A DNA stretch of 63,691 nt, the filler included, from Reclinomonas americana ATCC 50394 (lineage: Eukaryota): NCBI GenBank assembly GCA_048213135.1. It is 20 parts of 20 records of this genome, joined end to end, with 100 filler letters (N's around TTAATTAATTAA, not from the genome) between each part and the next. Parts side by side here need not be neighbours in the genome. Positions count along the whole stretch, not along the records: positions 31,776 to 34,271 come from AFZH01024071.1; positions 34,372 to 37,434 come from AFZH01024072.1; 18 more parts are not named here. One strand, given 5' to 3'. Below, piece by piece: positions 1-63,691 of this stretch (within the stretch, counting starts at the first letter, position 1; each line of letters begins with the position of its first letter). The notes beneath the pieces were generated by a model, which worked only from the letters and a program-made list of their open reading frames with translations, had not been told where the DNA came from and did not search any database. The position numbers were made by a program, and so were the translations under genes.

Positions 1-1776
1 CACGTCCGCTCCGGGCGCGAGTACCACTTCAACTCAATGACTCCATGCGGAAAGCTGCGCGTCCTCAGCGACTGGGCTCGACAATCTGCCGATGCGCGAC
101 AATTCGTGACCCGGCAGCTCACCAAACAACTTCGTCCAGCGTTCGACGAACTGTCAGCACCCAACGTATTCGGAAGCGCCGAGGGCGCTTGGCGGGTACT
201 CCGCGGTATGTGGTTTGAAGTCGGGGACGAGCAGCAGCTCACCAAGACAAACACCATGCTGGCAAGCATCATGCTTGAGGGCGCGACAGAGTCTCTACTC
301 CCAGTCGCAATCGGGGCCGTGCTGCTCGACAGCCTCCGGCTGAAGCTCACAAGGGGAGAACTGCTCGAACGTTTAGCTCATCACGGGATCTCACCCCGCG
401 GCGCGGCGAGCCTCCGGACGGCGAGAAACGAGGTGAGCGCAACGCACGCAAGTTGGCGGAGCAGCGTCCAACGCGACCTGCTGACGCCTCCCATCCCGCG
501 GGCCGAGTCTGTGGAGCTCATGGAAGCGATGCAAACGACGCGATTGTCCCTCGTCGTTGGGGCTGGTGGTGGTGGCAAGAGTTCAGTTCTCTATCAGGCT
601 GCGAGCGAGATGGAGGCGGGAGGCGCCGAAGTACTGGCATTCAGACTTGACCGCCGCGGAGCCTTTGGCTCGACGACGGAGCTGGGGAAGCAACTGGGGC
701 TCTCCACCTCACCCGTCGCGTCGCTTCGAATAGCCGCTGGCAACCGAGATGCCTTCCTGATAATCGATCAACTCGATGCAGTCTCACTAGTATCAGGCCG
801 GCTCTCGAACCGATACGACGTGATCGCCGATCTCATCGACGAGGCTATGTCCATCGACGGAATACGGGTGATTCTCGCTTGCCGCCTATTCGACGTCGAG
901 AACGACCACCGTATCCGAAAACTCGACGCGCGGGACGATGTACAGAGGCTCACGGTCCGCCCGCTTTCCCTTGAAGCCGTCGATGAGGCGGTCCTGGCTA
1001 TGAGCCTCGACGCTTCCACTCTCACTGCTTCACAGCGAGAGTTGCTGAGATCACCTCTCAACCTCGTGCTCCTTGAGACAGTCGCGAACGAGCCAGGCGC
1101 GCTCAACTTTACGTCGCGCGGTTCGCTGTTCGACGCGTTCTGGAGTCGCAAGCGCCAAGTTATCAAGGATGATCATCCCCTAATCCGTTTCAATGAGGTG
1201 CTGGCATTGGTCGCGAACACCGCAAGCGATCAGCAGTCCCTTTCGATACCGATCGAAGCACTCGACGCCGATGACTTCATCAATGATGCTCAAATTCTCG
1301 TGTCCGAACAAATTCTGGCCATCGATAGCGATCGCGTCTCGTTCTTCCATGAGACTTTTTTTGACTACACCTTTGCGCGCCAATGGTTATCGAGACAGCA
1401 GTCACTGGTCAAGTTTCTCTGCGCACAGGAACAAGAGTTATTCCGACGATCTCAGGTGCGTCAGATTCTTGAGCTGATGCGTGAGCGCGACCCGGCGCGT
1501 TTTCGGGCGGAGATCGAGGCAGCACTTACCGAATCAGCGATACGCGTTCATATTAAACAACTGATCATGATCGTGCTCGCGGAGATCGAGCTGCCAACGC
1601 CGGAGGACGTCGACCTCGTCGTGAGGGTCACTGACCGAGAGCCCGCATTATCGAGTCGACTGTGGCAGCAGATTGCCCGCTCGAGCTGGTTCGGTGTCCT
1701 CAACGACGAGGGCCTCATCGCGGCTTGGCTCGATAGTGACGATCCGATTCTTCGGCAGCGAGGCGTAGCAGGATTG
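1..1776 (+). CDS. STAND/NACHT-like P-loop NTPase, Avs (AVAST)-type antiviral candidate; partial at both ends
   Basis: The open frame runs through the whole piece. Walker A GAGGGGKSS, Walker B LIIDQLDAVS, sensor ILACR, LRSPLNL motif, winged-helix motif FFHETFFDYTFAR, then a helical region (EQELFRRSQVRQIL). Confidence 0.7.
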
Positions 1777-1876
1777 NNNNNNNNNNNNNNNNNNNNNNNN
1801 NNNNNNNNNNNNNNNNNNNNTTAATTAATTAANNNNNNNNNNNNNNNNNNNNNNNNNNNNNNNNNNNNNNNNNNNN
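1777..1876. other. Artificial 100-nt assembly spacer (N44-TTAATTAATTAA-N44), first of 19
   Basis: Identical spacers start at 1777, 3677, 5493, 7083, 8567, 18170, 19736, 21892, 25102, 29464, 31676, 34272, 37435, 40682, 42756, 46799, 50904, 53454 and 58427. TTAATTAATTAA gives stops in all six frames. Confidence 0.98.
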
Positions 1877-1880
1877 ATCG

Positions 1881-2297
1881 TCATGCGAGCACGACCTCGC
1901 GCTGCACCGGCACGCGGTTGGTGACGTAGTGCCCGGGTCCGCCGTCGACGCCCGGCATGATCTGCATGTACAGCAGACGCATGGTCAGGACGACCTCGAC
2001 GGTGAGCGCGTCGCCGGCCTGCGGCACCGGGTCGAGGTCGATCAGGACCTCGGGGCGCTCGGCGACGAACCACAGCGTCTCGTGCTGCTCGGGCAGCTCG
2101 TCGACGCGGTACGTGCGTCCCTCGAGCTCGAACCGCAGGGACTCGGTCGGGATCGCGACGCCGTTCACCGTGGCGGCGACGCCGTCGACGGCCGACAGCC
2201 AGAGGCTGCGATACCAGGGCAGCTGCACCGAGACGGCGATGCCGGTGTCGGTGCGGCGGACGTCCTTCTCGGAGAACAGGGAGTTGTGAGTGGCCAT
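1881..2297 (-). CDS. C-glycoside deglycosidase beta subunit (DUF6379; DgpB/CarC-like)
   Basis: 138 aa from ATG at 2297 (MATHNSLF...). Motifs VQLPWYRSLWLSAV and ETLWFV. Lies directly downstream of a TIM-barrel alpha subunit. Its TGA overlaps a possible next ATG (ATGA). Confidence 0.85.
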   Translation of the reverse strand: MATHNSLFSEKDVRRTDTGIAVSVQLPWYRSLWLSAVDGVAATVNGVAIPTESLRFELEGRTYRVDELPEQHETLWFVAERPEVLIDLDPVPQAGDALTVEVVLTMRLLYMQIMPGVDGGPGHYVTNRVPVQREVVLA

Positions 2298-2310
2298 GAG
2301 TGACTCCGAT

Positions 2311-3336
2311 TCAGACCGCGACTGCGGTCTCTTCGATCGCACGACGCATGAGGTCGTGCTGCTTCTTGACGAGGTCGATGGGGTCGCTCTCACCGAGGTC
2401 GGAGAAGGCGTGGCCCTCCCACTCGCTGGAGAGGTAGCCCTGGTAGCCGCCCTCGACGAACTGACGCACGATGCGCGGGATGTCCATGGCCGGCTCCTCC
2501 CCGTCGGGGCCGATGTCGTAGAACTTGGCGTGCACGTGGAAGATCTGCGGCATGATGTCGAGCCATTCCTCCGGCGGCACGAGTCCGTGCATGTTGAAAG
2601 CCAGACGCGTGAACGGACCGAGTCGGGCGAAGTCGAAGTTCTCCGAGGTCAGGAAGTCCTCGAACTTCTGGTTGCGCACGTGCATCGGCGTCGGCTCGTG
2701 CCAGATCTCGTCCATGACCGTGAAGTACTTGTCGGGCATGCCCATCTGCCGCATCGTGCGCAGCAGCGTCGGTGAGAGGGAGTGCATCGTCGACGAGAAG
2801 TCGGCCGTGAAGCCGAGCCGGTCGGACTGCAGCTCGTCGTACATCTCGCGCATCTGCAGCACCTGCGGGTTGTTCGGACCCGACGGCGCGTGGATCTCGT
2901 AGCCCAGCTTCTGGTCGTACTTCTCGGCCAGCGGCAGGAGGCTGCGCAGCAGCTCCTTGCCGTGCGAGCGGATGACGACCTTCTTGAAGCCGAGCGTGTG
3001 CGCGGTCTTCAGCTGGCGGGCGAGGAACTCGTGTTCCTCGTCCGGCGTCATGTCGCGGTCCTTGCGACGACCCATGTCGAGGTTCGTGCCGATGGCGCTG
3101 GGCTCGAAGCCGTAGCGGTCCATGCTGTCGCGCCAGATCTTCACGAAGTCGTCGTCGACATCCGGGTACGAGCGCAGCATCTGCGCGATGTTGAACTCGA
3201 TGCCCGGGCCGAGGCCGTGGTCGGCCGCCGCCTTGATTAGCGTCTCGGGCGTGTAGAGCCCTGCGGCGAATTCGGAGGTGAGCGAGTAGAGCGTGATGCC
3301 GAGCTTGATGCCCGTGCCGGCGATGCCGTCGGTCAT
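2311..3336 (-). CDS. C-glycoside deglycosidase alpha subunit (sugar phosphate isomerase/epimerase TIM barrel; DgpC/CarB-like)
   Basis: 341 aa from MTDGIAGTGIKLGITLYSL. Metal-site motifs YEIHAP, ADFS, HVHAKFY and SSEWEGH. ATGA overlap with the upstream gene at 3333-3336. Confidence 0.85.
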   Translation of the reverse strand: MTDGIAGTGIKLGITLYSLTSEFAAGLYTPETLIKAAADHGLGPGIEFNIAQMLRSYPDVDDDFVKIWRDSMDRYGFEPSAIGTNLDMGRRKDRDMTPDEEHEFLARQLKTAHTLGFKKVVIRSHGKELLRSLLPLAEKYDQKLGYEIHAPSGPNNPQVLQMREMYDELQSDRLGFTADFSSTMHSLSPTLLRTMRQMGMPDKYFTVMDEIWHEPTPMHVRNQKFEDFLTSENFDFARLGPFTRLAFNMHGLVPPEEWLDIMPQIFHVHAKFYDIGPDGEEPAMDIPRIVRQFVEGGYQGYLSSEWEGHAFSDLGESDPIDLVKKQHDLMRRAIEETAVAV

Positions 3337-4368
3337 GCGCGGAGTCCCTTCGTGAGAGCGTGCGGGAGGTGGGCGGCGAGGGCCTGCTGCGCCTCGGCCG
3401 CATCGGTGATCATGCGGCTGCCCGCGTTCTCGGCGGCCGAGCGCTGCACGGCCTGCTCGCCGGCGATGATGTCGAACGGGCTCTGCCAGTGGTTCCAGTG
3501 CCAGCCCTCGTACTCGCTCGACACGGCACCGGAGTAGCCGTTCTCGACGAGCAGTGTGATGAGGTCGCGCACCGGGACCGACGGCTCTTCGCCGTTCTCG
3601 TCGATGCCGAAGAACTTGCCGTGCACGTGCTTGACCCACGGCATGATCTCGAGCCAGTCGTTCACCCGGGCCGGACNNNNNNNNNNNNNNNNNNNNNNNN
3701 NNNNNNNNNNNNNNNNNNNNTTAATTAATTAANNNNNNNNNNNNNNNNNNNNNNNNNNNNNNNNNNNNNNNNNNNNCGCCACGGCGACGGTAGGCCTCGA
3801 TGAGCGACGGCGCGAAGCCCGAGACGGTCGCGCCCCAGTCCATCGTGAAGCCGAGGAACGGCGAGCCGACCTTCTCGTAGCGATCGCGGAGCGCGAGGAT
3901 GCGCGGGTGCGAGGCGTACTGGTCGGCGTGCACCTCGAGCGCGAGCGTGACCCCGTGCTCCTCGGCGATCGGCGCGAGCGCCTCCATCGAGTCGGGGGTG
4001 ATCGAGATCTGCACGCGGGCGATCGGGAAGCCCAGCTTCGCCGCTGCCTTGATCTGCAGGGTCATGTAGTCGATCAGCTCGTCCTGCGTCAGCATCCGAT
4101 CGCGGTGGATGCCGATGTCGGCGTTGACCGCGAGCGACGTCGTGACCAGCCCGACCTCGTCGATCAGGTCGCGGAATCCGCCGGCGAACGCGTCGTCGAT
4201 GTGCGGGAAGCCGCGGAAGCTGGAGAACCCGATGATCTCGAGTCCCGGTCCGTGCCCCTCGGCGGCGACCTTGCGGATCAGCTGCTCGAGGTCGTACTCG
4301 CGACCGTGGAACGCGCGGGTGTAGCTGTAGAGCGTGACACCCTGGATGGGCGTACCGAGAGCGGTCAT
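3333..4368 (-). CDS. Second C-glycoside deglycosidase alpha subunit, split by the spacer at 3677-3776
   Basis: N-terminal part 4368-3777 (MTALGTPIQGVTLYSY...LEVHA...MDWG). C-terminal part 3676-3333 (HVHGKFF...SSEYEGWHW). The halves are complementary and collinear, with ATGA overlaps at both ends. Confidence 0.8.
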
Positions 4369-4775
4369 GCCGCCACCTCCTGGGCCTGGCGTGCGGACAT
4401 GGTCTTGGTGTCGTGCTCTTCGATGTGCAGCGTCTCGCTGTCGGAGATGATGATGTACGGGATGAAGAGCGTGAGGTCGACGCGCACCTCGTGGTCGCCC
4501 TCGGCCGCCACCGGCAGATCGCCGGAGAGGACCGCGGAATCGACGGGGAACCACCACTCCTCGACGTTCGTGGCGAGTTCCTCGAACGTGAACTCCCGGC
4601 CGTTCATGGTCCAGCGGAGCGACTCGCTCGGAGCCTCGACGCCGTCGACGGTCAGCTTCGCTCCGGCGATGCAGCTGCCGGGCAGAGCGCGGTACCAGGG
4701 GAGGCGGACCTCCACGGAAGCGCGGGCACCGTCGGTGACGAGCGTGCCCTGTTCGATGATGCGATCGGGAATCAC
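4365..4775 (-). CDS. Second C-glycoside deglycosidase beta subunit (DUF6379)
   Basis: 136 aa, GTG start with RBS AAGGAG at 4788-4783. Motifs VRLPWYRALPGSCI, EEWWF and LFIPY. Confidence 0.85.
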   Translation of the reverse strand: MIPDRIIEQGTLVTDGARASVEVRLPWYRALPGSCIAGAKLTVDGVEAPSESLRWTMNGREFTFEELATNVEEWWFPVDSAVLSGDLPVAAEGDHEVRVDLTLFIPYIIISDSETLHIEEHDTKTMSARQAQEVAA

Positions 4776-4791
4776 AGGTGGTCTCCTTGAC

Positions 4792-4840
4792 TACTTTGTC
4801 CTTGTTTAGACAGACTAATGTCTTTTTCCTACATAAGCAA
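4792..4840 (-). promoter_or_regulatory. Sigma70-type promoter with overlapping palindromic operator upstream of the deglycosidase genes
   Basis: On the minus strand: TTGCTT (4840-4835), 17-nt spacer, TAGTCT (4817-4812). Imperfect inverted repeat TACTTTGTC-N8-GACAGACTA at 4792-4817. The site is an AT-rich island in GC-rich DNA. Confidence 0.6.
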
Positions 4841-4843
4841 GAT

Positions 4844-5492
4844 TCAGCCGAGGGTTTCGGCGATCTTCCTGGCTCCGCGAACCGCGAGCGCGACCGACGT
4901 CAGAGTCGGGTTGCATGCCGTCGACGTGGGGATGACGTTGTTGCCCGCGACGAAGAGACCGGGCACGTCCCAGACCTCGCTGTCGGGCGAGCACACACTC
5001 CGACCGTCGTCCGCGAGCCCCATCCGCGTACTCCCCTGATAGTGCAGCGAGGCGCCGGCAGGCATCGTGAACGGACGCTCGTCGAGGGGGTCGCCGACCG
5101 CGCGACCGAGGCGCACGACCTCTTCGCGCGCCCGCTCCATGACCGCATGATCGCGCGGGGTGAGCGTGTAGTGGATCGTCATCGCGGGCATGCCGTAGCC
5201 GTCGACCGCGTCGTCGGAGAACTCGACCCTGTCGTCCCACTGCAGCTCCTTGGCCGTGAAGAGACCGAGCCCGACGATGGACCCGGGCACCACCGGATCG
5301 TCCTCCGCGAGCGGCACCGGCGAGGCGTCGAGCTGCATGATCTGACCGTGGAAGGGCATGGCGTCGGTGAACGGCACCCAGGTGACGCCGCTCTGCTCGC
5401 TCAGTGCGCCGGACGCGGCGACCGCATCCTCTCCACCGGCCTGCACGTCGCGCAGGCGCGACGCGAAGACGATCTGCGTCTGGTCGTTCAGC
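4844..5492 (-). CDS. GMC-family FAD oxidoreductase, pyranose-oxidase-like glycoside 3-oxidase (CarA-type); 5' truncated
   Basis: C-terminal GMC motifs GASLHYQGSTRMG and VPGLFVAGNNVIPTSTACNPTLTSVALAVRGA (catalytic His/Asn pair). Adjacent to C-deglycosidase genes. Confidence 0.85.
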
Positions 5493-5592
5493 NNNNNNNN
5501 NNNNNNNNNNNNNNNNNNNNNNNNNNNNNNNNNNNNTTAATTAATTAANNNNNNNNNNNNNNNNNNNNNNNNNNNNNNNNNNNNNNNNNNNN

Positions 5593-6996
5593 GCATACAC
5601 ACCACAAGCCAAACGACAGATTGTCTGTGTGGCCAGTCGCCGCCATCGCAAAGAACACGGCGAGGAAAATGAAGCGCCGGTACAACTGGTAACTCTCGTA
5701 CCACACGAAGCGCGGCTTGAAATGTGAGTACAGGCCGCCGAAACGTCTCTTGAAAGACTCGTCTTGCAGCCGTGCCGGGTTCGCTGTGCGCATGCGCACA
5801 AGTATCCATCCGGAGATGGCTGGCGCGGCCGCCGTCACCAGGAACACGGTGCCGTACAGAATCAGCAAGTAGAAGTAGGAGCCAGAGCACTCGATACTGG
5901 GCTTCAGCAGCACAACGCGCGTCTCGTCGACCGGGGTGCACGTGAAGTAGCTCAGGCACGTCTCCCCGATGCCCTCGAATGCGCCGACACCGAGCACCAC
6001 GGTTGTGCTGATGTAATAATCGGGCGCAGCAGTACGCGTGAACCAGCGTAGCACGCGTCCACACAGGCCAGTGCGCTTGCGACTTGTAGTGCCGCTCCGG
6101 TGATCCGCGGTGCAGCACCGCAGCGCCCACGCCAGCGTTCTGTGAGCCACAAAGAGCAGCCACAAGAGCGCCACATACACCAAGGGCATAATGAGGTGCC
6201 ACGCCATGCTCAGCTGCGGAGAGACTGGGAACGGGCAATGCTCGTTGCCGAAAGCAGGCACCCAAAAGTTGACAATCCTGGTACATATGTTTTGCAGGGT
6301 GAGTATGCAGTAGAGCTATCAAGACATCTTGCTTTTTCCGTATGCATCTCCCTTTTCCCAATCATGCACGCAACTTGCTCAGACTCAGCAGTTCAATGTT
6401 GGGATAGAACAGCAGCGCCGTAGTCTGCATCTCGAATAGGATCATCTTTGTGGATCCGGCAACCTCGCCCTGTGACAACAGATGCTGCAAGCACGTGCAA
6501 TCACTATGTGAGGCACGAGAATTCAACTAGAGGGGGAGCATGCACATGCATCAAACCTGCACGAACACAATGCCGAGCGCACGGGCAAACATGAACGCAG
6601 TAGCACCGGCATTGGCGGAGGGGCACTCGATGCACTCAGCGTTCCACTCCGAGTATCCTGCGCGCATCACCATTTGTGCGTCAGAAGTCAACTCAGTACC
6701 GTTTGGAATCCGGGCGCAATACACTCTCATCGATTAGCATTCAGCACACTGACACATATCTATGTCGGTGTTGCCACTCCGCCTCCATCAATCACTCTGA
6801 AGTGCGGTGGTCTCACTTCCGCTCGCTGTCAGACGATAGCAATCACCAATCACTGTTTGCCTCAAATCACTTCATACGTGTCAACAGAGGCTTCCGTTCG
6901 TCGCTCTCTCTCTCTCTCCCTCTTTCTGTCGATCCCAGTCTGATATCCCACCTCTCTCTCTCTCTTTCTCTCATTGTCTCTCTCTCTGTCTCTCTT

Positions 6997-7082
<86 letters not shown>

Positions 7083-10000
7083 NNNNNNNNNNNNNNNNNN
7101 NNNNNNNNNNNNNNNNNNNNNNNNNNTTAATTAATTAANNNNNNNNNNNNNNNNNNNNNNNNNNNNNNNNNNNNNNNNNNNNCGCTCTATGTCTATCCCA
7201 CACATCTATATGTCACCCCACTCTCACTCCGTCACTGTGGAGTAGTTTTTCTGTGGTGCTGCTTCCTCTCCAGTCATCTCGTTTCGCTTTCTTTTGCGCT
7301 CCCGTCCCTTCGTCGTTCCTTCTTCTGTCTCTCTGCCACACTCTCCCAATCTCTTTCTCTCCTTTCTGTCTCTTTCTTACTGCTTCTTTCTCATCTCTCT
7401 CTGTCCGTCTCTTGTTAATCCCATTCCTCTCCCACTCCGTCACTGTGGAGTGGTTTTCCCTTGGTGTTGTTTCCTCTCCAGTCATCTCACTTCTCAAACA
7501 CAAGTCGCATCTCGCTTTCTATTGCGCTCCCGTCCCTTCGTCGTTCCTACTTCTGATCTCTTTCTCTCCTGCCTATCTCTCTCTTTCTGCCTCCTTGACC
7601 TTCTCATCTCTAATTTCTTTTTGAATATCCCCTTCCTCTCCCACTAATCAATAGTCCCAGTCTGTCAAACGCCTCCTGTATTTAACACTCCCTTCTCCTG
7701 CACTCCTCTCTTGCCTTCCTTCTCACTTCTCTTCCCCTATACCACCCTCCCCTCCCCCTCTTCTGTTCGCACCTTCGTCACATGCCCCACACAGAGGCGA
7801 GTCCGACCGCCGATGCGAGTCTTCTCGGCACATATACGTTATGTCGTCGTATATAGTGTACGCTAGCGCTGTCCAAGAAAAATAATGAGCATCGTAGAGC
7901 ACCACAGTGTGTGTTTACCAGCGGCGTGCGTAACTGACACCGCCCTGTATCACATCCCCATCGCGCTCGCAAAAACTGTATGGACACTGGTAGATGGTGA
8001 CATTTGCGTTAGGTCGTTGTCGATACGTTGCGAGCGGAGGCGACCAGAAGTTGTCGGGCAAGGCTAGAATGCCGTTGCCAGGGCACAGAGCATATGGCAG
8101 ACACTGGCTGCACTGCTGGTCCTCCGAAGGTAGGCCGAGATTAAACGATCCCACAGCGCACAGCTGCATGAATGAGTGAGCTATTATCGAGAAACCATTT
8201 CATCGTCTCCCTCTACCCCCACTTCCTTCCTTTCTCTCTTCCACTCATGTCTCTCTCTCTTTTCCTGTTTTGTCCTCTCTCTTCCTCTCTTCCTTACCTC
8301 TCTTTATCCTTTCCTTTGTTTCTCTCTTCCACTCAGCTCCCTCTTTCTTCCTGTTTCGTCCTCTCTTCCTCTCGTCCTGGCTTCTCTCCCTCCCTCCCAT
8401 CACTCTCCTCCATCCATCCCTCCCTTTCCCTCTCCTCCCTCTCTCTCCTCCTTCTCCTCCTCCTCCTTCTCCTCCTCCTCCTTCTCCTCTTCATCCTTCT
8501 CCTCCTTCTGCTCCCTCCCCTCCCCTCCCCTCCCCTCCCCTCCCTCTCCTCCCCTCCCTCTCCTCTNNNNNNNNNNNNNNNNNNNNNNNNNNNNNNNNNN
8601 NNNNNNNNNNTTAATTAATTAANNNNNNNNNNNNNNNNNNNNNNNNNNNNNNNNNNNNNNNNNNNNTAAGTAATCGCATAGGGAGACACGGGATGCAACG
8701 CAACAGTGTTGTTAGAGAACGTGACACCTTGTGACGTCGCCACCGCCACATGTTGCAACAGGAGAGCACCGCCAGAGAGCGTGGCTCGGTTGCCAAAAAT
8801 CTGGGACGACTGCAGCAGAAGTGTGCTGTGCTCCATAGCCAGCAACGCTCCACCGTCACCGCGCGTGGCCACATTCGCCGAGATGATAACCGACGACAGG
8901 CTGTGGCTGCTGGACTCGGTGCTGAACAGACCACCGCCAAACTCAGCCTGGTTATTCGACATTATTGTTCCCTGAGACCACACGGTCTGTGATGTACCCG
9001 CGGCGTACGTGCAGCCACCAAAGCCGGTTGCCATGTTCGCCGAGCACACAGCATTCGAGAGCGTCGCCTGTGCTGACTGCGACAGCCAAACGGCCCCTCC
9101 ATCCACGGCCGTATTGGACACCAGCTGAGAGCCGGCAGTAATGTTCAGCGATACATTGAGTCCAGCCAGGGCCACCGCCCCACCCTGTTTCTCGGCCACG
9201 TTGTGCGACATGGTGCAATTGCTTACAAGCACTGTCACAGTGCCAGTCGCCAGCGTCACCGCCAGTGCCCCAGCTTGATTCTGTGCGACATTGCCGACAA
9301 GTGACGTCTCCGCGATGACGACATTCACAGCCGTGGTCGACAGGACACTGATGGCGCCGCCATCAGCAGCCTTGTTGCCACTAAGAACGCATCCTTGCAC
9401 GGAAATCATGATCGTCGATGCATCGATCGTACCACCACCGTCAATTGCGATGCCACCTCCGCTCGTGTACGCTTGATTGGCGCTAATCGTACACTGAGCG
9501 GCCTGCGACGACTCACCAGCCAGAAACATAGCGCCTCCAAAGCTCGCAGAGTTTTCGGTGAGGATAGAGCCAGCCACGAGTGAAAAACGACCCACCGTCA
9601 CCGCTCCTCCGCCGACAGACGATCCGCTGGCCGAGTTGGAGGTGAAGTTGGAATTCCATGCAAACGAGCCTCCGCCGAGCAACAGAGCACCACCACCACA
9701 GCCACTGCCCGTGAATGCCGAAGGCACATCAAGGACGAGAGTGTTGGCCTCGAAATGACAGCCGCGGGCGACGGTAGGGCCAGCAAAGAGTGCTGCACCA
9801 CCGCCGTTGGAGCTTCCGCTTGAGAATGCCACGACTGTGGGTGACGAAGCAAACGCTCCACCCACTCCAGGCTGGTGTGCTGCATTCCCACGAAAGATGC
9901 AGTCAAGCACCAGGGCACCGCCGAGCACCATGTTGATGTTGAGAAGCAGAGCACCACCACCTGCGTGTCAGAGTGCACGTGAGGCATCAGTTTTGAGAGA

Positions 10001-22099: not shown

Positions 22100-25000
22100 G
22101 GATGTCGATGGACACCGACGCAGCCGTGACCGACGCGTTGTCTGTATCGCCTGGGGGCGCCGAAGAGCAGCTTCCACCACAGCCGCAAGCTGGTGGGGAT
22201 GGTACGAGTGCCAGTGTGCATGTGACACTTGCAGTGGTGTTCCTCTTCTAACCTGCAGCTGGCGACGAAGCAGTGCCCGTGGACGATGACGGTGAACAGT
22301 CTTTGCAAGCTCAACTCAAGTCCTTGCAAGAGCGCATGCAGCAAGTGGAGCGTCTAGCGGAACAGCGCCTCCTTGAGATCGAGCAAGCGGAAGCGCGCCA
22401 GCGTGAAGAGTTCGAGCGCCGGCGTGCAGCAGAGGAGCGCCAGCGTGAAGAGTTCGAGCGCCGGCGTGCAGCAGAAGAGCGCCTGCATGCAACTGAAGAG
22501 CGCCTTCAGCGAGGGATTGGGACAGTTCATGGAACGCAAGGCATCGTTGCGCAAGGTCTGTTCGAGTCCTCTGCTGATGCAGGCCACCACAGTTCTGTAA
22601 TGTGTCTTTCTGTTTGCTTTTCGCTCTACAGTGTCCCGTTCTGTCGATGTGAATGTCGTCCAAGACGGTGACATTGTCATCGATCCGGCTGCACTCTCTC
22701 TCGAAACAGTGGAGTGGGCCGACGAGAAGCACTATCAGTGCTGGCGCCCACTCACGCGGCGGGCACAATCGATACAACAGCGACTTCGCGAGGTCACCCT
22801 GAATGCCGACGTGGCCCTCCGTGCATGCGAGCCCCCGGACAAGTCCGGCGGCGATCGTGACGCCGCAGCTGTCACCGTTTTCAAGAGTTTTGTGCTTCAC
22901 TCTTGATGCTGTCGGTGGCGATTGCTTGTGTCTCACCATTATCATCTGATCACCACGCAGATTGGCTCTCTGGCATACTACCAAGGGCCTGGAAGACGCT
23001 GGCGTCTTGTGCCAAATTAGTCGCACCGGCAGTACTCCCTCAGGACTGGGCTCCACCACTGCCTGCTTACCTCAGCACCGGTCCCAGGTGGCGCAGGCTC
23101 GTTGTTGCCAGTCAAGGAGATGCTACATGCAGGTATGAGTACGCATATTGCATACGTGTAGCGGTACCGGTGCCAGTGGCATGTCGCAGTGTTGTGAGCA
23201 CACCGTATAGTGAGAGAAGGCATGTACTCGGACGCGATGGCTCACTCGTTGGTATTCCCGTTTTGTCTCCCCCAGGTTCATCAACCGCATGGACAGTGCA
23301 TTAACACGGTACTGGAATTTCGCAGCCAACTGGGAGTATTATTTTCCACCGCCTCGTGGAGGTATGCACAAAAACTGCAAGTGGATGAGCGTGTAGTGTT
23401 ATTCTCATTCGCATTGTGTGTGTTGCAGCTGGTGATGACTGCATCCCGTACTCGGAGCAGACTGTTGTTGTCCACATGGCCTCCAAGTTGCTCGCCACAT
23501 TTACTGAGCACGGCATGATCGCCGCGTTCGAGAACACCAATGGTGCAACACGTCAAGATTGCAACTTGAAGTTTCGAGTCGATGACCCCGACCTGTCTCG
23601 AGTGGTGGCATGCATCGTCAAAGTGGAGGTCGGTCCGCCACCTGCACGTGTGTCGCTCGATTAGTTGCGTGTACATGGCTTCTCTTTGTCTCGCTAAAGC
23701 TCTTCGTGGCCACTCACTGCTTTGCCACGCAACAGCGCCACTCGCCTCCGCGACGCTGCCGAGTTGGGCGAAGAAGATGTATCTGCCGGCATCCGGGCGG
23801 TATTCGGTGGCGATGCGCAGCACAAGGACTTTGTCAAGGTCGTGCGGAACGCAACACAGACCACGCGCAGTTTGCTGCGTCTTGTTGACAGGACCAGGTG
23901 GTGTGAAGTGCGCACGTATGCGATGCTGCTGTCGGGCACCAGCATCTCAGTGCTGGCATTTTACTGGAGCGACGAGCGTGACAAGTTGCTGGTATCACTT
24001 GTCGGTACTTGGCTGCCGACTCTTGGTTAGTACCGGTGGATGGGGTGGTTTCTTTCTACCAAGTGGAGTGACCGATGCGTTTATTTTGCAGACATGTCAA
24101 TCAAGCCGCTCCTCCGAGTGCTCACTCGGATGCATCTCGGCATGCAGCAGACGCTTCAGGCGAAGCATCAACCGTTGCGACCATCTGCGGAGATCAAAAG
24201 CCGTGAACTCGTCAGCTGTGACGACGATCACCACATGGTCAACTCGAACGGCAACGACCGCCAGCCAGCTACGCCTGCCGAGCCCAGTTCACTTCGCAAC
24301 TCGAAGAGTGGGCCTGGATCTCGAGATCATCCGTTCGGATTGCACGACGGGAGGCACACGGACGATGCTTCCGGACCCAGTGGAGATAGTGGCCCCAGTA
24401 GAAGTGGCGGTTCCGAATTAGGCGGAGATGACGGCGGCGGAGACGATCATGAGGAAGACGTCGACGGCGATGAAGGGTCGACATTGGGAAGTGAATCTGG
24501 TTACGACGGTGGTGCCAGTGACGCTGAACTCCCGGTGCTTGTGAGGTTGCATGAAACAGCGACCTGCACCGTTCTGCTTCACTACGGTATGTCGAACCGT
24601 CACTCTGTTCGTGAGTTCTGCCTTTGGCATCGTCGTCAACTAACATAATTTCGACTTGCCCAGAAAAGGGCATTGTCGTCAAGTGGCTGAAACATCGACC
24701 ATTCAACACGACGGATGACGGACAAGTACCCGAAGTACAAATACTGAATGTGCTCCGCTCGGGTGCAGTGGCGACGTTGCCGTCCGTGCTGGCGCACGGC
24801 TCGCCGAATGCTGAGATTATTGCGGACTGGGCTGGATTTGCCATGCCGTACTATGGCAGAGACTGGCCAGAATCGCTTGACGAGGCGGGAATGCTGGCAC
24901 GACAGCTTCTTGAGGCACTTACACATGCTGTTTCCCACGGTTACGTGCACTGCGATGTCAAGCACGACAATGTGTGCTTCTCACGTGCCAGCATGTCGGC

Positions 25001-25101
25001 GGTGCTGATCGATTGGGGCCTGGCACGTTACGTACCTGACGACTATCCAGTTTACTCGGCTGTTGTAGGCACCGACGGCTACTGGGTGCGTATGCGTTTG
25101 A
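22100..25101 (+). CDS. Multi-exon eukaryotic protein: coiled coil, putative restriction-endonuclease-fold domain and protein kinase (Crinkler/CR-effector-like); partial
   Basis: Coiled coil with a 42-bp duplication (RQREEFERRRAAEE x2, at 22396 and 22438). Middle region RQDCNLKF...CIVKVEVG...HKDFVKVV...YAMLLSGTSISV. Kinase motifs VVKW, PEVQILNVL, HGYVHCDVKHDN and VLIDWGLA. Introns at 23664-23735 and ~24587-24663 restore the frame. Confidence 0.6.
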
Positions 25102-25247
25102 NNNNNNNNNNNNNNNNNNNNNNNNNNNNNNNNNNNNNNNNNNNNTTAATTAATTAANNNNNNNNNNNNNNNNNNNNNNNNNNNNNNNNNNNNNNNNNNN
25201 NTGCAGTTCTTGCACTGTGAAGTCGCCTAATTGGTGCGCCCACGCAG

Positions 25248-25364
25248 GTGGTTCTCGAGCTGTGCGATATGCTTGGCTGGAAGGAGGAGCTGGTGGAGCT
25301 TCGCAGGCGAGGCGTGGAGCAACTTGCTGCAGCACACGCAGCCGGCGGCAGTTCGGCGCCATGA
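25248..25364 (+). CDS. Last exon of a SIRT2/Hst2-class sirtuin
   Basis: After the ...CTAAT...CAG acceptor it reads VVLELCDMLGWKEELVELRRRGVEQL..., matching the class I sirtuin C-terminal LGWxxEL helix. Confidence 0.55.
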   Translation: MVLELCDMLGWKEELVELRRRGVEQLAAAHAAGGSSAP

Positions 25365-25439
25365 GACACGTCAAAAAGTCCTTCCCCCTATGAGTGTACA
25401 CTTCTTCGTTTTGGTTTTGCGAGTGTGAGCACGAATGAC

Positions 25440-26768
25440 ATGCGTGTCCCCTCGGCGTCGCCTCCCGGTGCACTGTCCGTGTGGCTGCGTGCCATCACGA
25501 TCGTCATGTTGCTGCTGAGTGCCACGCTGTTGCATTTCTACTTGCGGCCATCGACGATGTCTGCGATCGACGAGCACTCTCTCTTTGCGGCCTCGCTGCT
25601 GCCAAAGCACACACTCCCGCTTCTGAGTGCCACTCATCGCCAGTGCCGTCTGGTGGTGCAACGCGATGTGGACGACACTGATCATCCTCCTCGTGTGTGG
25701 CCTCACGCGCAGACGGTGCCTGCTGCCTGTCGACTGTGGCGTTTGGTGGAGGAGGGCAGTGCTGCAGCGCGCAGCTGGGACGGACAGCCGGTGTGGACAC
25801 GAGAGGTGCCACTGGTGACCATGTTCACGAGTGTAGAGTATGCGGAGAAGAGTGCGGCACCGGCGGCGTGGCGCAACTGGTTGTCGTACTGTCACCATCA
25901 TCAGTGCGAGGTGTACGCGTGGGTGCCGGAGGGCGTGTGGACTGGCGCCGGTGGTGTGACGCGCCTGTTCTTTGAAAAGGCGGTGGCGGTGGCGCACGTG
26001 CTCAACTTGCGCGCACACGATCGAGTGCTGTGGGTCGACAGCGACCTGTGGTTCGCCTCGCCGGCTGTGGCCTGTGCGACGCCGTTGTCGCGCTTCTTCG
26101 AGGCGAAGTCCAGTGCGTCGGTGGTGTTTCAGGCCGGGCGCTACATCAACGCGGGCGTGCTGGGCTTCCGACGGGCGCCATTTGCGGAGAGATTTCTAAT
26201 CGAGTGGCACAATGAGATCGTCGCACGGCCGGATGCGTGGCAAGGGCGCGAGTCGGATCAGGTGGCCTTCAACCACCACGTGGTGAGCATTTGTGAGACG
26301 ATACTCTTGGGAGTGCAGATGCGTGACACTTGCCATGTAGTTGCAGGAGCTGAGGTCCACGCCACTCGGCAAGCAATACCTCTACCACGACGTATGCAAC
26401 GGCTGCAACGAGGTACAGTGGTGTCGGTTGCTACCTCGCGGCCCGTGAATCACAGTTGTGCGATGCAGGCACAACCCGATTGCGACAAGTGCTTCCCGCA
26501 AGTCATGGAGGAGCGCCGACTGCCTGGCCACTCGAACATGTGCGGCCACCCGCAAGAGGCCGAACTGTGGGGTCCCAACTTGTGGTGCCAACCGTGGCCA
26601 TCGTCGAACGACGATACTGTCGTCGCTCTGCAGTACTTTAACGATTCAGGGCGCAATGCGGAGCACGCCTCGCGTGCACTCATCCACCACCCGTTCTCCT
26701 CGTACTTTCGAGAGCGAGGGTGGCGCGAGGCCATCGACCTGAACTGCCAGCTGCCACTACCTCCATGA
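25440..26768 (+). CDS. Type II membrane glycosyltransferase, GT34 (MNN10/GMA12)-like
   Basis: N-terminal TM anchor. NWLSYCHHH, FEKAVAV, VLWVDSD (DxD), YINAGVLGFRR...FLIEW and ESDQVAF. Confidence 0.75.
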   Translation: MRVPSASPPGALSVWLRAITIVMLLLSATLLHFYLRPSTMSAIDEHSLFAASLLPKHTLPLLSATHRQCRLVVQRDVDDTDHPPRVWPHAQTVPAACRLWRLVEEGSAAARSWDGQPVWTREVPLVTMFTSVEYAEKSAAPAAWRNWLSYCHHHQCEVYAWVPEGVWTGAGGVTRLFFEKAVAVAHVLNLRAHDRVLWVDSDLWFASPAVACATPLSRFFEAKSSASVVFQAGRYINAGVLGFRRAPFAERFLIEWHNEIVARPDAWQGRESDQVAFNHHVVSICETILLGVQMRDTCHVVAGAEVHATRQAIPLPRRMQRLQRGTVVSVATSRPVNHSCAMQAQPDCDKCFPQVMEERRLPGHSNMCGHPQEAELWGPNLWCQPWPSSNDDTVVALQYFNDSGRNAEHASRALIHHPFSSYFRERGWREAIDLNCQLPLPP

Positions 26769-26805
26769 ACAATTAAACAAGAGATAACAATGCTGTACAA
26801 TGCGC

Positions 26806-27416
26806 TCATTCCTCGCCCGAGTATCTGGACGGGAAGCAGTCCTTGCTGCAAGCGGCTTGGAGTGAGGGGAGGCGATAGGAGAGGAGTGATCTGCGCACAG
26901 AACGCAACATTTGCTCGCCGACCTTGTGCAACTGAGAGACGACGCTGCGATCGATCTCTCGCTCCTTCTCCTGGAAGGCGGCGAACAGCTTCTCAAACTG
27001 ATCCGGTCCAAAGTCCTCAAACGACTCGTCCTCTGCGCGATGTGACACACCGCTGCGACCACGCGCATCGGGTGCAGTAGCCCTGTGCTTGTGTGAATGA
27101 GCACACACACACACACACTCATTCCGTCTCTCTCTCTCCTCCCCCCTCCGCAACTTGTTCTGAATGGTGATGTACTTGGCGGTTAGCAGCACCTGCTTCC
27201 TTCTGATCTCTTCGATCTTGTTCATGGTTTGCGTCTCTGCGTTGCCGCGACTGCCACCTGCAACAGCACGCCACGTGGTCAACATAATGTGTCACAATAT
27301 ACACACACTGTCTCTCTCTCTCTCGTCGCACCAAAGGCCTTCATCTTGCCGTCCTCAAAGCGCTTGCGAATCGTGTTGAGCTTCTTCTCCACCGATGCGG
27401 CCTCGTTCTCCGCCAT
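26806..27416 (-). CDS. Small multi-exon coiled-coil protein, CCDC28 (DUF4061)-like
   Basis: MAENEAASVEKKLNTIRKRFEDGKMKAF(G) and TMNKIEEIRRKQVLLTAKYITI resemble the CCDC28 core FHSGKLQAFG...MEHVRxMQEKLARL as recalled. 3' end approximate. Confidence 0.5.
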
Positions 27417-27537
27417 GATCAAGAAAAAATGACTGAGCGGGACGATTGATTGCGCACACTTCACACCCTTCATGAACGTCGAGTGTCTCTCTGCTGCTGC
27501 TATTTTTTTGGCTGTTTCGGCTCTGCTTTTCTCCTGA

Positions 27538-28285
27538 TTACACAATTGCTTGCAACACGGCCTGCGTCACTTCTGCCGTTCGCGAGCGCACATTGATCTC
27601 CATGCTGACTTCGCCTGGAGAGTGAGGAGAGACCGAGGAAGTGAGTCGCGTGTCTTTTGTTTCTCCCCAGCGCACCACCGCACTCACCAGTTTGGTCGTA
27701 GAAAATGTGCGCGTGCACCAGAGCCAGTGAAGCGTTGAGGTAGCGGCCGGCCAGCAGCAGGATGTGCGTTCGGGCGTCACGCGGCACGGTACCCGAGTTC
27801 TCCTGCGGTCGCATGCCCAGAATGTCGCTGACCGCCTTGACTGCCTCGTCCACTGTCTTCATGGAGGACAGAGTGAGGGTCTCCGTGGCCGAGTGCTCAC
27901 TCATCTCCTCCCACACGGTCTCAAAGTTGGAGATCGAGCAGCCGACCACAAAGTCGGCAAACGACAAGTCCACCTCGTCAATCTGCCACTCGATTCCGTG
28001 AGGACAACGCAAGCGCGCGAACAAAAGAGAGAGAGACGCCCACGTGCTCACCGGGTACTCGTCATCGTAGCCGTCCTCCTCGACGTCTCCGCTCGAATCG
28101 ACCTCCTTCATCACGTACTTGAGCGCGTTGGAGAAGCGTCCGGTCGGCAGCTGCGACATGTCGGTAATGCGGAAGCACACAAACGACGGCAATGAGGTGT
28201 CGCTGTACGCCAGCGCTGGGATGGGCACCGCAAACATCTGCCGAGCCAAACACCGCAAACGTCAGCAACGTGTTATAGAGGAGAG

Positions 28286-28320
<35 letters not shown>

Positions 28321-29372
28321 CGCACCTTGGCCAATCCATCCACCTCGGCCTCCTCCATTACCACCTCGACATTGTCGAGCCGTATTGTGTCGACTGTGTT
28401 GCGGCAGTTGAACTGGAAGACCACGTGCTCGCGGAAGAGGTGCTTCACCACCGTGACCACGTACTCGGTCTCGTCGGGTGTCAGCGCTGCAGGCTCGGTC
28501 GACAACACTGGCGGACCGAGTGCCCTGAGTTCCGGAACAGCCGCCAACACCTCCAGGTACGGATTGACCGTCGGCACGCCACTTGCCGCAGCTCCCGCAG
28601 GTGCGTTCTTGCCAGCACCGCCAGCGGCGCCGGAGGCCAGGGCAGCCACGCCACCAGCAACACTTGCCGGTGCCGCCGACGGCTCTGCTCCAATACCTGA
28701 GCTCTCGGCCATGGCCGCTGCAACGAGGCGAGAGGTGAGTGTCAAATCGTGCATTTTGTTTTGCAAATGCGCTGTCGCGCTCGACTCACTGTACACGGCT
28801 TGATTGGCTTGGATGGCGTCCATGTCGAATGGTTGGCCACGAGTCGCCTGCTCGCGCAGACCGATCTCAAAGGCGCCGAGCGGCACCGGGAACGCATCAA
28901 TCAGGTACTGCTTGATGGTGGCCTCGTCTTGTGACAGGAAGTACACCGAGTAGTTGGCCCGATCGCGCACTTCGTCGTCAGAGTCGTACAGACATCTAAA
29001 GGACCGTGCAGCGAGTTAGCAACAACGGGGGAAAATGTGACGGAACAAAGACAAGAAAACACGCACTTTCTCAGCAACGAGACAATCGACTTTCGCAAAT
29101 CGCGACATGCGGCTGCCACACGAGCGAGCGCCGACACGGCAGCAGCACGCACGCTGGGTGTCTCCAGAATCACACTACACGTCGGTAAACACGTAGGGTG
29201 AGTTCATAGCACGCACAAGGAATGGTGAGAAGTGGCGCACCGATTGTACAGGAACCGAATGCAACGGGCAGGATTGGAGATGGTCGGAATCTCCCGTCCC
29301 AGCAAGTGCAACACGCGCTGGCACAGGACCGGGAACTCGCAGTCTTCGATGAACTCGCACAGGTGGGAAATT
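27538..29372 (-). CDS. COPG: Coatomer subunit gamma, C-terminal exons; 5' truncated
   Basis: HLCEFIEDCEF, LHLLGREIP...CIRFLYNR, VILETPSVRAAAVSALA, CLYDSDDEVRDRA, ETEYVVTVVKH, VFQFNCRNT, GYDDEY and HILLLAG. Confidence 0.93.
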
Positions 29373-29563
29373 GCTGCGCACGCACACACACGCACAAGAG
29401 ACAAGCGAGAGAGTCTCATCAGTCACCGACTCTTTTTAACTTCCCAGGAACACAAACACTTACNNNNNNNNNNNNNNNNNNNNNNNNNNNNNNNNNNNNN
29501 NNNNNNNTTAATTAATTAANNNNNNNNNNNNNNNNNNNNNNNNNNNNNNNNNNNNNNNNNNNN

Positions 29564-30151
29564 TGTGTGACGGTGCAGGCCATTCGTGTATTCCCCACCG
29601 ACAGCGCCATTCGACTCATGCACTTGCTGGCGTTTGAGCAGACGTTCCTGGCAGTGGAAGTTGCGCTCGCCCGTCGAGATGGTGTCACTCTTTCCCTCTC
29701 CTCACTCAACTCGCCTGCTGGCACACAGCGAATGCAAGTGAATCCGACACGCTGGCCATCGGTGTACAAGAACCTGGCCATTGGCTACGACTTGCTCTTT
29801 GACGCATACATTGCAGGCGCCGCCACCCGTCTCGCCGCCAGTCCCATGCTGCTGCGGAATACGGCCGACTGGGAGGAGCGGCTGCGTCGCGACCACGACA
29901 CACTCGCCGCCGAGCGCCTGCGCTACCTCAAATTGTATGTGAGCACCGCCGACGACGATGACGCGCAGCGCGGTCCCGCCGTCATGCTGGTGAAGCACCT
30001 CGAGAAGCAGGCGCTGGAGAAGCAGGCGGCGGTGGAGCCGGAGGGCGCTGCAGCGGCGAGTGGGCCAGCAGCACCGCCAGTTCCCGAGGTCAATCTGATC
30101 ACGCTGCATGGTGTGGAGAGGATTGTCGAGCCGGTGAGAGTGCAACAATGA
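29564..30151 (+). CDS. C-terminal part of a eukaryotic protein, possibly TMEM260-like
   Basis: WPSVYKNLAIGY...LRYLKLYVSTADDDDAQ...VKHLEKQ resembles the TMEM260 C-terminal helical region as recalled (HKNYAIA...FRLY...DPQ...KHLRKE). Confidence 0.4.
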   Translation, partial: CVTVQAIRVFPTDSAIRLMHLLAFEQTFLAVEVALARRDGVTLSLSSLNSPAGTQRMQVNPTRWPSVYKNLAIGYDLLFDAYIAGAATRLAASPMLLRNTADWEERLRRDHDTLAAERLRYLKLYVSTADDDDAQRGPAVMLVKHLEKQALEKQAAVEPEGAAAASGPAAPPVPEVNLITLHGVERIVEPVRVQQ

Positions 30152-30537
30152 AACAACAAATACTACCCAATACCGGCGAGGGCATCGAGTTCTCGGCAGG
30201 GGCTTTTTTTCTTGGTCCAGCAGCAAGTTTCTGGACTGGCATATAATTTTGCCACCCTTGGCTGGGCTGAAAGTATGCTTTCGATGTACTGCTCTCGCCC
30301 TCAGGGGCACATGCGAGTCCGAATGCATTTCGTTTTGCAATTGCATTTTACCAGTTCCGAGGCCCTTGGTCGTATATGAGTTGCAAAAGCGCTATGTAAA
30401 CTCTTCCCTATACTTTATACTCAATCGTCATACAAAAGTCACCACTGCACCTCGGAAAAGGGCCGTTTCCGTAATGACCGATTCCACCCACCCACCCAAC
30501 GGACGAACTCGTCAATACACGATTAGATCGGTCGCAC

Positions 30538-31675
30538 ATGAGCGACGAGGACGACCGCCAAACACCAGCGTCGCGGCGCTCACCTCCTCCTCCTCCCCCT
30601 CCTCCATTAGTCCCCACTCCATCCTCCACACCAGGAGCAGGAGAGAGAGGAGCAGGAGGAGGAGGTGAAAGAACAGCACACTTTGCGGCTCCCGACCCCA
30701 TTGTGCCCTCGATACCCAGCCGTCGCAAACCACCCGTTGCACCCTCCTCCACAACACCAACAACAGCGACAACAGCAGCAGCACATGCGCATCCTCACCA
30801 CCACCGCGCCGCCTCTCCATTGCTCTCTGTGGAACCCTCGCTGACCACTCTGCCCATGGTACCGCCACGCCCATCATCATCATCCTCGTCACAACACGAG
30901 GCCGTGCAGGAGCGCCGCCGCATGCGTCGCGAGCAGGAGCGCGTGGCCACGCACGAGGCCGAGGTGCGCTCAGAGGCCGCTGCGTGGCTCAAGTCGCTGC
31001 CCTCGTCGCCGCTGTCGTCGACGCAGACCGGGGTGAGTCCTGCGGGTATGCGACTGGCACTGGTGGCGCCGAGTCCTCCACCAGCCGTCTTTCGTCTGCC
31101 CACGAAGCGCGGTGGCGGGGAGCAGCAGCTGCTGCGGCAGCAGGAGGAAGGGGGTGATGATGACTATGATGTGCGCGTGTCGCGGTCGGTGGTGGCCTCG
31201 TTCAAGGAGCTGCAGGGACCGACGGTGACGGTGAACAGCATGTATGGGAGAGCGTTGCCGAGGAAGCTGGTGCCGCGTACACTACCGCCGCTGCCGCTTC
31301 CACCAACGCGACCGTCGGTGGCTCGATTGCAACCGATGCCACTCGATCCTTATGGTATGACAATGCATCGAGAGACAAGTGCGTGTCCACCACTCATCGT
31401 CATCGTCATCGTTTTCTGTGTGCAGACCCCGCCGCGGCCGCCACCGCCACTGCCGATGTAGAGGAGGACGATGTCGATGCAATGGACGACGCGCAGTCGC
31501 CATCGAATCAACGAGTGACGTCGCTGCAGTGGGCCTCGCCGTCGTCGTCTTCGCACCGCTCTGGCGTGCAGCAAATGTCGGCGCCGTCGCTGCCGCCTTC
31601 GATTGTGCTGTCGCGCACTCGGACGCCGGTGCGCCGTGTGCAAGAAGTCAACATGCCGTTCGAGAGTCTGGAGGA
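30538..31675 (+). CDS. Pro/Ser-rich hypothetical eukaryotic protein; partial
   Basis: ORF from MSDEDDRQ with a short coiled coil. Probable intron ~31354-31425. No family recognised. Confidence 0.5.
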
Positions 31676-31775
31676 NNNNNNNNNNNNNNNNNNNNNNNNN
31701 NNNNNNNNNNNNNNNNNNNTTAATTAATTAANNNNNNNNNNNNNNNNNNNNNNNNNNNNNNNNNNNNNNNNNNNN

Positions 31776-34700
31776 CGCCACGTTGGCTCTGGGACGATAC
31801 GACGTGTCGGAGGTGGATGGCCTCTCGCACGGCGTGGACGATTCGTTTGGCTTGCTTCGCGCGTTGGTCTCCAGCGGCAATGTGCTGCACGTGGGCTACA
31901 AGGGCGACTACACGGGCGGTGTTCATTTGGCCGACAGCGCGCTGGTGGTCGACGGGCACAAATCGGTGGGCATCGGCACCATGACGCCCGAATCGAAGTT
32001 ACACGTCGACGGCTCCGTTCGTGTGCCAAAGGGATTGCCGACGACATCGGCCTCCAACAGCGCCGGTTATGGATTCATCGGCGATGGGTGGACGGGCATG
32101 TTTGCCAGTTGCGTCACCGTTTCTCTGTCTCTTCGCCGATCAGGACGCCGACTAACACGCGTTGTGCAGCTGATTCGACGGACCTCACATTGACACAGCT
32201 ATTTCTGACGGCCGGCGGCGTGCAACGGCTTGTTCTTCTCAATGATGCATCGCGACCGGTGGTGGTTCTCGGCGACGTGGACATTACCGGTAGCGCAATT
32301 CATCTGGCCACCTCGCCGGACCTGTCGCCAAATGGCGACAACACCGTGATGTCGATCGACAACACCGGGGCCGTGGTCATTAATCCGTTGCGTTGCTTTC
32401 GTGTTCAATGCTCCCTCTATCCACTGACACGTGCGCCGACTGCAGCTCCGACTCGTTCGACGGCGGCATCCGTTTCGGCACCGATCGCATTGTTGTGCCC
32501 GGCGGTACCTCGCGATTTGTCGGCATTGGAGAGGTCAATCCGGCCGCCTCACTGCACATCAGTGGCGGCACGCGCACCACCAAGGGCAAGCCTATAAGTA
32601 ACGTGAGCGATTTCGGCTACGCCTTCGATGCCGACGGCGACACGGGTCTCTTTGCCGTCGGAGGTGCGTGTCTCTCTCCCGTTGTATGTGCCATGTACCT
32701 TTCCTGGTCGTTTCGCATTGACGATTCCACGCAGGCGGCACAAGTAGCGGAAGCGAGCTCCATCTCATGGTCGACGGCTTCTCTCGTCTCGTGATCCCCA
32801 GCGACCCCAATCTGCCCATGTCGATTGCCGGCGATACGCAGCTGATTGGATCGACGGTCCGTCTCGGCTCCAACATGCTAGTGGCCATGGAGGAACGCTC
32901 CGACACGCGCCTGAGTGTGAATCCACGTAACGAGTTTGTCGGTGGCACGGTGTTTGGCGCCGATCAGGCGTTCTTGGACGGCCCCACTGGCCACTTTGGC
33001 GTCGGCAATCTTGGTTTGGTGGCACTCGGCACGATCCAGTCGGCGGGCGGTGTGCGCGTGGCCAAGGGCCTGGCCACCACCGACACAGATGATGTGGGTC
33101 TCAGCTTTGGCGCCGATGGCAACACGGGCTTTTATGCCATTGGCGGTTTGTGATCGAGTAGCGGTGCTCTGTTTGCGCGCACTTTCACAATACATACTGA
33201 CCTACTATGTCATGTGCACAGGGACGACGTCGAGCGGCAGTACATTGCATCTGCGCGTCGACGGCAACTCACGCATTACCATTCCGCCATTGTCCACCTC
33301 GCCAGTGACCGTGATTGGCGATGCGCTGGTCAGCAACACCAAAGTGTTTCTTGGCTCTGCCGCTCAGTTGGCGCTCGAGGACGTGGCGGGTGTGCAGCAC
33401 ACGCTTGTGGTGAACAGTGGTGACTCGTTTGCCGGTGGTGTGATCCTCGGCAATCAGCGCGTCTCCGTCATACCATCCGGCGGTCTCACACGCATGGGCG
33501 TCGGGCGGTCCGTCTCCGCAGCCCCCGCTGGTACCCTGCAATCTGAAGGTGGCATTCGTGCGAGCAAGGGCCTTCCACTCATGGACACTGACGACGTTGG
33601 CTACACGTTTGCGAGCGACGGCGAGACCGGCATGTTTGCCGTTGGAGGTGTGCGAGTGAGGAGGCCTTGTTATTGTTCGTGCATTCTGCTGTGGCGACTC
33701 ATCACAATCCGCAGGCGACAACTTTAGCTCCTCGTCGTTGCAGTTCGCCGTGGACGCAAACGTGCGTCTCAGTATTCCCCCACTGGCAACTTCACCTCTT
33801 CGCCTGTTTGGTGATGTGGCCATCACCGGCAGCACCATCACGCTGGGGCCATTGGACTCGGACGCTGTGACCTACTCGACCGTCAGTAACCGCCTTATTT
33901 TCAACCCGAACCTGGACTTCTCCGGTGGCTTCCAATTTGGCGACGTCATGATCCTGGAGACCGCCTTGAGTGACGGTTTCCTGGGAGTCGGTCGCGGACT
34001 GGCTCTCACCCCGGCGGCCACCATCCACTCTGCTGGTGGCGTGCGCGTGCGCAAGGGCGCTCCAACGTCAAACGAGGCAAACCTCGGCTACGCGTTCGAC
34101 CTCGATGGAGACACGGGCTTTTTCGCTGAAGGAGGTGCGTGCTAATGCACAATCCAATCTCCCACTGTGTGCCTGCCGCATGTAACCTCTTGAAAAATAG
34201 GGACGAGTTCGGACGGCAGCGATTTGGTTCTCCGCATCGACAACCAGGTCCGTCTCCGCATCCCCCCCACCNNNNNNNNNNNNNNNNNNNNNNNNNNNNN
34301 NNNNNNNNNNNNNNNTTAATTAATTAANNNNNNNNNNNNNNNNNNNNNNNNNNNNNNNNNNNNNNNNNNNNAACGCTCTCTTTCAACGGCAATCCCATGC
34401 TCAGTCAGTCGGGCACCAAAATCCTGCTGGGTTCCATGCAACCGCTCGCCACCTTCGACACGCTGCACTTGGCCGATACTGCCACCGGCATGGTGTGTTT
34501 GTTTTTCTCTCCTTTTTTTTTTCTGTTCTCCTTCGTTCTCTCATGTGCACACAGACGTTGACCAATGCCGGCGGCGCCGGCTGGTTCCTTGGCATCGGCA
34601 TTGCCTCGCCTGCAGCACAAGTACACAACACGGGCGGCTACCGAGCGGCCTCGGGTTCACCCACGGCTGGCAGCGTCTCCAACGTGGGCTACGCCTTTGA

Positions 34701-35404
34701 CACGTTTGGCGACTCGGGTCTCTTTGCCACTGGTTTGTGCTCGAGTGTGCTTATTTTCTGCCCTTCGTTGTCACTCATCGCGCATGACTCTATCCAGTGG
34801 TGGGCCTGGCCGACGCACTTGAGCTGTCCATCCACGGCAACGTGCAGATCCACATGCAAGACAACCTGATCGGCATCACAGAGGTGGCGAGTCATCCAGC
34901 CGTCTCCGCCACCGCCAATATGTCGTGGCTGTACGCGTTGAGTGGACAACCGTTCTGGCGCTCCAGCAGCGGCACGTTGTTCCCGATCGATCTCGGCACG
35001 GCGCTCTCCGACGTACGCCTCAAGCAGAACATCCGGCCTCTGGCACAAGCCGACACGAGCAGCCGTCCATCGCGGGCCGTCGACAGCCTGCGTCTTCTCA
35101 ACCCCGTCACCTACGAGTGGAACTCCACCGGCATGCAGCTGCGCGGACTGTCCGCCAATCGTCGCGAGATCGGCCTTCTCGCCCACGAAGTCGCCGCCGT
35201 GTTCCCCGAACTGGTCGGCCGCTCGCCGAATGCGCAGTACGAAACCGTCGACTACGCTCACCTCACTGCCGTTCTCGTACAAGCCGTCAAGGAGCAACAG
35301 GAGCAGCTGGAGGCACAAGCTGCGGAACTTCGCGACCAGCGCGCTCTTCTCGAAGCCTACCGACGCGAGCTGCAAGAGCAGCGTGCCATGTTTCATGCTC
35401 TTAT

Positions 35405-35474
<70 letters not shown>

Positions 35475-35477
35475 TAA
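31776..35477 (+). CDS. Spliced gene encoding phage tail-fibre-like repeats, Peptidase_S74 intramolecular chaperone, coiled coil and polyQ; 5' truncated, crosses one spacer
   Basis: Six ~140-aa repeats with motifs NP..F.GG..(F/L)G, GIG...P...LH..GG.R..KG.P and GY.F..DGDTG.FA. C-terminus SDVRLKQNIRPL...LLNPVTYEWN...IGLLAHEVAAVFPELV...VDYAHLTAVLVQAVKEQ. GT-AG introns at 32108-32169, 32387-32445, 32664-32734, 33146-33221, 33648-33714, 34135-34200, ~34493-34554 and 34733-34797 all restore the frame. Confidence 0.88.
35406..35471 (+). repeat. (CAG)22 coding polyglutamine tract
   Basis: Perfect CAG run one codon before the TAA at 35475-35477. Confidence 0.95.
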
Positions 35478-35663
35478 ATGAAAAGACGATTGCAATCAAA
35501 ACGAGTGCCACATACGTCAACGGTCACCGATTGGTGGCCAGTTAATTTTTGTGGTGACCGACTTTTCACTCTCATCCGTGTTCGAGGCGAGCGAAACCCA
35601 GTTGTGCGTCACTCGCTGAGTGTGCCAGAGACAGAGGCAGACAGAGGCCAGAGAGAGAGAGAG

Positions 35664-36636
35664 ATGTCGGTGGGACCGAGCACGCTCAATCTGCGTCTCT
35701 CTCATGGCGGCGACACGTCTGCTGCGTCCACCGACGATCCTCCGTCTCCTCTGACGACCATGCGATCAGCGCGAGGGTCGGGGTTGAACGTGAGGAAAGA
35801 CCGACTGGTGTGTGCGAGAGAGAGAGAAAGAGTGACAACGACGCCGATTCCATCAGTGACTGACTCTCTCACTCTCTTTCACACAGGTCGCTGGTGGAGG
35901 TTTCCGCGTTCTCGTCGGCGATCAACAGTCGGCATCACATAAGCGAGCGCCCTCTGCCAACGCACATCCTTTGGCTCCTCCGCCTCCACCTCCACCTGCG
36001 CCTCTCTCGTCACAACGATCGACCTCTGCGTCGTCGGGGAGCACGCAGCGAGGAGGAAAGCGCATGTCGACTTCGCGACGTGCGTCGATCAGAGCCATGC
36101 TGGCGGCCTCGGAGGACCTCAGTCCGGGGCCGAGTGGAGGCGGACTGATGCTGGTCAGTGAGCCGGAGCTGGTCGCGGAGAAGATCGCGTTGCGTCCATT
36201 TCATGGTGGAGGATCGCTGCTGTGGTGGCCTGCTTACGTGTGTAGCGCAGCTTGCTGACGCAGGAGAGCAAGCAGGCGGCTGTGTTTGAGCGATTGACGG
36301 TGCAGTCGGAGCTGCAGACGTTGCGATCGGCGTTGGTGAGGCAGGAGGATAAGGTGCGTCGATTGTTCCTCTCGGCCAGTGATCGAGTGCCAGGCCAACG
36401 CGACCGTGCTGCAGGTGGAGAAGAGGAAGAAGTTGGAGCGTACAGTGGTGCTGGAGACGCCGGCGGAGGCTGCGGCGTCGGCGGCGGCTTCGGCGTTGCG
36501 CGAGGAGGCGCTGTTGATGGACGTGTCGTCGATGACGGGTGGACGAAGCGGGCCGACGGAGCCAGTGTCACCGCAGTGGGCGATGCCTGCGCGATGTTGC
36601 GGTTTTTGTGTTGGGCGAGTGAGCGCTGATGCGTGA
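35664..36636 (+). CDS. Hypothetical multi-exon coiled-coil protein
   Basis: MSVGPSTLNLRL start. Later exons ESKQAAVFERLTVQSELQTLRSALVRQEDK and VEKRKKLERTVVLE. Boundaries approximate. Confidence 0.45.
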
Positions 36637-37577
36637 GGCTGAGTGTGTGTATGTCGGGTCCGCAGCTCGCAAGTTGTCGCCAGTGCCGCCACTCCAACTC
36701 ACGCGACTCCGCCAGCAGCAGTCGTCGCTGTTGCGTTTGATTCGCCAACGAGGGTGTTGTGTGCGATAGGTCACCTAATCGGCTATACACACAGAATTCG
36801 CCGGCTACGATCGCCGCAAATGTACACGCTGTGGAACGTGCTGCAAGTGGATGCAGTCGCACGTCGACAGATTCACGACATTAGCGGTGCGCTGCCACCG
36901 AGCATGAGCTCACGTGTTTTTCGTTGTACACTGATGACTGCGCGTACACGTACAGAGGACTTGCTGAAGCAGTCGAATGCCGCCGAGCACTTTCCGCTCT
37001 CTCAAGTGTTGCGCACTATCATTGCCGCTGTCCATTTCTCTGACAGGCCATCTCACCCCCGCGGGATCTGCCGTGCAGTGCCTCGGAACTGGAAGCAATG
37101 CACCAGCGACAAGGTACAGTGCGTGGGAGCGAGACGGCGGTGATGCGACCAGAGGCGCTCGCACGAAACGGCTTCTCGTTGTCGGGACTGGTTTGTTGTT
37201 GCTTGTGATCCGTCAGTCCTCCCACTTGTCCCCTGTGTGCCCACATGTCGGCAGGCGGTGAGCACTCCAAAATCCAACAAGAGTGCATCGTATGCAAGGC
37301 AAGAGGCGTTGCGGCACTGCATGCTGGAATTGCTACGAGTCAGTGTGGAGCACACTGATGAACATCGTGCGTACCGCCTTCTGCTCTGCCTATTTTCAGA
37401 ATCGCCAAGAGTTCTAACATCTCACGCAATGCACNNNNNNNNNNNNNNNNNNNNNNNNNNNNNNNNNNNNNNNNNNNNTTAATTAATTAANNNNNNNNNN
37501 NNNNNNNNNNNNNNNNNNNNNNNNNNNNNNNNNNAGCACTGTGTTTTTCGATTGCCCTGTGTTGACTCTCACCGCGT

Positions 37578-38640
37578 GTGTCGCAGACCGCTGACCAACT
37601 GAGTTCCATGGGGCTGATGAGTCCCAAGAGCCACCATTCACGCTCTGCGTCGCCACCCGACGCGCGCGCCGTTTCTCCTCAGCGCAAGACGTCGGCGACC
37701 GAGATCCTCATTCCTGCCGCCGCGGCCACACCGGCGCTTCCGGGGGCCGCCTCCAGCGCCGATCGCATGACACCACGGACCACCGCCAATGCCATGCGTG
37801 CGGCGCCTCTCACGGCGCGCTACACCCCTCGATCCCGCACAGGCTTGTCGGCGTCGCTGCCCACCGGGTCGCAGTCAGGTTGGTCTCGGAACACTCTCTC
37901 TCCCTCTCTCACATCGTCAGCTCATCTGCTTGAGTGCAGCTCGTGGTCCATCACCTCTGTCGGCGACCGCCCCACAGCCGCCGCCACCTCCACCGCGTGC
38001 CGTACTAATTGATCCAGCGGCACCGCGGGACACGAGGCGGCAAGTGATTCTCGACATGCTGGCCAAGGATCGCGCGCACGATGCGAAAAAGGTGCTGAGT
38101 TTCATTGAGACACACAAGAAGCTCATGGACCCGGTGGCGCGACGACCCGAGGACTATCGGCACAACAACGACGCTGAGGTGAAGCGCACGGCCACGATTC
38201 TCGAGGATCCAGAGCATGGGGTTCGTCGTTTGTGACGGTTTCGTCGTGCATACTGTCCCCCCTCACTCTGTTTTTTTTGGCTGCAGTCCACGGAGGGAGA
38301 GGAGGATGAGCGCGCCGCTGGTGGTGGCGAGGATGGTGAGGAAGACGTAGTCGATCCGCGATTCCGCATGGACACGGCGCGGTCGCCGTCGCAAGCGTCG
38401 ACGGTGCGGCCTCCGTCACGGGCGACTGCACCGCGATCGCCAGCGGCCAGTCGACCACCGTCCCAGGCACAAGTGGGTCGTCCAGCCTCTGCAAAACCAG
38501 CGACCACAGCAGCTACAGTAGCAGCGCTAGCGTCACCCGTTGGCCGGCGAATGAGCGCCGAGATTCATGTGCCGGTGGTGACGGTGATGTCGCCGGTGGA
38601 TGTGGAGAGTCGTATGCAAGAGTGGGAGACGGACGATTGA
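37578..38640 (+). CDS. 3' exons of a hypothetical Ser/Pro-rich protein
   Basis: Exon-like ORFs (RQVILDMLAKDRAHDAKKVLSFIETHKKL... and ...RMQEWETDD*) separated by GT-AG introns. Confidence 0.45.
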
Positions 38641-38717
38641 TTTGTTTGCAAAACTTGTTTAAATCTGCTCGAATGAATAAGGCAGGTCGTTTCACGCACA
38701 CACGAAGTGTACTTCAT

Positions 38718-40601
38718 TCAATTTATCGGCGGCACCAGAGGATTAACCCTACTGGCACTTCGCGCGGGCGATGTACAGGGTGACGGGGAGGCTCTCTGTT
38801 TCCGCTCAGGTCGAAGTTCCGAATCCGAACTGAGGGCTCTTCGGGAGCACCACAGCAGGTTGCGGCGTGTACGCTCCCGGTGCCGGCATCGTGTTTGGCT
38901 TTTCCGTGCCCACTCGTGGTCTGCGTGCACACACAGGAGGGTGTCAGTGCGCGTGTCACATGGGAGAGGTGGCGAGTGAGACTGACAGACAGACCGCATG
39001 GTGTACTTGGGAGTGTCGGTGCCGACATATGCTTTGGGCTCATACTGACCCGGACCCGTTGGATTCGGCATGTCTGTGCGAAAAAAAAGGAGAGTGAGCT
39101 GCGCTCTCATCATTGCCGGCAATGCGAGAAATGCACGCACGCACCCTTGATGGGGAACTTGGCACGCATGGTGTAGGCCGGATCGCGCGGCTTGAGCCTG
39201 TTGGCTTCGGCTTCGTACTTGGCCGGTCCCGGCGATCGCTCCTTGTCGGCAATCGAGATTCGCGCCGCCAGCGTCCACTTGGGTGTCGTGTGACCCGTGA
39301 CCTCTGCAGTGGGAAGGGGGGACGTAGTGAGAGGGGAGGTAGGAGGCAGAGGAAGGAGAAGCAGTTGTGCCCAGTGTCGCAACTCTGATCATAAGTTCCC
39401 GGTCCAGGTATGTTGTCGGACTTGTTGCCCTTGGTCTTTGGTCGCATGGTGAACTTGGGTCCCGTCTGGTTGGGCTTGGCTGTGCGGGTTCGGGAAAGCA
39501 AGGGTGAGATCTAGAGCAAAGGAAGACTGGGCCTCTGTTGGAGTCTCCAAAGATAGCAGTAGCAGAAGGAGTGGTCGAGCTTGCCGAAGGGAAAAGCTTC
39601 TTCTCTAACACAGTGACCAGCGGACCCCCATGATGTAAATTCTCCGCCCCACTATCAACAGCGAAACGACTTCTCAAGCCTCATTCTCTCTCGCAGTGTT
39701 CACACGCAGATGAAGAAGATGGACGGCTTCCCTCTAACACAGAGTGCACAATGCACTCCTGATGACAATGCTCCGCTGCACATATCAACAAGCAAAAGAA
39801 ACGACTTCTCAAACCCTAATTCTCCTCTCTCAGCCTCCGATCTCCGCCTCGCTAGCTCACACCCAATGAGACAGCATCCTCTCTTAACAACGCAATGCGC
39901 ATTTCTACTGACGTCCACTCTCCTGTATCACGATTCAGTAACACGCAGAAGAAGAAGAGGGATGGCTTCTCTCTACTACAGTGCAGGTCTCATGACGACA
40001 ATTCTCCGCCCCACCTTTCAAGATCAGTTCTCGCAAAAGGAAGCGGCTTCCACTCAAACAGTGCACAGTGGACGCTCATGACGTCAATTCTCCGCCTCAT
40101 GTCCCAAGACCCATCAGACACTCAGAAGGAGACAGCTTCTCTACAACAAGAAGTCAATTCTCCGCCTCACTTATCACAATCAGCAGGCACTCAGAAGGAA
40201 ACGGCTTCCTCTCTAACAGTGGACCTCCATGAAGCAATTCTCCGCCCCTATCAAGATCAGAAGACACTCTGAAGGAGGCGGCTTCTCACAGTGGACTCCT
40301 CATGAAGTAAATACTCCGCCTGACTTATCAGAAGATCAGTAGACACTCTGAAGGAGGCGCATGACTTATCAGAAGATCAGTAGACTCGCAGAAGGAGACG
40401 GCCTCCTCTCTCACACTACACACACAGCCGACTCCTCATGCCCATCCTCTCTCTATCACTCCCTCCTCCTTTTCCTCACCTTCATATGCGCCTGGGCCCA
40501 CTGTCTTATCACTCTTGATGAACTTTGTGCGTCCCGACAGCGTGTACCGCGGCTTTCCCGGCGCTCCCACTGTCGGCTTGGCCTCATATGTTCCAGGTCC
40601 T
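38718..40601 (-). CDS. SHIPPO-repeat (ODF3/CIMAP1-like) ciliary microtubule protein; 5' truncated
   Basis: Repeated PGPG-Y motifs: GPGTYEAKP, VGPGAYE, PGPGTYD, PGPAKYE, TGPGQYEP and PAPGAYTP. Most are preceded by PK(Y/F/W)T(M/L)-like motifs. Confidence 0.8.
39510..40410. repeat. Degenerate intronic minisatellite array
   Basis: Recurring blocks AATTCTCCGCC, AGAAGGA(G/A)ACGGCTTC(C)TCTCTAAC and CAGTGGAC. TGACTTATCAGAAGATCAGTAGAC is duplicated at 40321 and 40362. Confidence 0.75.
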
Positions 40602-40949
40602 AAAAAAGTAACAGAGAAAACACAATGAGAGAGAGAGAGAGAGAGAGAAGGACACACACACACATACACACACGCACACACNNNNNNNNNNNNNNNNNNN
40701 NNNNNNNNNNNNNNNNNNNNNNNNNTTAATTAATTAANNNNNNNNNNNNNNNNNNNNNNNNNNNNNNNNNNNNNNNNNNNNTGGCTCGCGTGCAAGTGTG
40801 AGTCGCGTGGTGCAGAAGAGCTGCCCACCGACGTTGAGACGCACAAACTGCGCAGTGCTCATCCCGCGTTGTGTTTCTTTAACAATGATCAATAATTGGT
40901 TCGTTTCATTGGATTGACCTTGTTGTGTATATTACGTTTTCTTGGCGCC

Positions 40950-42660
40950 TCACTTGGCACACGGCTGCAGCGGTGAGAATCCATTTGTGGTGGGCATCAA
41001 CGCGCCATTGTAGGCCGATACGGGAGGCAGTGCTTCGCGATCGCTGCCGTCGCCGGCGTCGGGCGGTAGTGGTGGAATGCCCAGTGGCAGCGGCGAGGAG
41101 GAGGACGAGGAGGAGGCGGCCACGGTTGCTGTCGCCGCGGCAGCAGTGGAGGACGCGGGCGGCTTGCCGTTGGCGCTGTGTCGGCGAGATGCGAGCGAGG
41201 CGATCGTGTGCTTGCGCTTGAGTGGTGGCTCGTCGGTCGCGTACACCGTGCCGTTCACGGATTCGCGCGGCCGGCGATGACCCGACACCTGCAGCATGCG
41301 CTGCCGTGTGCCGTGTACACCTTCTGGCAGGAATGGAATCGCCACGGGGACCGTCGGCAGCGCAATCGCCATTAGTGACTCCGGCAGTGGCGGCATGATC
41401 GACGACAGAGCGTCGGGTAGTGGCGGAGGCGGAGGTGGCGGCGGCGGCACAGGTAGTGGCGTTGACAGAGGCGTAAATGTTGGCGTCGGCGTTGATTCCA
41501 TCGCCAGCGACACCGGCGAGGGTGACGGTGTCAATCGCAGCTGACTTGCAGAGGGTGGCCGACCACGAGGAGCCGTTGGTGCCACACGAAGTGACGCTGC
41601 TGCTGGTGGTGGCGGTGGCGGTGGTCGCTGTGGCGCCGCTCGAGGTGCAGGACGAAGTGACGGGGTCGGTGGCAGCAGGCGGGCGAGTGGAGGCAGTGGC
41701 GGCATCGAAGTTGGCGACAGCGGTGGCAGCAATAAAAACATGGATGAGCTGCCACCCGGTGCCGTCAACTTGCCCACATTCGGTGGTGGAGTCGCACGGA
41801 CTGCTGGTGCTGGCGTCAGCGGTCGCTGCTGTGGAGGCTCCACAGCTTGCGCCCGCAGCGGTTTCGTGGTCACAATCGGCGTGAACATCACTCGGCGTTC
41901 CACCGGCGACTGCGGCCGCGACCAACTCAGAATCGGCGAGCTGGAGCTGTCCGTACCGTCGACCTCCATGGTGACAGACGACGCTGCTCGTGACCTGCCT
42001 TGCCTCTGCTCACCGTCCTCCCACGGCGCGCCCGTTTCCGCCATCATCATCTCCCACTCGCTGTTGTCGTTGTCGTACTCGTCGTGATGCACCGGCGACA
42101 CGCGACTGCCATCTTTCGGACGCATGATGGATGGAACCCACGGTTCCGGAGATGATGGTGGTGACGGGCGCCGTCGTTCCACATCCCGCGGTCTCCGTAG
42201 CCAAATGCGACCTCCTCGCCCGAATCTCGCCACTGCACCTCTCCGTAATGGTGGGGGTGACACAAAAACGCCCGAGTCGATGGTGCTCGACTGTGTGCAG
42301 ACGTGCGCGCATGAGGAGACGGCAACAACGACGTTGGCATGCAAATGAAACATGGCGTACCGCAGATGCAGCCGCAGCCGCCGTTCGACTGCGGGTGGCA
42401 TCCAGTGCTGGTGCACTACCAGCAGCAGCAGCAGCAGCGGTCGTCGCCGTCGTGGTTGTTGTTGTTGTCGTGGTGGTGGTGGTGCTCGAAGAGTTCAAGA
42501 CCGAGGCGAGAACGGGTTCTGGCAGGAGCGGCTGCATGCGAAATGCAAACAGCGGCAGTTTCCATTCCAGCGCCCGCAGCACCAGGGCATGATCCGAGAG
42601 GACCTCGCGAGGGATCTCCGAAGCCGCAGCGCTGTTGGAGGAGACAAGGGGAGAGAGCAT
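40950..42660 (-). CDS. Proline-rich hypothetical eukaryotic protein, 3' part
   Basis: Long Pro-rich ORF 40950-~42290 plus an upstream exon (DHALVLRALEWKLP, weakly cyclin-box-like). Confidence 0.45.
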
Positions 42661-43079
42661 GAGTACTCATCTCCCCAACACTCATCGTTTCCTTCTTCTG
42701 TGAGGTACGCAACGCTGCACGCGCGGCATGGCGATCCTGCTTCCTCTTTTGCTTCNNNNNNNNNNNNNNNNNNNNNNNNNNNNNNNNNNNNNNNNNNNNT
42801 TAATTAATTAANNNNNNNNNNNNNNNNNNNNNNNNNNNNNNNNNNNNNNNNNNNNGGGAACAAAGAGAGGGAGAGGGGAGAGGGGAGAGGGGAGAGGGGA
42901 GAGGGAGAGGGGAGAGGGGAGAGGGAAAGAGGGAAGAGAGAAGAGGGAAAGAGGAGAAGAGGGAAAGAGGAGAAGAGGGAAAGAGGGAAGGAGGGAAAGA
43001 GGAAAAAGGAAACAGCGGAGAGGGAGGGATAGAGAGGGGGAGGGAAGAGAGAGGGAGCGGGAGACGGAGAGGGCGAGGG

Positions 43080-43194
<115 letters not shown>

Positions 43195-43206
43195 TAGACA
43201 GACAGA

Positions 43207-43246
<40 letters not shown>

Positions 43247-43329
43247 CAGACAGTGAGATAGACAGCCACACGCACGCACGACGGTGTTCGCTCAGAGGAT
43301 GGAGAAGAAAGGAGAGGAGAGATGCGCTC

Positions 43330-46152
43330 ACTGACCTCCAAGATGATTTCCCTGCCGAGCCGCTTGGCCGCATTGACCGATGCCTGCAACTGACGACGAG
43401 CCGCCTCGCGCTGCGCGACACAAACACCAGGATAATAATGGGGAGACATGACAAGAGCGATGCACGATCATCACCTGTCCACTCAATTCATCCTCCAACC
43501 GCGCATTGAAGATCTCCTCGCGTTTCCTGACAATGTCGCGCTTCTTCTTCTCACGCAGCACGGCCATCTCGCCAATGCGTGCAAAGTGAATCATGTCGTG
43601 TCGCATCGATTCCATCTTTTGCTTGGCCTGCAAGTCGTTTTTCTTGACCTGGAGGGGGCGGGGAAGTGAAAGGGATAGGTGAATGAAGAGAGAGGTATCA
43701 AGATGGAGCGCAGGAGCACAGTGGTATCAAAGATGCAAGTGAGAACAAGTACGGTGACAGAGGAGAAGTATCACAACAGGGTGCACGAGCACAGTTTTGT
43801 CGAGGTACAGCTGAGAAAGAGTACGTCGACAGAAGGGAGAAACAATAGAACGAAGAACACCAAAGGTGCAATTTAGAAGGAATACGTCGACAGAAGAGAC
43901 AACACAATAACACGGGGCAGAAACATGTTGGCATCGAGAACGCAGATGAGAAAAGAAAAACGACAGCAGAGATGAAACAACAATAGGGTACAGAGCACAA
44001 TGATGTCGAGGTACGAATGAGAAAGAGAGGATCTACGGAAGAGAGAAAGGGGACGAAGCACAGCGCTGTCGAGTTGCGAATGAGAATGAGACGAAAGTGG
44101 GCAGTTCGACAGAAGAGTGATATCAAACTGTCCCTGCATGTGCATAGCGTGCGTACCTTCTTGCGATTAAGTCGAATCCGGAACGGCAAGAGTGGATCGG
44201 TGTCGGTGGGGTCGGGTGGTACCTGAGCGAAACATCAACACAAGAGTCAGCTCGATGCGACTGGTGACGAATGGCGAGAGCAGGAGTGGGCGTGACAGAC
44301 GCGTCAGAAGAGTGAGGAGTGAGATCGTGACAGCAGCAGCAATCAGTGTGTGTACCAGTGATCTCACCACAAGAGGAGTCGAGGAATCACACAACACATT
44401 GATCTCAACTGAGGAGTACATGACACACATCATGATTCTTACTCTGCAGATGGATGAGCTGCTCCTGCTCTCTATCAGTCGTTCGCACACAGTCACACAC
44501 GGCACACGCTGATGACAAAGTACTCCACTCTCGCAACGAAGATACTCGGCCCTGTTCTCACTCACTCACAGGTGCAACGCGTGAAACTGTCCCAAAAAAT
44601 CAACTAAGCACGAGATCTGCAAGCAAACTCAAATGATCTTTTCCACTCATTCACAAGCATGACAATCGATGCAGCAAGATAGCACCCGCGATGAGGACAC
44701 TCGGCCTCTGTTCTCACTTCACAAGCAGCACAACACACCGGGTTGCGAGTAACACGACTGATACACTTCCACTCGCTCACAAGCACGACACTGGATACGT
44801 GACAAGAACATTCGACCTCTCATCCAGCTGACTCTGTTCTCACTCCACGAGCAACACAACACATGCTTGCAAATGACACTTGCGTAGCTCTTCTCACAAG
44901 CATGACACTAGATACACCATAACACCAGCAACGAGAACACTCGACCTCTCATCTGACTCTGCTCTCACTTCACGAGCAGCACAACACACTGATTGCAAAT
45001 GATACTTGCGATGCTCTCTTCCACTAACTCACAAGCACGATACCGGATACACCATGATAGCGCTCGTGATGAGAACACTCGACCTCTCATCCTGCTGACT
45101 CTGGTCTCACTGCACGAGCAGCACAAGAAATCTGCTTTCTAATGAGACTCGTGACGCTCCCTTCCACTCAGTCACTCGACATAGCGAGAGAGCACTCGCG
45201 ACGAAAGCACTCGACCTCTCGTCCAGCTACTCTGGCCCCACCGCACGAGTAGCACAACACACAGGCGTACTTGTAACAGCATGACGCTCCCTTCCACTCA
45301 GTCACTCGACATAGCAAGAGAGCACTCGCGACGAAAACACATGGCATCACACTCATCACTCTCTTTTCTCACTCACATGATTACTTCAGCATAAAGCCTC
45401 CCTTTCCCCTCTTCCTTCCCCCAATCAACACTCACCGCAAACATCTCATTGAAGGGCCTTCCCTCGGGATAGTACCGCGCACTCTTGGTCGTCTGCCGAT
45501 CCTGTCGACGCTGTCTCCATCTTCTGTAGACACTACGCACAACGGGAGCGGCAATGTGCGGCAGATTACGCGCACAATGCTGCAGGGCCACCGAGGCCGT
45601 CACCAACACCTATTCGTCGTCGACCCCAACTGCTCAGCACCCACAAAGAACACCAGCAGCACGTGCCGAGCCCCTTCCAGCCACTGACCTTCTGAAAGCC
45701 CGTCAAGTTGTCAAACACATCGAATAATCTCTCATACACCTCCTCGGTCAGCGCACGCATCGGCTGCTGCGCAATCCACGTCTCATCATCCGAATCCACC
45801 GTGTAGTCCGTCTCCGATTTCGCTGCACACACACACAAGGCTCTCACAATCAGCGCTCCCAGCTTTTGTTTGCCGCCCACACACAATCGACGCAACGGAC
45901 AGCCATGTTGTGCCGAATGTACTTCTCCGGTCGCCGAAACACACCATCACCAGCACCATCGCTCGACTGACCGAGTGGAGGCGGTGGTGGCGGCACTGGT
46001 CTTCTCTCTACATGTCGCACCACAGGCACATCGACCTCAATCGCCGGCATTCCCGACTCCTCCTCCTCCTTTGATACACACAATGTGAATGATTGATTGA
46101 TTTGCAAAATGCATGCATGCAGACTGACTGACCTCCTCCTCGGCTTGCCCAT
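43330..46152 (-). CDS. Enhancer of polycomb-like protein (EPL1/EPC, NuA4 subunit), multi-exon
   Basis: FRRPEKYIRH, DYTVDSDDETWI, LTEEVYERLFDVFD, VYRRWRQRR, DTDPLLPFRIR and KKND...LREKKKRDI. Order and spacing match the EPcA domain. Confidence 0.78.
44470..45345. repeat. Degenerate ~120-130-bp tandem repeat inside an EPL1 intron
   Basis: Recurring ACACTCGACCTCTCAT..CTGACTCTG.TCTCACT.CACGAGCA.CACAAC. Near-exact copies of TGACGCTCCCTTCCACTCAGTCACTCGACATAGC at ~45152 and ~45282. Confidence 0.75.
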
Positions 46153-46898
46153 TGTGGGTCACCGGTGCGAAGGTGATGGGTAATGGAAGGTCGGGGTTGA
46201 CCGGGCGAGAGCGCAACGACGCGCGTGACGACATGCCTCACAAACAAACAAACAAACACAAACCCTCTCACGCACGCACACAGCACAACTCTGGCGTGTG
46301 CGCGTGGAGGGCACACACACACACGCACACTCTCTCTGCAGTCGCCACCAGCGCACGTGCGCGTGTGTTGAGAGAGAGTGACAGAGTGTGTGAGTGTCAA
46401 TCTGCGCAATGGAAAGAGAGAGAGTGATGAGCACAATGACGCGCACAAGCGTGTGTGTAAGAGAGTGAGAGAGTGAGACAAGAGAGCGCGTGTGTGTGCG
46501 TGAGTGTGTGTGTGTGAAAGAAAGAAAGGGATGGCGATCTCGCGCGCAAACAAACACACACGCACAAACGCACACGCGCGCGCACACGTACACACACACT
46601 CTCTCACTCACACACACACACAGAGACGCGTCAGTCAAAGTGTGATTGTGAACTCACAAAGTGGCGGGAGTGCGGCTTGCCTTTTTGTGACAAAAGACAA
46701 CTCTTATGTGTCACTCGCGTTTTTTTTGCAATGTCAACTGTGAAAGAGGTATGCTTTTTGTGGTGTTTTCCTTGGTGTTTTGTGTGTGCTGAATGCTTNN
46801 NNNNNNNNNNNNNNNNNNNNNNNNNNNNNNNNNNNNNNNNNNTTAATTAATTAANNNNNNNNNNNNNNNNNNNNNNNNNNNNNNNNNNNNNNNNNNNN

Positions 46899-46963
<65 letters not shown>

Positions 46964-47425
46964 TCTCCATTGCTCACGTCTTCTTCGGCAAAGAGAGAGA
47001 AGGAAGATGCGTGCTCGTTGCGGCGACACGCAGCTTTCTTCCATCGCCGCCCTTCCCTCTCTCATACGCCGTTCAGAGAGTGGAGTTCTCCTCTTGTGCA
47101 TCCGTTTCTCTCTCTCTCACTCTTGTGCACGTCTTCTTCGGCAAGAAGAGACAGAGATATGCGTTCTTGCAGCACGACACAGTGTCCAGCACTCTTCCGC
47201 CGTCACTCCCCCCGTGCACCGCCAAAGAATGGCATCTCCCTTTCTCTCTTATCATGACAAGAGGAAGAGCGCATTCATGGAGAACGCCACTGTGTCCTTG
47301 ATCAGTTTCTCTCTTTCTCTCTCTCTCTCACTTTTCACTCCCCTCTCCTCCCTCCCTCTCCCTCCTCACTCTCCTGTCTTCCCTCCCTCTTCACTCTCCT
47401 CACTCCCTCCCCTGCCCCGCCGCAG

Positions 47426-47614
47426 ATCCGCGGCAAGCTGCATGCCTTTGATCAACACTTGAACATGGTGGTGGAGGATGTGGAGGAGACGGTGACCACG
47501 GTGAACATTCGCGACGACGGCACAGAAGAGGTGCAGACGACGACGCGACATGTACCAATGTTGTTTGTGCGTGGCGACGGCGTGATTTTGGTGTCTCCAC
47601 CCGTGCGCACGTGA
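47426..47614 (+). CDS. LSM3: U6 snRNA-associated Sm-like protein LSm3, last exon
   Basis: After a CAG acceptor it reads [26 protein letters not shown]...[21 protein letters not shown]. Not present in the supplied ORF track. Confidence 0.92.
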
Positions 47615-47765
47615 GTCGGGCCGCCCGCGGATGCGTGAGCGTAGTGAATTATTGGCGACGTATCATCATTAATCATGCCACTTCACCTCGCACTTCACTG
47701 CACGACCCCGGCTGCGACTCTCTCTTCTCCCGCTTTCTGCACCTCGTGCGCGAGACCACAAAAAA

Positions 47766-50700
47766 TTACAACTTGGCGCGCAACTGCAGGCGCATCTTGA
47801 CCGGCCCCAGCTCCAGCACCTCCTTGGCCACGCGCTCTCCGCTCTCTAGCGCGCCCTCAATGTATCCGACCCACACGCTGGCCGTCTCTGTGCCCGTCCA
47901 GTGGATGCGGCCGCAGGGAACGCGAAGCTGTGATGCCACCTGTGCGGGGTGCAGAGAAAATGGTGCACAGTCAGTCGCGGAAGGGAGAGGGAAGAGAGAA
48001 GAGACGGGCAGATGCCTTCCCCAAAAAGGAGCCACAAAGAGAGGGATGGCGAGGACGTAAAAGAGGCAACGGCGTTGGAAGCATGGACAGAATCCGCATG
48101 GACAGAAGAGAAGAAGCGCAATGCAACTGCCATTGATGCGTTGTCGCTCGTCGCCCTCACCATACCTCTCTGTGTACAGTCTCCCACCTTGTCACTCGGC
48201 TTTTCCCGCTATCTCCCTCATGCTCAAACAAAGTTCACATCGATTGTTATCCATGCATCACACAAGCAATCACCAGTCACCCATGCCATTCTCATTCTTT
48301 GGCACTGTCTCTGTCTCGCAAGCTCTGCGAGTTCTCTGCACACCAACGACATTTTCTCTTGTCGCCATCGCCACCCCTTTCTTTGTTCAGATGCGTCAAC
48401 CAACACGTGCGTGTTCTTCTCTCTCTCTCTCTCATGCACCCCCTCCCTTTCCCCCTTCTCCCTCTTCCCTTTCTCCCTCCCCACCCACCTCCTCATTCAA
48501 TCCGGGCACCACATTCGCCACGTAGCAGCCGCGCGAGTGAATCTCTGACTGCCAATCGTCTGTTGTGCACACACACACGAGTCAGCCACACGCCACTCTC
48601 CCACTCCACTGGAATAATATTGAAGACGCAACGCATGGCCATGGCGAGCGGGTGCGCGGCCTCCTCGCCAAACCAGCCCACCAGCTGGTCAATCAGCTTC
48701 TTTCGCAGCTTCTCCCGCTTCGCCGGGCATCCCTCCACCGAGTTGGCGTCGGGGTTGGTGCCGGCACCGGCCCACTTGCGCGCGCTCTTGCCGACGAGGA
48801 AGCCGACCAACGCCGGGACCAGCGTGCCGTCCTTGCCGGGGAAGGAGTCGTCGTAGACGAGCGAGAAGCCGTCGCCGTCCGAGAGCACCTCGCCACTGAA
48901 GCCCTTGTTGCGCCAGAAGGGGTGGCTGTACAACAGCAGGATCTGCGCCACGAGTCAGGACGAAGAATCACGAGATAACAGAGTCCATCATCTCTCCCAC
49001 GAACCTTGACGACGCTTCCCATGGGCATGTGCTGGAAAATGGCGTCGCGCGAGTACGGCAACGCCGGCTCGTACCAGATGCGGCCGGCAATGGGTGGCGG
49101 CACGGCCATGATGCACACCTGGCGCGCGTGCACCGCCGTGTAGCCCGAATCACTGTCCATCTCCACGAGCACGCCGGTGGTTGGGCGGCCGTTGAGGGCA
49201 CGCGAGGCGGCACGGCCCTGCAGCACGCGTGTCACACGCGACTTGAGCAGCAGTCGATGCTGGGGGAGCTGGCTGGCGAGGCCCGTGGAAATCTGCATCA
49301 TGCCACCGACCACGCGGTCCTGTTGCGCACCGCCGTGGATGTTGGCCACATTGGCGTCTACCTCACACAAATAAAGACAAAGAGTGAGACGAATCCCAAG
49401 CAGGAGGGCTAAACAGGGATGGATCACGCAACAGCCGCCGGTCTTGTTCAAAAACGTGGCATAGTACGCCGGCGAAATCTGCTTCGGATCGCACGCATAC
49501 ACCGTGCGCAGCAGCAACGACAGAATGGTGCGCGCAAACGGCGTCTTCATCTCGCGCTGCATGCGCGTTTCCATCGTTTCCTCGTCGGCGCTCTCCGGCA
49601 CCGTCCCGTTCGGCACGTCCTTGAGAGCCATCACATCCAGTCGCTCGATCTCGGCGTCCAGGTCGGCGGCTGAGGTGCCGGCGCTGATGTTGCCGCTGTG
49701 GGGAGGGAGAGGTGGAACAGGGGGGGTGGGGAGGGAGAGGGTGAGAAGAGGTGGAGGAGAGGGAGAGGATGGGAAGGGCAGTGGCCTAGATACATATGAG
49801 GGTCGTAGAGCAGGATAAGAGGCAGTGAGTGAGAGGACAGAAGCATCAACACGGCAGTTGTGTGCAGAGTGGAGGATGAATAAAGCGGTAAGAGAGAGAG
49901 AGAGAGAGAGCAAAGAAGAAGAAGAAGAAGAAGAAGAAGAAGAAGAAGAAGAAGAAGAAGAAGAAAGAAAGAAAGATCGAAAGAGAAAGATGCCAACGGA
50001 GAGAAGGGACAACATGAAAACGATCTTCGTGTTGCGCGAGAAGAGAGTAGAGAGCAGAAAGAGTGTACGCGCGACTGAAAGAGGGACAGGAGAGCGAGAG
50101 GCAGACGGAGAGAGACAGAGAGGTACTAGAGAGAAGGACAAGTTGGTCACGGCGTCGACTCAACCATCGACAACAGCAAGGAGGCAGCAAGCACGAGAAA
50201 GTGAGAGGCAAGCGCGCGCGCGAGAGAGAAAGGAACAGCAACAAGACGACAGAGCAGCGACCGTTGGCGTCGACTCAACCATCGACTGCAGCAAATGCAA
50301 TGGCAGAGAGAGCCAAAGGGTGGCAAAAAGCAAGCACGAGAGAGTGTATGAGAGACAAAGCGAGAGATAAACAAGAAGAACCAGACGAGAGAGCAGCGTC
50401 TATTCAAGCAACATCTGCGTCATCCACAGCAGAAGCCAAGGGCAGACAGAGCAAAGCAGGCTGCAAGCACAACAAAGAGAGAGAGGCAAGGCAGAGAAAT
50501 GAACAACAGCTACAAGATGACAGACACAGTCTGTTCAAGCGACAGCTCAAAGAGAGAGAGAGAAACAACAAGAAACAGATGACGACTAGGCTGCAGAAGG
50601 CAAAGGGACACAAGCGTAAACAAGTAAACACTGCAGGATGAAGAGAGAGAGAGAGAAGCGGGAGAGAAAGAGAAACAGATGACGACTAGGCTGCAGAAGG

Positions 50701-51518
50701 CAAAGGGGCACAAGCGTCAACAAGTAAACACTGCAGGATGAAGAGAGAGAGAGAAGCGGGAGAGAAAGAGAAACAGATGACGACTAGACTGCAGAAGGCA
50801 AAGGGTCAACAAGTAAACACTGCAGGATGAAGAGAGAGAAGCGGGAGAGAAAGAGAATGCGCAAAATCTCTTCCCCGTTTCCTTCCCTTCCCTCCTTTCC
50901 CCCNNNNNNNNNNNNNNNNNNNNNNNNNNNNNNNNNNNNNNNNNNNNTTAATTAATTAANNNNNNNNNNNNNNNNNNNNNNNNNNNNNNNNNNNNNNNNN
51001 NNNACCCACTTGACCGACCCAAACTACAAAAACAATGATCCAACGTGCTTCCCGTCGAGGCGTCCTCGCACAACAACAACAACAACAGAGCACACACACA
51101 CACACGCACACAAACACACACACACACACAAACAAATGAGTAAGATGCGCGCGCGAATCTGTGCATCTCGCAGATGCAAATGCAGCTCTCTTTCCTCTCT
51201 CTCTCTCACACACTCACTCATTCACTCGTTCTTCTTCTTGTTCTTCTTCTTCTTCTCTCTCACTCACCAACACCAGAGGCAGAGGGCGACTGAAGGTGCG
51301 TCCACCAACTCGATCGCGCGCCTCCAACACAATCACCTCCAGTCCTGCTTGCGTCAACAGTGTCGCAGCGCGGAGACCAGCTGAGAGAGAGAGAGAGAAG
51401 AGTGAGCACACACACACACACACACTGCTCTCTCTCTCTCTCTCTGTGTGTGCGTTTGTGACTGACCGACTCCTGCGCCAACGACGACCACATCGCACTC
51501 GCGAATGCGTTTTGCCAT
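47766..51518 (-). CDS. Flavin-containing amine oxidase (MAO/putrescine oxidase-like), multi-exon, C-terminal PTS1; crosses one spacer
   Basis: CDVVVVGAG...AGLRAA...LEARDRVGGRT, GGAQQDRVVGGMMQIS, PMGSVVK, FWRNKGFSG, and RIHWTGTETASVWVGYIEGALESGERVA...AKL*. Confidence 0.88.
50571..50856. repeat. Three ~100-bp tandem copies in an amine oxidase intron
   Basis: AGAAACAGATGACGACTAG.CTGCAGAAGGCAAAGGG...CAAGTAAACACTGCAGGATGAAGAGAGAG at ~50571, ~50671 and ~50769. Confidence 0.85.
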
Positions 51519-51837
51519 TCTCTGTTGTTGTTGTTGTTGTTGTTGTTGCAGTCGGTGTGCGCAAGAGGGAGGAGACTGGTGAGCGGATCGATTTGTGTGG
51601 GACAGAGAACGAAGTTGAGACACGTGGGGCCTGAGGTATCCCACAGCACACGGCTTGCGACAAGCCGCAGCAACGCCATAATAGAAACTTCACTGATCAA
51701 ACGATGAGCATCGCCGACAAGTCTCGTGTGCCATCCTTCTTTCGAATTCATAACGAGACAACGTGCACGAAACAACAAACACAACACAACACGAACCACA
51801 TCAACAAGGCAGCGACAAAACGAATCGGGCATCGCAT

Positions 51838-52920
51838 TCACCACCGCATATCGGGGTCGGTTCGCCATCGATACACCACAACCTCTGCCTCCTCGACCAG
51901 GAAGCATCGGAGCACGATTTCAGGCAAGCAGCGCAAGGCTCTTTCATCTTCCGTCTGCATCTCCTGCACGGCTTGCATGGCCAAGCGTGCGTCGCGAAGC
52001 TCGCTACTGGCTAGACCGCGCGGTGTGGACCACACGAGCACTGCCTTGTCACCGCCCCCACTTACGATGTACTGCCCATCGGGGGTGACGGCAACGCAGC
52101 ACACAGTTGTAGTGGGTCCCTCCAACAGTCGCACTTCCTTGCCACTCGCCAGGGACCACACACGCACTGTGTTGTCCCAGCTCCCACTCACGACGTGTTC
52201 ATCATGGGGGGGAGTGACGGCGACAGACGTCACCCACCTCGAGTGTCCCTCGAATCGTCGCACTTCCTCTCCATTCACAAGAGACCACACACTTGCGGTC
52301 CCGTCTGCACAGCCACTTACAACGTGCTGACCGTCGGGAGTCACGGCGATAGAGTTCACCGCTCCTGAGAGTCCCTCCAAGTGACACACCTCACTTCCAC
52401 TTGCTAGCGACAATACGTGTACTGCGTTGCCCTCAGTGCCAATGACGACGTGTTGCCCGTCTGGGGTCACAGCGACACACCACACTGCGCCAGTGCGTCC
52501 GTCCAACTGTCGCACCTTCTCACCACTCGCCAGCACCCACACTCGCACTGTGCCGTCTTGACTGCCACTCACAATGTGCTGACCATCGGGAGTGACGGTG
52601 ACAGCCATCACCCACGCCGCGTGTCCCTCCAACCGTCGCAATTCTGTGCCACTCCCCAGCGACCACACTCGCACTGTCTTGTCCTGCCCGCCGCTCACAA
52701 TGTGCTGGCCATCGGGAGAGATGGCAATCGACCACACTGTGCCGCGGAAGCCCGTCAACTTTTGCACTTCTTCACCGCTCGTCACTGACCACACTCGCAT
52801 AGTGCTGTCCGCACTGCCACTCACAATGTGCTGGCTATCGGGAGTGGCAACGATAGATTGCACCACTGCAGTGTGCCCGTGCAGGCACTTGCAGAGAGGA
52901 AGAGAGGGAGGTGACGGCAT
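51838..52920 (-). CDS. Intronless 7-bladed WD40 protein with a short C-terminal helical tail
   Basis: From MPSPPSLPLCKCLHGHT, seven repeats of the type AVTPDGQHIVSGSxDxTVRVWSLASGEEVR. Tail ELRDARLAMQAV...LPEIVLRCFL. Confidence 0.85.
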   Translation of the reverse strand: MPSPPSLPLCKCLHGHTAVVQSIVATPDSQHIVSGSADSTMRVWSVTSGEEVQKLTGFRGTVWSIAISPDGQHIVSGGQDKTVRVWSLGSGTELRRLEGHAAWVMAVTVTPDGQHIVSGSQDGTVRVWVLASGEKVRQLDGRTGAVWCVAVTPDGQHVVIGTEGNAVHVLSLASGSEVCHLEGLSGAVNSIAVTPDGQHVVSGCADGTASVWSLVNGEEVRRFEGHSRWVTSVAVTPPHDEHVVSGSWDNTVRVWSLASGKEVRLLEGPTTTVCCVAVTPDGQYIVSGGGDKAVLVWSTPRGLASSELRDARLAMQAVQEMQTEDERALRCLPEIVLRCFLVEEAEVVVYRWRTDPDMRW

Positions 52921-53149
52921 GTGGGGAGGGGAGAGGAGAGGGCAAGAGGAAGTAGCGAAGGTGCAGTGTGTGCCACCAGAGAGAGAGATTCCGCTCTCCG
53001 TTCGATGTGAATGCACGATTAGATGTTCTTCGTCAACCTGCACGCTGCGCGGGACGTGTACGACTCGAAGTTGACTTGAAGGGCCGCTCTCACAGTTGAT
53101 GAAAGCACATTGAAACCCCACAAGCGCAAACACTTCATTGACTTTGTAT

Positions 53150-53453
53150 TCACCACCGCATATCGGGGTCGGTTCGCCATCGATACACCACAACCTCTGC
53201 CTCCTCGACCAGGAAACAACGCAGCACAATCTCTGGCAAGCAGCGGGCACCTCTTTCATCTTCCGTCTGCATCTCCTGCACGGCTTGCATGGCCAAGCGT
53301 GCGTCGCGCAACTCGTCGCTTGCCAGACCGCGCGGCGTGCTCCACACGCGAACTGTCTTGTCACCGCAGCCGCTCACGATCCGCTCACCGTCGCGAGTGA
53401 CAGCAACAGAGCACATCGGCACCCTCACCCCGTGACACTCCATCTGGCGCATC
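53150..53453 (-). CDS. 3' end of a tandem paralog of the WD40 gene
   Basis: Last WD repeat plus a near-identical C-terminal tail (VWSTPRGLASDELRDARLAMQ...DPDMRW*). Confidence 0.85.
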
Positions 53454-53899
53454 NNNNNNNNNNNNNNNNNNNNNNNNNNNNNNNNNNNNNNNNNNNNTTA
53501 ATTAATTAANNNNNNNNNNNNNNNNNNNNNNNNNNNNNNNNNNNNNNNNNNNNGAGTATGCGGGTTGGCTTGACCTCACCCGGCAAGTGCGCCACGCGGC
53601 ACGGGGTGATGTTGGAACGCACACGCGTCACAAAACCTGACGCGTGTGTGTTAAACGAGATAAAACGGGGCAACCCTGAGTGCGACTCACATGCACACAC
53701 ATGCACAGACATACACATGCACAGACACACACATGCACACACACATGCACACACACGCACAAGCGCACACCTACAAACTAGTACTAAAGCACACACACAC
53801 GCACGCACGCACACGTGAGACAAACCGTGCATGCTCACGACTGGCAGTGCGCCTACCGCGTTCACAGCAGAACGCAGTGCGGCACCGACTCGGCACAGC

Positions 53900-56199
53900 A
53901 TCTGATGCGCTCAGGGAAGTGCGCGTCAAGGAACAAGCGGGGGTGTGCGAGCATCATCAGTCAGCCTTGAATTTTTCGAAAGTGAACCCTTAAGTTTTCC
54001 TGGGCCTCTTCATGTCACTCTTAACGCATCCTTGTACGTCATGGATCCCGGGCAGCTGCAGCTTCACCGCGGTTCCGTCGAGTGCCGTCTTGTGTCCAAG
54101 GATGTGGAGGAATGCATCGTCAACCGTACCTACAACCCCACTGGCCGCGGCGCGCTCCGTTTTGCTGAGCTATCGACAACGACACTGTTCAACACTCACG
54201 TGCTAGAGCAGCTGGCCTTGCCCGACTGTGGAGATCGCGCAAGTCTCACTGTTCTCCAAGCAGACGACGAGTGGAGTGTGCATCTTCTCTCCTGCGGAGA
54301 TGTTGCATTGGCGCCAAACTTGTTCAGTAACCACTGCAACTGCACGCACGCACACACACACACACAACACACAACACACACACACACATGCACTCAAGCA
54401 CACAAGCACATGCACAGCTGGCACAGTGTTAATTCTCCGCACATTTTGCGGCTCACTGCATTTCTCGTCTCCAGCCTCCCATGCAGGGCGAAGCATGCAG
54501 GCCAACAGTATGACTATGACCTTGTACCGTGGCGACCTACCTGGCAAAGTGACCTCCTACAGCAGGCACAGGAATCGGTGCTGTACCTTATCGGTGAGTG
54601 GTGGCTCATTTGCGTCTGTGGTTCCGCTGTCGCACTCAATCAGAACAGTGGTCTGCACTGCTGTTAACGTTCCACGCGAGCGCAATGACAACACCGTACT
54701 GTCTTATCGTGGTGGAGCTGGTGGTGGTTCCATTGGCAAGCGCGTTCGCGAAGGAGACGGCGATGAAGATGGGCAGCAGGAGAAACGCAAATTCGTCGCA
54801 GTCGAACTCCTCGGGGTCCGCCTCTGGCTCTGGTTCCTCTTCCTCCTCCAGGGTCGATGCGGCTGCCGCAGCTATCGCAGGGAGACAATCGAATTCCGAA
54901 ATCGCAGCAGCAACGAGAGCTTGCTCTCGTCTGATCTCGGATTTCAGCAACTCTCCGCAGGTCTGATCGACGCGAAGTATGCACCGTCTGCATCCAAGGA
55001 CACCATCTGGCGGTTTGTCATCGGCAAGACAGTGGTTCCTTTCAACCGGTTATCTCAGCGGACCGCAGTCGTCGGGTGCGCCCGCTGCGCCCGTTGCACA
55101 TCCCCGGTTGGCTGCCAATCGGGACACACGGACTGCCGCTGCCGCGGCGCTCGCCGCTGCGCCGGCCGCATAAGCATCTGCGTCGGGATCGGCGCCTCCG
55201 CCCTTGCTGGCAACGCAGCTGCAGCGCCCTTTGGCGGCGGTCGCAGCTTCTCTGCCAAATGCAATGACTTTCACGGTCGGCCGGTCGCAACGCCCTGTGC
55301 TCATTCCTGCAGGTGGCAGGGGTGCAGCGCTTCAGAATGCCATGGGTAGCCAGACAGTTCTGGTTCCCGTCCGCCGCCCTAGCCCTGTCGGCTCCCACGG
55401 CAAGCAGCCGTCACCGTTGTCGGCATTGGTTCGCAGTATCGATGCCGATCGGTCGAGTCCAGGGCTGGCAGCACCAGTGCCACCGCTGGAACTGCAGCCG
55501 GTGCCTGCACCTCCCTCTTGTGCACCAGATGGTGTTCCGGTTTCTGACGCAGTGGTGGGGACCACAGATGCTGCGCACGTGGGTCGCCTGTACTCGGTGG
55601 TCTCCCTGCTGCTCTTCGACGACATTCTGCTCACCAATCTATTGTTGCGTGCCGACACAATGCACGCATTCCTTCGCCGCCTTGCCTCTGGACTAAAGAT
55701 GCTGATCGCAGACCGGAGTGCGGCGTTCTCAATCGGTATTTGAGTTGCAAGTGTGTTCACGCCGCCTTTCCCGACATTCCCCTCTTCAATGTCGACAATC
55801 TGGTGATGGAGGTGCGTGCGCGAAATGGAGAAAGTGCGGCTGCACCGATGCTTTGGATCTGATCTCAAACCACACACAGCTCGCCAAGCGCTGTGAGCAC
55901 ATTTCGGACGACCTCTGTCGGGATCCGCGATGGAAGTTCTGCCACTTCGCTTCAAACACTGATCCACTGCAGAGAGATGACTGACTTTTATGTGCAGACC
56001 ATTATTCATCTGGATCACGCCACCACAAGCCGGCACCGCCGTCGACGAGCTGACCATGGAATCGTCGGATCTCGACGATCGGCGGCAGTCGTCTGTGCTG
56101 GCATTACGATCCGACGAGCCAGAGCCCGACTTTGAAGTCGTGCACAATGTGTTTGTGTTTGCCCTCTGCGAAGTGATTGCGGTGACGGGCATCAAGTGA
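53900..56199 (+). CDS. Hypothetical multi-exon eukaryotic protein, 3' part
   Basis: Exons are joined in frame by introns, e.g. 55644-55711, ~55812-55879 and ~55936-55997. No family recognised. Confidence 0.5.
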
Positions 56200-56287
56200 A
56201 ACACCATCAATCGATATTACCGACGATCTTACACCATGGACAAATCAAATGTGCTCGCTCTCGGAGGGCGTTTTCATTGGCACACAC

Positions 56288-58426
56288 ATGGAGGCAGTCG
56301 ACGCCACCGTCACCTATGAGGTCGTCATCGTGCCCGTACTCACCGAGTGTGATCCACCCGCCGATGCCGACAGTTGCGCTGCTCTCTCTTTCTCTCTCTC
56401 TCCCACACTCATTCACTCACACATGACTGAGAGCAGATGAAGGCCCGTCGAGTGCCTCACCACCGAAGCAGCGCCCACTGGTTCCGCTGCTTCAGCAGCC
56501 GGTAATTGAGCTGCAGAACACGTTCCGACCCAGCGATCCACTCATCACAGTTGCGCGATGAGAAGACCGACACTGTCCCTTCTCTTCATTCTTTCCTCAC
56601 TCTTTCTTCCTGGCACAGAGTGAATCATTGGCGTGGCCTCTGGAGGGCGGCGACGATCGAGCGTATCGATGGACGACCACTTCGACCATGCGCGTCACCG
56701 AGGAGACTCTCGATGCCATCTGTCGCACACCGTTTGTCAATGTCACGCTGAATGGACTGCGGGAGCCGTCGCTTGCTCCACCGCCGACGCCAGAAGAGGC
56801 TGCGGCCGCGGCAGCAGCAGCAGCTACGGCTGCGGCTGCAGCTGCGGCAGCGGCTGGCAAGGGTGGTAAGAAGGGACCGGCTGCTCCACCACCAGCAGCA
56901 GCTGGAGCGGCAGTCGGTGGTGCTGACAATGGGCCGGAGCGCAAGTGTGCGACTGCCGTCAACTTTTGTGACTTTGTGACGGGAGCGGCGTTGGAGTGGA
57001 CGACCGAGCTGCAGAGTCCGCATCCGCATATCCGCTCGGTGCTGGTCCGTGCTCGTGTATCGCAGTGTCTGTGTCCGGCACCGCACGCACAGCGTCTGTA
57101 CTATCCCGTGTCGGTGTCGTTGTCGGGCGTGTTTCATTTGCCGACGGTGGTGAGCGGCGTGGATTTGTCCAAAGTCTGCGCTCCAGTGTTGCGTCAGCTT
57201 GATCTTGCACACACAACGAGCACTCCGTCCGTTCTCACCCTGGTTTCGTGCGCAGACGTGTGGAGGTCGATTTGTCGGGACCGTTCACGCTCCCACAGCC
57301 GGCCGGATCGCCGTCGTCGCCAGTCGGCAGTGGAACGGGCAGTTCGGTGGTGGGTGCGGGTGGTGCCGCTGCTGGGCCTCCCACATACGCCGGCTTCGAG
57401 GTGCGCACTCCGGACAGCAATCGACAGGGCATTCTGCGTTTTGGCGACACGCAGCGCCTCTTTCTGGTTGGCAAGTTGTGCCCGGGCGGCGACTTTGACG
57501 GACTGGCACACCGACTGCGCGAGTTCCCCGTGATTGTTCGCGTCTTTGATCGGGATCCAGCGCAGCCAGTGGAGGGCGCCGATCCACCTCCGTTCGCCAT
57601 GGCTCACGTCTGTTGCGTTTCTTGTTTCCACGGAAGCGACCGTAGTCGATGTTTTTTCCGCGTGTTGTTTGTTGACCTGGCGAATGGATATCGCAGTTTT
57701 TTCGGAGCTGGTGGAGGGTGTCAAGTGTTTCCAGGATTCTGCGCCTCTGCGTCCATCACGAGCTCGTCGTGGAAGCGCCCTCGTGCAGGGTGCACTGCGT
57801 GATGTCATGCGAAAGAAGCCGTCGGGAAGTGCGTCGTTTGTGTGTTTTGTGCTGTTGAGTCGCTCATGTGGCCTGACCGTTCCTTCGTGCAGTCCCCGCC
57901 GGTGGATACGTGGAGAGTGAGGCGGCAATCAAGCTGCGTGTGCGCAGCTCTGCATCATTGCCGTCCCTTGTCCGTGAACAGCGAAGTGCGTTGCTGGCCA
58001 CTCCACCACCTGCAGAAGGAGCTGCTGCTCCGGCGACTGCTGGTGTGTTTCTCTTGGCGTCAGCAGATAATTGTTCAGGTGATTTTTTCTGGTGCTGACG
58101 CCATTTGCAGCAGCCGCTGGTGCACCTTCAGTTGTGGATGTTCCGGCGCTTCTGGAATACAATCGTGCCTTTGCCACTGTCAAGTTGCGTCGCCGAGATG
58201 CGTGCGCTATGAAAATGACGCTTGCACGTCTCTCACATCGCACCGCACTGTCCACAGCTACGCGGCCAATGCGGCAGTGGACTCGATCTACACGTACTTG
58301 ATCGACAATCAACAGAGAACAGCTGCCGCGTTGGAGGTTGGTGACAACCGTTCTTTGGGATTGAGTAGTTGTGGATGGCTGACACGGCTGTCGTGCGCAC
58401 ACAGGATCTCAAGGCAGCGCAGGCTG
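56288..58426 (+). CDS. CFAP92 (KIAA1257)-like cilia/flagella-associated protein, multi-exon; runs into a spacer
   Basis: RLYYPVSVSLSGVFHLP, FGDTQRLFLVG, PVIVRVFDRD, PFAMAHVFFSELVEG, GGYVESEAAIKLRV and YNRAF occur in the same order as the CFAP92 motifs as recalled (LNPL..I..ASCLP, VEVHDRD, PYGIAQVSF.DLL.G, GNYLEADSQLKLRV). Confidence 0.6.
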
Positions 58427-58577
58427 NNNNNNNNNNNNNNNNNNNNNNNNNNNNNNNNNNNNNNNNNNNNTTAATTAATTAANNNNNNNNNNNNNNNNNN
58501 NNNNNNNNNNNNNNNNNNNNNNNNNNCGATACAGAGGTGCAGGAGCTACGCACTCACTTTGTAATGTGAACTGCAGA

Positions 58578-58993
58578 CGAGCGCCACCACTGGAGGACCT
58601 GCCGAGCACCATGTACACCGACGAATCGTTTGTGGATCCCAATAAGAAGCCGTTTGGCTTGTCGCTGACGGTGAGCCGTGCCATGAAATGCACGTTCCTA
58701 GTTGTTGTTGTTGTTGCTCATCTCTCACTAACGCAGAACTTTGACACGGCGCACGGCATCATTGTGACGGTGGGCAAGCCGGAGACGGCCGACATCACCA
58801 AGTTTGTGGCAGATCGGGACTTCACGTTGCGTAACAGAGTTCTCTGTGCCTGGCGGGCGAGTCGCCTCACTTTTTTCTCTCTCTTGTGCGTAGACGGTAC
58901 ATTCCCAAACGCGAGAGTGCACTCGCCAGCCAGACATTCATACATCGACGACGAATTCCACCCATAGAGCGACCGCAGGCGCAGTCGAGATGA
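58578..58993 (+). CDS. 3' exons of a eukaryotic gene, possibly the end of the CFAP92-like gene
   Basis: Exons joined by introns, including 58826-58893, give ...KFVADRDFTRYIPKRES...QSR*. Confidence 0.4.
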
Positions 58994-59198
58994 CATTCGT
59001 AACAAAGTGTAACAATATAATTCGATGTGTATACAACAACAAACTACGGGAGGTACATTAATGGGAGGGGGGAAACAAAAGGCACAGAACACGCAGCCGC
59101 AAATGCAGATAAAAATGATATCCACAACTACAACAACAATCGATACACACACACATAGAGGCTGCGTCGCACTCTTTTGCTCAATCTCTCGGCAAACT

Positions 59199-61558
59199 TT
59201 AACCCGACACGAGCGTTAATCGGGTGCACATCCACACCAGGTGGTCACAGAGGGCGTCAACCGACTGTGGAACAACGTGCTTCAAACTATTGCGACCTTG
59301 CAAGAGGTAGCGAGCCACAAACTCCGACGTCGGCACACCAGTCATCCATCGGCACGAACGATGCATGGCTGCACAAAGAAGAGAAAGTGTCAGGCGCCTG
59401 AGACAGACAACAGATAGATGATCACAACACCAACCTTGAAGAATGGGAGTGAGCAAATCCACTGAGACGTAGCCATCGACCGTCATGCCTTCCGGATGAA
59501 TCGCAGTTACACAGTCGAACACGTACGACTCGACAAGCCGCACAAGCAGTGCTCTTTGGAAGCCTGCGCGCACAATGGTGAGTTCACGAGTCTCAGCACA
59601 CGGTACGCAGCACGCACGCATACGTACCTGTGGTGGTGACGCTTTGCACAAAGTTCTCGCAGCTGTCGAGCATGCTGAAGGGAATCGCGTCGCGCTTCAC
59701 ACCTGCAAGAAAAAATAAGGTGAACACTTGTTCCCGACTGCGCGGGTGACAATGCACAGGCAGCAGCAGACGCACCGAGCTTCATGATCATGGCGAGGAA
59801 CGCCTCGTACAGAGTGGCGGGAGTCAGCGACTTGAACTGCGCCAGATTCAGCAGGTCCATGTCCTCCAAAAAGGCAGCTTGCACCCACTCAAACGACGGC
59901 TCTCTGCTGCCAATCAACCATCTGGCGTCGCTTTGAATCTCTGCGCCACCACCGCCAATCATACATAGACACACGCGCGTGTGAGAATGCAGGTCTTTTC
60001 CGACGACGGACGGAGGGAAACAGCACACACGCAACGAAGCAACAAGCGGAGGAGGAATCGACACGCCGTGACACCATCCACCGCACGCTCACAGTGTGAG
60101 GTGGCACCACCAGCGCCGCTGGGCACTGGGGTATATCTGGCAAAGGCGTCCTCGAAGAAGGCCAGGAACTCCACATTGGCACTCCCTGCACCACGAATAC
60201 AGGGAAAAAGTCAATTCTCCGACAAGGTCCCACTGCGGAAAGCGCAAGAACAAACCACTCTCGTCCACGGCCAAGATGAACTCCGACAGTGACGAGAAGC
60301 GGTTGAAGTCAAAGGTCACGGGTGGTGAGGCGCGCACCACTACCGCCGCTGCCGCCGTCGCCGGTGCTGTAAACCCCCCCACCGAACGAAAAACGCACGC
60401 ACACATTCAGCCACAAATTGCATTTGGCGATAATGAAAAACCAAAGGGGTATCCGCACCTGCCGCCGATGGCACAGGAGGAGTCGCTGATGCCGCTGATG
60501 GCGCCCGAAGTGCATGTTGCTGTTGCAGCTGCTGCTGTTCCGCAACAGTAAATTCCTGCGCAACTGCCACCGCCACTTGCCGCGCCGCATCCGCAGGCGA
60601 CGAGGCAACGATTTGCAACTTTACCCGCCACCGAATATCAATCAGCACGTGCACCTCAGAGGCTGGCCAGACACAGAACAAAGAGCGGGTACCTTGCGCA
60701 AGCGAGAACCGCGATGAAAGTGTGTTAATACTCCGTCGATTCCTTGCCGCGCCACTGCCGCGTTGTACGCTGTCAAGTCATGCGTCGGTGGTGGAGGCTC
60801 CCGTTCTGCTCCACGCCGCCCACTCGACACATACACGCACGCCACAATACGTCCCAGCTGCGCGCGCACGCAGAGAAAGGCAAATGAGAGAAAGTCCACC
60901 AAACAACGACGTAGCGCATATGACAAAAAAAGAATAGAACCTTTTGCTCAATGAACTCTGCTTGCTCCATGGTCTGCGGGAAGCCCTCGAGCACCACATG
61001 ATGCCGCGCTCCATCCGCCAGCGCTCGCATTATCAACGACGCAACCGTCTGCGCACGAAAAAGCACTCAACAAACGCACATCAATGTCTCCTTCTCCCTT
61101 CCCCAACAACGCACCTCCTTGCGCAGTGGCAAGTTGAGGGCCACCGCATGCTTCACACTCTCATCGTCCATGACCAGCGCACGACGAAGCAGCGCATTGA
61201 CACTGAGTGCATCACCACCGACGCCGACATCGACTGGGTGATTGGGCGAGTGCAGCACGCACACCACCAAACAGCCGCCCGCGCGTGTGGGCGGTGACGT
61301 CACCGAGCGCGAGGAGCATGAGGGCGACGAGGAGGCGGAGGAGGAGGGAGTTGCCGTGGAGGAGGCGTCATTGAGCAGCTGCTTGTTGGTGTTATTCACA
61401 GCGGCGCTCTCTGCGAGTGTTGTTGATGGAGGGCGTATGACAATGGCGCTGGCCGCGGTCGCCTGGTACTTGTTGAGGGTGGGTGATGCGGGTGGTCTTT
61501 GGCTATTCAGTGGCACGGTGCTGTGTGATGCACCGGGTCGACTGCTGCCGCACCCCAT
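59199..61558 (-). CDS. N-acylated adenylate/NMP-kinase-like protein with a degenerate P-loop and a long C-terminal extension, multi-exon
   Basis: MGCGSS start (myristoylation/palmitoylation motif). LSVNALLRRA and VVLEGFPQTMEQAEFIEQKLG match the NMP kinase signature DGFPRTxxQA. No GxxGxGK is visible. Confidence 0.6.
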
Positions 61559-62582
61559 TTCTCTCTCACTCACTCACTCAACACAGATAGTGTGTGTGCG
61601 TGTGTGTGTGTGTGTAAGGCGAAAGTGTATGTGTATGGCACGGAGAAGCGCACGCTGCGGAGAGACACGCGCACGCGCTCGAACGCACACAAACAACAAC
61701 GAGCCGCGTCCAAAAATTATCTTTCCCTTTTCCGGAATTTGAAGCAGTTGTGCAAGCATTTCATCAGAGGCGTATGCAATACAGTGAGCGGCGCGTGAGA
61801 ATGGAAAAGTGGGAGAGAGAGAGAGAGCAGAGGCGGCGACATGCACTGTGCGGTTTGCGCGGTGTACTCGGACGGACACTGTATGTGGGGGTGAAACTCC
61901 GGCGGACGCAAATGTTCGCGATCGAGCCTGAGCGCTCCACTGCGGTGCTGCTCTCCTCGCGCCGGTCGCATGTGTGCCACGCATGTACACGTATTTCGAG
62001 GTGGTGCTGGTGCGTGCCACTTGCGCGGTCATGGCCGTGGCCACGGGGGAGCACGGTGGCGCCTTTCGATATCTCGCGCCCGTTTTCCGCCAATGGTATC
62101 GACGTCGCGGTTATTGAGCACGTGGCGGTGTGGTGGATGCTGCGGAGAGTGCCTCGTAAAGGTATCCTGTGTGTCAAATCAACGTACACTGCGTGGAAAC
62201 GCTCATTCGGAGTGACGTCGACCAACGTCGCACATGGAATTCCATGGCCGTGCAGAAAAAGAGGAGGAACGAACCCGAGTGGCGTATGCACTCTTTCGCA
62301 CCGCGGCACATGTGTGGGGACACGGGAAACACACGGCATTGCCATTTCTGGACAGCAGGACACGCTGGCTCCCAAGAACAAGGCATAAGGATTAGGTGAG
62401 TGCAATGCACTCTTCTTTCCGCCCCACACGCACACACTCGCATGCACACACACGCCCGCACATGCACGCACATCTCTCGCCGCTCTCACCAATTCACACG
62501 CTCGTGTGTCCGCGGGCCGACATCTCCGTCATGACACACTCTCACTCACACGCTCTCACTCGCAGGCTGAGGAGGAGGGAGC

Positions 62583-63691
62583 ATGATGAGTCAGCCACCC
62601 ATGGCGACCTCCTCGTCGTCCTCATCCACACCCACCTCATCATCGTCGTCACTGAGTGCCACCACTCACTCCACGCGGAAGCAACAACAACCATTATCAG
62701 CACAGCACCGCTCATCACAGCCACCACCACAACAACAGCCGCAACAACAGCAACAGAAGAAAGCACGACCAGTCTCCGCTGTTCATCCCTCATCTCCGCT
62801 GTCGCCAGCACAGCCATCATCATCGACTGGCAGTGGGCATCGTCGACGGAGCAGTGCTGGCAGTCCATCATCGGCAGGAGGAGGAGAGGCGGGAGTGCCA
62901 GCAAGTGAGCTGGTTGCGCGTGGCAGACGACAGGGCGTGCAGTCGACTCCATCGTCACCGCCAGCATCGCCTCCGGCAGCAGCCACGCAGCCAAAGCGAG
63001 GTGTGTGTATCTTTCTTTGTCTGTCTCACTCTCTGTCTGTGTGCTCATCGGGATCGTCACAGAGTTGCTTTTGCGGTACTTTTCCGAGGCGGATGTGGAG
63101 CGGATGACGGTCGGCATGTCGCTGGTCAAGCATGGTCGTCGGGGCAAGCCACATCCGCGATTCTTCCGATTGTTTCCCGAGCAGCTGGTGCTCACGTGGT
63201 ACTCGCCGAGCAAGCACACCAAGCGCACCACCGGTCAGTGTGCTCGTACTTAAGTGCGTCGTGTTTCAAGAGTATTCATGGTGTGTGCGGCAGTCGATTT
63301 GCGCAACGTGGTGGAGGTGGTTTCGGGACAGAGCACGGAAGTGTTTCGACGCAACTCGGATGGCAGCCGCGTGCACCTCTCGTTTTCCGTGATCTACTCG
63401 CCCAAGGCAGCCGGTGCGCAGATTGTGATCGTCGCTGCGCCCACTTTGCTCCCTCTGCTAAACAGACACTTGCTTTGCTGTGTCTGCAGCCTCGAGTCGC
63501 GTATCGATGGCCGACCTGCGCAGCCTGGATGTGGTGTGCCCCGACGAGGCCTCGTGCTTGCTGTGGAAGGGTGCCATGTGCGTCCTCTGCGACAAGATGG
63601 ACCGCGACGATCTCGCGCTGGTGGAGAAGCAGGGCGGCGGTGGTGGAGGCAATCGCGTCGCCAAATTGCAAGCTCCCGAGTCGCCGGCACT
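62583..63691 (+). CDS. PH-domain protein (PLC-type/PRAF-like PH), multi-exon; 3' truncated
   Basis: GMSLVKHGRRGKPHPRFFRL...LTWYSPSK, VDLRNVVEVVSGQSTEVFRR, LSFSVIY and RSLDVVCPDEASCLLWKGAM. Confidence 0.8.

Follow-up and report, generated by a model that had tools for sequence, protein, structure and literature searches.

A tail-fibre-like gene with predicted introns in Reclinomonas americana and the putative exon duplication behind its repeated shaft

The fibre gene and its predicted introns

The window, that is, the whole 63,691-nt stretch of Reclinomonas americana DNA analysed here, is made up of small contigs chained by 19 linkers of the form N44-TTAATTAATTAA-N44. Two of these, at 31676–31775 and 34272–34371, interrupt a fibre gene on the plus strand. 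Because the gene is cut by two linkers, the six homologous repeats recognized in it (R0 to R5) are a minimum count, and more may be missing. The sixth repeat lies on a separate contig from the other five, and the adjacency of contigs across the linkers is putative, as deduced from collinearity. At its 5′ end the gene runs past the contig edge at 31776; in the piece upstream of the linker at 31676–31775 there is just one Pro-rich ORF, whose connection to the fibre gene is uncertain. The two contigs carrying the gene are 2.5 and 3.1 kb long; in the ORFs of the short flanks, about 2 kb per side, no virion or viral hallmark families were found, nor were genes for capsid, packaging ATPase, polymerase or integrase found adjoining the gene on its 2.5- and 3.1-kb contigs. 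A search within the window for paralogs of the repeats outside 31777–35474 found none. Elsewhere in the window lies a coatomer-gamma gene with introns of matching style (GTGCGT..CTGAC..CAG), a fragment of which gave only “Eukaryota” in the ESM Atlas; the assembly also holds bacterial-type contigs, for example, one with an uninterrupted AcrB-type ORF (19836–21890).

The first exon (31777–32107) is an open frame from the linker which encodes R0, homologous to R1–R5, and ends in GYGFIGDGWTGMFA; R0 is partial because the exon begins at the contig edge. It is followed by a 62-nt phase-1 intron (32108–32169), with GT..AG ends and a CTAAC branch-like motif, which splits the first codon after FA. R1 is predicted to be encoded in two exons of 217 nt (32170–32386) and 218 nt (32446–32663), separated by an extra 59-nt intron in phase 2 (32387–32445; GT..AG, CTGAC motif); splicing out the latter restores VVINPSDSFDGG, which is alignable with the other repeats. 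After a 71-nt phase-1 intron (32664–32734, GT..AG), which splits the second G of FAVGG, come three single-exon repeats, each symmetric 1-1: R2 (32735–33145; 411 nt, 136 residues), R3 (33222–33647; 426 nt, 141 residues), and R4 (33715–34134; 420 nt, 139 residues). The introns of 76 nt (33146–33221), 67 nt (33648–33714), and 66 nt (34135–34200) that follow them are all GT..AG and phase 1, and split the second G of YAIGG, FAVGG, and FAEGG, respectively; if retained, the first of the three would bring an in-frame stop at its third codon and the last at its fourth. R5 starts at 34201–34271, where it is truncated by the contig end after 23 residues that align to the starts of the other repeats; on the next contig its middle exon (34373–34492) is separated from its end (34555–34732, ...GYAFDTFGDSGLFAT) by an extra, pyrimidine-rich intron of 62 nt in phase 0 (34493–34554, GT..AG). 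A further phase-1 intron of 65 nt (34733–34797, GT..AG), which splits the second codon after FA, leads to the last exon (34798–35477), encoding a short fibre segment, a Peptidase_S74 domain, a coiled-coil-like stretch, poly-Q, and the TAA stop.

All eight predicted introns are GT..AG on the plus strand and 59–76 nt in size, with a GC content of 0.39–0.58 as compared to 0.60–0.63 in the exons; no stops occur within the exons, and the intron length is not a multiple of three in seven of the eight, the eighth having an early in-frame stop. For the six introns linked to the G.FA motif, each GT start has an AG acceptor 62–76 nt downstream (ending at 32169, 32734, 33221, 33714, 34200, and 34797), and one codon base is left upstream of each, so that all six are phase 1. 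The sequence-only reading had placed phase-1 introns just after this motif in six repeats, with exons of 411, 426, and 420 nt as multiples of three encoding one repeat each; the former stands, all six listed starts falling on GT, and for the latter lengths and homology agree, these being consecutive homologous exons, each 1-1. Its wording “same position” applies at the level of the codon to four of the introns (R1–R4, second G of FAxGG), whereas those of R0 and R5 split the first and the second codon after FA, that is, are shifted by one and two codons. R1 and R5 carry additional introns (32387–32445 and 34493–34554) that the sequence-only reading had not listed, which leaves only three repeats, R2, R3, and R4, single-exon. 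The predicted junctions rest on the GT-AG ends, on the reading frame changing at almost all of them, and on homology: once spliced, they restore DGDTGxFAxGG..S.L.L.VD, and all six align gap-free to nine uninterrupted motif copies in seven prokaryote-type relatives.

The last exon matches PF13884 (Peptidase_S74) with an E-value of 2.4e-12 and 47.4 bits (cut-off 22) over residues 70–139, at about 35007–35216. This match opens with SDVRLK (35007–35024), which fits the catalytic Ser/Lys arrangement SDxxxK, the motif given for S74 in PMC10769870 and PMC3742443. Downstream of S74 follows the poly-Q run (35405–35472), found by TRF as a CAG run. Thirty-five PHROG families match the last exon, mostly tail fibre, the best with E-values of 4.9e-16 to 1e-12 and labelled tail; together with the C-terminal Peptidase_S74 they bear out the tail-fibre-like nature proposed for the gene. 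A PDB sequence search with the last exon gave no matches. The closest S74 relatives, P0122 (51% identity) and P0123 (46%), are bacterial-looking and have repeated GNVGIGT motifs. The predicted fibre sequence has no cysteines and, in 1023 residues, four sequons for N-glycosylation, which is no enrichment and so gives no pointer to localization.

The repeat unit and its relatives

The repeats are about 140 residues long (136–141 in the single-exon repeats) and end in a core motif, GIG..P..L.V.GG.R..KG.P....GY.F..DGDTG.FA.GG...S.L.F.VD; V-G-x-G..P...L loops are present in each repeat of the window. R2, R3, and R4 share 37–43% mutual identity (tblastn E-values 1e-18 to 1e-25), and apart from the CAG run TRF detected no tandem repeat at the DNA level, which marks the repeats as old. 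No Pfam family was found for any repeat exon, and PHROG matches to the repeats are weak, the best being R0 to “tail protein” (E 3.7e-5). A PDB sequence search with the repeat profile returned only a chance-level row (E 0.13), and a word-index protein search of one repeat or a 15-row alignment against longer proteins, which is a weak test, returned no matches. With R3 as the query, the ESM Atlas gave solely unnamed or phage-labelled clusters.

The AlphaFold model of the R3 monomer is mediocre, its mean pLDDT being 64.8 and that of the C-terminal half less than 50; it gave no match at E ≤ 0.001 with Foldseek against the PDB and no fold match with VIA-align against 48,161 chains (best Z 3.0). Three copies of the R3 exon product were modelled as an intertwined homotrimer with a score of 0.90 (best of three controls, 0.01), a pLDDT of at least 84, and contacts agreeing by at least 85% between runs. 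Of 30 proteins solved as pairs of one chain, 21 attain the mark set for this score, and of 23 solved as single chains none does, a calibration made with two copies and microbes, whereas three copies and a eukaryote are concerned here.

A profile search of 1.84 billion representatives yielded 121 matches, 52 of which contain the long unit. The matches with phage or bacterial architecture (Phage_tail_fib, Gp53-like_C, Gp34_trimer, Peptidase_S74, and Por_Secre_tail) cover only profile positions ~75–141, in one to four copies, and what prokaryote and phage relatives have in common with the window is a core of about 55 residues; no prokaryote-type match among the 121 has an array of the 140-residue unit. 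Scans of prokaryote, viral, and metagenome collections with alignment A1 as the query gave seven loci, again with the core motif only, which is adjacent in two copies in L001 and L002; the viral collection contributed P2-like phage fibres and, besides these, no more than a single relative at 29% identity. Arrays of the 140-residue unit were seen only in intron-riddled metagenome fragments, and the ends of relatives show read-through, for instance “G-L-C”, as the window donor G|GTTTGTG would if translated; each of the 20 relatives looked up proved to be an unnamed singleton. A literature search of titles and abstract openings found no description of a nuclear S74 fibre gene that bears introns and has its exons duplicated.

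How the intron is distributed among the eukaryote-like relatives is less uniform: of 53 decidable repeat ends about 25 are interrupted near the site and 28 read straight through. In P0001, no interruption follows the repeat that pairs with R2 of the window, and the one following the next repeat lies at a shifted site, so the presence of the intron is not uniform across the family. Loss of introns from the read-through ends, later gain of others, or an RNA origin of some of the contigs would account for this.

Order of intron gain and duplication

Taken together, it is likely that the locus encodes a nuclear, intron-bearing, trimeric β-fibre of bacterial- or phage-type ancestry, the repeats of which arose by duplication of an exon with its intron inside the eukaryote; that the introns are spliced, that intron gain came before duplication, that the protein cleaves itself, and what it does in the cell are inferences. 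As donors, bacteria, phages, and eukaryotic viruses all come into consideration. A short GT-AG intron would have landed in phase 1 inside the core motif, just after FA, and tandem duplication of the segment holding it, in an ancestral eukaryote, is the most likely way in which the array grew; every copy would have inherited the intron because the duplicated segment already bore it, and the inner copies would have become symmetric exons with lengths that are multiples of three. The duplication would have taken place long ago, two introns being added and two junctions moved by one or two codons later. Compared with six gains, the copying of one intron together with its exon is much the more parsimonious, and chance as the cause of the shared site would be excluded by an estimated p of about 1e-9 for six independent introns all falling within a 7-nt stretch of a ~420-nt unit.

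That the intron came first and the expansion followed inside the eukaryote, as the sequence-only reading had it, is thus borne out in part. The shared site and the restriction of prokaryotic relatives to an uninterrupted core in one to four copies speak for it, and no prokaryotic homolog with a collinear 140-residue array, which would have placed the expansion before the transfer, came to light in the profile search and the collection scans; the uninterrupted relatives speak against it. In the tree, R2 groups with a repeat of P0001 (95/85) and R3 with one of P0003 (92/81), each a single repeat from another organism, in which case the expansion would predate the split of those lineages. The tree is weak, with only 3 of 33 inner branches well supported, and a single clade of the window repeats is not rejected by the AU test (p 0.746), which is compatible with both orders. 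From the two introns confined to single repeats it follows that introns were gained, or lost, after the duplication too.

The repeat array might instead have come first, inherited from the donor or built intronless, with six introns inserted independently, perhaps through an intron-generating transposon, at a favoured proto-splice site (the G|G that follows FA), such elements being known from protists (PMC12130899). This order would account for three junction positions 3 and 6 nt apart, for the two other introns confined to single repeats, and for the many relatives with uninterrupted repeat boundaries, and two to four copies of the core already occur in prokaryote and phage relatives, as an adjacent pair in L001 and L002. 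We nevertheless regard it as unlikely: that six independent insertions should all hit the same 7 nt in a unit of ~420 nt would be very improbable, prokaryote-type matches lack the 140-residue array, and the introns, aligned to one another, have no sequence in common, which argues against recent intron-generating elements.

Nor does it seem probable that, instead of having been domesticated by the host, the gene belongs to an endogenous virus of eukaryotes (a polinton-like virus, virophage, or giant virus) and encodes its fibre. Modular fibres ending in S74 are described as ubiquitous in polinton-like viruses integrated in protists (PMC12220804), but eight introns of spliceosomal type are in the style of a host, no viral hallmark family lies in the short flanks of ~2 kb on each side, the nearest S74 relatives (P0122 and P0123) look bacterial, and what the viral collection yielded was confined to P2-like phage fibres plus the relative at 29% identity. 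That the interruptions are unspliced, the locus being either a pseudogene in decay or a bacterial or phage gene distorted in assembly, would suit a fragmentary assembly with bacterial-type contigs such as that of the AcrB-type ORF, but is very unlikely indeed given GT..AG ends in eight of eight, narrow sizes, branch-like motifs, stop-free exons, and the conserved motif restored with exact spacing at six of six junctions.

Under the preferred account, in which exon and intron were duplicated together, the chains are expected to trimerize, guided by the C-terminal S74 domain, each exon-encoded repeat contributing one module of the trimeric shaft. The S74 domain would then cleave itself at the Ser of SDVRLK, which would remove the coiled-coil and the poly-Q tail, and the product would probably serve as an adhesive or structural fibre, at the surface or extracellularly. 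Skipping of symmetric exons is frame-compatible and may tune fibre length, as suggested from the exon lengths; in organisms with introns this short it is mostly intron retention that occurs, rather than exon skipping.

If splicing is real, the gene is a clean natural case of a prokaryotic or phage-type gene remodelled after entry into a eukaryote, where a unit of exon and intron was copied and a trimeric fibre lengthened without loss of frame. Beyond this, it hints at a eukaryotic S74 fibre family without a name in current annotation. A borrowed microbial gene extended by exon duplication is tidy, not unprecedented, and as the duplication of symmetric exons is textbook knowledge, the value lies in the example and the family and not in a new mechanism. 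More tentatively, the gene and the metagenome fragments could belong to an undescribed protist family of trimeric fibres derived from MAT-type or phage fibres, which has an exon-duplicated shaft, retains the S74 folding check, and serves the cell, for example, as a surface adhesin that recognizes prey, host, or substrate; this remains a doubtful proposition.

Comparison with known systems

With phage fibres and tailspikes that carry S74, such as the K1F endosialidase and the L-shaped fibre of T5, the gene shares the C-terminal position of this domain and its Ser..Lys motif, as well as a β-rich shaft, trimeric by prediction in the gene described here; the core motif of the repeats is shared with P2-like fibres. 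Unlike phage fibre genes, it is nuclear, has eight predicted introns and no virion genes nearby (~2-kb flanks), and encodes a 140-residue repeat without a Pfam family as well as a poly-Q tail after S74. A virion component encoded as an uninterrupted ORF among tail or baseplate genes was considered and rejected on account of the eight introns and the lack of virion neighbours in the ~2-kb flanks.

The S74 subgroup of the MAT (mosaic adhesive trimer) fibres of Bdellovibrio bacteriovorus (PMC10769870) are cellular trimeric fibres which likewise end in S74 with SDxxxK, and in the B. bacteriovorus ORF L006 a single copy of the core motif precedes S74; the V-G-x-G..P...L loops of the window repeats are a further point of resemblance. 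With respect to a trimeric β-helical shaft before S74, the window gene has the modelled trimer and the S74 domain, and its monomer model gave no fold match. As described there, MAT fibres are bacterial and intron-free; they carry a signal peptide, and an N-terminal domain of ~130 residues is conserved among them. The corresponding 5′ part of the window gene lies off the contig. The single core copy of L006 also contrasts with the 140-residue array. Fibres of polinton-like viruses and virophages reside in eukaryote genomes and combine repeated modules with a terminal S74, as does the window gene; in the account given in PMC12220804 the modules are laminin_G_3, collagen, adenovirus-fibre, and others, not the repeat found here, and the fibres are viral genes for which that part of the source mentions no spliceosomal introns.

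A eukaryotic nuclear gene with a phage-type S74 (ICA) domain, which trimerizes and cleaves itself by a Ser/Lys dyad, is known in MYRF/MrfA (PMC3742443). There, S74 occurs in combination with a membrane anchor and a DNA-binding domain of NDT80 type, whereas in the window gene it keeps its original place at the end of a fibre shaft. Classical modular proteins, finally, have homologous exons with phase-1 flanks and lengths that are multiples of three (PMC3632108), as has the window gene; it differs from the classical 1-1 arrays in that its module comes from a prokaryote or phage fibre and in that the intron lies inside an ancestral motif and not at a domain border.

Structure of the fibre gene and its two gaps

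Reading the plus strand and splicing the introns out by script, the tail-fibre-like gene was modelled with exons at 31777-32107, 32170-32386, 32446-32663, 32735-33145, 33222-33647, 33715-34134 and 34201-34271 before a linker, and at 34373-34492, 34555-34732 and 34798-35477 after it, the last ending in a TAA stop. All eight introns start with GT and end with AG and are 59-76 nt long, with a GC content of 0.39-0.58 versus 0.60-0.63 in the exons; most carry a CTNAC-like motif 15-30 nt upstream of the AG. The length is not a multiple of three in seven, and the fourth codon of the remaining one (66 nt) is a stop; that the gene is a pseudogene or an artefact is very improbable. Two introns of matching style (GTGCGT...CTGAC...CAG, roughly 67-88 nt by manual count) also interrupt the window's coatomer gene.

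The sequence-only reading had placed phase-1 introns (starts 32108, 32664, 33146, 33648, 34135 and 34733) after the G.FA motif of all six repeats, R0 to R5, and had assigned one repeat to each of the exons 32735-33145, 33222-33647 and 33715-34134; sequence reading and splicing bore out both claims, the three exons (411, 426 and 420 nt) encoding repeats R2 to R4 of 136, 141 and 139 residues. The claim that the intron position is the same in every repeat held to the exact codon, that of the second G of FAxGG, in four of the six; the R0 intron splits the codon immediately after FA, the R5 intron the second codon after it, and the distance to the next conserved block is equal at all six junctions. 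Two additional introns lie within repeats, at 32387-32445 (R1, phase 2) and 34493-34554 (R5, phase 0). Elsewhere in the window neither the repeat nor the C-terminal domain recurs.

The 63,691 bases are no single continuous chromosome piece, as 19 identical linkers (44 N, TTAATTAATTAA, 44 N) separate 20 contigs of 1.5-10 kb, which are heterogeneous, as scanning 67 long ORFs against Pfam showed. Eukaryotic pieces encode an intron-split coatomer-gamma appendage (27503-29015) and a WD40 protein. Bacterial in appearance are an uninterrupted AcrB/ACR_tran-type ORF of 685 residues (19836-21890, minus strand; E 5.6e-192, GC3 0.91) and, within 1877-5492 on the minus strand (1884-3675 and 4847-5491), a C-glycoside deglycosidase beta subunit, a xylose-isomerase-like TIM barrel and a GMC oxidoreductase C-terminus; such pieces of this eukaryote assembly may be contamination or derive from a symbiont. 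Synteny across linkers is unsafe because adjoining pieces are often unrelated. Linkers at 31676-31775 and 34272-34371 interrupt the fibre gene, so the repeat count is a minimum, and the sixth repeat sits on a separate contig from the others. The two contigs are likely adjacent, since the pieces are collinear: the first breaks off after 23 residues of a repeat and, on the same strand, the second begins mid-repeat. The piece preceding the fibre contig (30478-31675, plus strand) holds a long Pro/Ser/Ala-rich ORF from an ATG (MSDEDD...), and a second frame reaches the linker; no family was matched. This may be the missing 5' end of the fibre gene, which would then lack a signal peptide, or another gene.

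Relatives of the repeat and support for the junctions

A profile of R2-R4 matched 121 of 1.84 billion representative proteins at E <= 0.001, including 26 at <= 1e-10 and 4 at <= 1e-30, and domain mapping sorts these into two kinds. Relatives with phage or bacterial architectures (P2-type Phage_tail_fib, Gp53-like_C, Gp34_trimer, Peptidase_S74, T9SS sorting domain) cover only the final ~55-65 profile positions, in 1-4 copies. Seven loci recovered by scanning prokaryote genomes, viral contigs and metagenomes likewise hold the core motif only; among them are a Bdellovibrio bacteriovorus ORF in which S74 comes after a single copy of the core, and two ORFs from metagenomes that each contain a pair of adjacent units of ~70-110 residues. 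The metagenome loci L001/L002 show a prokaryote-type ORF of >1300 residues with many 'GxxxVTSV/…TYxxxTVDxxGR' type repeats, two adjacent core-motif units with GNVGIGT loops between them, and no S74 end.

The long unit occurs in the other kind, 52 of the 121 matches, with 2-5 tandem units in the best relatives (P0001, P0002, P0005, P0006, P0013 and P0015); all 20 that were looked up are singletons from metagenome or run assemblies. After the FA motif many of them run into unrelated sequence, e.g. G-L-C..., exactly what the window donor G|GTTTGTG gives when translated. Among 65 repeat ends of relatives read by eye, 25 are interrupted at or near the intron site and 28 continue into the next repeat, which may reflect intron loss or RNA-derived contigs; 8 are prokaryote-type and 4 undecidable. 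In P0001, a close relative, one boundary is continuous and the next is interrupted about seven codons earlier. P0001 and P0010 both trace to a longest contig of 1972 bases and may represent one intron-split gene on that contig seen in two frames, which would then have at least four repeats and a single interruption.

All six spliced junctions read ...DGDTGxFAxGG-xxSSGS-xLxLxVDxxxRLxI and align gap-free to nine uninterrupted motif copies from seven prokaryote-type relatives, such as ...DGDTGMFAVGGSTVENSDLHFKVDNEIKLVV in P0051. This homology is the best, though indirect, support for the junctions, and by this alignment the intron is placed inside an ancestral contiguous motif rather than at a domain border.

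Order and age of intron and duplications

That six phase-1 introns fall within 7 nt is far easier to explain by one intron copied along with its exon than by six separate gains at a proto-splice site, which we consider unlikely. Together with the absence of a 140-residue array from every prokaryote-type relative found, this supports the proposal that the intron was gained first and the exon then duplicated within the eukaryote; prokaryotic homologs with the same collinear array, named beforehand as the refuting case, were sought and none was found among these relatives. The timing is less clear. In a careful tree of 36 full-length units, R2 of the window pairs with a P0001 unit (95/85) and R3 with P0003 (92/81), only 3 of 33 inner branches being well supported; the pairings suggest that the array would predate the split from the organisms carrying P0001 and P0003. 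Against this, an AU test did not reject monophyly of the four window repeats (p 0.746), and the tree so constrained outscored the quick free tree. In any case the duplications are old, because R2-R4 share 37-43% identity (tblastn E 1e-18 to 1e-25) and TRF detected no DNA-level repeat among the fibre repeats. Being symmetric, the three inner exons could in principle be skipped without loss of frame; where genomes have introns this short, however, intron retention is favoured.

Shaft, S74 end and known systems

The repeats match no Pfam family and have no sequence relative among solved structures, and a monomer model of R3 is mediocre (mean pLDDT 64.8), with no fold match by structure comparison. 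Modelling three copies of the R3 exon gave a homotrimer with extensively intertwined chains (score 0.90 versus 0.01 for the best of 3 controls; pLDDT at least 84; contact agreement between runs at least 85%). The mark for this score, passed by 21/30 proteins whose solved structure is a pair of one chain and by 0/23 solved as single chains, is calibrated on two copies and on microbes, and a pass may mirror resemblance to solved fibres. The model supports, rather than shows, one exon being one trimeric shaft module.

The last exon matches Peptidase_S74 (PF13884, E 2.4e-12, 47.4 bits; cut-off 22) and 35 PHROG families, for the most part tail fibres; the nearest S74 relatives are 51% and 46% identical and bacterial in appearance. 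SDVRLK at nt 35007, the first position of the Pfam match, fits SDxxxK, the Ser/Lys arrangement of the self-cleaving intramolecular chaperone as given in excerpts of PMC10769870 and PMC3742443. These sequence tests assign the last exon to the S74 domain, and the product would work like an S74-terminated trimeric fibre. Downstream follow a coiled-coil-like stretch and ~23 Gln codons, a perfect CAG/GCA run (35405-35472, plus strand) at the extreme C-terminus, expected to lie within the part that the S74 domain is predicted to remove. The spliced product (31777-35474) has 1023 visible residues, 0 cysteines and 4 N-x-S/T sequons.

The gene is not a phage virion gene. An endogenous viral fibre gene would accord with the frequency of S74-ended fibres in polinton-like viruses of protists, according to the available text of PMC12220804, but the introns are of host style, the short flanks hold no viral hallmark genes and the viral collection yielded distant relatives only, which leaves this origin improbable.

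Arrays of symmetric 1-1 exons are textbook material. Among the papers listed by the literature searches, none combined a eukaryotic fibre of prokaryote/phage type with an intron placed within the ancestral motif and a shaft probably lengthened by exon duplication, as is the case here. The nearest cellular analogues, judging from the accessible part of PMC10769870, are the MAT fibres of Bdellovibrio, and MYRF, as presented in an excerpt of PMC3742443, illustrates that eukaryotes are able to retain a self-cleaving domain.
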